NCBI GenBank assembly: GCA_046483005.1
Contig: JAWOEA010000001.1
Span: 1 to 51,630, forward strand
Direction: 5' to 3'
From: Candidatus Undinarchaeales archaeon
GTDB lineage: Archaea; Undinarchaeota; Undinarchaeia; Undinarchaeales; JALTGF01
Length of the DNA: 51,630 bases
Shown here in pieces: positions 1 to 51,630 of the stretch. Within the stretch, counting starts at the first letter, position 1; every line of letters begins with the position of its first letter. Under the pieces are notes generated by a model. The model worked only from the letters and a program-made list of their open reading frames with translations, did not search any database and was not told where the DNA came from. A program made the position numbers and the translations under genes.

Positions 1-915
1 GTCTGAGTCAGTAGAGTAAGCATTGGGTAAACCGCCAGAATTTCCAAGATCATCCGTCCAGTTGATATTAACATCTGCACTCTCAACCAAATTTGGATTT
101 GTGCCATTTGTTTGTGCAAGAATTTGCACCCTGTAAATAACTTTTAAAATAGAAGCACTTCCAGGTGTAATTGAAATATTACTATTGTTAATATAGGTTC
201 CATATGTAGTTAGATTCCCATCCTGAGCAAGCCAAACCATATTCTCAGTGCAGCCTGAAAATGTTGAATTATAAAGATGTGCATTAGTATTACTAGACAT
301 AAAGCAATTAGGTGAATTTGAAAGAGTTAAATTATTTAGATTTGGATTGGCCCCTATGGCCACTGTTAAAGAAGCATTCTGAGCATTAGCAATAGTAGTA
401 TTTTTAACAGCATCCTGATTAGAATTTCCGAGGAAGAACACTCCTAAGGCAGGTCCAGCCGGATCCGAATTATTAGTCCGTACATGATTAATTGTAGAAT
501 CATAAATTTGAGTTCCAGTACTACTAGTAAAGTTCATTGCATAGCCCATGGTAGTGTTATTTACATCAAAAGTTACATTCCTAGCATAGAAATACCCACC
601 ATCTAAAGTTTCAAATTGTGGCTCAAAACTATCATTTATAAAATTATTACTGCCGTTTGTAAATGTAAAATTACCATTGTCAAGGACAGAAACATTGCCA
701 GTTACATTAAGAGTGACGTCATCAAAAGTTAAAGTTCCATTAATAATTAAAGAACCGTTAACTATGATTGTCTCGCTTGAATTCGAACAAGCAGGATCTG
801 AACTAGTAATGCTCCAGTCACCTGTACCAGTATAATTACACGTAGCAAACACACCAGGTACTAACAGCACTAAGAATAAAACAAATACCATTAATCCCAA
901 TATTTTTTTTGCCAT
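1..915 (-). CDS. Secreted Asn/Thr-rich surface glycoprotein, probably right-handed beta-helix; 3' end runs off the window; absent from the ORF track
   Basis: Open frame from ATG at 915: MAKKILGLMVFVLFLVLLVPGVFA signal peptide, then TCNYTGTGDWSI...IIVNGSLIINGTLTFDDVTLNV, with many N-x-S/T sequons and no stop to position 1. Confidence 0.8.
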   Translation of the reverse strand, partial: MAKKILGLMVFVLFLVLLVPGVFATCNYTGTGDWSITSSDPACSNSSETIIVNGSLIINGTLTFDDVTLNVTGNVSVLDNGNFTFTNGSNNFINDSFEPQFETLDGGYFYARNVTFDVNNTTMGYAMNFTSSTGTQIYDSTINHVRTNNSDPAGPALGVFFLGNSNQDAVKNTTIANAQNASLTVAIGANPNLNNLTLSNSPNCFMSSNTNAHLYNSTFSGCTENMVWLAQDGNLTTYGTYINNSNISITPGSASILKVIYRVQILAQTNGTNPNLVESADVNINWTDDLGNSGGLPNAYSTDSD

Positions 916-964
916 TCTAAACTCCGTTGTTGATAATGAAGTTTTATTTAAATACTTTTTTATT

Positions 965-3900
965 CTAATCCAATTCAGAGTTGGGCCAGTATTTAACTAC
1001 AGAAGCTGCAATAATTAATGATATAATTAATATTGATAATAATATAGTATAATAGAGATTTCTGAAATCCCTTCCTTTTCCTTCAGCTTCAGTCTCGTTT
1101 TCAGCTGCTTCTGTTTCTTGTTCAGTGATTTCTTCTTGCTCAGGCTCCGGTTCTGGCTCCGGCTCTTTAATTATTTTAAAGGAGGAGGCAAACTTTGAAA
1201 GCCCTGGAACAGATGTTTCGAAATTATATGCATTTTCAGTTTCGTATGTCTCCTTCGCCGAAAAATTCGTCCAGCTCCCGTTTACATCCCGCAAAAATAT
1301 GACCTCTTCAGGAGAAACATTATTTGAATTCATCCAGCTCTTATTTATTCTGAAAGAAATCTCAAGCGTTTCAATATCCTCGCTTTCAAAATTGACTGGC
1401 TCAATACTTAAATAAGCAAAAGCAGGATTTTCCGGTTCGGCGACTGAAGCCGGTCTGTCAAGATACTTGATAACAGTAATAATTGCATTTTCTACTTTCT
1501 TATTAACTGTAAGCTCCATTCTTGAAATTGTATGTCCGTCTGCATTTGAAAATGTTTTAACTGCTGTTTCTCCGGCGTCAATATTTCCAAATCTGGCTGA
1601 TTCCTGAGGCAGTGCAATGCCTCCTGCACCTCCGCCTCCTCCGCCTCCGCCGGTACTTGAGGTAGAAGGAGCTTTCTTAGTTATAGTGTAGTTTGAACCT
1701 GCAAAAGCGGACTGATTGAACATATCAACTGCTTTGCAGTTCCAATTGTATTCTCCATTTGAAAGGTCAACAGTAAAAGCGGATGAATTTGCTGTTCCAG
1801 ATACATTTTTAGTTTCAACTGACGTCCAGCTTCCCTCAAAATCGCCGTATAAAATTATATTGCTTAAATTATAATTGTCGGTTGCAGAGCAGTTAAAAAC
1901 ATTTGAAGATTGGGTAGTGCTTGTTGAATCATCCGGAGACTGCAAAGTTACATTTGGAACTGTTGTATCCAAAGTAGTATTTGTCGTATTATTCACAAAA
2001 GTTAGATTCCTGTTTCCAATTGTGTCTACTGTCCTTAAACCAATTTCATATGTAGTATTGAAAATAAGCCCGGTTGAATTATAATAATTATTTGAAGTAT
2101 TTGACAGCCAGGAATTATTCAGCCATACCTCAGTATAATTAAAATCAGTATTGTTTGGATTTGTCCAGTTCCAGTAAATCCATCCTGCGTCTTTTGAAGC
2201 ATTTGAAAGATTTGAAACGCCGTATGGAGCTACCTGGTCGATAATAAGCGTGTAATTACTGTCTGCAAATCCGGAATAGTTTTTAGTATCGTTTACCTGA
2301 CAGTTCCAGACATAGGAGCCGTTTGAAATTCCTGAAAGAGTCCAGTTGGTCCAGTTTGAAGTTCCTGAAACATCTCTAGTTGTATTGTTTTCCCAGCTTC
2401 CGGAAATATTTGTATATAGAGTCATATTTGCAAGACCAGTATTATCAGTTGCAGAGCAGTTGAAAAGTATAGTAGTATTATTTGTCCTAGTTCCATTTTC
2501 AGGAGCTAAAAGAGAAATTGTCGGAGCGGTTTCTATAACTAAATTATATTCATCGCTCTTTGTTTCCTGAAAATCATCCGATACATTTATCCAGAAAGTA
2601 TAGTTGCCGTCCTCCTGGTTAGATAAAACAGTCAGATTAGTTGCAGTATTATTCTGAACCGAACCATTATAGGAAACATTAGTTGAATTGAAATAGAGAG
2701 TTGCTTTTGCAGTTGAATTTACTTTGTCAGTAAAATTAAATCTAATAATAGGAGTTTTGTTTATAGCTACTGTATTGTTAGCAGTCATTACATTTACTAC
2801 AGGAGCAGAAGTATTGTTTAGATTTGTGCTTGAAACCAGAGAATAATTTTCAGGAGAATAAGGAACTGAAGTTCCGTTTACAGTTACTGTCCAGGTTCCA
2901 TTTCCCGGATTTGAAACATAAACCTGCTCAATATTATCTATCTCATTGCTTGCATTTCTTACAGCCGGTTCAGACGGACTGCTTTTATTCAAAGTCCATG
3001 GATACATCCTGGAGCCGTTTGGGGCAATAACAACTAAATCTAAATCGTTAACCAGTTCTTTTGATGCAGAAGGCGCTCCCGGATAGTCGTCCCATGCAAG
3101 AGAAATTTTCAGTTCAGTCCCGTTGAAAATAAAAGTATAGCTCCTGTTGCCTGTATTTGAAACATTTCTTTCAGAGATATATTCAGATTTATTTGAAGCA
3201 TTATCAACTCTTATCAAATCGATTGCTCTGGTTGCATTTACTATTCCGTATCCGGTTGCATAGTCGGGTCCAGTTTCATTTAAATCAAGTGCCGTATGAA
3301 TTAAAACTGCCTTGACTGTTGAAGGCCACGGATACTGCAAATGAGTAGTATTATATTCTTTATACATTAAAGTGGAAATTCCTGAAACAACGGGAGCCGC
3401 CTGTGAAGTTCCCTGTGTAATTGCATATGTTCCCGTTGGATAAGTAGATGTTATTCCGTTGTCTCCTCCCTGCTGTTCTCCCGGCGCGACCACTTCCGGT
3501 TTGAGCCTGCCGTCGTCTGTCGGACCGAAACTTGAAAAGGATGTCATCGAGTTGTCATTTGAATTTACCGCTCCGACTGCTATGATATTTTTTGCAGTTG
3601 AAGGAATTGGAGTCGTATTATATGGATAAGGAGAATCTGCCTTGTTGCACTGAGAATCGGAACTGCTTCCTCTTTCATTTCCTCCTGAAAAAACGACAGT
3701 AAATTTTTGAGAATTTGTTGTGTTATATCCGTTTACAATATCATCATATGCCCTGCTCCAAGAATTATAATTTCCCCAGTCGCATATTGCCAGAAAGTTT
3801 ACTTTCCAGGAATTATGAGAAATTATGGCTCCTTTATCAACTGAATCATTTGACTCATCATAAATTTCATCTTCAGAGCCGGGCCATTCATATGTAAGCA

Positions 3901-4789
3901 AAGTCGCATTAGGCGCCATTCCTTTCCACTGTCTTGCAGCTCCTCCATGAGCTGTACTGTTTGAACCGTTTCCAAGGATAGTTCCTGCAACATGCGTTGC
4001 ATGGTCTCCAGTTGAACCCTCGCCAGGATCTCCTACAGTAGCCCTGTCATTAAAATCAGTGTGATTTGCATATCCTTCATCCCAGAGAGCAACAGTTATA
4101 CCTGAGCCATTTAAAAAATAAGGAGAATGCTGAACAGTATCAGCGCCGGTTGAATTTCTGGCTCCATCATTCAAAGTTGATAATTCCAAATTTCCGGGTT
4201 CTATCCAAAAAACAGAACCAGATTCTGCCAGATTTTTTAATTCATCTGAATTAATTTGAACAAGCCACGGCAGATTTTTTGAACCCGGCTCGCTGACTAA
4301 GGTGCCATATTTTTCAATTTTGGAAGATGCTTCTTTTCTTGAAATGTCTGAAAAGAAAAGAACTGAAATTAATAAATCTGAATCTTCATTCTGTTCAGAA
4401 ACTCTGAGGAGATTCGGCTCTATTTTATCTTCCGGTTCAAGCTCTGCCAGATAAGTTACTGATTTTTTTTCATAAGAAGAACTTAATTTAGCTGAAGGAA
4501 CGGATGCAATCCATGCCTTGTTTGGAATATATTCAAGGAGATGAATTCCTTTCTTTTTAAAAATTAATCTTTCAGTTTTATTTGGAAGATGGTCAAACTG
4601 AATTAAAACATGAACATTTCCAGCTTCCTGAACAGATAAACTTTCCTTCATTACACTTGATTTTGGAGCAGGAGTAAATTCTCCGGATTTCAAAAATATT
4701 CTATCTGCACTTGAATTATTATAAACCGAACCCTGAATAAAAACTGTCAAAAATAATACTGCTGTGACCACCAAGACTTTTCTATTCAT
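965..4789 (-). CDS. S8 subtilisin-family serine protease with Ig-like repeats, PGF-pre-PGF-like domain and C-terminal membrane anchor
   Basis: Catalytic motifs LWDEG, HATHVAGT, GGNE, GTSQAAP; SSFGPTDDGRLKPE and LVNDLDL motifs; twice-repeated FNCSATDN...Y.WNC; poly-Gly linker; PGLSKFA; C-terminal hydrophobic helix. Confidence 0.93.
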   Translation of the reverse strand: MNRKVLVVTAVLFLTVFIQGSVYNNSSADRIFLKSGEFTPAPKSSVMKESLSVQEAGNVHVLIQFDHLPNKTERLIFKKKGIHLLEYIPNKAWIASVPSAKLSSSYEKKSVTYLAELEPEDKIEPNLLRVSEQNEDSDLLISVLFFSDISRKEASSKIEKYGTLVSEPGSKNLPWLVQINSDELKNLAESGSVFWIEPGNLELSTLNDGARNSTGADTVQHSPYFLNGSGITVALWDEGYANHTDFNDRATVGDPGEGSTGDHATHVAGTILGNGSNSTAHGGAARQWKGMAPNATLLTYEWPGSEDEIYDESNDSVDKGAIISHNSWKVNFLAICDWGNYNSWSRAYDDIVNGYNTTNSQKFTVVFSGGNERGSSSDSQCNKADSPYPYNTTPIPSTAKNIIAVGAVNSNDNSMTSFSSFGPTDDGRLKPEVVAPGEQQGGDNGITSTYPTGTYAITQGTSQAAPVVSGISTLMYKEYNTTHLQYPWPSTVKAVLIHTALDLNETGPDYATGYGIVNATRAIDLIRVDNASNKSEYISERNVSNTGNRSYTFIFNGTELKISLAWDDYPGAPSASKELVNDLDLVVIAPNGSRMYPWTLNKSSPSEPAVRNASNEIDNIEQVYVSNPGNGTWTVTVNGTSVPYSPENYSLVSSTNLNNTSAPVVNVMTANNTVAINKTPIIRFNFTDKVNSTAKATLYFNSTNVSYNGSVQNNTATNLTVLSNQEDGNYTFWINVSDDFQETKSDEYNLVIETAPTISLLAPENGTRTNNTTILFNCSATDNTGLANMTLYTNISGSWENNTTRDVSGTSNWTNWTLSGISNGSYVWNCQVNDTKNYSGFADSNYTLIIDQVAPYGVSNLSNASKDAGWIYWNWTNPNNTDFNYTEVWLNNSWLSNTSNNYYNSTGLIFNTTYEIGLRTVDTIGNRNLTFVNNTTNTTLDTTVPNVTLQSPDDSTSTTQSSNVFNCSATDNYNLSNIILYGDFEGSWTSVETKNVSGTANSSAFTVDLSNGEYNWNCKAVDMFNQSAFAGSNYTITKKAPSTSSTGGGGGGGGAGGIALPQESARFGNIDAGETAVKTFSNADGHTISRMELTVNKKVENAIITVIKYLDRPASVAEPENPAFAYLSIEPVNFESEDIETLEISFRINKSWMNSNNVSPEEVIFLRDVNGSWTNFSAKETYETENAYNFETSVPGLSKFASSFKIIKEPEPEPEPEQEEITEQETEAAENETEAEGKGRDFRNLYYTILLSILIISLIIAASVVKYWPNSELD

Positions 4790-4813
4790 TAAAAGAGATT
4801 AATAAATTAAACC

Positions 4814-5254
4814 TTATAATATTTGCTCAACCTGAAGAGAATACTTATTTTTTGAAACTGAAAATTCGCCGATTATAGTATAATTTCCCGGCTCTATGTC
4901 GCAGGTGAGATTGCAGTCAGTTCCCTTGCATTCCATAGGTTCTGAATCGGACATCAGATAAATGCTTGAATTTTCATATTTTGTCCCTTCTTTTCCGGTA
5001 AGAGCAAGAGAACAGGAAACAGAATTACAGCAGGGATTTTCAGGCGGGCATGCTATTTCAGTTGACAGACAGAAAACCTTTTCAACCTTTCCAGAAACAT
5101 TAATTATTTCTCCGTCATAGTTTTCAGGATTTTTCAGTAACTCATTTGCAGTTAAATCTTTATTATAAGAATAAGTCCAGCTGAAATAGAAAACCGCTGA
5201 AATTAAAACTATTGAAATGATCAGCAGAGGTAAAAATTTGTTTTTAAGTTTCAT
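4814..5254 (-). CDS. Membrane-anchored Cys-rich hypothetical protein, possibly OB-fold-like
   Basis: N-terminal TM helix; ELLKNPENYDGEIINVSGKV; 8 Cys including ACPPENPCCN. Confidence 0.6.
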   Translation of the reverse strand: MKLKNKFLPLLIISIVLISAVFYFSWTYSYNKDLTANELLKNPENYDGEIINVSGKVEKVFCLSTEIACPPENPCCNSVSCSLALTGKEGTKYENSSIYLMSDSEPMECKGTDCNLTCDIEPGNYTIIGEFSVSKNKYSLQVEQIL

Positions 5255-5258
5255 AAAT

Positions 5259-5489
5259 TTACTTCAGGGAAGGCAGAGTTGAAAACATTTTTGCTCCTCT
5301 ATTTGTAAGACCGACCTTAATTTCTGCCTGTTCTCCTTCACACTTATAAATTTCAATAATACCATTGTCAAGAAATTCAGTAAGTATCTTTTTGGTTTTA
5401 GTATCCTTAGAATTTAAATCACATATAGCCTTTACTGCAGCTTCTTTTGAAAGTTTTTCTTTTTTGTTTTTATCAAAAATCTCGGCCAT
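5259..5489 (-). CDS. Small hypothetical protein, possibly winged-helix
   Basis: ATG at 5489 preferred over TTG at 5498; EFLDNGIIEI...VGLTNRG resembles the wing/LTxxG end of wHTH domains. Confidence 0.5.
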   Translation of the reverse strand: MAEIFDKNKKEKLSKEAAVKAICDLNSKDTKTKKILTEFLDNGIIEIYKCEGEQAEIKVGLTNRGAKMFSTLPSLK

Positions 5490-5530
5490 TTTTCCCAATC
5501 CAGAATTAAATGAAAGTAGTATTTATACTT

Positions 5531-5616
5531 TCGGAAAGATTTAGAAAATTAGAGAAAAATTGGAAAAACTTTCTGAAAATATATAGAAAAAATTAGGAAA
5601 AACAATTAGAAAAACT
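5531..5616 (+). repeat. Array of 8 phased GAAA(A) motifs in a divergent intergenic region
   Basis: GAAA starts at 5534, 5544, 5554, 5563, 5575, 5586, 5597, 5609 (mean spacing ~10.7 bp). Confidence 0.7.
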
Positions 5617-5644
5617 TAAATGCTCAGCAATATTATATGAAAAC

Positions 5645-6757
5645 ATGAAAAGAAAAATACTAAGTGTCTTTGCACTCCTGACAATACTGGCATTGACAAC
5701 TGCGGTTGCGGCTCAGACCGAACAGGTAATTTTGGTTTCTGATAATGCTGCAGACTCGGGAGTAGCTGAAATTCTTTCAGAAAAAATAGGAGCAGAAGTA
5801 GTATATACTGAATGGGGAACTTTCAGCGAATACGCTCTTGACGAACTGGAAAACATCTCTCCGGAAAAAGCAGTTATAGTTGGAGGAAATGTGGCAGTTC
5901 CTTCCGAAGCCGAAACTCAGTTAGAAGAACTGGGAATTGAAACTGAAAGGCTTGCAGGAAAGAACAGATACGAAACTTCAGCGATGGTTGCAGAAAAAGG
6001 ATGGGGAGCAGACGGCTCTAAAAATGCAATGGTTGCACAGGGATACGACGGTTCAGGAATTGAACTCGCAAAACAGAAAGCAAAACAAAAAGGAACTCCT
6101 TTACTGTATGCAACTCCAAATGAAGTTCCTGAAGAAATTAAAGAAAGGCTCAGGAGCATGAATACAACCGGAGCAGAATATATACCTGCACCAGATTCAA
6201 ACAGAACCCGAATAAGAGAGCAGCTCAGAGAACATGTAGACGAAGTTAATGAAACTGAAAGAAACATGACTGAAGCCTCTCAGGAAGCAATAGATGAAGC
6301 AGAACAGGTCATTCAAGAAGCTAATGAAACCCTGCCTGAATTTGAAATGGGAAAAGGTGTAGCAGCCCATAATACATATGGAAATGCAGCTGAACACTTG
6401 AATACTGCAAAAGAAGCTTTTGAAAATGAAGAATATGGAAAAGCTTACGGTCAGGCAATTTCAGCAAAACATCTTGCAAAAAACTCCAGAAGACTTAGTG
6501 AAAACAATATAGTCGGAAATCTTCAGGAAGAAGTTCAAAAAGCACAGGACGAAATTGATGAAAATGGACTTGAAAGAGTAAGAGAAAGAATTGAAAACCA
6601 GTACAAAATAAACATAAAAGAAAAAGTACAGGCTGGTCCGATGGAAAATGAAACTGAAGAAGAACCTGAAGAAAATGAATCTGAAATTGGAGAAGAAACT
6701 TCCGGAAATGCTCAAGATATAGCAGACGAGAGCAAAGGCGCAGGACAAAACGAATAA
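5645..6757 (+). CDS. Secreted cell-wall-binding repeat 2 (CW_binding_2)-like protein with helical/acidic C-terminus
   Basis: Signal peptide; IVGGNVAVP and RLAGKNRYETS motifs typical of CWB2 repeats. Confidence 0.8.
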   Translation: MKRKILSVFALLTILALTTAVAAQTEQVILVSDNAADSGVAEILSEKIGAEVVYTEWGTFSEYALDELENISPEKAVIVGGNVAVPSEAETQLEELGIETERLAGKNRYETSAMVAEKGWGADGSKNAMVAQGYDGSGIELAKQKAKQKGTPLLYATPNEVPEEIKERLRSMNTTGAEYIPAPDSNRTRIREQLREHVDEVNETERNMTEASQEAIDEAEQVIQEANETLPEFEMGKGVAAHNTYGNAAEHLNTAKEAFENEEYGKAYGQAISAKHLAKNSRRLSENNIVGNLQEEVQKAQDEIDENGLERVRERIENQYKINIKEKVQAGPMENETEEEPEENESEIGEETSGNAQDIADESKGAGQNE

Positions 6758-6776
6758 TCAAACATAATAAAAAAAT

Positions 6777-6813
6777 GAATGCCAGCGGTAGAGTAATGCC
6801 TCTACCCGCATTC
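6777..6813. terminator. Hairpin between convergent genes, probable terminator
   Basis: GAATGC..GGTAGAG / CTCTACC..GCATTC inverted repeat next to an A-run (T-run on the minus strand). Confidence 0.55.
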
Positions 6814-6818
6814 TAAAA

Positions 6819-7868
6819 TCATTCTTTTAATTTAGGAATTTCAGAACTCTTAATTACTCCCTTATCAGTTATGTAGGCAGTAATGTATTTAGCCGGAGTG
6901 ACATCAAAAGCGGGATTTTTTGCGCTTGAACTTTCATTTGCAATCTGGACATCTCCTTCTTTGCTGAAAGCTTTTTTTACTTCAGATTCATTTCTTTCCT
7001 CAATTGGAATTTCCTTTCCGGAAGGACATTCAAAATCAAAAGTTGGTACGGGGGCAGCTACATAGAAAGGAATACCATTTTCCTTTGCAATTACTGCTTT
7101 TTCATAAGTCCCTATTTTATTTGCAACATCTCCGTTTGCTGCAATTCTGTCGGCTCCTACTATACCTAAATCAATATCTCCTGTTTGCATATAGTGGCCG
7201 GCAGCATTGTCGGCAATGACTGCATGATTTATCTTTTCCTGTGCAAGCTCAAATGCAGTTAATCTGGCTCCCTGTAATCTGGGCCTGGTCTCATCAACAA
7301 AAACAAAAATATCTTTTCCTGATTTATTTGCAGCTCTCATTGGAGCAAGAGCTGTTCCATAGTCAACTGTTGCCAGAGCTCCTGCATTGCAGTGGGTTAA
7401 AATCCCGTCTCCTTCTTTAATCAGTTCATTTCCATTTTTTCCGATTGCTTTGCACATGTCAACATATTCATCTGCAATCTTCTCGGCTTCTTCAACAGCC
7501 GTTTCTTTACATTTCCGGACTGAATCACAGTTTTTAACTGACCTTGAAACTCTGTCAACTGCATGCATTAAATCAATCGCAGTAGGTCTGGCTTTTTTAA
7601 TATAGCTTCCTGCTTCGTCTAAATAACTAGAAAAATCATCCAGAGAATCTCCGTCAAATTCAAGGACTGCCTGCGCCGTTGCATAGCCGGCTGTCGCCCC
7701 AATTGCAGGGGCTCCTCTTACAACCATTGTTGAAATTGCATCCGCCGTTTTCCTGTAATTTTCAGATTTAAAAATTTCAAACTTAAAAGGGAGCTTAGGC
7801 TGGTCGATTAAATGGACTGTTCCCTCTTCGAACCAGACAATTCTGTAGTCATCTCCCTGAATTTTCAT
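6819..7868 (-). CDS. mtnA: S-methyl-5-thioribose-1-phosphate isomerase (eIF2B-alpha-like family)
   Basis: IDQPKLP, VRGAPAIG, ARPTA, LTHCNAGALAT, DETRP, GADRIAANGDVANKIGTY, NPAFDVTP. Confidence 0.92.
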   Translation of the reverse strand: MKIQGDDYRIVWFEEGTVHLIDQPKLPFKFEIFKSENYRKTADAISTMVVRGAPAIGATAGYATAQAVLEFDGDSLDDFSSYLDEAGSYIKKARPTAIDLMHAVDRVSRSVKNCDSVRKCKETAVEEAEKIADEYVDMCKAIGKNGNELIKEGDGILTHCNAGALATVDYGTALAPMRAANKSGKDIFVFVDETRPRLQGARLTAFELAQEKINHAVIADNAAGHYMQTGDIDLGIVGADRIAANGDVANKIGTYEKAVIAKENGIPFYVAAPVPTFDFECPSGKEIPIEERNESEVKKAFSKEGDVQIANESSSAKNPAFDVTPAKYITAYITDKGVIKSSEIPKLKE

Positions 7869-7920
7869 GTTTTATCTTTGAATCAATTGATATTTATAAT
7901 TAAAGATATACATAAGATAT

Positions 7921-8793
7921 ATGGGAATTTTAAAAAACAGAGAAGTTAAGGAAAAGCTGAAAGAATTTGGATTAGATATTAATAAACGGAATATTAAAGT
8001 TTTCAAAATTTTAAACGGTGAAAGAACGCCCAGAAATTTCTGGACAAAAATTGAGAATTTTAAAGCCGGAGTAAAGATTGCCACTAGGGATATCGGATAT
8101 AACAGTCTTGAAGCTTTAAGAAAAGAAAAAGAAAGAAAATACAAGCCGGTTGTTTCCGCTTTTCAGAGGCATAGAGAGAAATGGTATGACAGAAAAATAA
8201 AATGGGAGGAAATTCTTGAAGACCTTGGAATTGAATACAAACCAAGAAACATACGCTGGACGACTAAAAAAGCAGTCAAAAAAGTAGAAGATAAAAACAT
8301 ACGGAGCTGGGACGACCTGAATAAAAAAAGCCCGAGGTTGAAGCAGGCAATTTTAAGAGGAAGTGTTAAAGAAAGTTTAAGAGAGCTAATTGAAATGTCT
8401 AAACTGGAGCATAAATGGACAAAAGAAAATTTCATCGAATATTTAAAAGAAAATAAAATTAACTCCTATAAGGATTTAAAGGGAGAAGCAAAAGGAGTAT
8501 ATACAAAACATAATCAAGAATGGGGAGATTTCTACAATCTAGTTAAAAAAGCAGGATTGACTCCGGAAAGAGCAAGCGAGAGAAGAATAATTAAAAAAAT
8601 GAAGGAAAAGCAGAAACTTCTGAAAGAAAAAAAGAAATTAAGTAAAAAAGAAATTTCAAAAACAGTAGAAGAAACTTCTAAAAAATTCTGTCCGAACGAC
8701 GGAAATCTCTTAAATAGACCAAAAAGAATCGATGGGCATCTTTACAAACACTGCAGCAGATGCGGAAAGTGGTATAAAATTGTTAAAAAGTAA
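7921..8793 (+). CDS. Basic hypothetical protein with three WT-initiated helical repeats and a C-terminal Zn ribbon
   Basis: FWTK / RWTT / KWTK repeat starts, each unit ending in W/F-xx-L-xx-(A)G-L/I-like segments; CPND...CSRC. Confidence 0.6.
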   Translation: MGILKNREVKEKLKEFGLDINKRNIKVFKILNGERTPRNFWTKIENFKAGVKIATRDIGYNSLEALRKEKERKYKPVVSAFQRHREKWYDRKIKWEEILEDLGIEYKPRNIRWTTKKAVKKVEDKNIRSWDDLNKKSPRLKQAILRGSVKESLRELIEMSKLEHKWTKENFIEYLKENKINSYKDLKGEAKGVYTKHNQEWGDFYNLVKKAGLTPERASERRIIKKMKEKQKLLKEKKKLSKKEISKTVEETSKKFCPNDGNLLNRPKRIDGHLYKHCSRCGKWYKIVKK

Positions 8794-8822
8794 GTATTCA
8801 AGCAACATTAAAAAGAGTTATA

Positions 8823-8840
8823 TATTTACGTTTATAAATA
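8823..8840 (+). promoter_or_regulatory. Putative ArsR operator
   Basis: TATTTA-N6-TAAATA inverted repeat just upstream of the arsR ATG; the region is AT-rich, so a chance match is possible. Confidence 0.35.
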
Positions 8841-8846
8841 CATTTT

Positions 8847-9107
8847 ATGAAAGACAAAATAAAGATATTAAAGAGTATATCAGATGAAACTAGACTAAAG
8901 ATAATTTCTCTTCTTCTTGGCGGAGAAAAATGTGTCTGTGAAATATTCCCGAAAGTTGATAGAGCCCAGCCGACTGTTTCTCTTCAACTCAAAAAGTTAG
9001 AAGAAGCAGATATATTAGAAAAAAGAAAGGATGGCAGACGAATTTTTTATAAAATAAAGGACGAAAGAATAAAAGAAATTTTAAAAATATTAGAAAATGG
9101 AGGTTAA
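8847..9107 (+). CDS. arsR: ArsR/SmtB family metal(loid)-sensing repressor
   Basis: SDETRLKII, EKCVCEI, QPTVSLQLKKL, GRRIFY. Confidence 0.9.
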   Translation: MKDKIKILKSISDETRLKIISLLLGGEKCVCEIFPKVDRAQPTVSLQLKKLEEADILEKRKDGRRIFYKIKDERIKEILKILENGG

Positions 9108-9108
9108 A

Positions 9109-9210
9109 ATGACTAAGAAAAACGCTTTAGAAAAACTGGCAGAGAAAATAGATAAGAAACTTAAGGAAAAATCTGAGAAATCCTGCTGCTGCGAAAGTTG
9201 TTCGAAATAA
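9109..9210 (+). CDS. 33-aa peptide with Cys-rich tail (below the ORF track cutoff)
   Basis: MTKKNALEKLAEKIDKKLKEKSEKSCCCESCSK; GGAGG at 9099-9103; fills the arsR-permease gap. Confidence 0.75.
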   Translation: MTKKNALEKLAEKIDKKLKEKSEKSCCCESCSK

Positions 9211-9228
9211 TAAATAAAAACAGAAAAG

Positions 9229-10200
9229 ATGAACATATTTTACCCACTGGAAAAGCTGTCAGAATTAATTGTATATAGTATACTAGGAACTAATCAAGGA
9301 CAGTTTGCAAATTCTTTGAATTTTTTCATATACGACAGCATAAAAATTATAATATTGATATTTTTCATGATATTTTTAATCGGATATATACGAACCTATC
9401 TGCCGAAGCACAAACTCAAAAAATGGCTTACAGGTAAGAAAACAGGCATCGGAAATTTCACAGCTTCTATTTTTGGAGCAGTTACTCCTTTTTGCTCCTG
9501 CTCCTCAATACCAATCTTCATAAGTTTTCTTGAAGCAGGGATTCCCCCTGGCATAGCATTTTCATTTTTGATAACTTCTCCGATAATAAACGAATATTTA
9601 GTAGTGATAATGCTTGGTCTTTTTGGATTTAAAATAACGGCACTATATATTTTAAGCGGAATTGCAATTGGAACCGCCTCTGGAATTATATTGGGGAGAT
9701 TTAAACTAGAAAAGTATCTAGAAAATGACCTTATAGGAAAGAACAATCTTCTGGAAAATAAAAAGAACACTAATTTCAAAAAAAGACTGGAATTTGCATT
9801 TAATGAAGCAAAATCCATTGTCAAAAAGATCTGGCTCTGGGTCCTTGTTGGTGTAGGTATCGGAGCAATTATTCATGGGTACATTCCGCAGGAAGCAGTA
9901 CAAAATCTTATTGAAAAAACAGGAGTATTCATGGTTCCAACCGCAGCCCTTGTCGGAATTCCACTTTATGCAAACTGCGCCGCGGTAGTTCCAGTGGCAT
10001 TAGTTTTATTCCAAAAAGGATTTCCCCTCGGAACAGCCCTGACATTTATGATGTCTACAGCTGCACTAAGTCTGCCGGAAGCAGTTATACTAAGAAGAGC
10101 AATCAAATTAAAATTAATAGCTGCTTTTTTCTTAATAGTTGCTTCTGCAATAATTCTTACCGGATATTTGTTCAATATTCTGCAGGCAGTAATAATTTAG
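9229..10200 (+). CDS. arsP: ArsP (DUF318)-family permease
   Basis: TPFCSCSSIP, FSFLITSP, GIPLY, LSLPE motifs; multi-TM; downstream of arsR. Confidence 0.85.
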   Translation: MNIFYPLEKLSELIVYSILGTNQGQFANSLNFFIYDSIKIIILIFFMIFLIGYIRTYLPKHKLKKWLTGKKTGIGNFTASIFGAVTPFCSCSSIPIFISFLEAGIPPGIAFSFLITSPIINEYLVVIMLGLFGFKITALYILSGIAIGTASGIILGRFKLEKYLENDLIGKNNLLENKKNTNFKKRLEFAFNEAKSIVKKIWLWVLVGVGIGAIIHGYIPQEAVQNLIEKTGVFMVPTAALVGIPLYANCAAVVPVALVLFQKGFPLGTALTFMMSTAALSLPEAVILRRAIKLKLIAAFFLIVASAIILTGYLFNILQAVII

Positions 10201-10222
10201 AGGATTTTAAGTTAAGAAAAAG

Positions 10223-10294
10223 AGCCTCGACCGAGAGTTGAACTCGGGACCTCTTCCTTACCAAGGAAGCGCTCTACCACTGAGCTATCGAGGC
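10223..10294 (-). tRNA. tRNA-Thr (GGT), no intron, CCA not encoded
   Basis: GCCTCGA acceptor stem, TAGCTCAGTGGTAGAGC D-arm, CTTCC-TT-GGT-AA-GGAAG anticodon arm, CCGAG-TTCAACT-CTCGG T-arm. Confidence 0.97.
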
Positions 10295-10340
10295 ATTTAT
10301 TACACTATCAAATTCTTAATATAAATAGATTTACCAGAAA

Positions 10341-10480
10341 TAATAGTTAATAGTTGTCAGTTAATCGTTAATAGTTCGATGCGCAGTTGGCAGCTGCTAT
10401 TTGTCTTTAAAGTATTTTTGAAACACCAACAGCTGCCAACTGAGGGCAACCTACCTACTATTTACTATTAACTATCTACC
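10341..10480. repeat. Inverted heptamer-repeat element with 13-bp perfect inner inverted repeat
   Basis: TAATAGT-type 7-mers x5 (10341-10375); CAGTTGGCAGCTG (10384-10396) / CAGCTGCCAACTG (10430-10442); ACTATTA-type 7-mers x3 (10457-10477). Confidence 0.85.
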
Positions 10481-10482
10481 AG

Positions 10483-11082
10483 TCATTCTATATCTATATC
10501 GCTCGGACCTTCATCGGATTCCTTCTTTTGAAGGATTACTTTTAGGATTCCATTTTCGAACTTTGCTTTACTCTTTTCCTTTTCAACTTCTGAAGGCAGC
10601 CTGATTACATGCCGGTATCCGTTGTATCCGGATCTGAATTCTGAAAAATTTTCTTCCTCTTTTCTTGATTCAGACTTCTTTCTGGCGTCAATTATCAGAT
10701 TTCTTCCTTCGACTTTTGTTTTGATATCCTCTTTATTCATGCCCGGCAGTTCAACTGCAACGAAAATTTTATCCTCCTTTTCCTTTACATTAGCCCTCGG
10801 TCTTCTGAACTTACCTTCCTTCATTTTCAGAACTCTTGGTATTCCGGGACCGAAGCTTGACTTAAACATATTTCCAAACATCTTGTCCATCTGCCGGCTG
10901 AATATTTCCATCTGTTCAAACGGATCGAAATATTCCGGTTCAGAGCTTGATTCTTCTCTTTTTAATTGTTTGGACTTTTCATTGGATTTGGATTTCCCTG
11001 AATTTTCGGCGTTCTCTAAATAGCCTTTAGTATACTTTCTCCACCAATTATCTTCCTTTTCTTTTTTGGATTTTTTTGCCAT
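10483..11082 (-). CDS. Small heat-shock protein Hsp20 (alpha-crystallin)
   Basis: VELPGMNKEDI, IRLPSEV, AKFENGILKV; GGAGGTG upstream. Confidence 0.92.
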   Translation of the reverse strand: MAKKSKKEKEDNWWRKYTKGYLENAENSGKSKSNEKSKQLKREESSSEPEYFDPFEQMEIFSRQMDKMFGNMFKSSFGPGIPRVLKMKEGKFRRPRANVKEKEDKIFVAVELPGMNKEDIKTKVEGRNLIIDARKKSESRKEEENFSEFRSGYNGYRHVIRLPSEVEKEKSKAKFENGILKVILQKKESDEGPSDIDIE

Positions 11083-11160
11083 TTAAAACACCTCCATTAA
11101 TAAATAGTTAAGAAGTATTTAAAAGTGTTTTCACTTATAAAACAGGCAGGCTAAGCATAA

Positions 11161-13194
11161 TTAATCTTCTTTTTCTTTGATTAATTCATAAAGTTTTAGC
11201 CATGCTGTAAGTTTTTTTCTTTCTTTTGATTTCAGATGGATTTTGATTTTTCCGGAATCGGAATGGCTCCATATATCTAAGCCCAAATCTCTGAGAGAAG
11301 GATAAACATGTTTTGTCTGATGAGTAGTAGGTCTCTCCCAAGTATGCCCTTCGGAAAGCCACTCTGCTTCCTGTTTTCCCTGCTCTAAATCATTTTCTCC
11401 GAGTACCCAAAAAAGTGTCCTCATCCTTTCGAGAATTATTTCATTACTGAATGTTTTTCTGCTGAGTTTTTCTTTTAATTGATTTATTTCATCAGGGCCT
11501 TTCTTCTTTTTCTGCCTTGAAATTTTTCTTTTTAAAGAACGGTATTTTCCTTTTTCAAGCAGAGAAAAATATTTTTCAAGTTTTTTCTTTTTAATTTCAG
11601 ATGAATTTTCAACAAGCAGAAAAGTATAATTGAAAAGTGCATCAATTTCATCGAATTTTTCCTTTTCAAGAAGTTCTTTGACTCTCTTAGAAAGATTAAG
11701 ATCTTTAATGTGCTTAGCAAGTGTTCTCTTTTTCTTTGAAATATTTACCTTTTGAGGCAGGTGCTTTCCTCTCCGGATTATATCTCCTATCTTAGAAAGT
11801 TTATCATTAATTTCATCAAGTTTTTCTTCTGCTTTTTCGAGATTTTTCTTATTCAACTCCCATTCTTCCTCTCCGCTTAATTTCTCAAGTATTTTATTTA
11901 ATTCATTATCACAGTCAGAAACCAACTTGAATTTACCGCTGTACTTTTTACATAAGGCAATACTTTTTTCAGCCTGATTTGCAAGTTTATCTCTTCTGAG
12001 AATAAGTTTTTCCATTTCAGTCTTTTTACTTGCAAGCTCTTTTTCAATAAAGCCAAGTGTTGTTTTTTTAACCTTTTTTGGATCTCTGCTTTCCGGAATT
12101 AGATCTAAAAGACCTTTGAGTTCATAGTCAAACTGATAAATATTATTGGCGTGTAATTTCCTCATAAGTTCCTCTGTCCGGTTTCTAAGCTGAATTAGTT
12201 TTGTTTTTTTATTCTTAAGTTTAGAAACCTGAACAATCAATTTAGAAAGAATATGTTTTAATTCTCCTTCGGCATCTTCACTTAAAATTTCCTTTTCACT
12301 AAACTTAGGTTCAACACCGAGTTCCCTTAAAACAGAAATCAATTCATTTGCTTCATCTTTTAAATCCTCAATTCTTTTCTGTTTTTTTGTCTGTTTTTTC
12401 TTGTTGAATTTCTTTCTTTGTTCCTTTTTCCTTAAAACTCTTTCAAGACTCTCTTCAAGCTCACTTATTTCATCATCATACTCTTCAACTATGTTTGGCA
12501 GAGCTTCTTCAATATAATCCAACTTATCAGAAACTTCTTCCTGTATCTTTTCAACTACTTGAACCAATCTCTCCTTTTCCTTAAAATGTTTTACTACCGT
12601 TTTATAATTCTCTTCATTGGGTTTTTTATCCAAAAAAACAAAACCAGTATCTTTAAATACAGACATAAACTCTTTAGAATTTCCTAAATATTTATCAATA
12701 TCTCTCTCTTCAAAAAGAAATTTTGAAGCGGATTTAAAAACAGCCCCTTCATCACTAAAAGCACCGGCAACTTTACTTATCCCATCAGTAACCTCTCTGG
12801 GAGTGATATACATTTCTCCTTCCTGAAGGCAGAAATTAACATTGAATTCCTCCCATAATTTCTTATTTAAAAAAGCAGCCCAGTGTTTTAATTGCAGTTC
12901 AGAACTCCGAAGTTTTAATCCTTTCTTCTTATAAAGTACCGAATTCGCGAGCACGGAAGCACCTGAATTTAGCTCATCGTGTATATCTAAAAGCATATCA
13001 AATGCCATAAACGTTAGTATTAAAGAACGAGCATATTGGAGAACATAATTTGACTTGAATTTTCCTGCCTTTTTCATTGGACCTAATGCTTCAAGTCCAT
13101 CAGTAAGATATGATTTTTCTTCTTTAAGCTCATTTAATTCTTTTCTAATTTCGCTTTCCTTTTCTTTGAGAGTCTTCAAAGTTCTTAATGCCAT
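11161..13194 (-). CDS. Large Lys/Glu-rich coiled-coil hypothetical protein
   Basis: 677-aa ORF with heptad-rich segments and no recognisable NTPase motif. Confidence 0.65.
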   Translation of the reverse strand: MALRTLKTLKEKESEIRKELNELKEEKSYLTDGLEALGPMKKAGKFKSNYVLQYARSLILTFMAFDMLLDIHDELNSGASVLANSVLYKKKGLKLRSSELQLKHWAAFLNKKLWEEFNVNFCLQEGEMYITPREVTDGISKVAGAFSDEGAVFKSASKFLFEERDIDKYLGNSKEFMSVFKDTGFVFLDKKPNEENYKTVVKHFKEKERLVQVVEKIQEEVSDKLDYIEEALPNIVEEYDDEISELEESLERVLRKKEQRKKFNKKKQTKKQKRIEDLKDEANELISVLRELGVEPKFSEKEILSEDAEGELKHILSKLIVQVSKLKNKKTKLIQLRNRTEELMRKLHANNIYQFDYELKGLLDLIPESRDPKKVKKTTLGFIEKELASKKTEMEKLILRRDKLANQAEKSIALCKKYSGKFKLVSDCDNELNKILEKLSGEEEWELNKKNLEKAEEKLDEINDKLSKIGDIIRRGKHLPQKVNISKKKRTLAKHIKDLNLSKRVKELLEKEKFDEIDALFNYTFLLVENSSEIKKKKLEKYFSLLEKGKYRSLKRKISRQKKKKGPDEINQLKEKLSRKTFSNEIILERMRTLFWVLGENDLEQGKQEAEWLSEGHTWERPTTHQTKHVYPSLRDLGLDIWSHSDSGKIKIHLKSKERKKLTAWLKLYELIKEKED

Positions 13195-13279
13195 GCAGAT
13201 ATACTGAATTTAATATAATAAAAACTTGTTGATAGAGAAATCTAAAAATTAATAACCAGCAAAGTACAATCTAAAGATA

Positions 13280-13696
13280 ATGAGATACAAAAAACAAAAA
13301 GGTTCAAACGCTGAAAGAGAACTGGTAGAAAAGTTCTGGGAGAAAGGATTTGCCGCAATAAGAGTCGCCGGCTCCGGCGTTTCAAAATTCCCGTGTCCGG
13401 ATGTTCTCGCATCAGACGGCAGTTTAAGTTTTGCAGTTGAATCAAAATCATATTCAGGAAATTATATTCATCTTAAAAGAGGCCAGATACTCCAGCTTCT
13501 TGAATTTTCTCAAAAGTTCGGAGCTGTTCCAGTAGTTGGCATAAGATTTGCAAAAAACGACTGGTACTTTTTTGATATGATTAAAATTCAGTCAACAAAA
13601 GGAGAAAACTTCAAAGTTACCAGAAAAATTGCTTCAGAAGACGGAAAAGGTTTTGAAGAACTTATTGAAAACTACAGAAAAGCGCAGGAAAGTTAG
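13280..13696 (+). CDS. hjc: Archaeal Holliday junction resolvase Hjc
   Basis: KGSNAEREL, GFAAIRVAGSG, PDVLA, VESK (PD-(D/E)xK). Confidence 0.93.
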   Translation: MRYKKQKGSNAERELVEKFWEKGFAAIRVAGSGVSKFPCPDVLASDGSLSFAVESKSYSGNYIHLKRGQILQLLEFSQKFGAVPVVGIRFAKNDWYFFDMIKIQSTKGENFKVTRKIASEDGKGFEELIENYRKAQES

Positions 13697-13775
13697 GTTT
13701 TTAATTTTAAATTTAAGATTTTTAATTTTAAAATAATTGAAAACTAATTTAAATGAATAAATAATAGAGAAGCAT

Positions 13776-14732
13776 ATGAATTTAAAAATAAACAAACATC
13801 TTTTTTCTGCATTTATTCTAACTGTTGTAATTTTAACAAGCGGATGCACCATGATTGAAGAGTTTTCAGATGAAAATATTGATGTTGAAGAAATAAAACT
13901 TGAAAAGGTCATGATTTATAAAGTTTCAAATTACACTGGCAGTCTTGAATTAAGCGGGCTGACTCAGGAATATGAAATGTTTATTCCCTACTCAGACAGA
14001 TATCAGAAAGTTGAAATGCCGGAAGGAATTGAAACTAAAAGAGATGAATATGGAAACTATCTGACTACAGCAAAAGAAAGCTATAATCTGACTTTTGAAT
14101 TTGAAGTAGGCTCAACTAGAAATGATTTTGAAGACCACGAATATCCTTTTGAGGTTCCTTCTGAACACGAGAACTACCTTGAAAAAACGAAAAAAGTCGA
14201 TCCAGGTAATTCTCAAATCAAACAGATTTCAGCCGAACTTACAGAAAATGTAAGCAGTTCATTTGAAGCGGTTGAAAGCATGAACAACTGGACAAATGAA
14301 TATCTTACATATGAGATATTAGGAAAAAGAGATTTGAATACTGAACAAATTTTGGAGCAGAAGGTCGGATCCTGCGAGGAGCATACCTGGCTTTACACTG
14401 CCTTAGCAAGGTCCGCAGGAATTCCAACAAGAGTAGTTGCAGGATGGGTTGAGCGAAATGGAAAAGTTGAAGCTCATATGTGGGCGGAAAGCTGGATTCC
14501 GGAAAATGGATGGATATATGTGGAGCCTTCAAATAAGGAATTTAGAACAATTGGAGTGGCTCATCTAAAGCAGTATGTTGGTCCGGACAAACTCAGCGAA
14601 ATATATTATGGAGATATGCCCCAGAGAACTTTCAGACTTAATTTTGATATAGATGAATACAACTGCATGATTAAAAATGGAAAAGAAGAATGCAGTCTGA
14701 AGTCGGAAAACCAAGTATCCGACACCCTTTGA
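13776..14732 (+). CDS. Transglutaminase-like domain lipoprotein
   Basis: LTSGC lipobox-like signal; GSCEEH, RSAGIPTRVVAG, AHMWAE, GWIYVEP. Confidence 0.85.
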   Translation: MNLKINKHLFSAFILTVVILTSGCTMIEEFSDENIDVEEIKLEKVMIYKVSNYTGSLELSGLTQEYEMFIPYSDRYQKVEMPEGIETKRDEYGNYLTTAKESYNLTFEFEVGSTRNDFEDHEYPFEVPSEHENYLEKTKKVDPGNSQIKQISAELTENVSSSFEAVESMNNWTNEYLTYEILGKRDLNTEQILEQKVGSCEEHTWLYTALARSAGIPTRVVAGWVERNGKVEAHMWAESWIPENGWIYVEPSNKEFRTIGVAHLKQYVGPDKLSEIYYGDMPQRTFRLNFDIDEYNCMIKNGKEECSLKSENQVSDTL

Positions 14733-14792
14733 ACTGAATTTCTCTAAAACTATTTAAAGACAGAAGGCTATCTAAATTTTAGAGGTGGATAA

Positions 14793-15041
14793 ATGTTTGA
14801 TGCAGAAGTAAGAATCGAGCTGAAGCCCGGTATTCTTGATGCAGAGGGGAAAACTGTAAAGCACTCTCTGGAACTCCTTGGTTTTGACAGCGTCCAAAAT
14901 GTTGAAAGTATCAAAGTTTTTAAAATCAGTATTAACGCAGATTCAAAAGAAAAAGCAAAAGAAAAAATAGACGACATGTGCCAGAAACTGCTCGCCAATC
15001 CTGTAGTAAATAATTACAATATTTCAATTCAGGGGAAATAA
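14793..15041 (+). CDS. purS: FGAM synthase subunit PurS
   Basis: LKPGILDAEG, KLLANPV; first gene of the pur operon; GAGGTG RBS. Confidence 0.95.
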   Translation: MFDAEVRIELKPGILDAEGKTVKHSLELLGFDSVQNVESIKVFKISINADSKEKAKEKIDDMCQKLLANPVVNNYNISIQGK

Positions 15042-15046
15042 TTTTA

Positions 15047-17377
15047 ATGAAGTACAAGAACCTTGACAAAGATTACGAGTTAATTGAAGTAAACATCTTG
15101 GAAGCTGACGACGAAACTTTAAAAGAAATCAGCAAAGAGAGGCAGCTTTCTCTCAGCCTGGATGAGATGCATAAAGCGAAGGAATACTTTAAGAAAGAAA
15201 ACAGAAATCCGACAGACATTGAACTTGAAACAATCGCCCAGAGCTGGTCGGAGCACTGCTCCTACAAAAGTTCTTTTCCCGTTTTAAGAAAAACTATATT
15301 CAAAGTAAAAGCTCCCCAGAATATCTGCGTCTTTTCGGAAGATGCTGCAGTCATTGATTTTGATGACGAACATGCTTATGTTTCAAAAATTGAAAGTCAC
15401 AATCATCCAAGTGCTCTGGACCCGTATGGAGGCTCTGCAACCGGAATTGGAGGCATATTGAGAGATATAACCTGCATGGGCGCCCAGCCGATTGCTTTGA
15501 TTGATCCTTTATTTTTCGGCCCCCTTGATTATGATTATAAAGACCTCCCGGAAGGAACCAAGCATCCAAATTATTTATTTAAAGGAGTAGTCAAAGGAAT
15601 TGCAGACTACGGAAACAGAGTTGGAATTCCAACAACTACCGGAATGATTAATTTTGACGAATCTTATGTCGGAAATTGTTTAGTCAATGTAGGATGTATT
15701 GGAATTATGAAAAAGGATGAATTAGTTCACAGCAGAGTTGGAAAAGAGGGAGATTTATTTGTTCTTGCCGGAGGAAAAACTGGAAGAGACGGCATTCATG
15801 GAGTTACATTTGCAAGCGTTGAACTTGGAAAGGAAAGCGAAAAGAAAAGCAGTCCTGCAGTTCAATTAGGAGACCCGATAACTAAAGAGCCTTTAATACA
15901 CGCCTGTTTAGAAGCAAACCGAAAAAAACTTCTTACTGGATTAAAGGATTTAGGAGGAGGCGGTCTCAGCTGCGCAGTCGGAGAAATGGCTCATTCTGCT
16001 GGTTTTGGAGCAGAGATTGATCTTGATAAAGTTCCTGTAAAAGAAAAAGGAATGGCACCCTGGGAAATCTGGGTTTCGGAAAGCCAGGAAAGGATGATGC
16101 TTTCAGTAGATCCTGAAAATCTTGATAACGTTCTTGAAATTCTTGACTTCTGGGACGTTGAATCCGCAGTTGTTGGAAAAGTTGTTTCAGGTGATAAGGT
16201 AGAAGTCAGATACAATGGAGAGCAGATTTACAACATGGATATTGAATTCATTAACGGCGGAGTTGACTGCGTAAGACCGGCGGAAGACTTTGAATCATAT
16301 GAAGGGCCCGAAGAAGAAGTTCCGGAACCTTCAGACTACAATTCAGCGCTTCTAAAAGTTATTGGTTCTTATAACATTGCAAGTAAGGAGTTTGCAATCA
16401 GACAATATGACCACACAATCAGAGGAAATACAGCCCTGACTCCGATGCAGGGGAAATTTGAAACTCCCGGACCAGGAGATGCTTCAATAATTAAGCCGGT
16501 TGAAAAAAGTAGAAAAGGTCTGGCTCTTTCAACGGATGTTAATTCAAAAATGACTAAGATTGATCCTTATTGGGGCGCAGCTTCCGGAGTAGAAGAAAGT
16601 TTCAGGAATCTTATTTCAGTGGGAGCGAAACCACATTCAATGGTTGATTGTTTAAACTTTGGAAATCCTGAAAAACCGGAAATTATGGGGCAGTTTAAAG
16701 CTGCCTGTGAAGGAATGTATTTCATTGCAGACAAAATGCAGGTTCCTTTTGTTTCAGGAAATGTTTCATTTTACAATGAGAGCCATTTCGGAGCAATCAA
16801 ACCTACTCCTACAGTCCTATGCTGCGGATTAATTGAGGATGTTGAAAAAGCAGTCAGCATGGATGTAAAGGGAGCCGGAAACGAGCTCTACCTGATTGGA
16901 GAAACTAATGTTGAATTAGGAGGCTCAGAATATTTCAGAGAAGTTCATGAAAAAGAAGGAAAAGTAGTTCCGAGAGTTGAACCGGAAAAGTTCAAGAAAA
17001 AGGCGGAAGCCATACTGAAAGCAATGGATGAAGGATTAATTGAGAGCTGCCACGACTGCTCAGAAGGTGGACTTTCAGCAGCTTTGTCTGAAATGTTAAT
17101 GTCCGGCGGATTTGGAGCTGAAATTTCAATTGAAAACCTTTCGGGAGATGTTGAAAGACCCGACCATAAACTTTTTTCAGAGTCAAACGGCAGATGGATA
17201 ATTGAAATGAAGCCTGAAACAGTTCGGAACAGTCTGGAACGTTTTGAAAACGTTGAAATTACAAAACTTGGTAAGACAACTGAAGATAAAAAATTGAAAA
17301 TTGATGATTTGATTGAACTTGATTTAGATGAAATTTACAAAAGCTGGAAAGAGCCAATTTATTCGGAGGCGGACTAA
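15047..17377 (+). CDS. purL: FGAM synthase subunit PurL
   Basis: WSEHCSYKSS, ESHNHPS, TGRDGIHG, DLGGGG, SESQERM, LNFGNP, SGNVSFYN. Confidence 0.97.
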   Translation: MKYKNLDKDYELIEVNILEADDETLKEISKERQLSLSLDEMHKAKEYFKKENRNPTDIELETIAQSWSEHCSYKSSFPVLRKTIFKVKAPQNICVFSEDAAVIDFDDEHAYVSKIESHNHPSALDPYGGSATGIGGILRDITCMGAQPIALIDPLFFGPLDYDYKDLPEGTKHPNYLFKGVVKGIADYGNRVGIPTTTGMINFDESYVGNCLVNVGCIGIMKKDELVHSRVGKEGDLFVLAGGKTGRDGIHGVTFASVELGKESEKKSSPAVQLGDPITKEPLIHACLEANRKKLLTGLKDLGGGGLSCAVGEMAHSAGFGAEIDLDKVPVKEKGMAPWEIWVSESQERMMLSVDPENLDNVLEILDFWDVESAVVGKVVSGDKVEVRYNGEQIYNMDIEFINGGVDCVRPAEDFESYEGPEEEVPEPSDYNSALLKVIGSYNIASKEFAIRQYDHTIRGNTALTPMQGKFETPGPGDASIIKPVEKSRKGLALSTDVNSKMTKIDPYWGAASGVEESFRNLISVGAKPHSMVDCLNFGNPEKPEIMGQFKAACEGMYFIADKMQVPFVSGNVSFYNESHFGAIKPTPTVLCCGLIEDVEKAVSMDVKGAGNELYLIGETNVELGGSEYFREVHEKEGKVVPRVEPEKFKKKAEAILKAMDEGLIESCHDCSEGGLSAALSEMLMSGGFGAEISIENLSGDVERPDHKLFSESNGRWIIEMKPETVRNSLERFENVEITKLGKTTEDKKLKIDDLIELDLDEIYKSWKEPIYSEAD

Positions 17378-18180
17378 TGAAACCAAAAGTATGCATTACT
17401 CTGATTGAAGGAACAAACTGCGAAGACGAAACAGAGAGAGCTTTCAGAATGGCGGGAGCTGAAGCGGAAAAAGTTCATTTAAAACAATTAACTGGAAACT
17501 GCTCAAAAGAAAGGGAAAGAAAGCTTTCGGATTATGATGCATTGGTTTTTCCGGGAGGGTTTTCTGCCGGCGACTATGTAAGAGCAGGAGCAATCTGGAC
17601 CGCGAGAATTCAGAGTAAACTGAAAAAGGAGCTTGAAAATTTTGTAAAAGAAGGAAAAGTTGTAGGAGGAATCTGCAACGGTTTTCAGGTTTTAACAAAT
17701 TTAGGCCTTCTTCCCGGGACAGTTGAAACTGCTTTAACCACAAATGAAAGCGCTAAGTTTGAATCCAGATTTGTCTACTTGAAAAATTTGAGAAAATGTT
17801 CTTTTACTTATAATTTAGATGTCGGAGAAGTCAGATGCTTTCCAGTAGGACATGCAGAAGGCAGACTTACATTCAAACCAGGGAAAGAAAAAGAATCTTT
17901 GAAAACTCTTGAAGACAATAATCAAATTATGTTTAAGTATGTAAAACCGGACGGCAGTCCAGCAGACTTAAAATATCCGGAGAATCCAAACGGCTCAGTT
18001 GAAGACATTGCAGGAGTCTGCAATTTAGAGGGAAATGTTTTCGGGCTGATGCCCCATCCAGAAAGAATCCTGAATCCTTTTAATCATTATTCATGGACCC
18101 GGGAAAAGAATTTAAAGAATGAAGGAGAAGGATTAGCTGTGTTTAAGTCATTAGTTGACTATATCAAGAAGGAGGTTTAA
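17377..18180 (+). CDS. purQ: FGAM synthase glutaminase subunit PurQ
   Basis: GTNC, PGGFSAGD, GICNGFQ, HAEG, MPHPER. Confidence 0.97.
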   Translation: MKPKVCITLIEGTNCEDETERAFRMAGAEAEKVHLKQLTGNCSKERERKLSDYDALVFPGGFSAGDYVRAGAIWTARIQSKLKKELENFVKEGKVVGGICNGFQVLTNLGLLPGTVETALTTNESAKFESRFVYLKNLRKCSFTYNLDVGEVRCFPVGHAEGRLTFKPGKEKESLKTLEDNNQIMFKYVKPDGSPADLKYPENPNGSVEDIAGVCNLEGNVFGLMPHPERILNPFNHYSWTREKNLKNEGEGLAVFKSLVDYIKKEV

Positions 18181-18181
18181 A

Positions 18182-18427
18182 ATGGGGGACGACAAGTACA
18201 TTACAAGAGAAGAATTTGAAGAGCTTACTAAGAAGTATGTAACAAAAGGCGAGTTTGATGAATTCTCTAAAATAATAACTGAAGTTATTGATTCAATCGA
18301 TTCTGTTTTTGGAGAGATAACCTCTATGGTAAAAAGACCTTCCCAAAGATTCGGAGAAAAAAGGAACCATATCAGAGATTCTCTGAAAAACCTAAGAAAA
18401 CTATACAAAAAACATAGAAAAAAATAA
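18182..18427 (+). CDS. Small coiled-coil hypothetical protein inside the pur operon
   Basis: ATG at 18182 with GGAGGT upstream; 1-nt gaps to purQ and purF; KYITREEFEELTK/KYVTKGEFDEFSK repeat. Confidence 0.7.
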   Translation: MGDDKYITREEFEELTKKYVTKGEFDEFSKIITEVIDSIDSVFGEITSMVKRPSQRFGEKRNHIRDSLKNLRKLYKKHRKK

Positions 18428-18428
18428 A

Positions 18429-19892
18429 ATGTGCGGATTTATTGGAATTATAGGTGAAAGACCGGCAGCATACGAGTTATTCACCGGAATGCTTACAATT
18501 CAACATAGGGGTCAGAGCTCTTCCGGAATGCTTACTTTTGACCACGACGAATTTTTCCTGAAAAAGAAAGTAGGGCTTGTTTCAGAAGGATTCAATAAGA
18601 ACAATTTGAAAGGAATGCACGGAAATATTGGAATTGGGCATGTCAGATATCCGACAATTGGTTCAGATCCTCATAGAGATTCTCAGCCGTTTACTACTTA
18701 CAGCCCGTATGGAATTGGTATGGCTCATAATGGCAATTTAGTTAATTATGACGAAGTTAAAGAATGGCTTTATGATAACTATCAGAGAAGATTAAGATCA
18801 AAATGCGACGTTGAAGCAATAATGAAAGTTTTCTCAGTTGAACTTTTCAAGCAGGTTCACGACAAGAACTTCACTCCGGAAAAAATCTTTGAAGCAGCTA
18901 ATAATACAATGGATGTTTTAAACGGCGGATATTCCTGTGTAGGATTAATTGCAGGAAAAGGTTTAGTCGGATTCAGAGACCCGAAAGGAATCAGACCGAT
19001 GATATTCGGAAAGAAAGAACTTGACGGAAAAACAAGCTACGCTTTTGCATCTGAAACCGTTGCACTTGAAGTAAATGGATATGAAATAATCAGAGATGTT
19101 AAACCTGGAGAAGTTTTCTTCATTGATAATGATTTAAATATACATTCAAAAGTTGTTAAAAATTCAGGAAGAAAGCACTGTATGTTTGAGTGGGTTTATT
19201 TTGCAAGACCGGACTCAGTTATTGAAAAAGAAGGAGTATATGAAGCAAGACTTAAACTCGGAAGAGAGCTTGCAAAAAAATGGAAGAAAAAAGGAAAAGA
19301 AGTCGATGTTGTAATTCCAGTTCCTGATACTTCAAGAACTTCAGCACTCTCATTTGCAAATGAAATTGATGTTCCTTACAGAGAAGGACTAATTAAAAAC
19401 AGATATTCCTGGAGAACATTTATCATGCCTACGCAGGAGCAGAGAGAAAGCGCCGTAAGACTGAAATTAAACCCAGTAATTAAGGAAATTAAAGGTAAAA
19501 AAATTGCACTAATTGACGATTCAATTGTTAGAGGAACAACTTCAAAGAAGCTTATTAGTTTAATCAGGAATGCAGGAGCAAAAGAAATCCACTTCCTGTC
19601 TGCCTGTCCGCCAATTAAATTCCCTTGTTATTATGCAATTGATTTTGCAGACAAAAATGAACTAATTGCAGGACAGAAGGAAATTGAGGAAATTAGAAAG
19701 AAAATAGGGGCAGACACACTTACTTATCAATCTATTGAAGGCTTAAAAAATGCGCTCGACAGGGACAACGAGCTCTGCATGGCATGTCTAAACGGAGAAT
19801 ATCCTACTGAAGTTACTGAAAAACAGAAAAAGAATCTAAGCAGGTCAAGAAATAAGGAAAGAGATAAGTGGAAAGAGGAAAAGAAAAAATGA
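18429..19892 (+). CDS. purF: Amidophosphoribosyltransferase
   Basis: N-terminal MCG, QHRGQ, GHVRYPT, HNGNL, YFARPDS, DDSIVRGTT, Fe-S Cys residues. Confidence 0.97.
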   Translation: MCGFIGIIGERPAAYELFTGMLTIQHRGQSSSGMLTFDHDEFFLKKKVGLVSEGFNKNNLKGMHGNIGIGHVRYPTIGSDPHRDSQPFTTYSPYGIGMAHNGNLVNYDEVKEWLYDNYQRRLRSKCDVEAIMKVFSVELFKQVHDKNFTPEKIFEAANNTMDVLNGGYSCVGLIAGKGLVGFRDPKGIRPMIFGKKELDGKTSYAFASETVALEVNGYEIIRDVKPGEVFFIDNDLNIHSKVVKNSGRKHCMFEWVYFARPDSVIEKEGVYEARLKLGRELAKKWKKKGKEVDVVIPVPDTSRTSALSFANEIDVPYREGLIKNRYSWRTFIMPTQEQRESAVRLKLNPVIKEIKGKKIALIDDSIVRGTTSKKLISLIRNAGAKEIHFLSACPPIKFPCYYAIDFADKNELIAGQKEIEEIRKKIGADTLTYQSIEGLKNALDRDNELCMACLNGEYPTEVTEKQKKNLSRSRNKERDKWKEEKKK

Positions 19893-21211
19893 AGTCGCTA
19901 CTAATTGGAAACGGCGCCAGAGAGCATGCAATTGCAGAACAAATGGCGCAGAATTCAGACTTATATGCATTTATGGGAGCCAACAATCCGGGAATTGCAG
20001 AGCTGGCTGAAGAAACTAAAATTGGAAAGGTAAATGATGGAAAAGAGGTTTTGAAATACGCTCTTCATGTTGACCCAGATTACATATTTTTTGGACCTGA
20101 AAAACCTTTAGCTGAAGGAGTCAGCGACATTCTTTTAAAAAACGAACTGCCTGTTGTCGCTCCTACGAGTACTGCAGCCAGACTTGAAGCTGACAAAGCA
20201 TTCTGCAGAAGTTTAATGGAGGAATATGTTCCTACAGGACATCCGGAATTTGCTGTCTGCAATACAAAATCAGACATTAAGAATGCATTGAAGAAATTTA
20301 ATACAGAAGTTGTTGTCAAGCCGGCCGGACTTACCGGAGGAAAAGGAGTCAAAGTGCAGGGAATTCATTTAAAAGACCTGCTTGAAGTGAGAGAATATGC
20401 AAATGAAGTAATTGACGAAAAAATAGGGGGCTCCGGAACAGTAGTTATTGAAGAAAAACTTGAAGGAGAAGAATTTACTCTGCAGGTATTCACTGACGGA
20501 AAAAATGTTGTTAAAATGCCTCTGGTTCAGGACCATAAGCTTCTTCTTGAGGGAGATAAAGGCCCAATGACTGGCGGAATGGGCTCGTATTCAGATTCTA
20601 ATCATTCACTTCCTTTTGTAAATGAAAAAGATGTTGAAGATGCGCTTTCAATTATGAAGCAGACGATTGACGGTTTGAAGAAAAAAACAGATTTAATTTA
20701 CAGAGGAGTTTTATACGGACAGTTCATGCTTACAAAAAACGGACCGAAAATTATTGAATACAATGTAAGATTCGGAGATCCGGAGGCAATGAATGTTCTG
20801 CCTCTCTTAAAAACTGATTTTTCAAGTATATGTATGTCAATTCTTGAAGGAAATTTACAGAAAGCTGACTTTGAAAAGAAGGCTACAGTATGCAAGTATT
20901 TAGTTCCGAAAGGGTATCCGGACAAATCAAAAATCGGCGGACCTACAAAAATACCTGTTGATGAAAAGGCAGTAAAGGAAGCTGGAGGAAAACTTTTCTA
21001 TGCATCAGTAGATAAAAGAGAAGACGGGATTTATACATCAACTTCCAGAAGCTTAGGAGTTGTCGGAATTGCAGACCATTTAGGGGAAGCTGAAAGAATT
21101 GCAGAAAGTTCAGTTCAGAATATTAAGACAGACGACCTCTACTATAGAAGAGATGTAGGAACAAGGGATTTGATACAGGAAAGAATTGACCACATGCAAA
21201 AGCTGAGGTAA
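19889..21211 (+). CDS. purD: Phosphoribosylamine-glycine ligase
   Basis: GNGAREHA, GGKGV, QDHK, TGGMGSYS, EYNVRFGDPE; ATGA overlap with purF sets the start at 19889. Confidence 0.96.
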   Translation: MKSLLIGNGAREHAIAEQMAQNSDLYAFMGANNPGIAELAEETKIGKVNDGKEVLKYALHVDPDYIFFGPEKPLAEGVSDILLKNELPVVAPTSTAARLEADKAFCRSLMEEYVPTGHPEFAVCNTKSDIKNALKKFNTEVVVKPAGLTGGKGVKVQGIHLKDLLEVREYANEVIDEKIGGSGTVVIEEKLEGEEFTLQVFTDGKNVVKMPLVQDHKLLLEGDKGPMTGGMGSYSDSNHSLPFVNEKDVEDALSIMKQTIDGLKKKTDLIYRGVLYGQFMLTKNGPKIIEYNVRFGDPEAMNVLPLLKTDFSSICMSILEGNLQKADFEKKATVCKYLVPKGYPDKSKIGGPTKIPVDEKAVKEAGGKLFYASVDKREDGIYTSTSRSLGVVGIADHLGEAERIAESSVQNIKTDDLYYRRDVGTRDLIQERIDHMQKLR

Positions 21212-21212
21212 A

Positions 21213-21638
21213 ATGGTCAGAGTAAATCTAATTTCTCCTGAAAAGCTGGCGGACCAGCATTTAATTGCAGAATATGCAGAAATTTTGATGTTAGTTGAAT
21301 ATATCAGGAGTTATCCAAGTATTGAAAATATTCCAGATAAATTTACACTTGGAAAGGGACATATGAAATTTTTCAAGAACAAAGTTCTTTACTTGAAGAA
21401 AAGGCACGAAAAATTGAAAAAAGAGATGAATAAAAGGGGCTTCAAACCCGGAAAAACAGTAAGTTTGAAAGGAATTAAGAAAAACAAATTGAAGGACTGG
21501 AAGCCAAAAGAAAGAGATTTGAAAATTATCAGAAAAAGACTGATTAAAAGGATTAAACAGAAGCCGGAATTTTACAGATATTACGGAGAAAATAAATCTG
21601 AAGAATTTTTAGTTGGATTAATTGAAAACAATTCCTAA
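21213..21638 (+). CDS. Pyrimidine-dimer DNA glycosylase / T4 endonuclease V-like protein
   Basis: MVRVNL...LADQHLIAEY.E, FTLGKGHMKFF, KPEFYRYYG align with T4 DenV as recalled. Confidence 0.85.
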   Translation: MVRVNLISPEKLADQHLIAEYAEILMLVEYIRSYPSIENIPDKFTLGKGHMKFFKNKVLYLKKRHEKLKKEMNKRGFKPGKTVSLKGIKKNKLKDWKPKERDLKIIRKRLIKRIKQKPEFYRYYGENKSEEFLVGLIENNS

Positions 21639-21687
21639 ATTCCTTAATTTAAAAAACTTAATAAACAATTAAATTCTATTCCAGAGC

Positions 21688-22380
21688 ATGAAGCATGTAA
21701 CAATAATAATGGGATCGGATTCCGACAAAAATATTGCAGACAAAGCAGTCTCAATATTAGAAAAATTCAAAGTACCTTATAGTTTAGTTCAGGCTTCTGC
21801 TCACAGAGAGCCTGAAAAAGTTAAGAAAATTGCACAGCAGGCGCAATCAGATGTTTTTATATGCATTGCAGGGCTTGCTGCAGCTCTTCCCGGAGTTGTA
21901 GCCAGTTTAACTTCAAAACCTGTTATCGGCGTTCCTAAAAATGTAAGATTAGGAGGTTTAGACGCTCTTCTTTCCATCGTTCAAATGCCTTCAGGCATTC
22001 CTGTTGGAACGGTAGGAATTGACAACGGCAAAAATGCAGCTTATCAGGCAATCCGAATTCTCGGTCTGAAATATCCTGAAGTTTTAACAGGAGAAAGTTC
22101 AAGCACTGAAAGTTCGATTGTTTCAAATACGATTCCAGCTGTAAAAGATAATAATTCAGAGTCCGGTTCAATTAAAATTCCAGGCTTGTCTGAAAGTTCA
22201 GAATCCAGCGGTTCATCTGTAATACCTGGTGTTTCAGGTTTAGAAAGCTCGGACAGTTCAAGTTCAAACTCAGATGAAGGAAAATTCCCCGGCGGGATGA
22301 TGGGCATGTTCAATCAGGAATCTTCTGATACAGGCAGTTCAGCTAAAAAAGAAAAGAAGCCGAAAGGCGACTGGCTTTAA
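21688..22380 (+). CDS. purE: PurE (AIR carboxylase/N5-CAIR mutase family) with ~95-aa Ser-rich C-terminal extension
   Basis: [44 protein letters not shown]. Confidence 0.93.
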
Positions 22381-22387
22381 TATTCAA

Positions 22388-23365
22388 ATGGAAGAATGGT
22401 CTTATTCAAAAGCAGGAGTAGATATTTCTGAAGAAGAGAAAGCTATTAAGGCAATTGCCGAACAGCTTTCTGAAACTTTCAAAAACAGGAAAGGAGTTTT
22501 AAAGGATATAGGAACTTTTGCGAATTTAATTGATATTGGAAACGGGAAGGCTCTGGCTTTAAGCACGGACGGCGTCGGCTCAAAAGTTTTAATTGCAGAA
22601 CAGCTTGAAAAGTATGATACTGTAGGCATTGATTTAATTGCAATGAATGTAAATGATTTAATCTGCCTTGGAGCTGAACCGATTGCATTGGTTGATTATC
22701 TGGCTGTAAGAAAGCCGAACGAAAATATAATGTCTGAAATCGGCGAAGGGCTGAAAAAAGGAGCCGAGCAGGCAGGAATTGCAATTATAGGAGGAGAAAC
22801 AGCAACACTTCCTGAAATAATTGCAGGAGACGATAATGCTTTTGACATTGCAGGAACAGCTGTCGGTATTGTTGAAACTGAAAAGGCAGTTACAGGAGAA
22901 AATATCAAGGAAGGAGATGTTTTAATCGGCTTGTTAAGTTCAGGAATTCATTCAAACGGCTTGACTCTGGCAAGGAAGCTGCTTCATGATAAATCTGATT
23001 TAGTTGAGCTTTTGACTCCTACTAAAATTTATGTTAAAGAAATTCTCAATCTGCTTGATAAAGTGGAAGTTACCGGGCTTGCAAACATTACCGGGGGCGG
23101 TCTGCTGAATTTAAAAAGATTGAATGAAAATATCGGCTTTAAAATAACCAACTGGCCGGAAGTCCCGGAAATTTTTAAAAAGATTCAGAAGAGAGGACAT
23201 GTTCCTGAAGAAGAGATGTATAAGACTTTTAACATGGGAATCGGATTCTGCGTAGTTGTTCCCGAATCAGAAGCAGAAAAGGCTCTTGATACTTTGAATG
23301 AGGCAATGGTTATAGGGAGAGCGGTTGAAGGAAATAAAATTATAAAGGACAACACCCATTACTAA
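22388..23365 (+). CDS. purM: AIR synthetase
   Basis: [45 protein letters not shown]. Confidence 0.96.
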
Positions 23366-23367
23366 CC

Positions 23368-24336
23368 ATGGTAAAACCAAAAGATTTTATTAAAAATCAA
23401 ATTGCAGAAATAAAGGAAGAAATCCCTGAAGGAAAGGCAATCATTGCAGTTTCCGGCGGGGTTGATTCAACAACTGCAGCATTTTTATGTTCTAAAGCAA
23501 TTGGAGACAGACTTACTGCCATCCATGTAGATACGGGCTTAATGAGGAAAAATGAAAGCAAAAAAGTTATTGAAGCTCTGAAAAGTGCAGGAGTAAATGC
23601 AACGCTTGTTGAAGCTCAAGACGAATTCTTTAAAGCAATGAAAGGAGTTACTGACCCGGAAGAAAAGAGAAAAATAATCGGCGAGCTTTTTATCGATATA
23701 TTTGAAAAAGAAGCGGAAAAAATTGAAGACGCCGAAGTTTTAATTCAAGGAACTATAGCCCCTGACTGGATTGAATCCGGAACAGGGTATTCCGGACAGA
23801 CGGATACAATTAAAAGCCATCATAATGTTGGAGGGCTTCCGGAAGAAATGAATTTAAAATTGGTCGAACCTCTGAGAGAGCTCTATAAAGACGAAGTAAG
23901 AGAAGTTGCTTCCGAACTTTCAGTTCCAAAAGATTTGTATGAAAAACAGCCGTTTCCGGGACCTGGTCTTGCAGTCAGAATTTTAGGAGAAGTTACTGAA
24001 GAAAAGGTCAAAGTTCTGCAGGAAGCAGATTACATAACAAGAAATGAAATTGAAAAATCAGCTGAAAAAGGTGAAATTGAACTGCCGTGGCAGTACTTCG
24101 CCGCCTTACTTCCAGTAAAATCAGTCGGAGTTCAGGGTGATTTAAGAGCCTACGGAAATACGATTGCAGTCAGAGCAGTTCAGAGTGCAGACGGAATGAC
24201 TGCCAACTTTTCAAAATTTCCTCCTGAATTATTAGAAAGAATTTCAAATAAAATTAATAATAAATTGAAAGACGAGATAAACAGAGTGGTTTATGATATA
24301 ACAAATAAACCGCCTGGAACAATTGAGTGGGAATAA
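23368..24336 (+). CDS. guaAB: GMP synthase subunit B (ATP pyrophosphatase)
   Basis: SGGVDS, DPEEKRK, IKSHHNVGG, PFPGPGL, KPPGTIEWE. Confidence 0.96.
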   Translation: MVKPKDFIKNQIAEIKEEIPEGKAIIAVSGGVDSTTAAFLCSKAIGDRLTAIHVDTGLMRKNESKKVIEALKSAGVNATLVEAQDEFFKAMKGVTDPEEKRKIIGELFIDIFEKEAEKIEDAEVLIQGTIAPDWIESGTGYSGQTDTIKSHHNVGGLPEEMNLKLVEPLRELYKDEVREVASELSVPKDLYEKQPFPGPGLAVRILGEVTEEKVKVLQEADYITRNEIEKSAEKGEIELPWQYFAALLPVKSVGVQGDLRAYGNTIAVRAVQSADGMTANFSKFPPELLERISNKINNKLKDEINRVVYDITNKPPGTIEWE

Positions 24337-24911
24337 TGGTTAAGACAGCAGTAGTTGACAACGGCGGGCAGTATACTCACAGAATTAAAAGAACTCTGGA
24401 AGATGCCGGTTCTGAAGCAGAAATTATTTCAAATACTACTAAAATTGAAGATATTGAAGCAGACAGCCTTGTTTTCTCCGGCTCCGGCTCATTAGTAGGG
24501 CAGGGAGAAGAAGCAGGAATGGGCAGCTGTTCAAAATATCTGGAAAAGTTTGACGGCCCTATTCTTGGAATGTGCGCCGGCCATCAGTTAATTGCCAAAA
24601 AATTCGGCGGAAAAGTAAGGGCTGCAGAGAAGCCGGAATTCGGCAAGACTGAAATAATCATTGACAAGGAAAATGATATTTTTAAAGGACTTCCTGAAAA
24701 ACAGACAGTCTGGAACTCGCATAATGACGAAATTGAAGAAATTTCAGACAAACTTGAAGTCCTGGCTCACTCAAACGACTGTAAATTTGAAGCAGTTAAA
24801 CATACTGAAAAACCAATCTACGGAGTCCAATTTCATCCTGAAGTCCAGCATACTGAATATGGTTTAGATATGTTCAAAAATTTCCTGAAAGTTGTTAAAG
24901 AAAAGAAATAA
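24336..24911 (+). CDS. guaAA: GMP synthase subunit A (glutamine amidotransferase)
   Basis: DNGGQYTH, LGMCAGHQ, QFHPEV; TAATG overlap sets the start at 24336. Confidence 0.94.
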   Translation: MVKTAVVDNGGQYTHRIKRTLEDAGSEAEIISNTTKIEDIEADSLVFSGSGSLVGQGEEAGMGSCSKYLEKFDGPILGMCAGHQLIAKKFGGKVRAAEKPEFGKTEIIIDKENDIFKGLPEKQTVWNSHNDEIEEISDKLEVLAHSNDCKFEAVKHTEKPIYGVQFHPEVQHTEYGLDMFKNFLKVVKEKK

Positions 24912-24935
24912 AAACTCAAATCCTTTTTACTATTT

Positions 24936-27155
24936 ATGGAAACAGAAGACCTGATTAAAAGACTTGTAAACAGAATAGGTTCGAGGCAGTTCGGGGCTTT
25001 CAGAGGAGTATTCATCCCTACTTTCCTAAGTATTGTAGGAGTTATTCTTTATTTAAGACTTGGATACATCGTAGGTTCAATCGGCATCCTCGGAACTCTT
25101 TTGATACTTATTCTAGCAGTAACGGTTACTGTTTCAACTGCATTGTCTTTAAGTTCAATTACTACGAATATACGAATAGGCGCCGGCGGAGCGTATTCAA
25201 TCATTTCAAAAACCCTTGGTTTAGAAATCGGCGGAAGTACTGGTCTTCCATTATATCTTGCTCAGACTCTTTCTGTAGCTTTGTATATCTTTGGTTTTAA
25301 AGAAGCATGGAAATTTTTATTTCCCAACCAGCCCGGCATCATAGTCGTTTACGGCATATTCATCGCCCTTTTCCTTTTAACATTTATAAACTTGAAATAT
25401 GCAATACACGCCCAATTAATTGTTTTCTTCATAGTTATTGCATCTCTTGTTTCTATTTTTGCCGGAGGGAACTGGTTGCAGAATATATACACGCCGGGCA
25501 TTTCAGCATTTTCAAGAGCAAGCTTCTGGCCTCTCTTTGCCTTATTCTTCCCGGCAGTAACTGGATTAATGGCGGGAGTCGGCATGTCCGGAGAGCTTAC
25601 TGATCCTAAAAGACAGATACCAAAAGGAGTACTCTGGGGAGTAGGAGTTACTGCCCTGATTTATATTTTCATGACATTCTGGCTTGGGTTTTCAGCTTCT
25701 CCTGAAGTTCTGACAGGCAATAATCTGATAATGGTTGAACTTGCCAAGTATGCTCCGCTCGTACTTCTGGGAATTCTTTCAGCAACATTTTCAAGCGCAT
25801 TAACGACATTTGCAGCTGCCCCTAGGCTTTTAAATGCTCTTGGAAAGAACTCCATTCTTCCTTTAAGTAACTTTTTTTCAAAAAGATCGGAGGGAGGAGA
25901 GCCGAGAAATGCAACAATATTCACTGCTTTTTTAATTTTCATAACCGTTTCTCTTGGAAGCCTGAACAAAATAGCTCCAATCCTTACAATGTTTTTCCTC
26001 ATTTCATATACAATGATTAATTTCTCTGTTTTCATTGAACAGACGATGGGATTCGTTAGCTTCAGACCCACATTTAAAATTTCTAAATTAATTCCTCTAT
26101 ATGGTGTGCTTGCATCAGTTGCTTTCATGTTCTACATAAATCCAATTGCAGGAATTCTGGCTCTTGTCCTTGTTTTCCTGACATATGTATATTTAGTAAA
26201 AAGAAAGTTAAAACCGGAAGCAGGAGATATCCGGTCAGGTCTGTTTTACGCCCTTACGGAATGGGCTGCAAAGAAAGTTTATTCCCTTCCAGAATCAAAA
26301 AAACATGTCTGGAAAGCCAACTTATTAATTCCAGTTGTAACATCTGAAACTCTTCTAAGTGCATATTCTTTGATCAAATCAATACTCTATCCGAACGGGA
26401 CGCTTACCGTTCTTGGATTAAAAGCAGATGAAGATTATGCAAATAAAGACCTTGAGCTTGATGAAGAACAATTAGAAAAAGAACAGAAAGCTCTCCCTGA
26501 ACTTGTAGAAAAATTCGGCAAAGAGGGCTTCTTCACGAGCTATACAAAGGTAGACTGCGGTAAGGACTATGTAGATGACATCTGCATTGCATTTCAGGCG
26601 CTTGAAGGGCAGTTCTTCCATCCTAACATACTCTTCCTGCCCGCTGAACCAACTGTTTTTACTCAAAAGCAGAGGAAAAAAATGCTTGAAGAAGCTTTAA
26701 GCGAGAAAACAGGCATGGTTTTCTTTGATAAAAGTAAAGATATAGGCCTCGGCTCTGAAAAGGACATACATATCTGGCTTCCTTCTGACGTCCTGGAGAA
26801 AGATTTTTATGAAGACAGGTCCTTTGACCTTGCAATGCTTACAGGCTATCAATTGTATAAGAACTGGGTCGGCAGAATTGTCTTATGGATGCCGGAGGTA
26901 GATAAAGAAGATGAAAGCAAAGCAAGACTTTACTTAAAGAGACTTATTTACGAAGCACGGCTTCCTGCAGGTACTGAATACCACGTTTCATCTGACTCAT
27001 TTAAGAAGATATTCAAGAAAGCTCCTAAAGAGGATATACATATACTTCCTTTCAAAGATGCGGACGACCTTAAAAATAAGCTAAAAACCACTAAAGAAAT
27101 TGATAGGTCCTATCTTTATGTATTTGATTCTACCGGAGAAGACATACTGGCTTAA
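24936..27155 (+). CDS. Cation-chloride cotransporter (SLC12/CCC-like APC permease with cytoplasmic C-terminal domain)
   Basis: [59 protein letters not shown]. Confidence 0.85.
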
Positions 27156-27760
27156 AACAGTTTTTTGAATCTTTTTTCCGCATTATCCCAGTTTACGAAA
27201 TCCCAGAATTTGTCAACAAAATCGCCTCTGTTGTTTTCGTAGTCCAGATAGTATGCATGCTCCCATACATCCAAAGTTAAAAGGATTTCAAAGGTAGGAA
27301 ATATATTGACATTATGCTTCTCTATCTGCATTATCATTGGCTTGTCTGTCTTCTTGCAGTAAGTCAGTGCAGCCCATCCGGAGCCTTCGACACTTTTTGC
27401 TGCTGACGAAAATTCTTCTTTAAATCTTTTAAAGCTTTCAAACTCATCTTCTATTGTGTCGGCAAGTTTTCCTCCGGGCTGTCCTCCTCCCTTTCCTTTT
27501 GGAGTCATGGAAGGCCAGAAAATTGAATGAAGTACATGCCCCCCAATATTGTATGAAAGGGCCTTAAGGGTTGCTTTGATTGGATAATTTTTTCCATGGA
27601 TTCTGCCGTCTTCCATTTTTTCCAGAATTGCATTTGCTCCGTTTACATAGCCTGCATGATGCTTGTCGTGGTGTATCTTCAAAAGTTTTTCAGAAATGAA
27701 AGGTTCCAAATCTTTGTATCCATATGGTAAATCCGGAAGTTCGTATTTTTTGTCGTTCAT
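27152..27760 (-). CDS. sod: Fe/Mn superoxide dismutase
   Basis: [30 protein letters not shown]; GAGGT RBS before ATG 27760. Confidence 0.96.
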
Positions 27761-27809
27761 GAGTATCAACCTCTGTTTTTGGTTATTTGAAGTAATTATT
27801 TATATTCTT

Positions 27810-28424
27810 CTATTTCAAAATTTTTCCCGTTTCCAGGAACCATAAATATAAATCAAGTTCAGCCAGGCTCATAGTTAGTTTTTCAGCCAGCTCAGATAGA
27901 ATTTTCTCAATTTTCAGGTACTTTCCTTTTGTAAGGGTTTTCGGCTTTTCAACTATTCTGTGTCTTTCCAAAATATCAATTATATGAAAATCAATTATTG
28001 CATAGTTTCCAAAACCGATGTTTCTTAAAAAGTGACTTGCTTCTTTGTATCCTAAACCTTTGATGTTTTCAACCAGCCATTTTCTTGGTTTTTCTTTATC
28101 CTTAATACTCTCCAGCTCGTCCAGATGTTTTCTTGCTTCAACTATATATTCTGCTCTCTTGTTGGGAAACCTGTATCCGAGTTCTTTCAGTTTCTTTGCA
28201 AGCTTCCCTTCCGAATAATTTAAGAAACCTTTCTCAATCTTATCCTGAATTTCAATTGCTCTTTTAGCGTCAAAATTAGCTGTAAGAATGCAGAAAGCAA
28301 GCTCGCTGAATAAATGCTTCCTTTCTTTCTCTCCAAGTTTTTTAAATTCAGATAATCTCTTTTCTATTCTGCTGTTTACTTCAGTATTCAGCAGAGATTT
28401 GACAAGTTCAATCAGTTCTTCCAT
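27810..28424 (-). CDS. ogg: 8-oxoguanine N-glycosylase/DNA lyase (Ogg2 type)
   Basis: ELAFCILTAN, GYRFPN.RA, IKGLGYKEASHFLRN, IIDFH, LDLYLW, C-terminal K. Confidence 0.92.
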   Translation of the reverse strand: MEELIELVKSLLNTEVNSRIEKRLSEFKKLGEKERKHLFSELAFCILTANFDAKRAIEIQDKIEKGFLNYSEGKLAKKLKELGYRFPNKRAEYIVEARKHLDELESIKDKEKPRKWLVENIKGLGYKEASHFLRNIGFGNYAIIDFHIIDILERHRIVEKPKTLTKGKYLKIEKILSELAEKLTMSLAELDLYLWFLETGKILK

Positions 28425-28524
28425 TTTAAATAGAAACAGAAGATACTCCCGAATCAGTACATTAAAACCTATAGGTACTTCAAGGAACTCTTGATTCCTT
28501 TATTCAGATATTCAATTTATGCAG

Positions 28525-29046
28525 TTATTTCAGCTCCGCTGAAGCGTACTCATCGTGTCCTTCTTCGGCGTGAATAAGCGCATCATAGAATGTTTTTACC
28601 TTCTCGTTTTCTGCATTCTGCATGAAAGATTTGTATTTTTCAATTGCGCCGTTTTCAAGTTCAACAGTTCTTTCCAAATCTGCATCTATGCTTCCTTTTG
28701 AGTCCTCTCCTGTAAATTCGGGCATTTCAATTTGAAGGAATTTTGAAGCAACTTCTGCATGCTCTTTTTCTACCCTTGCAAACTGCTTGAAAAGTCTTTC
28801 ATATTTGGAATATTTCTCTTGAGTTTTAGCAACCTTTTTGTAGTATGCTGTTGCATTTACTTCCAAACCAAGAGTGCTTTTCATATCCTTTTCTTCCTGT
28901 TCATTCAATTCGATACCCCATAAAGTTGAATAGTCTTCAGACATTCCGATATATTTCTTTGGAGCTCCGCAGAAAGGACAGTCATCCGGTGCTTCTCCTC
29001 CTAGATACGGTTCTCCGCATATTTCACAAACATATAATTTTACCAT
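28525..29046 (-). CDS. Reverse rubrerythrin-like protein (N-terminal rubredoxin plus ferritin-like domain)
   Basis: CEICG...CPFCG, then EKEH and EEGH di-iron motifs. Confidence 0.85.
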   Translation of the reverse strand: MVKLYVCEICGEPYLGGEAPDDCPFCGAPKKYIGMSEDYSTLWGIELNEQEEKDMKSTLGLEVNATAYYKKVAKTQEKYSKYERLFKQFARVEKEHAEVASKFLQIEMPEFTGEDSKGSIDADLERTVELENGAIEKYKSFMQNAENEKVKTFYDALIHAEEGHDEYASAELK

Positions 29047-29095
29047 GTTAACCTCCGTTCAATAGTTAATTATTATGTGTTTTTTGAGTTTTGTA

Positions 29096-29227
29096 TTAAG
29101 ATTCAGAATAGTTTTCAAGTTTTTTCATTTCTTCGCCGCAGCAAACCAACTTTCCAACTCCTGATTCCAATACTTTTACAACATTTCCGCAGATGTCGCA
29201 TTTGTATATTTCATTTATTTCTGTCAT
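29096..29227 (-). CDS. Stand-alone desulforedoxin (FeCys4) domain protein, 43 aa, not in the ORF track
   Basis: [43 protein letters not shown]; TAATG overlap with the rubrerythrin stop. Confidence 0.9.
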   Translation of the reverse strand: MTEINEIYKCDICGNVVKVLESGVGKLVCCGEEMKKLENYSES

Positions 29228-29811
29228 TAGTAAACCTCGCACTTTAATTCAAAGTAATTTTTTGGATGGTCGCATGACGGGCATTTTTCCGGCGGTTTTT
29301 TGCCTTTATGTACATATCCGCATTTTCTGCAGACCCAAGCTGTTTCCTCTTCCTTTTCAAAAACAGTTTTTCCCTGAACTTCATTTAAAAGTGTTGAATA
29401 TCTTTCTTCATGGTGCTTTTCTGCTTTTGCAATTGCTCTTAATCTATTTGCAATATCAGAAAATCCTTCTTCTTCAGCAGTATCGGCAAATCCAGGATAC
29501 ATTTCGGTATTTTCATAATGTTCTCCTTCAATTGCAGATTTTAAATTTTCAGCAGTATCTCCAAGAATTATTGGAGCAGATGCATCTACTTCTAGTTCAT
29601 CAAGGTCTTCGCTACTTTTCTTTTTTAGGTCGTTTATCATTCTGAAAAGCCACTTTGCGTGCTCTCTTTCATTTTCAGCTGTAAGCAGAAATAATTCAGA
29701 TACCTGCTCGTAGCCTTCCTTTTTAGCTATTTTTGAATAAATAGTATAACGGTTTCTTGCCTGACTTTCACCAATGAATGCTTTTGTTAAATTCTCTATG
29801 GTTTTTTTAAT
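29227..29811 (-). CDS. rbr: Rubrerythrin; start codon uncertain (ATT 29811, GTG 29820 or TTG 29829)
   Basis: [35 protein letters not shown]...CPSC. Confidence 0.93.
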
Positions 29812-29881
29812 TTTTACCACCTCAAGCAAAGATAGTTTAGTTCTCTTTAAAAAGATTTCTTGAATTCCTTTTCACGTGCAA

Positions 29882-29917
29882 AACCTTTAAATACTAGTTA
29901 TGAATATATATTCATAA
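29882..29917 (+). promoter_or_regulatory. BRE/TATA promoter followed by a perfect 20-bp palindromic operator
   Basis: AACC-TTTAAATA, then TTATGAATATATATTCATAA (29898-29917), then GAGGTG RBS. Confidence 0.8.
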
Positions 29918-29932
29918 TAAGAGGTGATAACT

Positions 29933-30187
29933 ATGCCAGGATTTAACAGAACAGGTCCAAGAGGAGAAGGACCAAGAACAGGAAGAGGTCTGGGCCCTTG
30001 CGGTGCAGGATACAAATGCAGAAGAGGTTTTAGACAGGGGTACAGAAGAAGGTCTGGACGAAGATTCTACGGAGCTCCAGCCCCATTAACAAAAAAGGAA
30101 GAAAAAGAAGCACTTACAGAAGAGAAAAAAGCCATTGAAGAAGAACTAAAAGCAGTAGAAAAAAGAATCAGGGAGTTAGAAGAATAA
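29933..30187 (+). CDS. DUF5320-family Gly/Arg-rich protein
   Basis: MPGFNRTGPRGEGPRTGRGLGPC N-terminus and C-terminal coiled coil. Confidence 0.85.
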   Translation: MPGFNRTGPRGEGPRTGRGLGPCGAGYKCRRGFRQGYRRRSGRRFYGAPAPLTKKEEKEALTEEKKAIEEELKAVEKRIRELEE

Positions 30188-30603
30188 TGCCTCCAAGGCC
30201 ATACAGATTCAGAAGAGTAAGAAGAGAGCCGGATGTAGATTACTTTAAACCAGCGGGCGTCGGAATTTCAGAAACAGGAATTATAGAGCTCGGTGTAGAT
30301 GAATTTGAAGCAGTCCGGCTCCATGATTTTGAAAAGAAAACACAACAGGAATCTGCTGAAAAGATGGGCATTTCTCAGCCGACGTTTCATAGAATACTTG
30401 AAAATGGACATGGAAAGATAGCAGAAGCAATTGTAAAAGGATTGGCTATAAAAATAAAAGGAGGGAGATATATGACCAACAACACAGGGAAAAAAGGAGT
30501 TCCTAAAAAAGACGGCTCAGGAAAAGGAAAACGTATGAATAAAGGAAGAAGCGGATGCAAACCGCCAAAAGACAAAGGAATTAAAAAAGAAAACAAAAAA
30601 TAA
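30187..30603 (+). CDS. DUF134 (UPF0251) HTH protein with basic C-terminal extension
   Basis: PRP...FKPAG, DEFEAVRL.D, QQESAEKMGISQPTFHRIL, KIAEAIV.G..IKIKGG. Confidence 0.88.
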   Translation: MPPRPYRFRRVRREPDVDYFKPAGVGISETGIIELGVDEFEAVRLHDFEKKTQQESAEKMGISQPTFHRILENGHGKIAEAIVKGLAIKIKGGRYMTNNTGKKGVPKKDGSGKGKRMNKGRSGCKPPKDKGIKKENKK

Positions 30604-30643
30604 GCTCAAAACTTAAATAGACTTACTCCTTATTCATTTTAAA

Positions 30644-31393
30644 ATGAATGTATTAATTTGGGTACTCCTGGCAACATTTTTAGTTAGTTTAATATCCTGG
30701 GTTGGAGCTGCTACGCTTTTCTTAAAAGAAAAACTTCTTGATAAAATACTCCTTGGATTAGTTGCATTTGCAGCCGGTGCTTTAATTGGAGGCGCTTTCC
30801 TGCATTTACTTCCGGAGGCAATCATGGAGGCGGGAATTTCAAAAAGTTTTACGATATTTTTGTACCTTCTTGCTGGATACTGCACCTTTTTCATCCTTGA
30901 ACAATTCATTCACTGGCATCACTGCCATTCAACTAGTCATACCCTGAAAAAACCAGTTTCCTACTTAATACTTATTTCAGACGGAGTCCATAATTTCATT
31001 GACGGACTGGTAATTGCAGGCTCATTTATTGCAGGAATTGAAATTGGAATAGTAACAACCATAGCTGTCGCCCTTCATGAAATTCCGCAGGAAATAGGCG
31101 ACTTTGGAGTTTTGATTTACGGCGGGTTTGAGAAAGTAAGAGCCCTTGTATTGAATTTCATCTCTGCTATTCCGGCAATTATTGGAGGGTTATTTGGACT
31201 ATATCTTGCAGGAATTGTAGGAGAGTCAGTTGTATTTTTGCTTCCTTTTGCCGCAGGAAATTTCATTTACATTGCATCTGCTGATTTAGTTCCCGAAATG
31301 AAGAAATGTGAAACATTAATCAAAAGCATTCTGCACTTCTTTGCTTTCTTATTGGGTCTCTTCTTAATGATTGCGGTAAAATTCTTACATTAA
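30644..31393 (+). CDS. ZIP family divalent metal transporter
   Basis: HLLPEA, HWHHCH loop, DGVHNFIDG, LHEIPQEIGDF. Confidence 0.93.
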   Translation: MNVLIWVLLATFLVSLISWVGAATLFLKEKLLDKILLGLVAFAAGALIGGAFLHLLPEAIMEAGISKSFTIFLYLLAGYCTFFILEQFIHWHHCHSTSHTLKKPVSYLILISDGVHNFIDGLVIAGSFIAGIEIGIVTTIAVALHEIPQEIGDFGVLIYGGFEKVRALVLNFISAIPAIIGGLFGLYLAGIVGESVVFLLPFAAGNFIYIASADLVPEMKKCETLIKSILHFFAFLLGLFLMIAVKFLH

Positions 31394-31801
31394 ATGAATC
31401 TTGAAAAATTCCTGAAAAAAGAGAATACTTTTGCAGTTGTAGGGGCAACTACAAATAAAGATAAATGGGGCTGGAAAGTTTTCAAGAATTTAAAGGAAAA
31501 CAGTCTTGAAGTTTATCCGGTAAATCCAAAATATTCTGAAATTGATTCGGATAAATGCTACTCCAACCTTTCAGAAATTCCTGAAAAGATAGATGTTGCA
31601 GTAACTATAGTCAAACCGAAAGTAACTGAGAAAATTGTTAAAGAATGTAAAGAACTTGGGATCACTAAAATCTGGATGCAGCCGGGTTCTGAATCGGAAA
31701 AAGCAGTAAATTACTGCAAAAATAATAATATTGAAGTAGTCCATGATGTATGTATGATTAGAGATGTAAGTTTAGAGGAGAAAACTGAAAAGAATGAGTG
31801 A
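31394..31801 (+). CDS. CoA-binding domain protein (YccU-like)
   Basis: AVVGAT, YPVNP, IWMQPG. Confidence 0.88.
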   Translation: MNLEKFLKKENTFAVVGATTNKDKWGWKVFKNLKENSLEVYPVNPKYSEIDSDKCYSNLSEIPEKIDVAVTIVKPKVTEKIVKECKELGITKIWMQPGSESEKAVNYCKNNNIEVVHDVCMIRDVSLEEKTEKNE

Positions 31802-32366
31802 AAAAATGCAAAAAATAGACAAAGAAATAATAAATTGTAAAAAGTGCCGTCTTTCTGAAAAAAGAACAAAGGCAGTCCCCGGAGAAGGACCGGAAGATGC
31901 AGACATTCTATTTATAGGAGAAGGCCCCGGCAGAAATGAAGACCAGCAGGGAAAGCCCTTTGTAGGAAAAGCCGGTGATATTTTAGACGAGCTCCTGGAT
32001 TCAATCAATCTTGAAAGAGCTTCAGTTTACATTACAAATGTAGTGAAATGCAGACCTCCCGGCAACAGAAACCCAAAAGAAGATGAAATTAAAATCTGCA
32101 CTTCAAACTATTTGGAGAGGCAGATTCAGTTAATAAAGCCGAAACTTATCTGTCCAATGGGAAATTTTGCATCAGAATACATACTTGAAAAATACGGATT
32201 TAAAACAGAGAGAATTGGAAAAATTCACGGAAAGGAATTCAATGTAAATAATTTAGTCCTGAATGCAAAAATAATTCCGCTTTATCATCCGGCTGCAGCC
32301 ACATATAATCCAAATATGAAATCAGTCTTGAAGGAGGACTTTGAAAAAATCAAAGAAAACAAATGA
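31794..32366 (+). CDS. Family 4 uracil-DNA glycosylase (4Fe-4S)
   Basis: CKKCRL, GEGPG, PFVG, NVVKCRPP.NR.P, YHPAA. Confidence 0.94.
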   Translation: MSEKMQKIDKEIINCKKCRLSEKRTKAVPGEGPEDADILFIGEGPGRNEDQQGKPFVGKAGDILDELLDSINLERASVYITNVVKCRPPGNRNPKEDEIKICTSNYLERQIQLIKPKLICPMGNFASEYILEKYGFKTERIGKIHGKEFNVNNLVLNAKIIPLYHPAAATYNPNMKSVLKEDFEKIKENK

Positions 32367-33004
32367 ACGCAATATACCTATTAGGGACAATTGCCTTATC
32401 ATTGATTGCAGTTGCTGTAGTTTCAATATCACTGCTTTCTGTTTTAACAATAATTTCATTGAAAACAGACAAAATAATTTTTCCACATCTAATAATACTT
32501 CTCATATCCGCTTTTGAAAGTCCGGCTCAGGCCATTCTCTCATTTTTTAAATTAGAAAGCGATGCAGTAACACAGCTTGAAGTTAACATAAGAAACAAGC
32601 TTAATCTGACAGCTTTCAAAAAAACTAAATATAAAAACAGGCTGCTGCTTCTTCCTCAGTGTTTAAGACATGCAACGAAATGTCCTGCAAAAACAACAAA
32701 AAGAGGAATAAGATGCGCTAAATGCGGAAGATGTAAAGTTAAAAATATTGTAGAAAAAGCAGAAGATTTAGGATATAAATACTCAATAGCTCCCGGCGGG
32801 ACATTCGCATCCAGAAGAATAAAAGAAGTAAAGCCGGATGCCGTTCTCGGAGTCGGCTGTTTATTTGAATTGAAAGAAGGACTTAACAACTGTGCGAAAT
32901 ACAGAATTCCTGCAATTGGAGTTCAGCTTGAAAAAACGGGCTGTGTAAATACGAAAGTCGACCTGAAAGAGCTTTTTGAAACGATGGAACTGAAAGAAAA
33001 TTAA
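32363..33004 (+). CDS. DUF116-family Cys-rich membrane-anchored protein
   Basis: LLPQCLR...CPA...CAKCGRC, PGGT, GVGC..EL, GCVNT. Confidence 0.85.
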   Translation: MNAIYLLGTIALSLIAVAVVSISLLSVLTIISLKTDKIIFPHLIILLISAFESPAQAILSFFKLESDAVTQLEVNIRNKLNLTAFKKTKYKNRLLLLPQCLRHATKCPAKTTKRGIRCAKCGRCKVKNIVEKAEDLGYKYSIAPGGTFASRRIKEVKPDAVLGVGCLFELKEGLNNCAKYRIPAIGVQLEKTGCVNTKVDLKELFETMELKEN

Positions 33005-33047
33005 CCGAAACATTTAAGTTTAGTAATTCATAAAATCTAAAACTCAG

Positions 33048-34466
33048 ATGAACAAAAAAATACTGTTGCTTGCAATATCAGCAGTTTTCTTATTTTCTCT
33101 AGCTCCCAGTATAAATGCGCAGGAAGCGCCGGAAGATTTGAGCTGCGCCGTCTACTTTACAGGAATTGGATGCCCGCACTGCGCCAAATCCGACCCATAT
33201 TTATTAGATGAACTTCTTGAAGAAAAGTCGAATTTTATAGTTATTGAATATGAAGTTTACCAGCAGAGAGTAAACGGACAGATAATGTATGACTACGAAG
33301 AAACCTACGGAACCGGCTTTGGAATTCCCCTATTGATTTTTGACAAAAATACTACGTTAACAGGCGATGTCCCAATTATTGAGAATACAGAAAAACTGAT
33401 TGAAGAAAATTCAGGCAGTAAATGTCTTTTTCCGGAGGGAGAAAAAAGCTTTGATGAACTTGATTTAACTGAACTTCCAGGGGCTCCAAAACTCTGGTAT
33501 CAAAACCGTTTAGTAAGTCTCCCTGTAAACAAAGAAAATGTAAGCAGTGAGCTTGTCAAAGAGTTTTTATTTTCGGAAAATCCGGAAGAAATTGTTAAGA
33601 AATACACTGACGAAATTGCTCCAGGGGGCTCTGCACCAATTTCAAGCTCAAAAATCAGCTTCAATCAGGCAGCCCAAATAAATAACACTTACTTCCTTTT
33701 TGGAGAAACTGAAAAGGAAGTGCAGGAAGAAACGGAATCTGAAAAAGAAGGAACTGATCCAGGAGTTCATAAGGAGCTGACTTTTGCAGGCATCTTATCT
33801 CTTGCTGTAGTCGATGCAGTAAATCCGTGCGCTTTAGCTGTCTTAAGTTTGATGTTAATTGCAATCATTACTTATAATCCAAAAAAGAAGAAAAATATTC
33901 TTCTGGCAGGGCTTGCATTTGTTTTCTCTGTCTTTGTAATGTATTTGTTCTATGGACTAGTTATAGTGAGGTTTTTTCAGGTGGTTCAGGCGCTGACTTC
34001 CGTCAGATTAATTCTGTATAAAATTTTAGGAGCTGTTGCGATTATTCTTGGTTTTCTGAATGTAAAGGATTTCATTAAATACACTCCCGGCAGTTTAGGA
34101 ACTGAAATGCCCATGAATTTGAGACCGAAAGTTAAGAAAATAATTTCAGGAATTACTTCTCCGAGAGGGGCATTTCTCGTAGGGGCATTTGTAACGGTTT
34201 TCTTACTGCCCTGTACAATAGGGCCTTATGTAATTGCAGGTGGTTTATTGTCTAAACTTGAAATAATTAAAACGATACCATGGCTTTTATTCTACAACAT
34301 AATTTTTGTTCTTCCAATGATAGGGATAACTTTATTTGTTTATCTTGGTCTTGGACAGGTTGAAGATGTCAAGGGCTGGAAGGAAAACAATATCAGATAT
34401 CTGCATTTAATTGCTGGAATAATTATGATACTTCTTGGAATTGCTATGATTGCCGGATGGGTTTGA
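33048..34466 (+). CDS. Thioredoxin-like plus DsbD/CcdA-like membrane thiol-disulfide protein
   Basis: Signal peptide, GCPHC, then a TM domain with DAVNPCA and LPCT.GPY. Confidence 0.8.
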   Translation: MNKKILLLAISAVFLFSLAPSINAQEAPEDLSCAVYFTGIGCPHCAKSDPYLLDELLEEKSNFIVIEYEVYQQRVNGQIMYDYEETYGTGFGIPLLIFDKNTTLTGDVPIIENTEKLIEENSGSKCLFPEGEKSFDELDLTELPGAPKLWYQNRLVSLPVNKENVSSELVKEFLFSENPEEIVKKYTDEIAPGGSAPISSSKISFNQAAQINNTYFLFGETEKEVQEETESEKEGTDPGVHKELTFAGILSLAVVDAVNPCALAVLSLMLIAIITYNPKKKKNILLAGLAFVFSVFVMYLFYGLVIVRFFQVVQALTSVRLILYKILGAVAIILGFLNVKDFIKYTPGSLGTEMPMNLRPKVKKIISGITSPRGAFLVGAFVTVFLLPCTIGPYVIAGGLLSKLEIIKTIPWLLFYNIIFVLPMIGITLFVYLGLGQVEDVKGWKENNIRYLHLIAGIIMILLGIAMIAGWV

Positions 34467-34511
34467 AAACAACTTTTTACTAAAATTAAACTCTAATTAA
34501 ACTTTAGTAAT

Positions 34512-35936
34512 TTACTTCTTCTCTTCCTTCCTCTCTTTTCTCCATCTCTTTCTCTCTTTCTTTTCCATCTCTTCTAAACCTTTCCAGCCGTGTTCAGCCA
34601 GCTTCTTAATAAAATCATACCAATTATAGACAACAAATCCCAGCAGAACAAAAATGATGCCTCCTGCAATTATTAATAACTTGAGATGGTACAGCATGAA
34701 TAAAACAAGAGCCATTCCAATTACAGGCAGTATTGGAGTTTTTCCTATTTTTCCAGGCACTTTAAATGTTCTTTTTGCATCCGGATATGTATATCTCAGC
34801 ATGATAAGAGACATGTTAACCACTAAAAAAGTAAGATAAATTGTCAAATTAGTCATTTCCGCAACCAAACCTATGTTCCCACCCAGAGCAAAAAGTATTG
34901 AAAAGGTCATCACTATTGAAATTGCCACCCACGGCGTTTTCCGGTCTGAATGGATTCTTGCCAAATATTTGGGCAAAGATTCTTCAGCACCCATCCCATA
35001 GGCAATCCTTGAAGTTGACATCATAGAAATCATCATAGTATTTGCCGTTGAAATTAAAGCAATCACTGAAAGGATTTTAAAGGCAACACTTCCAAATGCT
35101 ATTGCTGCAACATCTGCCAGCGGAGAGCTTGATGCCCCCAGCGCTTCCCAGCCCATGACACTTACTGCTGAAAGTGCAACCAAAATATACAAAACTGTCG
35201 TAATAATAATGGAGAGAATTAATGCTTTGGGAATAACTTCTTCCGGATTCTTTGTTTCTTCCGATAATTTGATTATACTCTCAAAACCAATGAAAGCAAA
35301 GAAGATAAGTGCGGAAGCGCTGAACAGTCCCCTTAAACCATGAGGAGTTGCCAGATAATCAATTCCTGGAGCCCCGAAGTATGAAATTCCTGCAACAATT
35401 ATCAACACTAACCCGCCGACTTCTATAATTGTAAATAAAATATTAAGCCATGCTGTTTCCTTTACTCCGTAGAAATTAATGAAAGAAAGAACTATTATGA
35501 TTAAAATGGCAACAGGCAGAATATTTTGAATACCGAATAATTTAGAAAAATAACCTGCAAATCCCAGAGCTATTGTTGAAATTGCAATTACTCCTGAAAT
35601 TAATATAAGCCAGCCGACAAGGAATGCTATTTTTTTACCAAAAGCATGGTCTGCATAAATGAATTCTCCGGCATCCTTTGGAAACATTGAACTTAATTCA
35701 GCATAACTCAAACCAGTAAAAATAGCAACAAGAGATGCAAAAAAGAATGAAATCCAGACAGAATTTCCCGCCATGCCGGTTGCAACACCCATTAATGCAT
35801 AAATTCCTGCACCTGAAATAATCCCAACACCAGCAGATACTGCATGAACCAAACCGAGGTCCCTTTTCAGAGTTACTTTTTTGCTTTTCTGTCCAAGTTT
35901 ATGATGAGGATGTTTTGGATGTTTTCTCTTTGGCAT
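34512..35936 (-). CDS. APC-family amino acid permease
   Basis: LKRDLG, GAGIY, SYAEL..MFP..GE, FAFIGFE, EETKNP, KTPWVA. Confidence 0.9.
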   Translation of the reverse strand: MPKRKHPKHPHHKLGQKSKKVTLKRDLGLVHAVSAGVGIISGAGIYALMGVATGMAGNSVWISFFFASLVAIFTGLSYAELSSMFPKDAGEFIYADHAFGKKIAFLVGWLILISGVIAISTIALGFAGYFSKLFGIQNILPVAILIIIVLSFINFYGVKETAWLNILFTIIEVGGLVLIIVAGISYFGAPGIDYLATPHGLRGLFSASALIFFAFIGFESIIKLSEETKNPEEVIPKALILSIIITTVLYILVALSAVSVMGWEALGASSSPLADVAAIAFGSVAFKILSVIALISTANTMMISMMSTSRIAYGMGAEESLPKYLARIHSDRKTPWVAISIVMTFSILFALGGNIGLVAEMTNLTIYLTFLVVNMSLIMLRYTYPDAKRTFKVPGKIGKTPILPVIGMALVLFMLYHLKLLIIAGGIIFVLLGFVVYNWYDFIKKLAEHGWKGLEEMEKKERKRWRKERKEEKK

Positions 35937-35993
35937 GAGAAAAACTAAGTTAGAAGTAGTTTATTACTTTATTGATAAAGGAAATTAAACTTA

Positions 35994-36125
35994 TTAAAGT
36001 ATATCATCAAGAGCCACCAGCTCTTTTTCGTCAAGCTCCTCAACTTTCTGCATCTTTTTAGCTAGTTCCATTTTGTTATAATTTTGAATCATTTTCTGCA
36101 GTAATTCTTTTTAGGTTTCTTCGGC
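35994..36125 (-). pseudogene. Possible truncated antitoxin-like remnant (32-aa residual ORF 35994-36092)
   Basis: Frame reads AEET*KELLQKMIQNYNKMELAKKMQKVEELDEKELVALDDIL, with in-frame TAA at 36111-36113. Confidence 0.35.
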
Positions 36126-36135
36126 TTATATAATT

Positions 36136-36642
36136 TTAAATTGATCTCAATGCAATCTCAACCGCTTCTTTTGGAGTTTCAGCTTCAAGTACTTCTGCCC
36201 CGCATTTCTCAATTTTCTCTTTTATTTCAGGAATTTCCATTATTTTGTCAAAGTTATCTGCAGTTCCTTTAGTCCCTTTCAAAAGAATAACTTTTTTTCC
36301 AAAAATACAGCTATATAATATTTCAATCAAAGTTCCAATTGAACCGCAGACGGCAATTACTGCATCTCCGCTGTTTGCAACTATTGTATTTCTGGCATAG
36401 CCGATCCCTGTTGGTATTTTAATATCTAAAAATTCATTTGCTTCTTCAATTGAGTTCGGGAGAATTCCCACGGTTGTTCCTCCTTCTAACTTTGCTCCTC
36501 TGCAAGCGGCTTCCATTACTCCAAGTTTTCCGCCGCACACCAAAACAGCGCCCGCCCTTGCTATTTCTTTTCCAAGCTCTTCAGCTGTTTTTAAAGCTTC
36601 TTTTCCGGCTGATTCGTTTGAGCCAATAACTGAAATCTGCAT
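36136..36642 (-). CDS. TIGR00725/LOG-family Rossmann-fold protein
   Basis: VCGG..GVMEA, GILP, TGIGYARN, GTLIE. Confidence 0.85.
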   Translation of the reverse strand: MQISVIGSNESAGKEALKTAEELGKEIARAGAVLVCGGKLGVMEAACRGAKLEGGTTVGILPNSIEEANEFLDIKIPTGIGYARNTIVANSGDAVIAVCGSIGTLIEILYSCIFGKKVILLKGTKGTADNFDKIMEIPEIKEKIEKCGAEVLEAETPKEAVEIALRSI

Positions 36643-36680
36643 AGTAAAATATTATTAAGTAGTCAACTTAAAAGAACTTT

Positions 36681-37514
36681 ATGGTCTATATAACTAAAGT
36701 AGACGGAAGAAAAGAAAAGTTTGAAAGAAAGAAAGTATACGGGACCTGTATCAGAGCAGGCGTCCCGAAAAAAGTAGCATCAAGGATTTCAAAAGAAGTT
36801 GAAAATGAAATACACGAAGGCATTTCTTCCAGAAAAATTTTAGATATTGTTCTTAAAAAATTAGATAGATATAAAAGCCAGCATTCTGCTCTTTATAATT
36901 TAAAAAAGGCACTTGCTGATTTAGATCCTGGAGACAGTCAGTTTGAGAAATACGTAAGACATATTCTTAAAGAACACGGATACAAAACCAGATGGAACAA
37001 AATAATTCAAGGAGAATGCATAGAACATCAGATAGACGTAATTGCTGAAAAAGACGATAAGAAATATCTGGTTGAATGCAAACATCATATAAATCCTCAT
37101 AGATATTCAGGACTAGGAACTGCTCTGCAGACCTGGGCAGTCATTGATGATATGAGAAAGGGCTTCAAAAAAGGAAAATCAAAAGAAAAATTTGAAAATA
37201 TCTGGCTTGTCACAAATACAAAGTTTTCAGCTCATTCAATCAGGTATGCGAAGGCCAAAAAAATGCGATTAATTGGATGGGATTATCCAAAAGGGAATGA
37301 TTTGAGGCATTTAATTAAAAAGAAAGGAATTTATCCAGTAACGATATTAGACGGAAATAAAAAAGTAATTAAGAAATTCACAGATAAAGGCATTCTTTTA
37401 ATAAAAGAAGTAAATGAAAAAACAGTTAATGAGCTAAACAATAAAACCAAAATTAGTAAGAAAAAACTCAAAAAAATTAAAAAAGCAGCAAGGAAAATTC
37501 TTAAATCAGGATGA
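36681..37514 (+). CDS. ATP-cone plus Mrr-like PD-(D/E)xK nuclease domain protein
   Basis: ITKVDGRKEKF ATP-cone; FEKYV, QIDVIA, VECKHH, WLVTNTKFS, GWDYP. Confidence 0.82.
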   Translation: MVYITKVDGRKEKFERKKVYGTCIRAGVPKKVASRISKEVENEIHEGISSRKILDIVLKKLDRYKSQHSALYNLKKALADLDPGDSQFEKYVRHILKEHGYKTRWNKIIQGECIEHQIDVIAEKDDKKYLVECKHHINPHRYSGLGTALQTWAVIDDMRKGFKKGKSKEKFENIWLVTNTKFSAHSIRYAKAKKMRLIGWDYPKGNDLRHLIKKKGIYPVTILDGNKKVIKKFTDKGILLIKEVNEKTVNELNNKTKISKKKLKKIKKAARKILKSG

Positions 37515-38735
37515 TTTCTTAGCTTCCTTTTCTTTTTCTTCTTCCTGATCTTCTTTGTATTTTGAAAAAATTAGACCAAAGATTGTACTTGAAAGTATTG
37601 TTAAGAGAACGGCCATAAAAGCAGTTATCAAAATAATTTCAGCTTCCGGTATAAAGCTGGTAAGTCCTTCTTTTACTGCTATTGAAAGAGGTATTGCAGC
37701 AATCGCCGCACATGCAGCTCCCCTCGGACCAGTAAATGAAACCAGAAGTATTTCTTTTAAATCCATTTGTTCATTAATTAAAGCAAAAACAGAAAAAGCA
37801 GGTCTGATAATAAAAATTAAAGCTCCTATTAAAAGAAGCTCCTTCATCAAAATTCCTGGAACTGCCATCAAAGATATTTGAGCCCCCAATAAAGTAAATA
37901 CTGAAATATTCAGCATAATTGAAAGAGAATCCTCAAAACCGCCGATGTCCTTTTTGAATGGAATTTTCATATTTCCAAGGATTATAGCGCAGATAGCAAC
38001 TGCAAGTATGCCGGAGCCGCCGATGTTTCCAGCTGCTGCATAGGTAATTAGAGCAATGGCAAAACCTAAAATCGGGGACAGCTCTTTTTGAGTTCTTCTA
38101 AAGACATGAACCGCTGCAAACCCAATTACAACTCCTGTTCCTACTCCGGCGGCAATCAACTGCCAAAATTGAGAGATTGCAGTAGTTGGGTGTGAAATAG
38201 TTCCTACCAAGAAACCGAGAAGGAGAAGAGGAACGAGAACCGTCAATGGATCGCTGAAAATAGATTCAATTAAAAGAATATCTAGAGTATCTTTTTCTTC
38301 TTTTAGTGTTCCTCTAAAAGTTACAATAGCTGAACTGGAGCTTCCTCCTATTACGGCGCCAAGAATAAAACTTCCAATCCAGGAAAGAGAAAATATTGAA
38401 TGAGCAAGTAATGCAGTTGTGATCATTGCAAAGAAAAACCCACCGAATGCAAGTTTAAGTGAAATTGTTGAAACTCTTTTAAATGTAGATAATTTTAAAT
38501 GAAATGCACTTGCAAAGGCAATTACTACAAGAGCAAGAGTTCTTAAAAATACTGGAATGTCACCCATGCTTCCTACATTTACTAAATTGAGGACGGTTGG
38601 ACCGAAAACTAAACCAACTAGAAGGAGAAAGAAAGCTTCAGAAATATTATGCCTCTTGGTAAAATGCATTATTAAGATACCAAAACCTAGAAGAGTTGCA
38701 AAGTATGTTACTGTCGGCAGCATATCTGCGGGCAT
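37506..38735 (-). CDS. CPA1 (NhaP-like) cation:proton antiporter
   Basis: Multi-TM; ESIFSDP, GSGILAV, IRP, GPRG motifs. Confidence 0.88.
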   Translation of the reverse strand: MPADMLPTVTYFATLLGFGILIMHFTKRHNISEAFFLLLVGLVFGPTVLNLVNVGSMGDIPVFLRTLALVVIAFASAFHLKLSTFKRVSTISLKLAFGGFFFAMITTALLAHSIFSLSWIGSFILGAVIGGSSSSAIVTFRGTLKEEKDTLDILLIESIFSDPLTVLVPLLLLGFLVGTISHPTTAISQFWQLIAAGVGTGVVIGFAAVHVFRRTQKELSPILGFAIALITYAAAGNIGGSGILAVAICAIILGNMKIPFKKDIGGFEDSLSIMLNISVFTLLGAQISLMAVPGILMKELLLIGALIFIIRPAFSVFALINEQMDLKEILLVSFTGPRGAACAAIAAIPLSIAVKEGLTSFIPEAEIILITAFMAVLLTILSSTIFGLIFSKYKEDQEEEKEKEAKKSS

Positions 38736-38782
38736 GGATTGAATTAAGAATTGAAGATTATAAAGTTATTGATTTAAATTGA

Positions 38783-39388
38783 TTAAAAATTTATAGTTAT
38801 TACGGCATCTTTTGACATGTATTTCAAGTTATCACTATTGAACTCATCATAGTCTATGTTTGCATAGTCATCTAAATCATAGTATATTTTTTCCCCTTCG
38901 CCTTTTACAAAACCGTATTTCTTCGGCTCTATATCTATTTTATTTATGACACCATATTTTCTGGCATGTTCGTCTACTAATTCCACATGACCTCCAGCAG
39001 TTAAATCTTCTGTAAGAAGACCCGCTTCTTTGTTTTCCCCATCTTTTCTGTAGATTACACCAACACAGAAAGCCGGGACCCGTTTTCCTTCTTTTTTTAG
39101 TTTCTCTGCATTTCTGCAGTAATTTTCAAAAAGTTTAAGGTACTTGCTGAAATCGTGTTTGAACCATGCTTTAGTATTATCATCTGTAATTCTACGGTAT
39201 GCAACAAATCTGTTTTTAAGCTTTCCAATTCTGTATACAGAACTTATTGAACCATCTCCTATCAATTTAGGAAATGGTTTTCTTTCAATATGCCATTTAT
39301 CTTCCATATAGTATCTTTTAAGACGGAGAGGAATTTCTGTTTCCTCTATATATCTTTTAATTCTCTGAGACCTTTTGAAGTAATTCAT
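38783..39388 (-). CDS. Hypothetical protein with partial protein-kinase-like motifs
   Basis: IGDGSISSVY, FVAYR, GLLTEDL, YYDLD; no HRD-type catalytic loop seen. Confidence 0.45.
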   Translation of the reverse strand: MNYFKRSQRIKRYIEETEIPLRLKRYYMEDKWHIERKPFPKLIGDGSISSVYRIGKLKNRFVAYRRITDDNTKAWFKHDFSKYLKLFENYCRNAEKLKKEGKRVPAFCVGVIYRKDGENKEAGLLTEDLTAGGHVELVDEHARKYGVINKIDIEPKKYGFVKGEGEKIYYDLDDYANIDYDEFNSDNLKYMSKDAVITINF

Positions 39389-39451
39389 ATTAAATAACTA
39401 ATTTTTATTTTATTTAATATTTCTCTAAGAGTGGTTTATCAATCAGCGGGC

Positions 39452-39663
39452 AAATAAGACTTCAAAAAAGTACGAGTTTAGCGAGTCTTATTTCCGTGCA
39501 TACAAATTGGAAGATAAGCACGGAACGTAGGACCAATTCACAAAGAGTAGGTTTGTCCAAGATATAGTGCAAACAAATTGCATTGTTGTCCAGCCTACTC
39601 TTTGTGTTACCAGATTTTTCAGGACAGAGAACCAATTGCATAGTTAATCAATTTAAAAATCTG
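39452..39663 (-). ncRNA. Candidate structured RNA of four adjacent stem-loops downstream of tRNA-Phe
   Basis: Stems 39452-61/39484-93, 39492-99/39518-25, 39539-51/39594-606, 39611-19/39655-63; function unknown. Confidence 0.55.
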
Positions 39664-39666
39664 AGG

Positions 39667-39740
39667 TGGGACTGGTGTGATTTGAACACACGACGCCCAG
39701 ATCTTCAGTCTGGTGCTCTCCCAGGCTGAGCTACAGTCCC
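39667..39740 (-). tRNA. tRNA-Phe (GAA), no intron
   Basis: GGGACTG acceptor stem, TAGCTCAGCCTGGGAGAGC D-arm, CCAGA-CT-GAA-GA-TCTGG, GTGTG-TTCAAAT-CACAC. Confidence 0.97.
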
Positions 39741-39839
39741 AATACTAAAACAGTAGTAATAGAGGAAATTATAACTTAAATAACTTACTGGATACCACAA
39801 TAATTATAAGGAATGGCCATGTTATTAAAACACTCTTAA

Positions 39840-40841
39840 ATGAAAAGCATTAAAACAAGAAACTTAACAAAAAAGTTTGGAACCTTAACAGCAGTTGATT
39901 CTATAAATATAGAAATAGAAAAAGGAGAATTATTTGGTTTTCTAGGACCAAATGGAGCCGGTAAAACCACAACTATTTCCATGCTTTCAACCCTGCTTGA
40001 GCCAACAAAAGGTTCTGCAGAAATAGCAGGACATGATTTAAAAAATGAACAGGATGAAATTAGAAAATCTATAGGAATTGTTTTTCAGGACCAAAGTTTA
40101 GACGAAGAGCTTACAGGATATGAAAACTTAGATTTTCACGGCAGATTATACGGAATGAAGAAAAAATTAAGAAAAGAAAGGATAGAGGAAGTTTTAGAAT
40201 TAGTTGAACTAAAAGGAAAGGCTAAAAATCAGGTTAAAAAATATTCAGGTGGAATGCGTCGCCGTTTAGAAGTTGCGAGAGGATTAATGCATCATCCAAA
40301 CATACTGTTTTTAGATGAACCTACACTTGGACTCGACCCGCAGACAAGAAGAAAACTCTGGGAATATATTAAAAATCTAAATGAAAAAGAAGACATTACC
40401 ATAATTTTAACTACCCACTATATGGAAGAAGCGGACTTTCTATGCGATAGAGTTGCAATAATTGACAAAGGAAAAATAATAGCAAAAGATTCTCCTTCAA
40501 AGTTAAAAGAAGGACTCGGCGGGGATGTTATTTCTCTTAAATTTGAGACAAAAGATAATAAAAAATTTATTGACAAGCTAAAGAAAACAAAATGGATTAA
40601 AAAATTAAAGGAGCATGACGGACACCTTGATATAACTACTAAAAACGCAGATAAACGAATTACAAAAATAATAGAGCTTGCAGGGAAAAATAATATTGAA
40701 ATTGAAACACTTACAATAAACAAACCAACCCTCGAAGAGGTCTTCCTCCACTTCACAGGAAAAACAATCAGAGAAAAAGAAGCAAACGAGGCTGAATCAT
40801 TTAAAATGAGAAGCAGAGCCCGTATAAGGAGAAAAAAATGA
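39840..40841 (+). CDS. ABC-2 exporter ATP-binding subunit (DrrA-like)
   Basis: GPNGAGKTT, YSGGM, LDEPT, TTHY. Confidence 0.93.
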   Translation: MKSIKTRNLTKKFGTLTAVDSINIEIEKGELFGFLGPNGAGKTTTISMLSTLLEPTKGSAEIAGHDLKNEQDEIRKSIGIVFQDQSLDEELTGYENLDFHGRLYGMKKKLRKERIEEVLELVELKGKAKNQVKKYSGGMRRRLEVARGLMHHPNILFLDEPTLGLDPQTRRKLWEYIKNLNEKEDITIILTTHYMEEADFLCDRVAIIDKGKIIAKDSPSKLKEGLGGDVISLKFETKDNKKFIDKLKKTKWIKKLKEHDGHLDITTKNADKRITKIIELAGKNNIEIETLTINKPTLEEVFLHFTGKTIREKEANEAESFKMRSRARIRRKK

Positions 40842-41590
40842 TAGATAAAATATATACAATCTGGCTGAGAGAGGTGATACGGTTTTTCAGACAAAAAAGC
40901 AGAGTAATTGGAAGTCTGGGAATGCCTTTCTTTTTCCTTGCAATTCTTGGTTCAGGGATAGGATCAAGTTTTCAAATTCAAAATTTTGAAGGAAACTACA
41001 TGACATATATAATGCCAGGTATCTTAGGAATGGTCCTTTTGTTCGGCTCACTATTTGCAGGTATTTCTGTCATATGGGACAAACAATTTGGATTTATGAA
41101 GGAGATTTTAGTTTCGCCTGCCTCAAGAATTTCAATAATGGCAGGGAAAGTTTTAGGAGGAGCAACAACTGCAATAACTCAGGCCCTTTTAATGCTTGGA
41201 ATTTCACTTTTAATTGGAGTAAGAATAAATAGTATATATGGACTTCTACTTTCACTAGTATTCATGTTTCTGATTTCGTTTTCCTTTGTCTCTTTAGGAG
41301 TTGCATTTGCTTCTAAAATGGAAGATATGCACGGATTTCAATTAATAATGAACTTCTTGATAATGCCAATTTTCCTATTATCCGGCGCACTCTTTCCAAT
41401 AAATGGACTTCCGAATTCAATCAAATGGATAACATATTTAGACCCTTTAACATATGGAGTTGAAGGCCTCAGATATAGTTTACTGGGGATATCCCATATT
41501 CCGGCATGGAAATGTTTGGTGGTTCTTTTAGGATTCTCTTTTTCAACTCTTGCTCTTGGAACTTACTTTTTTAAAAAGATGCAGATATGA
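40838..41590 (+). CDS. ABC-2 exporter permease
   Basis: PGILGM, DKQFG..KEILVSP, FLLSGALFP, PLTYGV; ATGA overlap. Confidence 0.92.
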   Translation: MIDKIYTIWLREVIRFFRQKSRVIGSLGMPFFFLAILGSGIGSSFQIQNFEGNYMTYIMPGILGMVLLFGSLFAGISVIWDKQFGFMKEILVSPASRISIMAGKVLGGATTAITQALLMLGISLLIGVRINSIYGLLLSLVFMFLISFSFVSLGVAFASKMEDMHGFQLIMNFLIMPIFLLSGALFPINGLPNSIKWITYLDPLTYGVEGLRYSLLGISHIPAWKCLVVLLGFSFSTLALGTYFFKKMQI

Positions 41591-41644
41591 TCCTTGAAAA
41601 ACTGTTGCATTAATTATTTATATTCCACCTTACAAAGAATAAAT

Positions 41645-42415
41645 ATGACACGGCTGATTGCAGTTGCTTCAGGAAAAGGCGGAGTTGGTAAAACAACTAC
41701 TGTAGTAAATCTCGGAGCGGCGCTGACACAGTTCAATAAAAATGTTATAATTCTGGATGCAAATTTAACCACGCCGAATGTAGGACTTCATTTAGGAATG
41801 CATAAACTTGATACAAATCTAAATGACGTCATGGCAGGAAATGCAAGTTTAGTTGACGCCATCTACATGCACGAATCCGGTTTGAGAGTAATCCCTGCCG
41901 GCCTTCATTTGAAGCATCTCAGAACTTCAGCCCCGGAAAAACTCTGGGACATTGTATTAGATTTATTCGGCTCTTCAGAAGCAGTTATATTAGATACTCC
42001 TGCCGGGTTAGAAAGAGGCGCACAGGCAGTCCTTGATGCAGGAGAAGAAGTAATTATAGTTACAAATCCAGAGCTTCCGGCTGTTACAGATGCACTGAAA
42101 ACAGTCAGGACTGCATATGAATCGGGAGCATATGTTTTAGGAGCAGTTGTTAACAAGCATAGAGACGACCACGCAGAAATGGCCCTGGATGAAATTGAAA
42201 GCATGCTCGATATTCCTATTCTGGCAACAATTCCTCACGACAACGAAGTAAGAAAATCAATTAAAATGAACAATCCAGTTGTTTTCAGAGAGCCTGAATC
42301 TCCGGCAAGTCAGGCATATAAAAAACTTGCTTCAGAACTCTTTGGAGTAAACTATGAACTGCCGGCAAAAGGTCTAGGCGTTGGAAGATTTTTGAAAAAA
42401 ATCTTTGGAGTTTAA
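41645..42415 (+). CDS. minD: Archaeal MinD-family ATPase
   Basis: SGKGGVGKTT, LDANL, LDTPAG, VTNPE, C-terminal amphipathic GRFLKKIFG; ATG at 41645. Confidence 0.88.
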   Translation: MTRLIAVASGKGGVGKTTTVVNLGAALTQFNKNVIILDANLTTPNVGLHLGMHKLDTNLNDVMAGNASLVDAIYMHESGLRVIPAGLHLKHLRTSAPEKLWDIVLDLFGSSEAVILDTPAGLERGAQAVLDAGEEVIIVTNPELPAVTDALKTVRTAYESGAYVLGAVVNKHRDDHAEMALDEIESMLDIPILATIPHDNEVRKSIKMNNPVVFREPESPASQAYKKLASELFGVNYELPAKGLGVGRFLKKIFGV

Positions 42416-44046
42416 AACAATTTCTCAACATCAACTTCAAACAAAACTACCGGATAGTCTATTCCAAAATCAGTTAAAACTTCAGGATGGACTTCTCCGA
42501 GGACTCCGACTTTCTTTCCTTTAACTTTTATATCGACAGCTCTTCCCGAAATGAAACATTTATCTTTGCTTTCTTTAATTTTGAATTCCCTTCCTACTGA
42601 TGTAAAGAATGAATCTAAATAAGCCTTCATTTCTGAATAATTTGCCTCGCTGTGCATTATTCCCGCAGCCAGTTTTCGTTTATTATAGGCACCAGTTTCC
42701 GCCTTTTTGCTTGCCTTTGCAGTGATTCCAGTTTCAAATATTTTCTGAGGCATCTCCGAGCTTAAATTTTGGGCAAACGTTTCCAGAATGCCTGGAATTA
42801 GAGAAACTCTTGCCATTGTATACTCTTCTGTTTTAGGATTTTGAATTTTGACATAGCTGTTTTTCTTTTTGTTGACCATATCAAACTGCTTTTCTTCATT
42901 TGAAAGAATGAATGAAACGACTTCCTGAAAACCTAAGCCGGATAGTATACTTCTCAAATCGTTTGAAAGTTCTTCATTACTGTTTTCTTTTCCAATAGTA
43001 GGTATTTTTGGAATTCTCGGCTCGAACTTTTCATATCCATGAGCTATTGCAATATCCTCAACTAAATCAATTGGATGAAGAATATCCGTCCTGTACTGAG
43101 GGATGAAAATATTTTCTCCGGAAACTCCAAACCTCATTTTCTTCAGGGCAGATTTAATTTCCTTTTCCTTTAAATTCAAATCAAGAAGCTTGTTTACATA
43201 ATCAGAGTCCAGCTCCATCTTCCACGGTTTAAGTGTTGGAGCTTTAACAGTTTTATTTTTGTAAACTGTCTGAACTTCATAAATATCGCATCCTCTGTCA
43301 GCCAGAGCAGATACAACTATTTTGAGTATTTCAAAGACTGCCTTCCATTCTGTTCCAGTAACTTCTATCAGCATGTCTTTTGTATCCGACCTTATTCTGC
43401 TTGACTCTGCATTTGTAATTGGAAGTAAACTCAGAACATTTTCATCTGCATCCATGTAAATCGGATAAGATTTCCAGTCTTTCAATAGATGACCGTACTG
43501 CTGTCCCTTTTCATGCCTTTCCAGGACTTCTTTAATTGTCATTTCTTTGTCAAATTCAAGCGGTTTGAACTTGAAATTTCCTGATTTTGTAGTCAGCCGG
43601 ACAGGGAATTTAACATCTCTTAAATCATAAGTTCCAATTGATGCTTTTGCTCTCCTTCTTCCAATCGTTAAAGACAACTTCTTCTGGAGCTGCATGAAAG
43701 CAGTTACAACCTCTTCAGTAAAATGAATTCCTTTAACTACGGCAAATGCAGCGCATCCCCGAATTCCTGCAAGTTTTTTGTCAACCTTTACTTTGTAGTC
43801 CGAATCCTTGACATCATATTTTACAAGCCCGTCCCTGATTCCAAGAAAGCCCTGAACCGCTCTTGCAAATCCTTCAACTGAAAGAAGGTCCGGTCTGTTA
43901 GGGAAGACTTCAAAATCAACTTCGTCGTCTCTTAAATCTTCTAAAGGTGTTCCCATCATAGGGATTTTCTTTTTGTATTCTTCATCTGAAAGCTCCCTTC
44001 CGACAAGAGCTTCAAAGTCTGTCCGGTTGAAAGTTACTACTGCCAT
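42412..44046 (-). CDS. pheT: Phenylalanyl-tRNA synthetase beta subunit
   Basis: NRPDLLSVEG, GRRR.K.SIG..D, RTDILHPIDLVED, GEVHP. Confidence 0.95.
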   Translation of the reverse strand: MAVVTFNRTDFEALVGRELSDEEYKKKIPMMGTPLEDLRDDEVDFEVFPNRPDLLSVEGFARAVQGFLGIRDGLVKYDVKDSDYKVKVDKKLAGIRGCAAFAVVKGIHFTEEVVTAFMQLQKKLSLTIGRRRAKASIGTYDLRDVKFPVRLTTKSGNFKFKPLEFDKEMTIKEVLERHEKGQQYGHLLKDWKSYPIYMDADENVLSLLPITNAESSRIRSDTKDMLIEVTGTEWKAVFEILKIVVSALADRGCDIYEVQTVYKNKTVKAPTLKPWKMELDSDYVNKLLDLNLKEKEIKSALKKMRFGVSGENIFIPQYRTDILHPIDLVEDIAIAHGYEKFEPRIPKIPTIGKENSNEELSNDLRSILSGLGFQEVVSFILSNEEKQFDMVNKKKNSYVKIQNPKTEEYTMARVSLIPGILETFAQNLSSEMPQKIFETGITAKASKKAETGAYNKRKLAAGIMHSEANYSEMKAYLDSFFTSVGREFKIKESKDKCFISGRAVDIKVKGKKVGVLGEVHPEVLTDFGIDYPVVLFEVDVEKLF

Positions 44047-44047
44047 T

Positions 44048-44470
44048 TTATGTACTTAACAGGATAATTGCTGTTAAAGCCAGAATTATACCTGCCCCCG
44101 TTTTAATTGTTATTGTTTCATTAAACATGAAATAGCCGGCCAGAACAAGAATTGCCGGTGCAAGACCGAGAATTGGAGTTATTCTGCTTACAGGCCCTCC
44201 AAGGAATGCCAGAAATATGAACAAGTTTACAATTCCAATTAAAATTCCTGCAGCTGCAATTAATGAAATACTGCTTAAAGTGTAAGCTGTCTGGAGCCCC
44301 CCAAATTTGGAAACTCCGAATACTGCAAATGCACCTCCAAGCGCAGCTACATGAAGAACTACCATTGCAGTTCCGTAGTCAATATCTTTAATGGCTACTT
44401 TAATTAGAATCTGAGCTGCAGCTATTGAAAACATTGCACCTAATCCAAAGAAAGCCCATTTTTCCATCAT
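44048..44470 (-). CDS. Single-domain EamA/DMT-family transporter
   Basis: About 5 TM helices; GPVSRITPI, FNETIT motifs; ATGA overlap with the pheS stop. Confidence 0.75.
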   Translation of the reverse strand: MMEKWAFFGLGAMFSIAAAQILIKVAIKDIDYGTAMVVLHVAALGGAFAVFGVSKFGGLQTAYTLSSISLIAAAGILIGIVNLFIFLAFLGGPVSRITPILGLAPAILVLAGYFMFNETITIKTGAGIILALTAIILLST

Positions 44471-45954
44471 ATTGTCGGCGCCTCCCGAAGCCATTTTAAA
44501 TCATTTTTATAGTAGAAATGCCTGATATCATTTAATCCAAGTTTAAGCATTATTGGCCTTTCCAAACTCAATCCCCATGCAAGAACCGGCACATTTATTC
44601 CTAAAGGTTCAGTAACTTCCGGTCTGAATATTCCGGAGCCACCGAGTTCAATCCATTCATCTTTTTCTTCTAAATAGACTTCAGGTTCAACTGACATTTC
44701 AGTATAAGGGAAGTAAGCCGGTCTGAATCTGACTTTTTCGAATCCGAGTCTGAAGAAGAATTCTTTTAAATAGCCGAGTAAATCTTTAAATGTAACATTT
44801 TCATCTGCAACAATTCCATCTATCTGAGTAAATTCAGGTAGATGTTTGAAATCTACAGTTTCATTTCTAAAGGTCCTGCCTATGCTGAAAACCTTTGCTG
44901 GAGGCTCTATATCGTTGAGTGCTCTGCAGGATACTGCAGTGGTGTGCGTCCTCAGAACAGCTCTCCTTGCCGTCTCCTCGCTCCAGTCGTACTGCCAGCC
45001 TTTTGAGTCCTCTATCCCTTCTCCATGAGCTTCCTTTACATTGGAAACTATTTTTTTGTCTGGCAGGCTACTGGTTTTAGGATTTTCAAGATAAAAAGTA
45101 TCAGCTAAATCCCTTGCAGGATGGTCCTGTGGCTGGAAAAGAGCATCGAAATTCCAGAAGCTGGACTCAACTATCGGCCCCTCCCTCTCTTCAAAGCCAA
45201 GTTCAAGAAAAATTCTCCTGATCCTGTTTCTTGCTATTGTTATTGGATGAAGTTTCCCTCCATAATATGGTTCGACTTCTGCTTTTAAATCATAAGACCT
45301 GAATTCATTATCCTTCCAGCTTCCTGTTTTCAGCATTTCATGCGTCAGCTGGTGAACTTTCCCTTTTCCTTGTTTAAGGGCTTTTTTTAAGTCTCCTTTT
45401 GCTTTTAAGAAATATTCAGCTGATTCTGAAACTTCCGCCATGCCCCGTTTTTCCAGTATACTTAAGAGTTTCTTATCGATTTTATTTCCTTTTTTGACTT
45501 TTTCAAGAGCAGAACTTAAATCTGACTTGGTTCCAGCCTTTTTCTTTCCGAGGCCGGTCAGCTTTAATTTTAAACCGTTTTTTGTATTTTCAGTAGAAAT
45601 AAATACATTCTTCTTTAAAATTCCGAGAGATGCGCCGATTTCATTCTGGCTTAAATCTGTTTCCTTTGCAATTTCCGGAAGGAGTGCTTTTCCTGATTTC
45701 TTTTTAAGAATTTCAAGTACTTTCTCCTCAGGAAGTCCCTCTTTCAGGTTTTTCTTCCCAAGTTCAGTGAGTTTAACTAGTTTTTCAGTTTTCTTTTCAA
45801 GTTTAACAAGTCCTTTCTGAGAAAGAGAATATCCGAACCTTTCCGCCTGTATTTTCTCGATTCCTGCCTTTTTTGCAACTTCTTCTGCGGAAGCTTCTTT
45901 TCCAATCTTTTTAAGGCCTTCAAGCACTTTTCTTTCTAACGGGTGTAAGTCCAT
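44467..45954 (-). CDS. pheS: Phenylalanyl-tRNA synthetase alpha subunit (archaeal long form)
   Basis: GKLHP, WNFDALFQPQDHPARD, LRTHTT, FRNE, YFPYTE, GSGIFRPE. Confidence 0.96.
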   Translation of the reverse strand: MDLHPLERKVLEGLKKIGKEASAEEVAKKAGIEKIQAERFGYSLSQKGLVKLEKKTEKLVKLTELGKKNLKEGLPEEKVLEILKKKSGKALLPEIAKETDLSQNEIGASLGILKKNVFISTENTKNGLKLKLTGLGKKKAGTKSDLSSALEKVKKGNKIDKKLLSILEKRGMAEVSESAEYFLKAKGDLKKALKQGKGKVHQLTHEMLKTGSWKDNEFRSYDLKAEVEPYYGGKLHPITIARNRIRRIFLELGFEEREGPIVESSFWNFDALFQPQDHPARDLADTFYLENPKTSSLPDKKIVSNVKEAHGEGIEDSKGWQYDWSEETARRAVLRTHTTAVSCRALNDIEPPAKVFSIGRTFRNETVDFKHLPEFTQIDGIVADENVTFKDLLGYLKEFFFRLGFEKVRFRPAYFPYTEMSVEPEVYLEEKDEWIELGGSGIFRPEVTEPLGINVPVLAWGLSLERPIMLKLGLNDIRHFYYKNDLKWLREAPTI

Positions 45955-45998
45955 CTTAGAAATATAGGATTAATCAGATAAAAAGGTTTTCGGACTAT

Positions 45999-46580
45999 CT
46001 AAATATCTGTTCTTTCATCTTGGGAATATAAACCAAACAGTTTAAATTTTTTATTTTTCTTTTTTAACAATATAGATCTAAAACCAAAAGTCAATAAAAG
46101 TATACCGTCCGGTTTTAATGCTTTAAATGCATTTCTAAAAAATCGTTCTTTTTCTTCTTTTGAAAGATAAAAAAACATATGGCAAGACCTAACAGCGTCA
46201 ATGTTTTCAAACGGCGGTCTTTCTTTGCTTGTAAAATCATAAGGGGAAACAACAATATCAGTTTCACTTAAATTTCCCTCTGCTTTCCTCAATGTAGTTT
46301 CATCTATTTCAGTGCCGATTATTTTATAATTTTGAAAAGCTTTTTGAAGAAATTCTGTTGTTTCTCCGGTTGAAATGCCGATATCTATAATTGTTCCTTT
46401 ATCTTTCAAAAAATTCTTAAGAATTTTATGTGTAAATTCAACTCTGTCTTTAACAGTTAAATGAGGATTTCTTCTATGCCGGATTTCTTTTTCTAATTTA
46501 CTGAACCAGCCTGAAAAACCTATCTTCTGCTCCCTTTTTCTTACTTGTTCCAATATATTATTAAAAAAGCGTTTAGCCAT
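45999..46580 (-). CDS. Class I SAM-dependent methyltransferase
   Basis: IDIGISTG motif I, GTEID, ALKPDGILL. Confidence 0.8.
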   Translation of the reverse strand: MAKRFFNNILEQVRKREQKIGFSGWFSKLEKEIRHRRNPHLTVKDRVEFTHKILKNFLKDKGTIIDIGISTGETTEFLQKAFQNYKIIGTEIDETTLRKAEGNLSETDIVVSPYDFTSKERPPFENIDAVRSCHMFFYLSKEEKERFFRNAFKALKPDGILLLTFGFRSILLKKKNKKFKLFGLYSQDERTDI

Positions 46581-47332
46581 TAGAATATTTTCCTTAAAAC
46601 ATCAAGCGTATACAAAATCATTGCCTGAGCCTGTCCTTTACTTGGATAGAATTCATCTTTTTTACTATGAACTGAAAAAACTCTGACCTGATTTATCAAG
46701 TGTATCTGCTGTTTCAAACCAGGGTCCAGCTCTACATTCTTTGAGTGAAGTTTCCCGACAACTTTTCCCAGACCAATGCCTGGGCTTGTTTCCAAGAGGT
46801 CTTTTCCGGTCAGCTCATAATATTTTCTTAAAAGGGCTGTTTCCAGAACTCTTCCACAGAGAACTACAGAAGCTCGGTATGCCCCTGCTTCAAAACATTT
46901 TCTTATTTCATTTAAATCCGCTGCTATTGCTCCTTCAATCTTATCCGGCAGTTCAGGGATTTCAATGAACTGAGGTCCTTTATCTTCAGTTTCTGCTACA
47001 GGAACAAGAGAATCACTCAGTCTTGAAATTTCTGCAACCTGAGATTTGAGCTTGTTTGGAGACGTCTCCCTCCTCAGCTTTTGAATATCCCCCAAAATCT
47101 GAAGAATTAAATATCTATTGTCCTTGTTGGAACTTCCAAGTTCAACTAAATTCCATGCATCTTTTTTAAGGAGTTTAATTGCAGTTCCAACTGAGCTTTT
47201 CAAATATTTGGCTCTGCCTGCCTCGAAGTTTCTGATTTCATTCGCATCCGGGTCATAGTCGGCGGACTCCGCCGCTTTAATTGCTGTGTTCAGCTCTGCT
47301 ATTCTCCTTTTGAACTTAGATAAAGTTCCCAT
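46580..47332 (-). CDS. DUF4145/HEPN-like domain protein
   Basis: EIRKCFEAGAYRASVVLCGRVLE, LGKVV, RVFSVH (Rx4H). Confidence 0.65.
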   Translation of the reverse strand: MGTLSKFKRRIAELNTAIKAAESADYDPDANEIRNFEAGRAKYLKSSVGTAIKLLKKDAWNLVELGSSNKDNRYLILQILGDIQKLRRETSPNKLKSQVAEISRLSDSLVPVAETEDKGPQFIEIPELPDKIEGAIAADLNEIRKCFEAGAYRASVVLCGRVLETALLRKYYELTGKDLLETSPGIGLGKVVGKLHSKNVELDPGLKQQIHLINQVRVFSVHSKKDEFYPSKGQAQAMILYTLDVLRKIF

Positions 47333-47334
47333 CT

Positions 47335-48771
47335 CTATTTAGAATACTTTTTAATAGTATTTAGAAGTTCTTCTTTTTCTTTAATTTTTACTCTGATTTG
47401 TTTTGTGCTGTCTCGGTCTCTTACAGTTACAGAATCGTCATCTAAAGTATCAAAATCAATAGTGATGCATGCAGGAGTTCCAATTTCATCGGCTCTTGCG
47501 TACCTTTTTCCAATTGAGCCGGAATCGTCATACTGGGCAACTATTCCATTTTCTGTAAGATAATTATAAACTTCTTTTGCTTTCTTCGTAATTTTCTCTT
47601 TCTTTGAAACTAATGGAAAAACAGCCGCCTGATAAGGAACTATGCTTCTTTCAAAAGCAAAATATTTTCTTTTCTTTTCTTCTTTATACGAATGCTCAAG
47701 AACCGAATAGAAAGGTCTGTCAACTCCGAAACTTGCCTCAATTACATGCGGAAGGACTTTGTCTTTTCCCACCTGAACTTCAAGATCTTCTCCGGATTCA
47801 TCTGCATGGGCCTTTAAATCAAAATCAGTTCTGTTTGCAACTGCTGCAACTTCAACCCAGCCGAAATCCTCTGAATAAATTTCAATGTCCCATGTGTCTT
47901 TTGAATAGTGGGCTTTTTCATCTTCTAAATGCTGTCTGCATCTGATTGCTTCTTTCGGAATGCCTAAATTAAGGAAGAACTTGCCAGATAAAACAAGATA
48001 ATAAGCCAGATACTCATTTTCCATCCAGTCCTTTTTGAAAACAGATTCAACTGTCATTTCTTTTCTTTCCTTTTCGTCTTTTTGATATTTGACAGGAAGG
48101 AAAGCAAATTTTTCTTTTTTTATTTCATTGAAATTTGGATGTTTCTTTTTTGCAGGATTGTAAAATATTTCGGCTTCTGCCTGAGTGAATTCTCTTAATC
48201 TAATCATTCCCTGTCTTGGAGAAATTTCATTCCTGTATGCTTTTCCAATCTGGCATACACCAAACGGCAGCTGTTTTCTCGCAACTCTTTTTAATCGATG
48301 GAAAGCAATAAACATTCCCTGAGCCGTTTCCGGTCTTAGATATACAGTGTCTGTTTTCTTTCCGGCACCTGCTTCACTTTTAAACATTAAATTAAAATTC
48401 TTAAGTTCAACATCTCCTTTGCATTTGCTACATTTGATGTTGTTTTCTCCTTTTTTGCTGACTTCAAGCTCATCAACTTTTTCAGTGTTTCCGCATTTTT
48501 TGCAGACAGCCATGTAGTCCTTGAAATGGTCTAGATGTCCGGAAGCTTTGAAAACCTGCTCCGGCATAATTGTCGGAGTTTCAATCAGGAACATTCCTTC
48601 CTTGATGATGAAAAGCTCCTTCCATTTGTCTTCAATATTCCTTTTTAATAAAGCGCCGATTGGACCGTAGTCAAAGAAACCAGCAAGCCCGCCGTGTATT
48701 TCAGAGCTGGGCCAGAATAGACCTCTTCTCTTTGCTATTGCTGAAATTTTGTCGTATTTTCTTTCCGCCAT
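47335..48771 (-). CDS. glyS: Glycyl-tRNA synthetase (alpha2 type)
   Basis: DYGP.G, LRPETAQG, RNEISPRQG..RLREF.QAE, AHYS, SIGKRYARADEIG. Confidence 0.96.
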   Translation of the reverse strand: MAERKYDKISAIAKRRGLFWPSSEIHGGLAGFFDYGPIGALLKRNIEDKWKELFIIKEGMFLIETPTIMPEQVFKASGHLDHFKDYMAVCKKCGNTEKVDELEVSKKGENNIKCSKCKGDVELKNFNLMFKSEAGAGKKTDTVYLRPETAQGMFIAFHRLKRVARKQLPFGVCQIGKAYRNEISPRQGMIRLREFTQAEAEIFYNPAKKKHPNFNEIKKEKFAFLPVKYQKDEKERKEMTVESVFKKDWMENEYLAYYLVLSGKFFLNLGIPKEAIRCRQHLEDEKAHYSKDTWDIEIYSEDFGWVEVAAVANRTDFDLKAHADESGEDLEVQVGKDKVLPHVIEASFGVDRPFYSVLEHSYKEEKKRKYFAFERSIVPYQAAVFPLVSKKEKITKKAKEVYNYLTENGIVAQYDDSGSIGKRYARADEIGTPACITIDFDTLDDDSVTVRDRDSTKQIRVKIKEKEELLNTIKKYSK

Positions 48772-48772
48772 T

Positions 48773-49897
48773 TTAATCTCTCAGTATGAATTTGTCAACC
48801 TTTTTCTTTGCCTTTTCTCTCTTCTTTCTATGTTCTTTTAAAAACTTGTTAAGCTTTTCTATTAAAATTGCTTTTAATTCTCCTGTCAGCATATCTCCGT
48901 TCTTATAATCATTGTAAATTTCCTTTAATTTTTTGCCGTCTTCCTCAAAGAAAGTGAGCCACTGATATGAAACATCTATGTCAGGATTTCCTCCTTTCTT
49001 CCTATGCTCTTCAACTGTTTCCCCGCCTCCTGAAAATGCATACTTATTTATTTTCTTTTTAACTGTTTCTTCATCATCTGTTACATAAATTGCTGTATGC
49101 TCTCCGGAAGCTGACATTTTCTCATCTGCTCCTCTTAATGAAGGGAGGAACTTGCAGTGGACTGAACACGGTTTAGGATAGTTAAGTTTTGGAGCCACAT
49201 CTCTTGCAACTCTGAAATGAGGGTCCTGGTCAATTGCATGCGGAATTAGACATTTTGTAGGCTTGCCTTCCCTTATTGTTGGAAGGAAAGCAGGAACCGA
49301 CTGCATGCTCGTATAAAATATTGAGCCGATGTTTGCCGAATTATTGAAGCCGAAAACTGCTTTTGCAGTTGAATAAGTAATTTTTTTGCTGACTTCTACT
49401 GCAGTCTTATACATCGTTTTTGCGTATTCGGTATCTAAAAAGATGTCAGTTTTCTTTTCATCAAAACCAACTGCAATAATATCTAAAATGTTTTCGTATG
49501 CCCATTTGTTTGTATCTTCTAAACTAAGACCTTCTTTGAAGAGATACTTTTCTTCATCCGGAATCTGGAATAAAAGAGGAGCTTCAAACTTGTCCTGCAG
49601 ATACTTGGTAAATATCCATGGAATTAAATGCCCGATATGAACTGGTCCGGAAGGAGCTCTTCCTGTATATAGATAAACTTTCTTTCCTTTTTCGTAGTCT
49701 TTTAACCATAAATCAAGGTCTCTGTGAGAGAAAAAATGCTTTCTTTTTAAAAATGGATGAAGTTCTCCGGTATTCTTTTCAATTTTCTTCAAAAGAGAAT
49801 TATTAATTGGTTTAGTTCCGAATTCCTTGATTAAAGCTTCGTAGTCAACATCTCCTCTGACTTCCCATGGAGTTACAGTATATTTTTTCTTTGCCAT
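48773..49897 (-). CDS. trpS: Tryptophanyl-tRNA synthetase (archaeal/eukaryal type)
   Basis: VTPWEV, YTGRAPS, HIGH, AIDQDPHF, KMSAS, AFSGG. Confidence 0.96.
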   Translation of the reverse strand: MAKKKYTVTPWEVRGDVDYEALIKEFGTKPINNSLLKKIEKNTGELHPFLKRKHFFSHRDLDLWLKDYEKGKKVYLYTGRAPSGPVHIGHLIPWIFTKYLQDKFEAPLLFQIPDEEKYLFKEGLSLEDTNKWAYENILDIIAVGFDEKKTDIFLDTEYAKTMYKTAVEVSKKITYSTAKAVFGFNNSANIGSIFYTSMQSVPAFLPTIREGKPTKCLIPHAIDQDPHFRVARDVAPKLNYPKPCSVHCKFLPSLRGADEKMSASGEHTAIYVTDDEETVKKKINKYAFSGGGETVEEHRKKGGNPDIDVSYQWLTFFEEDGKKLKEIYNDYKNGDMLTGELKAILIEKLNKFLKEHRKKREKAKKKVDKFILRD

Positions 49898-49991
49898 GTA
49901 TTGATATTAGAATCAGAGAATATAAAGGTTTTACTTATTAACTCGACTCAGTTAAATAAAGCTTATAAATTTGTATTCTCTCCGATTAGGT

Positions 49992-50234
49992 ATGAAAAGA
50001 TCAAAGATAATAAAAACAATTCTATTAAAATTGGACAGACTCGGATATTGGGGCGGGCAGCATACATCAGTCGAAAATTTGCCGCACGGCTTCCCAAGCC
50101 ACTTAAAAAGAAAAGTCAAAAAGGTTGTGAAGAAGCTGGTTCGCTCGGAACTTTTAATAACAAAACCAAAACCAGATAGTTTGCATGTTTCCCTCAATCC
50201 CAGGAAAATGGATGAAATTAAAAAAGATAATTAA
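49992..50234 (+). CDS. Small basic hypothetical protein, winged-helix-like
   Basis: ATG 49992; WGGQHT, PHGFP, VKKLVRSELL, HVSLNP. Confidence 0.6.
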   Translation: MKRSKIIKTILLKLDRLGYWGGQHTSVENLPHGFPSHLKRKVKKVVKKLVRSELLITKPKPDSLHVSLNPRKMDEIKKDN

Positions 50235-50287
50235 TAACAAAAAGTATAAATAGTAGATTAAAAATATAAAACTAATAGATATAAAAA

Positions 50288-50620
50288 ATGAAACAACAAC
50301 TTCAAACAGGAGACAAAAATCAAGAAGACACTCTCTTCGTGAAAACTCTAGGGAAGTACCCTTTAATTAAGGTAATTGACTTTCTAATAACTTTCCAGGA
50401 GTTTGACTATTCACCTACAGATATTGCAGAAAAATCTGATGTCAGTTATGTTACTCTGCAGACCTTCTGGGACAAACTAGTTCTTACAGGCATAGTGAAA
50501 AAAACAAGAGAAGTTGGAAATGCAACTATGTACAAACTGAATAAAGAGAACAGAATTGTAAAAAAGCTGCTTGAACTGGATGAAGTTTTGAGGGAAGAGA
50601 TTAGAAAAGAATTTATTTGA
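50288..50620 (+). CDS. Winged-helix DNA-binding protein
   Basis: DYSPTDIAEKSDVSYVTL HTH, L...GIV..TREVG.A.MYKLN wing. Confidence 0.8.
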   Translation: MKQQLQTGDKNQEDTLFVKTLGKYPLIKVIDFLITFQEFDYSPTDIAEKSDVSYVTLQTFWDKLVLTGIVKKTREVGNATMYKLNKENRIVKKLLELDEVLREEIRKEFI

Positions 50621-51271
50621 GTCTCTCAATCAGACTACTAATCATCAAAGGAAGAATAGTCGTCGCATCTCCTTCAATTGTTATATATTTGGCATCTTCT
50701 CTTACTTTGCCCCAGCTTATTCCTTCTTTCACTCTTGCTCCGGATAAAGAGCCGTCCCATTCAGGAGCAGTTGTAATGTAAACAGAATAATCAAGTCCGC
50801 CTCTGAACTGGTTCCACCAGATTGTATGATGCTTTGAAATTCCTCCGCCTATCATTAAGGAGCCGGTTTTTCCTGCATCTAAAACAATGTTGTTGAGTTC
50901 ATGCTCGTCCTTGAATAAATTAAGTTTAAAGTCAGGATGGCTTTCCGAAAACATCCATAAATTTGAGCCGACCGTTCCGTCTGTCGGTCCGGGAACGAAG
51001 AAAGGTATATCGTTTTTATAACACCAGTAAATTATTGAATCTTCTTTGTTTTCCTCATTTTCCAGTCTTTTGCCGATTTCATAGGTAAGCTCGCTTGTTG
51101 AAAGCTCTTTTTTTCCTTCTTTGTAAAGTTCCTCAAGAATGGGCATTATTTTTTCTTCCAGAACAACGCCGTGATGCTCGTGAGGAATTAAAACATTTCC
51201 TTCTCTATGAGTTCTGTTTTCCCATAGTTCTGAATCGTCCATGTCAAACCTGCCGTGGTAGTAGTCCTTGA
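50613..51271 (-). CDS. dys: Deoxyhypusine synthase, C-terminal portion only; the 5' part is replaced by foreign DNA
   Basis: GNVLIP, SIIYW, TDG, IGGGISKH, DGSLSGA, SWGK (catalytic Lys), GDAT. Confidence 0.9.
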
Positions 51272-51272
51272 G

Positions 51273-51347
51273 GAGAACCACCTCTCCAGGGCATACCGCA
51301 GCCTGGAGATCGAGGGCCGCACGGACCTCGCGGCGCTGTTCGCCTGA
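51273..51347 (+). CDS. 3' fragment of a LuxR-type HTH regulator from a high-GC bacterium
   Basis: ENHLSRAYRSLEIEGRTDLAALFA* matches the recognition-helix end of LuxR/GerE domains; GC-ending codons. Confidence 0.65.
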   Translation, partial: ENHLSRAYRSLEIEGRTDLAALFA

Positions 51348-51477
51348 TCGCGGCAGCTGCACGCTGGCAGCGTCCGGGGCGTTGAGCGTTCGACGAGGCC
51401 CGGTTGAGTGGTGTCGTTCATCGCCTGCACCGCCACGCTGCGTGCCCACGACCACGCCACGCACCCACGGAGGATCG

Positions 51478-51630
51478 ATGAGGGGGGCGGGCACGTCCTT
51501 CGCGATCCTCGTCATCGTGTCGCTGCTCACAGGCTGCAGCGAGTCCGGGACCACCGAGGACCCCGCGATCGATGCGGCCGATGCCGGAGAGGCCCCTGAC
51601 GCAACGCAGCCGGCAGACGCGGCCACTGAC
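51478..51630 (+). CDS. 5' fragment of a high-GC bacterial lipoprotein
   Basis: GGAGG RBS; MRGAGTSFAILVIVSLLTGCSESG... with LTGC lipobox; open to the window end. Confidence 0.65.
   Translation, partial: MRGAGTSFAILVIVSLLTGCSESGTTEDPAIDAADAGEAPDATQPADAATD

Follow-up and report, generated by a model that had tools for sequence, protein, structure and literature searches.

Hairpin modules behind an Undinarchaeales tRNA-Phe gene: a likely truncated, gene-less insertion cassette

The four hairpins that directly follow the tRNA-Phe gene in the stretch of Undinarchaeales DNA analysed here (51,630 nucleotides; the window) were interpreted as a truncated insertion cassette without genes, of a type that targets the 3′ ends of stable-RNA genes and whose first module, M1, would supply the terminator. 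This reading, to which we assign a probability of roughly 55%, is drawn from sequence comparisons. The source of the window is a 722-kb Undinarchaeota genome in 50 contigs (G000; 79% complete), which was analysed within a phylum set of 17 genomes that included a sister species (G001; 84% complete) and a neighbouring genus (G002).

The whole array spans positions 39664–39440 of the minus strand, with the four hairpins in series, and starts at the 3′ end of tRNA-Phe(GAA) (39665..39740, minus strand; called by ARAGORN and matched by the Rfam tRNA model with 65.9 bits). Each hairpin corresponds to a module on the same strand. M1 (39610..39664) comprises a basal stem of 9–10 bp (39655–39663 with 39611–39619), which contains a T-run in its 5′ arm and encloses two tandem 16-nt units. 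M2 (39539..39606) is a 68-nt palindromic element starting with CACAAAG and ending with CTTTGTG, the arms of which form a 13-bp stem (39594–39606 with 39539–39551). M3 (39492..39538) has an 8-bp stem (39518–39525 with 39492–39499) preceded by GGTCCTAC, which pairs with a distal GTAGGAC in full-length cassettes. M4 (39440..39493) combines a 10-bp stem (39484–39493 with 39452–39461) with a T6 run in the loop and a GC-rich tail. BLAST searches yielded eight copies of M3 and eight of M4, counting those of the window. The repeat stops at 39440 and is followed by a remnant of the ancestral tRNA-Phe trailer (39427..39439, minus strand), which forms the distal edge of the insertion. The next gene in the ORF list, which encodes 201 aa on the same strand as the tRNA (38783..39388), lies outside the repeat and gave no match to Pfam or NCBIfam. 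An ORF of 59 aa within the array (39462–39641, minus strand) was judged spurious because copies of the array vary by insertions, deletions and nested inserts. Elsewhere in the window, the other tRNA gene, tRNA-Thr(GGT) at 10222–10294, is followed by a plain T5 trailer free of repeat modules, and the 277-aa ORF at 36681–37514 joins an Mrr-type restriction endonuclease fold to an ATP-cone and a C-terminal AF1548-like domain.

A preceding sequence-only reading had proposed that the hairpins make up one undescribed structured RNA, co-transcribed with tRNA-Phe and released by tRNA 3′ processing, presumably by tRNase Z, with loops serving as a guide, a protein-binding array or an antitoxin. Its structural description was confirmed, as every detail it listed occurs in the window copy. 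The four stems were recovered on the minus strand directly after tRNA-Phe, with lengths of 9–10, 13, 8 and 10 bp, and the minimum free energy of the array was −58.2 kcal/mol, compared with −40.9 ± 4.1 kcal/mol for 200 shuffles (z −4.26; none as good). Likewise, the absence of a described family was borne out by Rfam 15, which over positions 38500–40500 at E ≤10 returned only tRNA above the gathering score; at related loci, only tRNA, rRNA and RNase P RNA were found. Strong folding and novelty with respect to Rfam are thus in favour of an RNA, but the plus strand of the array folds equally well (z −4.59), so that folding energy favours neither strand.

The loops fared worse. AAUU(G/U)GU does occur four times in the window copy, as had been noted, and UGCAAU is present in both apical regions; however, the hairpin 1 version was retained in only 11 of 17 copies and the hairpin 2 version in one of nine aligned copies, with UACAAU in the other eight. 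Similarly, the UGUCC of hairpin 1 and the two GGACA motifs of hairpin 2 are present, but the full copy on contig C13 no longer allows the pairing proposed between them. Covariation was detected in the hairpin 1 and hairpin 2 arms, and none of it suggested guiding. With neither loop motifs nor inter-hairpin pairing conserved, guide-like loops lack support. As to the apical stem of M1, its U-G closing on the minus strand is real (29 G-U versus 3 A-C cells over 17 copies), and this excess, being compatible with an RNA read in the tRNA sense, counts in favour of a co-transcribed RNA and against a cassette; yet only 76.5% of the cells of this helix are paired, and no pair is changed on both sides.

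Two more specific proposals were considered and rejected. In archaeal C/D-box sRNAs, a conserved C box (RUGAUGA) lies close to the 5′ end and a D box (CUGA) precedes a terminal stem, with space for guide regions; one fused to a tRNA has reportedly been described for Nanoarchaeum. Over 17 copies, CUGA before the 3′ arm of M1 is invariant, with only ~22 nt between it and the C-box position. The latter reads UUGAUUA, UUGGUUA, UUUGUUA or UUUAUUA, and because of this variation the array was not regarded as a C/D-box RNA or K-turn. The motif AATTKGTT was evaluated as a binding site: the arrays contain 26 sense occurrences and one antisense, compared with a genome-wide density of 0.25 per kb. Since the two units present in every M1 copy account for most of them, the excess is not independent evidence.

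Comparison within and between genomes revealed that the array is a mosaic of separately recurring repeat modules, at variance with a single structured RNA. When the 225-nt stretch was searched against its own genome, 12 further matches were obtained, with partial copies that break at hairpin borders and a full copy with 91% identity behind tRNA-Arg(TCG) on contig C13. Among 60 other genomes, the sister species contained 14 matches and G010 a weak one, with none in the remaining 58. A repeat map was computed with low-complexity filtering, since lysine/glutamate-rich coding repeats contaminate the unfiltered map, and it placed 13 of the 14 regions of G000 that are repeated at least five times behind stable-RNA genes or tRNA-end copies, a count that includes contig C47, where the upstream RNA is without identification. 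Array composition differed by locus (M1 alone, M1-M5, M1-M3-M4 or M1-M2-M3-M4), which argues against a dedicated RNA, and the aligned copies ended short at differing points. Arrays with a 63-nt element nested in M2 occupy three loci, one following tRNA-Lys, one following RNase P RNA and one at the terminus of contig C27. All complete copies of the nested element are 100% identical, although the M1 copies ahead of it differ, so that arrays have been copied or recombined as blocks; identical M2-to-M3 segments also follow differing M1 copies on contigs C34 and C48. Separately, the loci behind tRNA-Arg(TCG) (C13:2650-2898) and RNase P RNA (C48:4580-4800) have downstream sequence in common, including a gene start, at which contig C13 ends, owing either to gene duplication or to a repeat-induced assembly break.

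The stems are far better conserved than the rest of the array: relative to 12 other copies, 17 of 468 stem sites differ, compared with 140 of 896 outside the stems (odds ratio 4.9), a contrast that remains large even though its p-value overstates the case, given the relatedness of the copies and the use of the window copy to define the stems. Some M2 copies carry uncompensated mismatches. The preserved arms count in favour of the cassette reading, but such conservation is also compatible with a host function, which weighs against it and leads to an alternative that we consider unlikely, namely a REP/BIME-like mosaic of terminators or insulators kept by the host behind highly transcribed stable-RNA genes. 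These repeats would stop transcription from either side or protect 3′ ends, and would have spread by ectopic recombination without an enzyme of their own. Conserved and covarying stems, the placement of repeats behind stable-RNA genes in 13 of 14 regions and the identical M2-to-M3 segments behind differing M1 copies all agree with this proposal, but copies that end short at different points do not.

The relationship with stable-RNA genes was most evident for M1, for which a covariance model (R1) detected 11 copies in G000, 10 in G001 and a single weak match in the other 15 genomes of the phylum (G004; E 1.7e-5). Seven of the G000 copies start 1–8 nt past tRNAs called by ARAGORN (Phe, Ser-CGA, Ala-CGC, Leu-TAA, Glu-CTC, Lys-CTT and Pro-CGG), three directly follow a duplicated tRNA 3′ end (Arg-TCG, Ser-GGA and Ile-GAT), and one directly follows RNase P RNA (Rfam, 150.8 bits). 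The G001 copies are found behind ARAGORN tRNAs (five), an intron-containing tRNA (one; Rfam, 52.4 bits), tRNA-end copies (two), an uncalled tRNA-like 3′ end (one) and the stop codon of a 176-aa ORF (one). All 21 lie on the strand of the upstream gene. The link with tRNA seen at the window locus therefore stood, as 20 of the 21 copies from the two species lie immediately 3′ of a stable-RNA gene or tRNA-end copy on the same strand, which would suit a co-transcribed RNA. Conversely, the copies behind RNase P RNA and a protein gene are not explained by a tRNA-specific attachment site and weigh against the cassette reading. Restriction to essentially one genus speaks both against a co-transcribed RNA and against a mosaic maintained by the host, and the latter must further accommodate that 23 of the 33 G000 tRNAs manage without M1.

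A run of T5–T7, which constitutes one arm of the 9–10-bp stem, was present in all 17 aligned M1 copies and begins 3–8 nt past the tRNA end. Runs of 5–6 T are reported to stop archaeal RNA polymerase efficiently (PMC2253867), as are U-tracts together with aCPSF1 (PMC8716108). With at least five T just past the RNA 3′ end, M1 has the appearance of an archaeal oligo-T terminator. The run is located between the tRNA and the hairpins, which goes against release of the array by tRNA 3′ processing. The basal stem that contains it is 92.9% paired and has two covarying positions, as it alternates between two complementary versions in which G-C is replaced by A-U and A-U by C-G at adjacent positions. 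Its lack of strand bias (9 G-U versus 6 A-C cells), along with T-runs on both strands of this stem and in the loop of M4, would be expected of a bidirectional terminator kept by the host, but an insulator is at odds with the orientation of downstream ORFs, of which five are co-directional and four convergent behind M1, compared with 10 and 12 where M1 is absent (crude ORF calls).

The evidence for insertion came from the tRNA trailers, the tRNA-end copies and the comparison of filled and empty sites. tRNA-Phe was located in 15 of the 17 phylum genomes, and its downstream sequence in other genera consists of a plain, short T-rich trailer and then a minD-like gene. The final 13 nt of this trailer (ATAAACCACTCTT in G003; near-identical in G010) follow M4 at 39427–39439 of the window, so that M1–M4 was placed between tRNA-Phe and its ancestral trailer. 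An array that is an insert at this point is not what a tRNA-released RNA would predict. Full cassettes of G000 and G001 continue beyond M4 with a further hairpin module and a copy of the last 15–25 nt of the host tRNA, whereas the window cassette, compared with those on C27 of G000 and at L029 and L031 of G001, stops after M4 and has lost the last hairpin and the tRNA-end copy. No second tRNA-Phe end was found on the window contig, a point against the cassette reading, and the insertion of the window copy itself was therefore deduced from its relatives and the kept trailer.

Filled and empty states were found in both directions. tRNA-Gly(GCC) is empty in G000 and is followed in G001 by M1-M5 and a 16-nt tRNA-end copy ahead of the same downstream gene; reciprocally, a tRNA ending in CCCGGGGCTA is filled in G000 and empty in G001. 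Furthermore, tRNA-Phe of G001 has gained an additional module and a 17-nt tRNA-end copy ahead of M1. A copy of the 3′ end occurs 54–207 nt downstream of eight of the 33 G000 tRNAs, with none farther along the contig, and direct repeats of the tRNA 3′ segment flank the insert at Glu in G000 and at Leu, Ser-CGA, Ile and Gly in G001. The tRNA-end copies of complete cassettes and the filled and empty sites mark insertion rather than a built-in signal, and thereby also disfavour a mosaic of host-kept terminators. Two further tRNA-Phe genes are unusual in their own right. That of G001 (L068:1501-2205) is split near the anticodon loop by ~630 nt with an open frame of ~206 aa, which gave a borderline LAGLIDADG-like match (22.1 bits; cut-off 22.5) and looks like an intron-borne homing endonuclease that is absent from tRNA-Phe of the window. 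That of G002 (L060) apparently contains an insert of ~40 nt in the T-loop before the 3′ end and is followed by an M6 cassette and a second 3′-end copy.

M6 is a right-end module that starts with GGAGGT and has a 9-bp stem, which is 91.7% paired and shows three pair types at one position. It was detected in eight of the 17 phylum genomes (loci L079–L097, G000–G010; for instance L089:1441-1576 in G010). In 15 of 19 matches, M6 is followed by a copy, 12 to ~55 nt in length, of sequence located 23–254 nt upstream, mostly a tRNA 3′ end and in G010 also the last 25 nt of pheT; the site in G003 that is orthologous to this pheT insertion is empty. For every right-end type, a hairpin precedes the duplicated target by 3–10 nt, which hints at recombination that reads folded DNA rather than at an ordinary integrase or transposase. 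Pairing of the M6 GGAGG with the duplicated target, assessed by eye to probe the possibility of a T-loop intron, did not prove general, as it is absent for the Phe and pheT targets.

Hairpin 2 has a distribution of its own. A search for its arm pattern retrieved 22 distinct elements in four of the 17 genomes (G000, G001, G003 and G010), which belong to two families of the order, with no matches for a reversed control pattern. Both free arm positions are Watson–Crick paired in 20 of the 22 elements, and all four pairs occur at one of them. The elements were found nested in a paralogue, inside M6 in G003, in a tRNA intron in G001 and directly behind a tRNA in G010, and arrays without M2 occur as well. 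No common target and no common target-site duplication was recognised in the flanks at the places read. Metagenome contigs from four runs, at 85% likeness, carried module copies elsewhere and three joints that skip hairpin 2 by connecting 39532/39533 to 39607; these are a mere hint of separability because such likeness probably means paralogous arrays or relatives. From these comparisons, hairpin 2 is most likely a small palindromic mobile element in its own right, which inserted into the cassette. The G001 intron belongs to a tRNA-Leu(CAA)-like gene (L103:1300-1680) and consists of an M5-like unit interrupted by an element of the hairpin 2 family. With M5 and M2 inside a tRNA intron, some copies are certainly transcribed, a point in favour of the RNA proposed by the sequence-only reading. 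Weighed against the terminator run, the foldable plus strand, the unconserved loops and pairings, the changing composition, the variable C-box position and the narrow distribution, a structured RNA co-transcribed with tRNA-Phe was nonetheless deemed improbable, and the comparisons lend no support to a guide or antitoxin RNA released from the tRNA. That reading had itself named the end of an integrated element as the finding that would speak against it, and the comparisons come close to this.

The search for an enzyme that might move the cassettes, which carry no gene, was directed at both species with M1. No Y1 transposase (PF01797) was found in G000 (79% complete) or G001 (84% complete), nor was Cas1 or TnpB above the cut-off in either genome; within the phylum, Cas1 was present in one of 17 genomes (G010). 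Casposons are characterised by a Cas1-type integrase and a fixed target duplication of 14–15 bp. A casposon-like insertion was accordingly rejected, with Cas1 not found in G000 or G001 and duplications that vary from 11 to ~55 nt. G000 does encode a tyrosine recombinase of 430 aa (C28:1461-2945; L037, L069), which scored 77 bits against an XerA cut-off of 220 and belongs to a type present in three of the 17 genomes; none was detected in G001 (84% complete). About 70 nt separate its gene from an upstream, intron-containing tRNA-Gly(UCC) missed by ARAGORN, and the gene adjoins non-coding iteron-like repeats with AATCCTA-type motifs; by its gene context, the locus probably represents an integrated element resembling a plasmid or virus. 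Against the cassette reading, neither an excised nor a circular form of a cassette was seen, and no virus or plasmid bearing the modules was found. Viral contigs gave no matches to the M1 and M9-hairpin patterns, and eight matches to a 17-mer of M6, all in unrelated GC-rich contexts, were judged to be due to chance.

The presence of such an element raises the alternative that the window array is a passive scar, i.e. the worn end of a once-large virus or plasmid that integrated at tRNA-Phe and was deleted down to a few hundred bases. In published work (PMC9897764, PMC3293823), tRNA genes are described as standard integration sites, and the 3′-end copies left there are explained by the integration of large elements. 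The integrase-bearing element behind tRNA-Gly(UCC) and the shortened state of the window copy are consistent with such an origin. It is contradicted, however, by the recurrence of the same modules with the same borders behind many RNA genes in two species, by the copying of the whole array to three loci and by stems far better kept than their surroundings, and no repeat module lies next to the recombinase-bearing element on C28. A passive scar was consequently ranked as low as the co-transcribed RNA.

Under the favoured reading of a gene-less cassette, a cassette would enter by recombining with the 3′ end of the tRNA, using a junction in which a right-end hairpin is followed by a tRNA-end copy and then M1, with the recombination enzyme supplied in trans; the tyrosine recombinase next to tRNA-Gly(UCC) in G000 is a candidate only. 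Upon insertion, the T5–7 run of M1 would become the terminator of the tRNA gene, and the hairpins behind it would therefore be transcribed only by read-through. The arms would be kept because the element needs its hairpins, either as folded DNA or as a terminator, to persist and spread. An insert size of 60–350 nt, far below that of known integrase substrates, counts against this scheme.

With considerably more reserve, the order may be suspected of hosting an undescribed class of such elements: miniature, gene-less cassettes built of hairpins, which would home to gene ends, bring their own terminator and duplicate 12–55 nt of the target. On the same reading, they may home above all to the 3′ ends of tRNA and other stable-RNA genes, with the duplication leaving the gene intact. 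In addition, arrays of tRNA-end copies could, as decoy attachment sites, protect the tRNA genes that a reduced genome has in single copy. A literature search found no description of gene-less cassettes of this kind for Undinarchaeota or DPANN.

If the cassette reading is true, the region would represent no new regulatory RNA but a clear and datable case of tiny gene-less elements that colonise tRNA flanks in streamlined DPANN archaea, spare the function of the target gene, replace its terminator and leave copies of tRNA ends behind. It would bear on why tRNA genes are favoured landing sites, on the smallest unit that site-specific recombination can still move, and on the fragments and odd introns of archaeal tRNA genes, given that modules sit in a tRNA intron of the sister species. 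The covarying hairpin arms provide a concrete handle towards finding the enzyme. At a practical level, hairpin arrays of this kind break assemblies and risk being mistaken for non-coding RNA genes.

Among known systems, archaeal oligo-T intrinsic terminators resemble M1 in that its T5–7 run begins 3–8 nt past the mature RNA 3′ end; M1 differs in that the run is an arm of a conserved, covarying hairpin around two tandem 16-nt units, and archaeal termination is not known to require such a hairpin. Marks of MITEs include target-site duplications of constant length and an autonomous IS relative that has the same ends. Like prokaryotic MITEs, the hairpin 2 family is short (58–74 nt), non-coding and multi-copy, with 13-bp arms as terminal inverted repeats, and its members are inserted into modules or nested in a paralogue. 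Unlike MITEs, it shows no target-site duplication, conserved target or partner transposase (Y1, Cas1 and TnpB were sought), its arms covary instead of adhering to one fixed sequence, and it is almost confined to stable-RNA flanks and introns.

The REP/BIME elements of enterobacteria are extragenic mosaics of palindromic units in variable order, located just downstream of genes. The arrays share this palindromic, variably ordered architecture, and a role in termination or stability is plausible for them too. They deviate in that no RAYT or Y1 transposase was found in G000 or G001, that their stems are AT-rich, that they lie behind stable-RNA rather than mRNA genes and that full cassettes contain tRNA-end copies. 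The closest parallel is with the attL/attR sites of tyrosine-integrase elements, which (PMC9897764) likewise insert at the 3′ part of a tRNA, leave it intact, accrete in tandem and have a distal direct repeat, which in complete cassettes runs from the T-loop to the discriminator over 15–25 nt. The cassettes depart from these elements, as the window copy is without the distal repeat, no integrase is linked to them, they are gene-less, measure 60–350 nt and consist of conserved hairpin modules, and one set of modules is shared by many different tRNAs, RNase P RNA and the ends of some protein genes.
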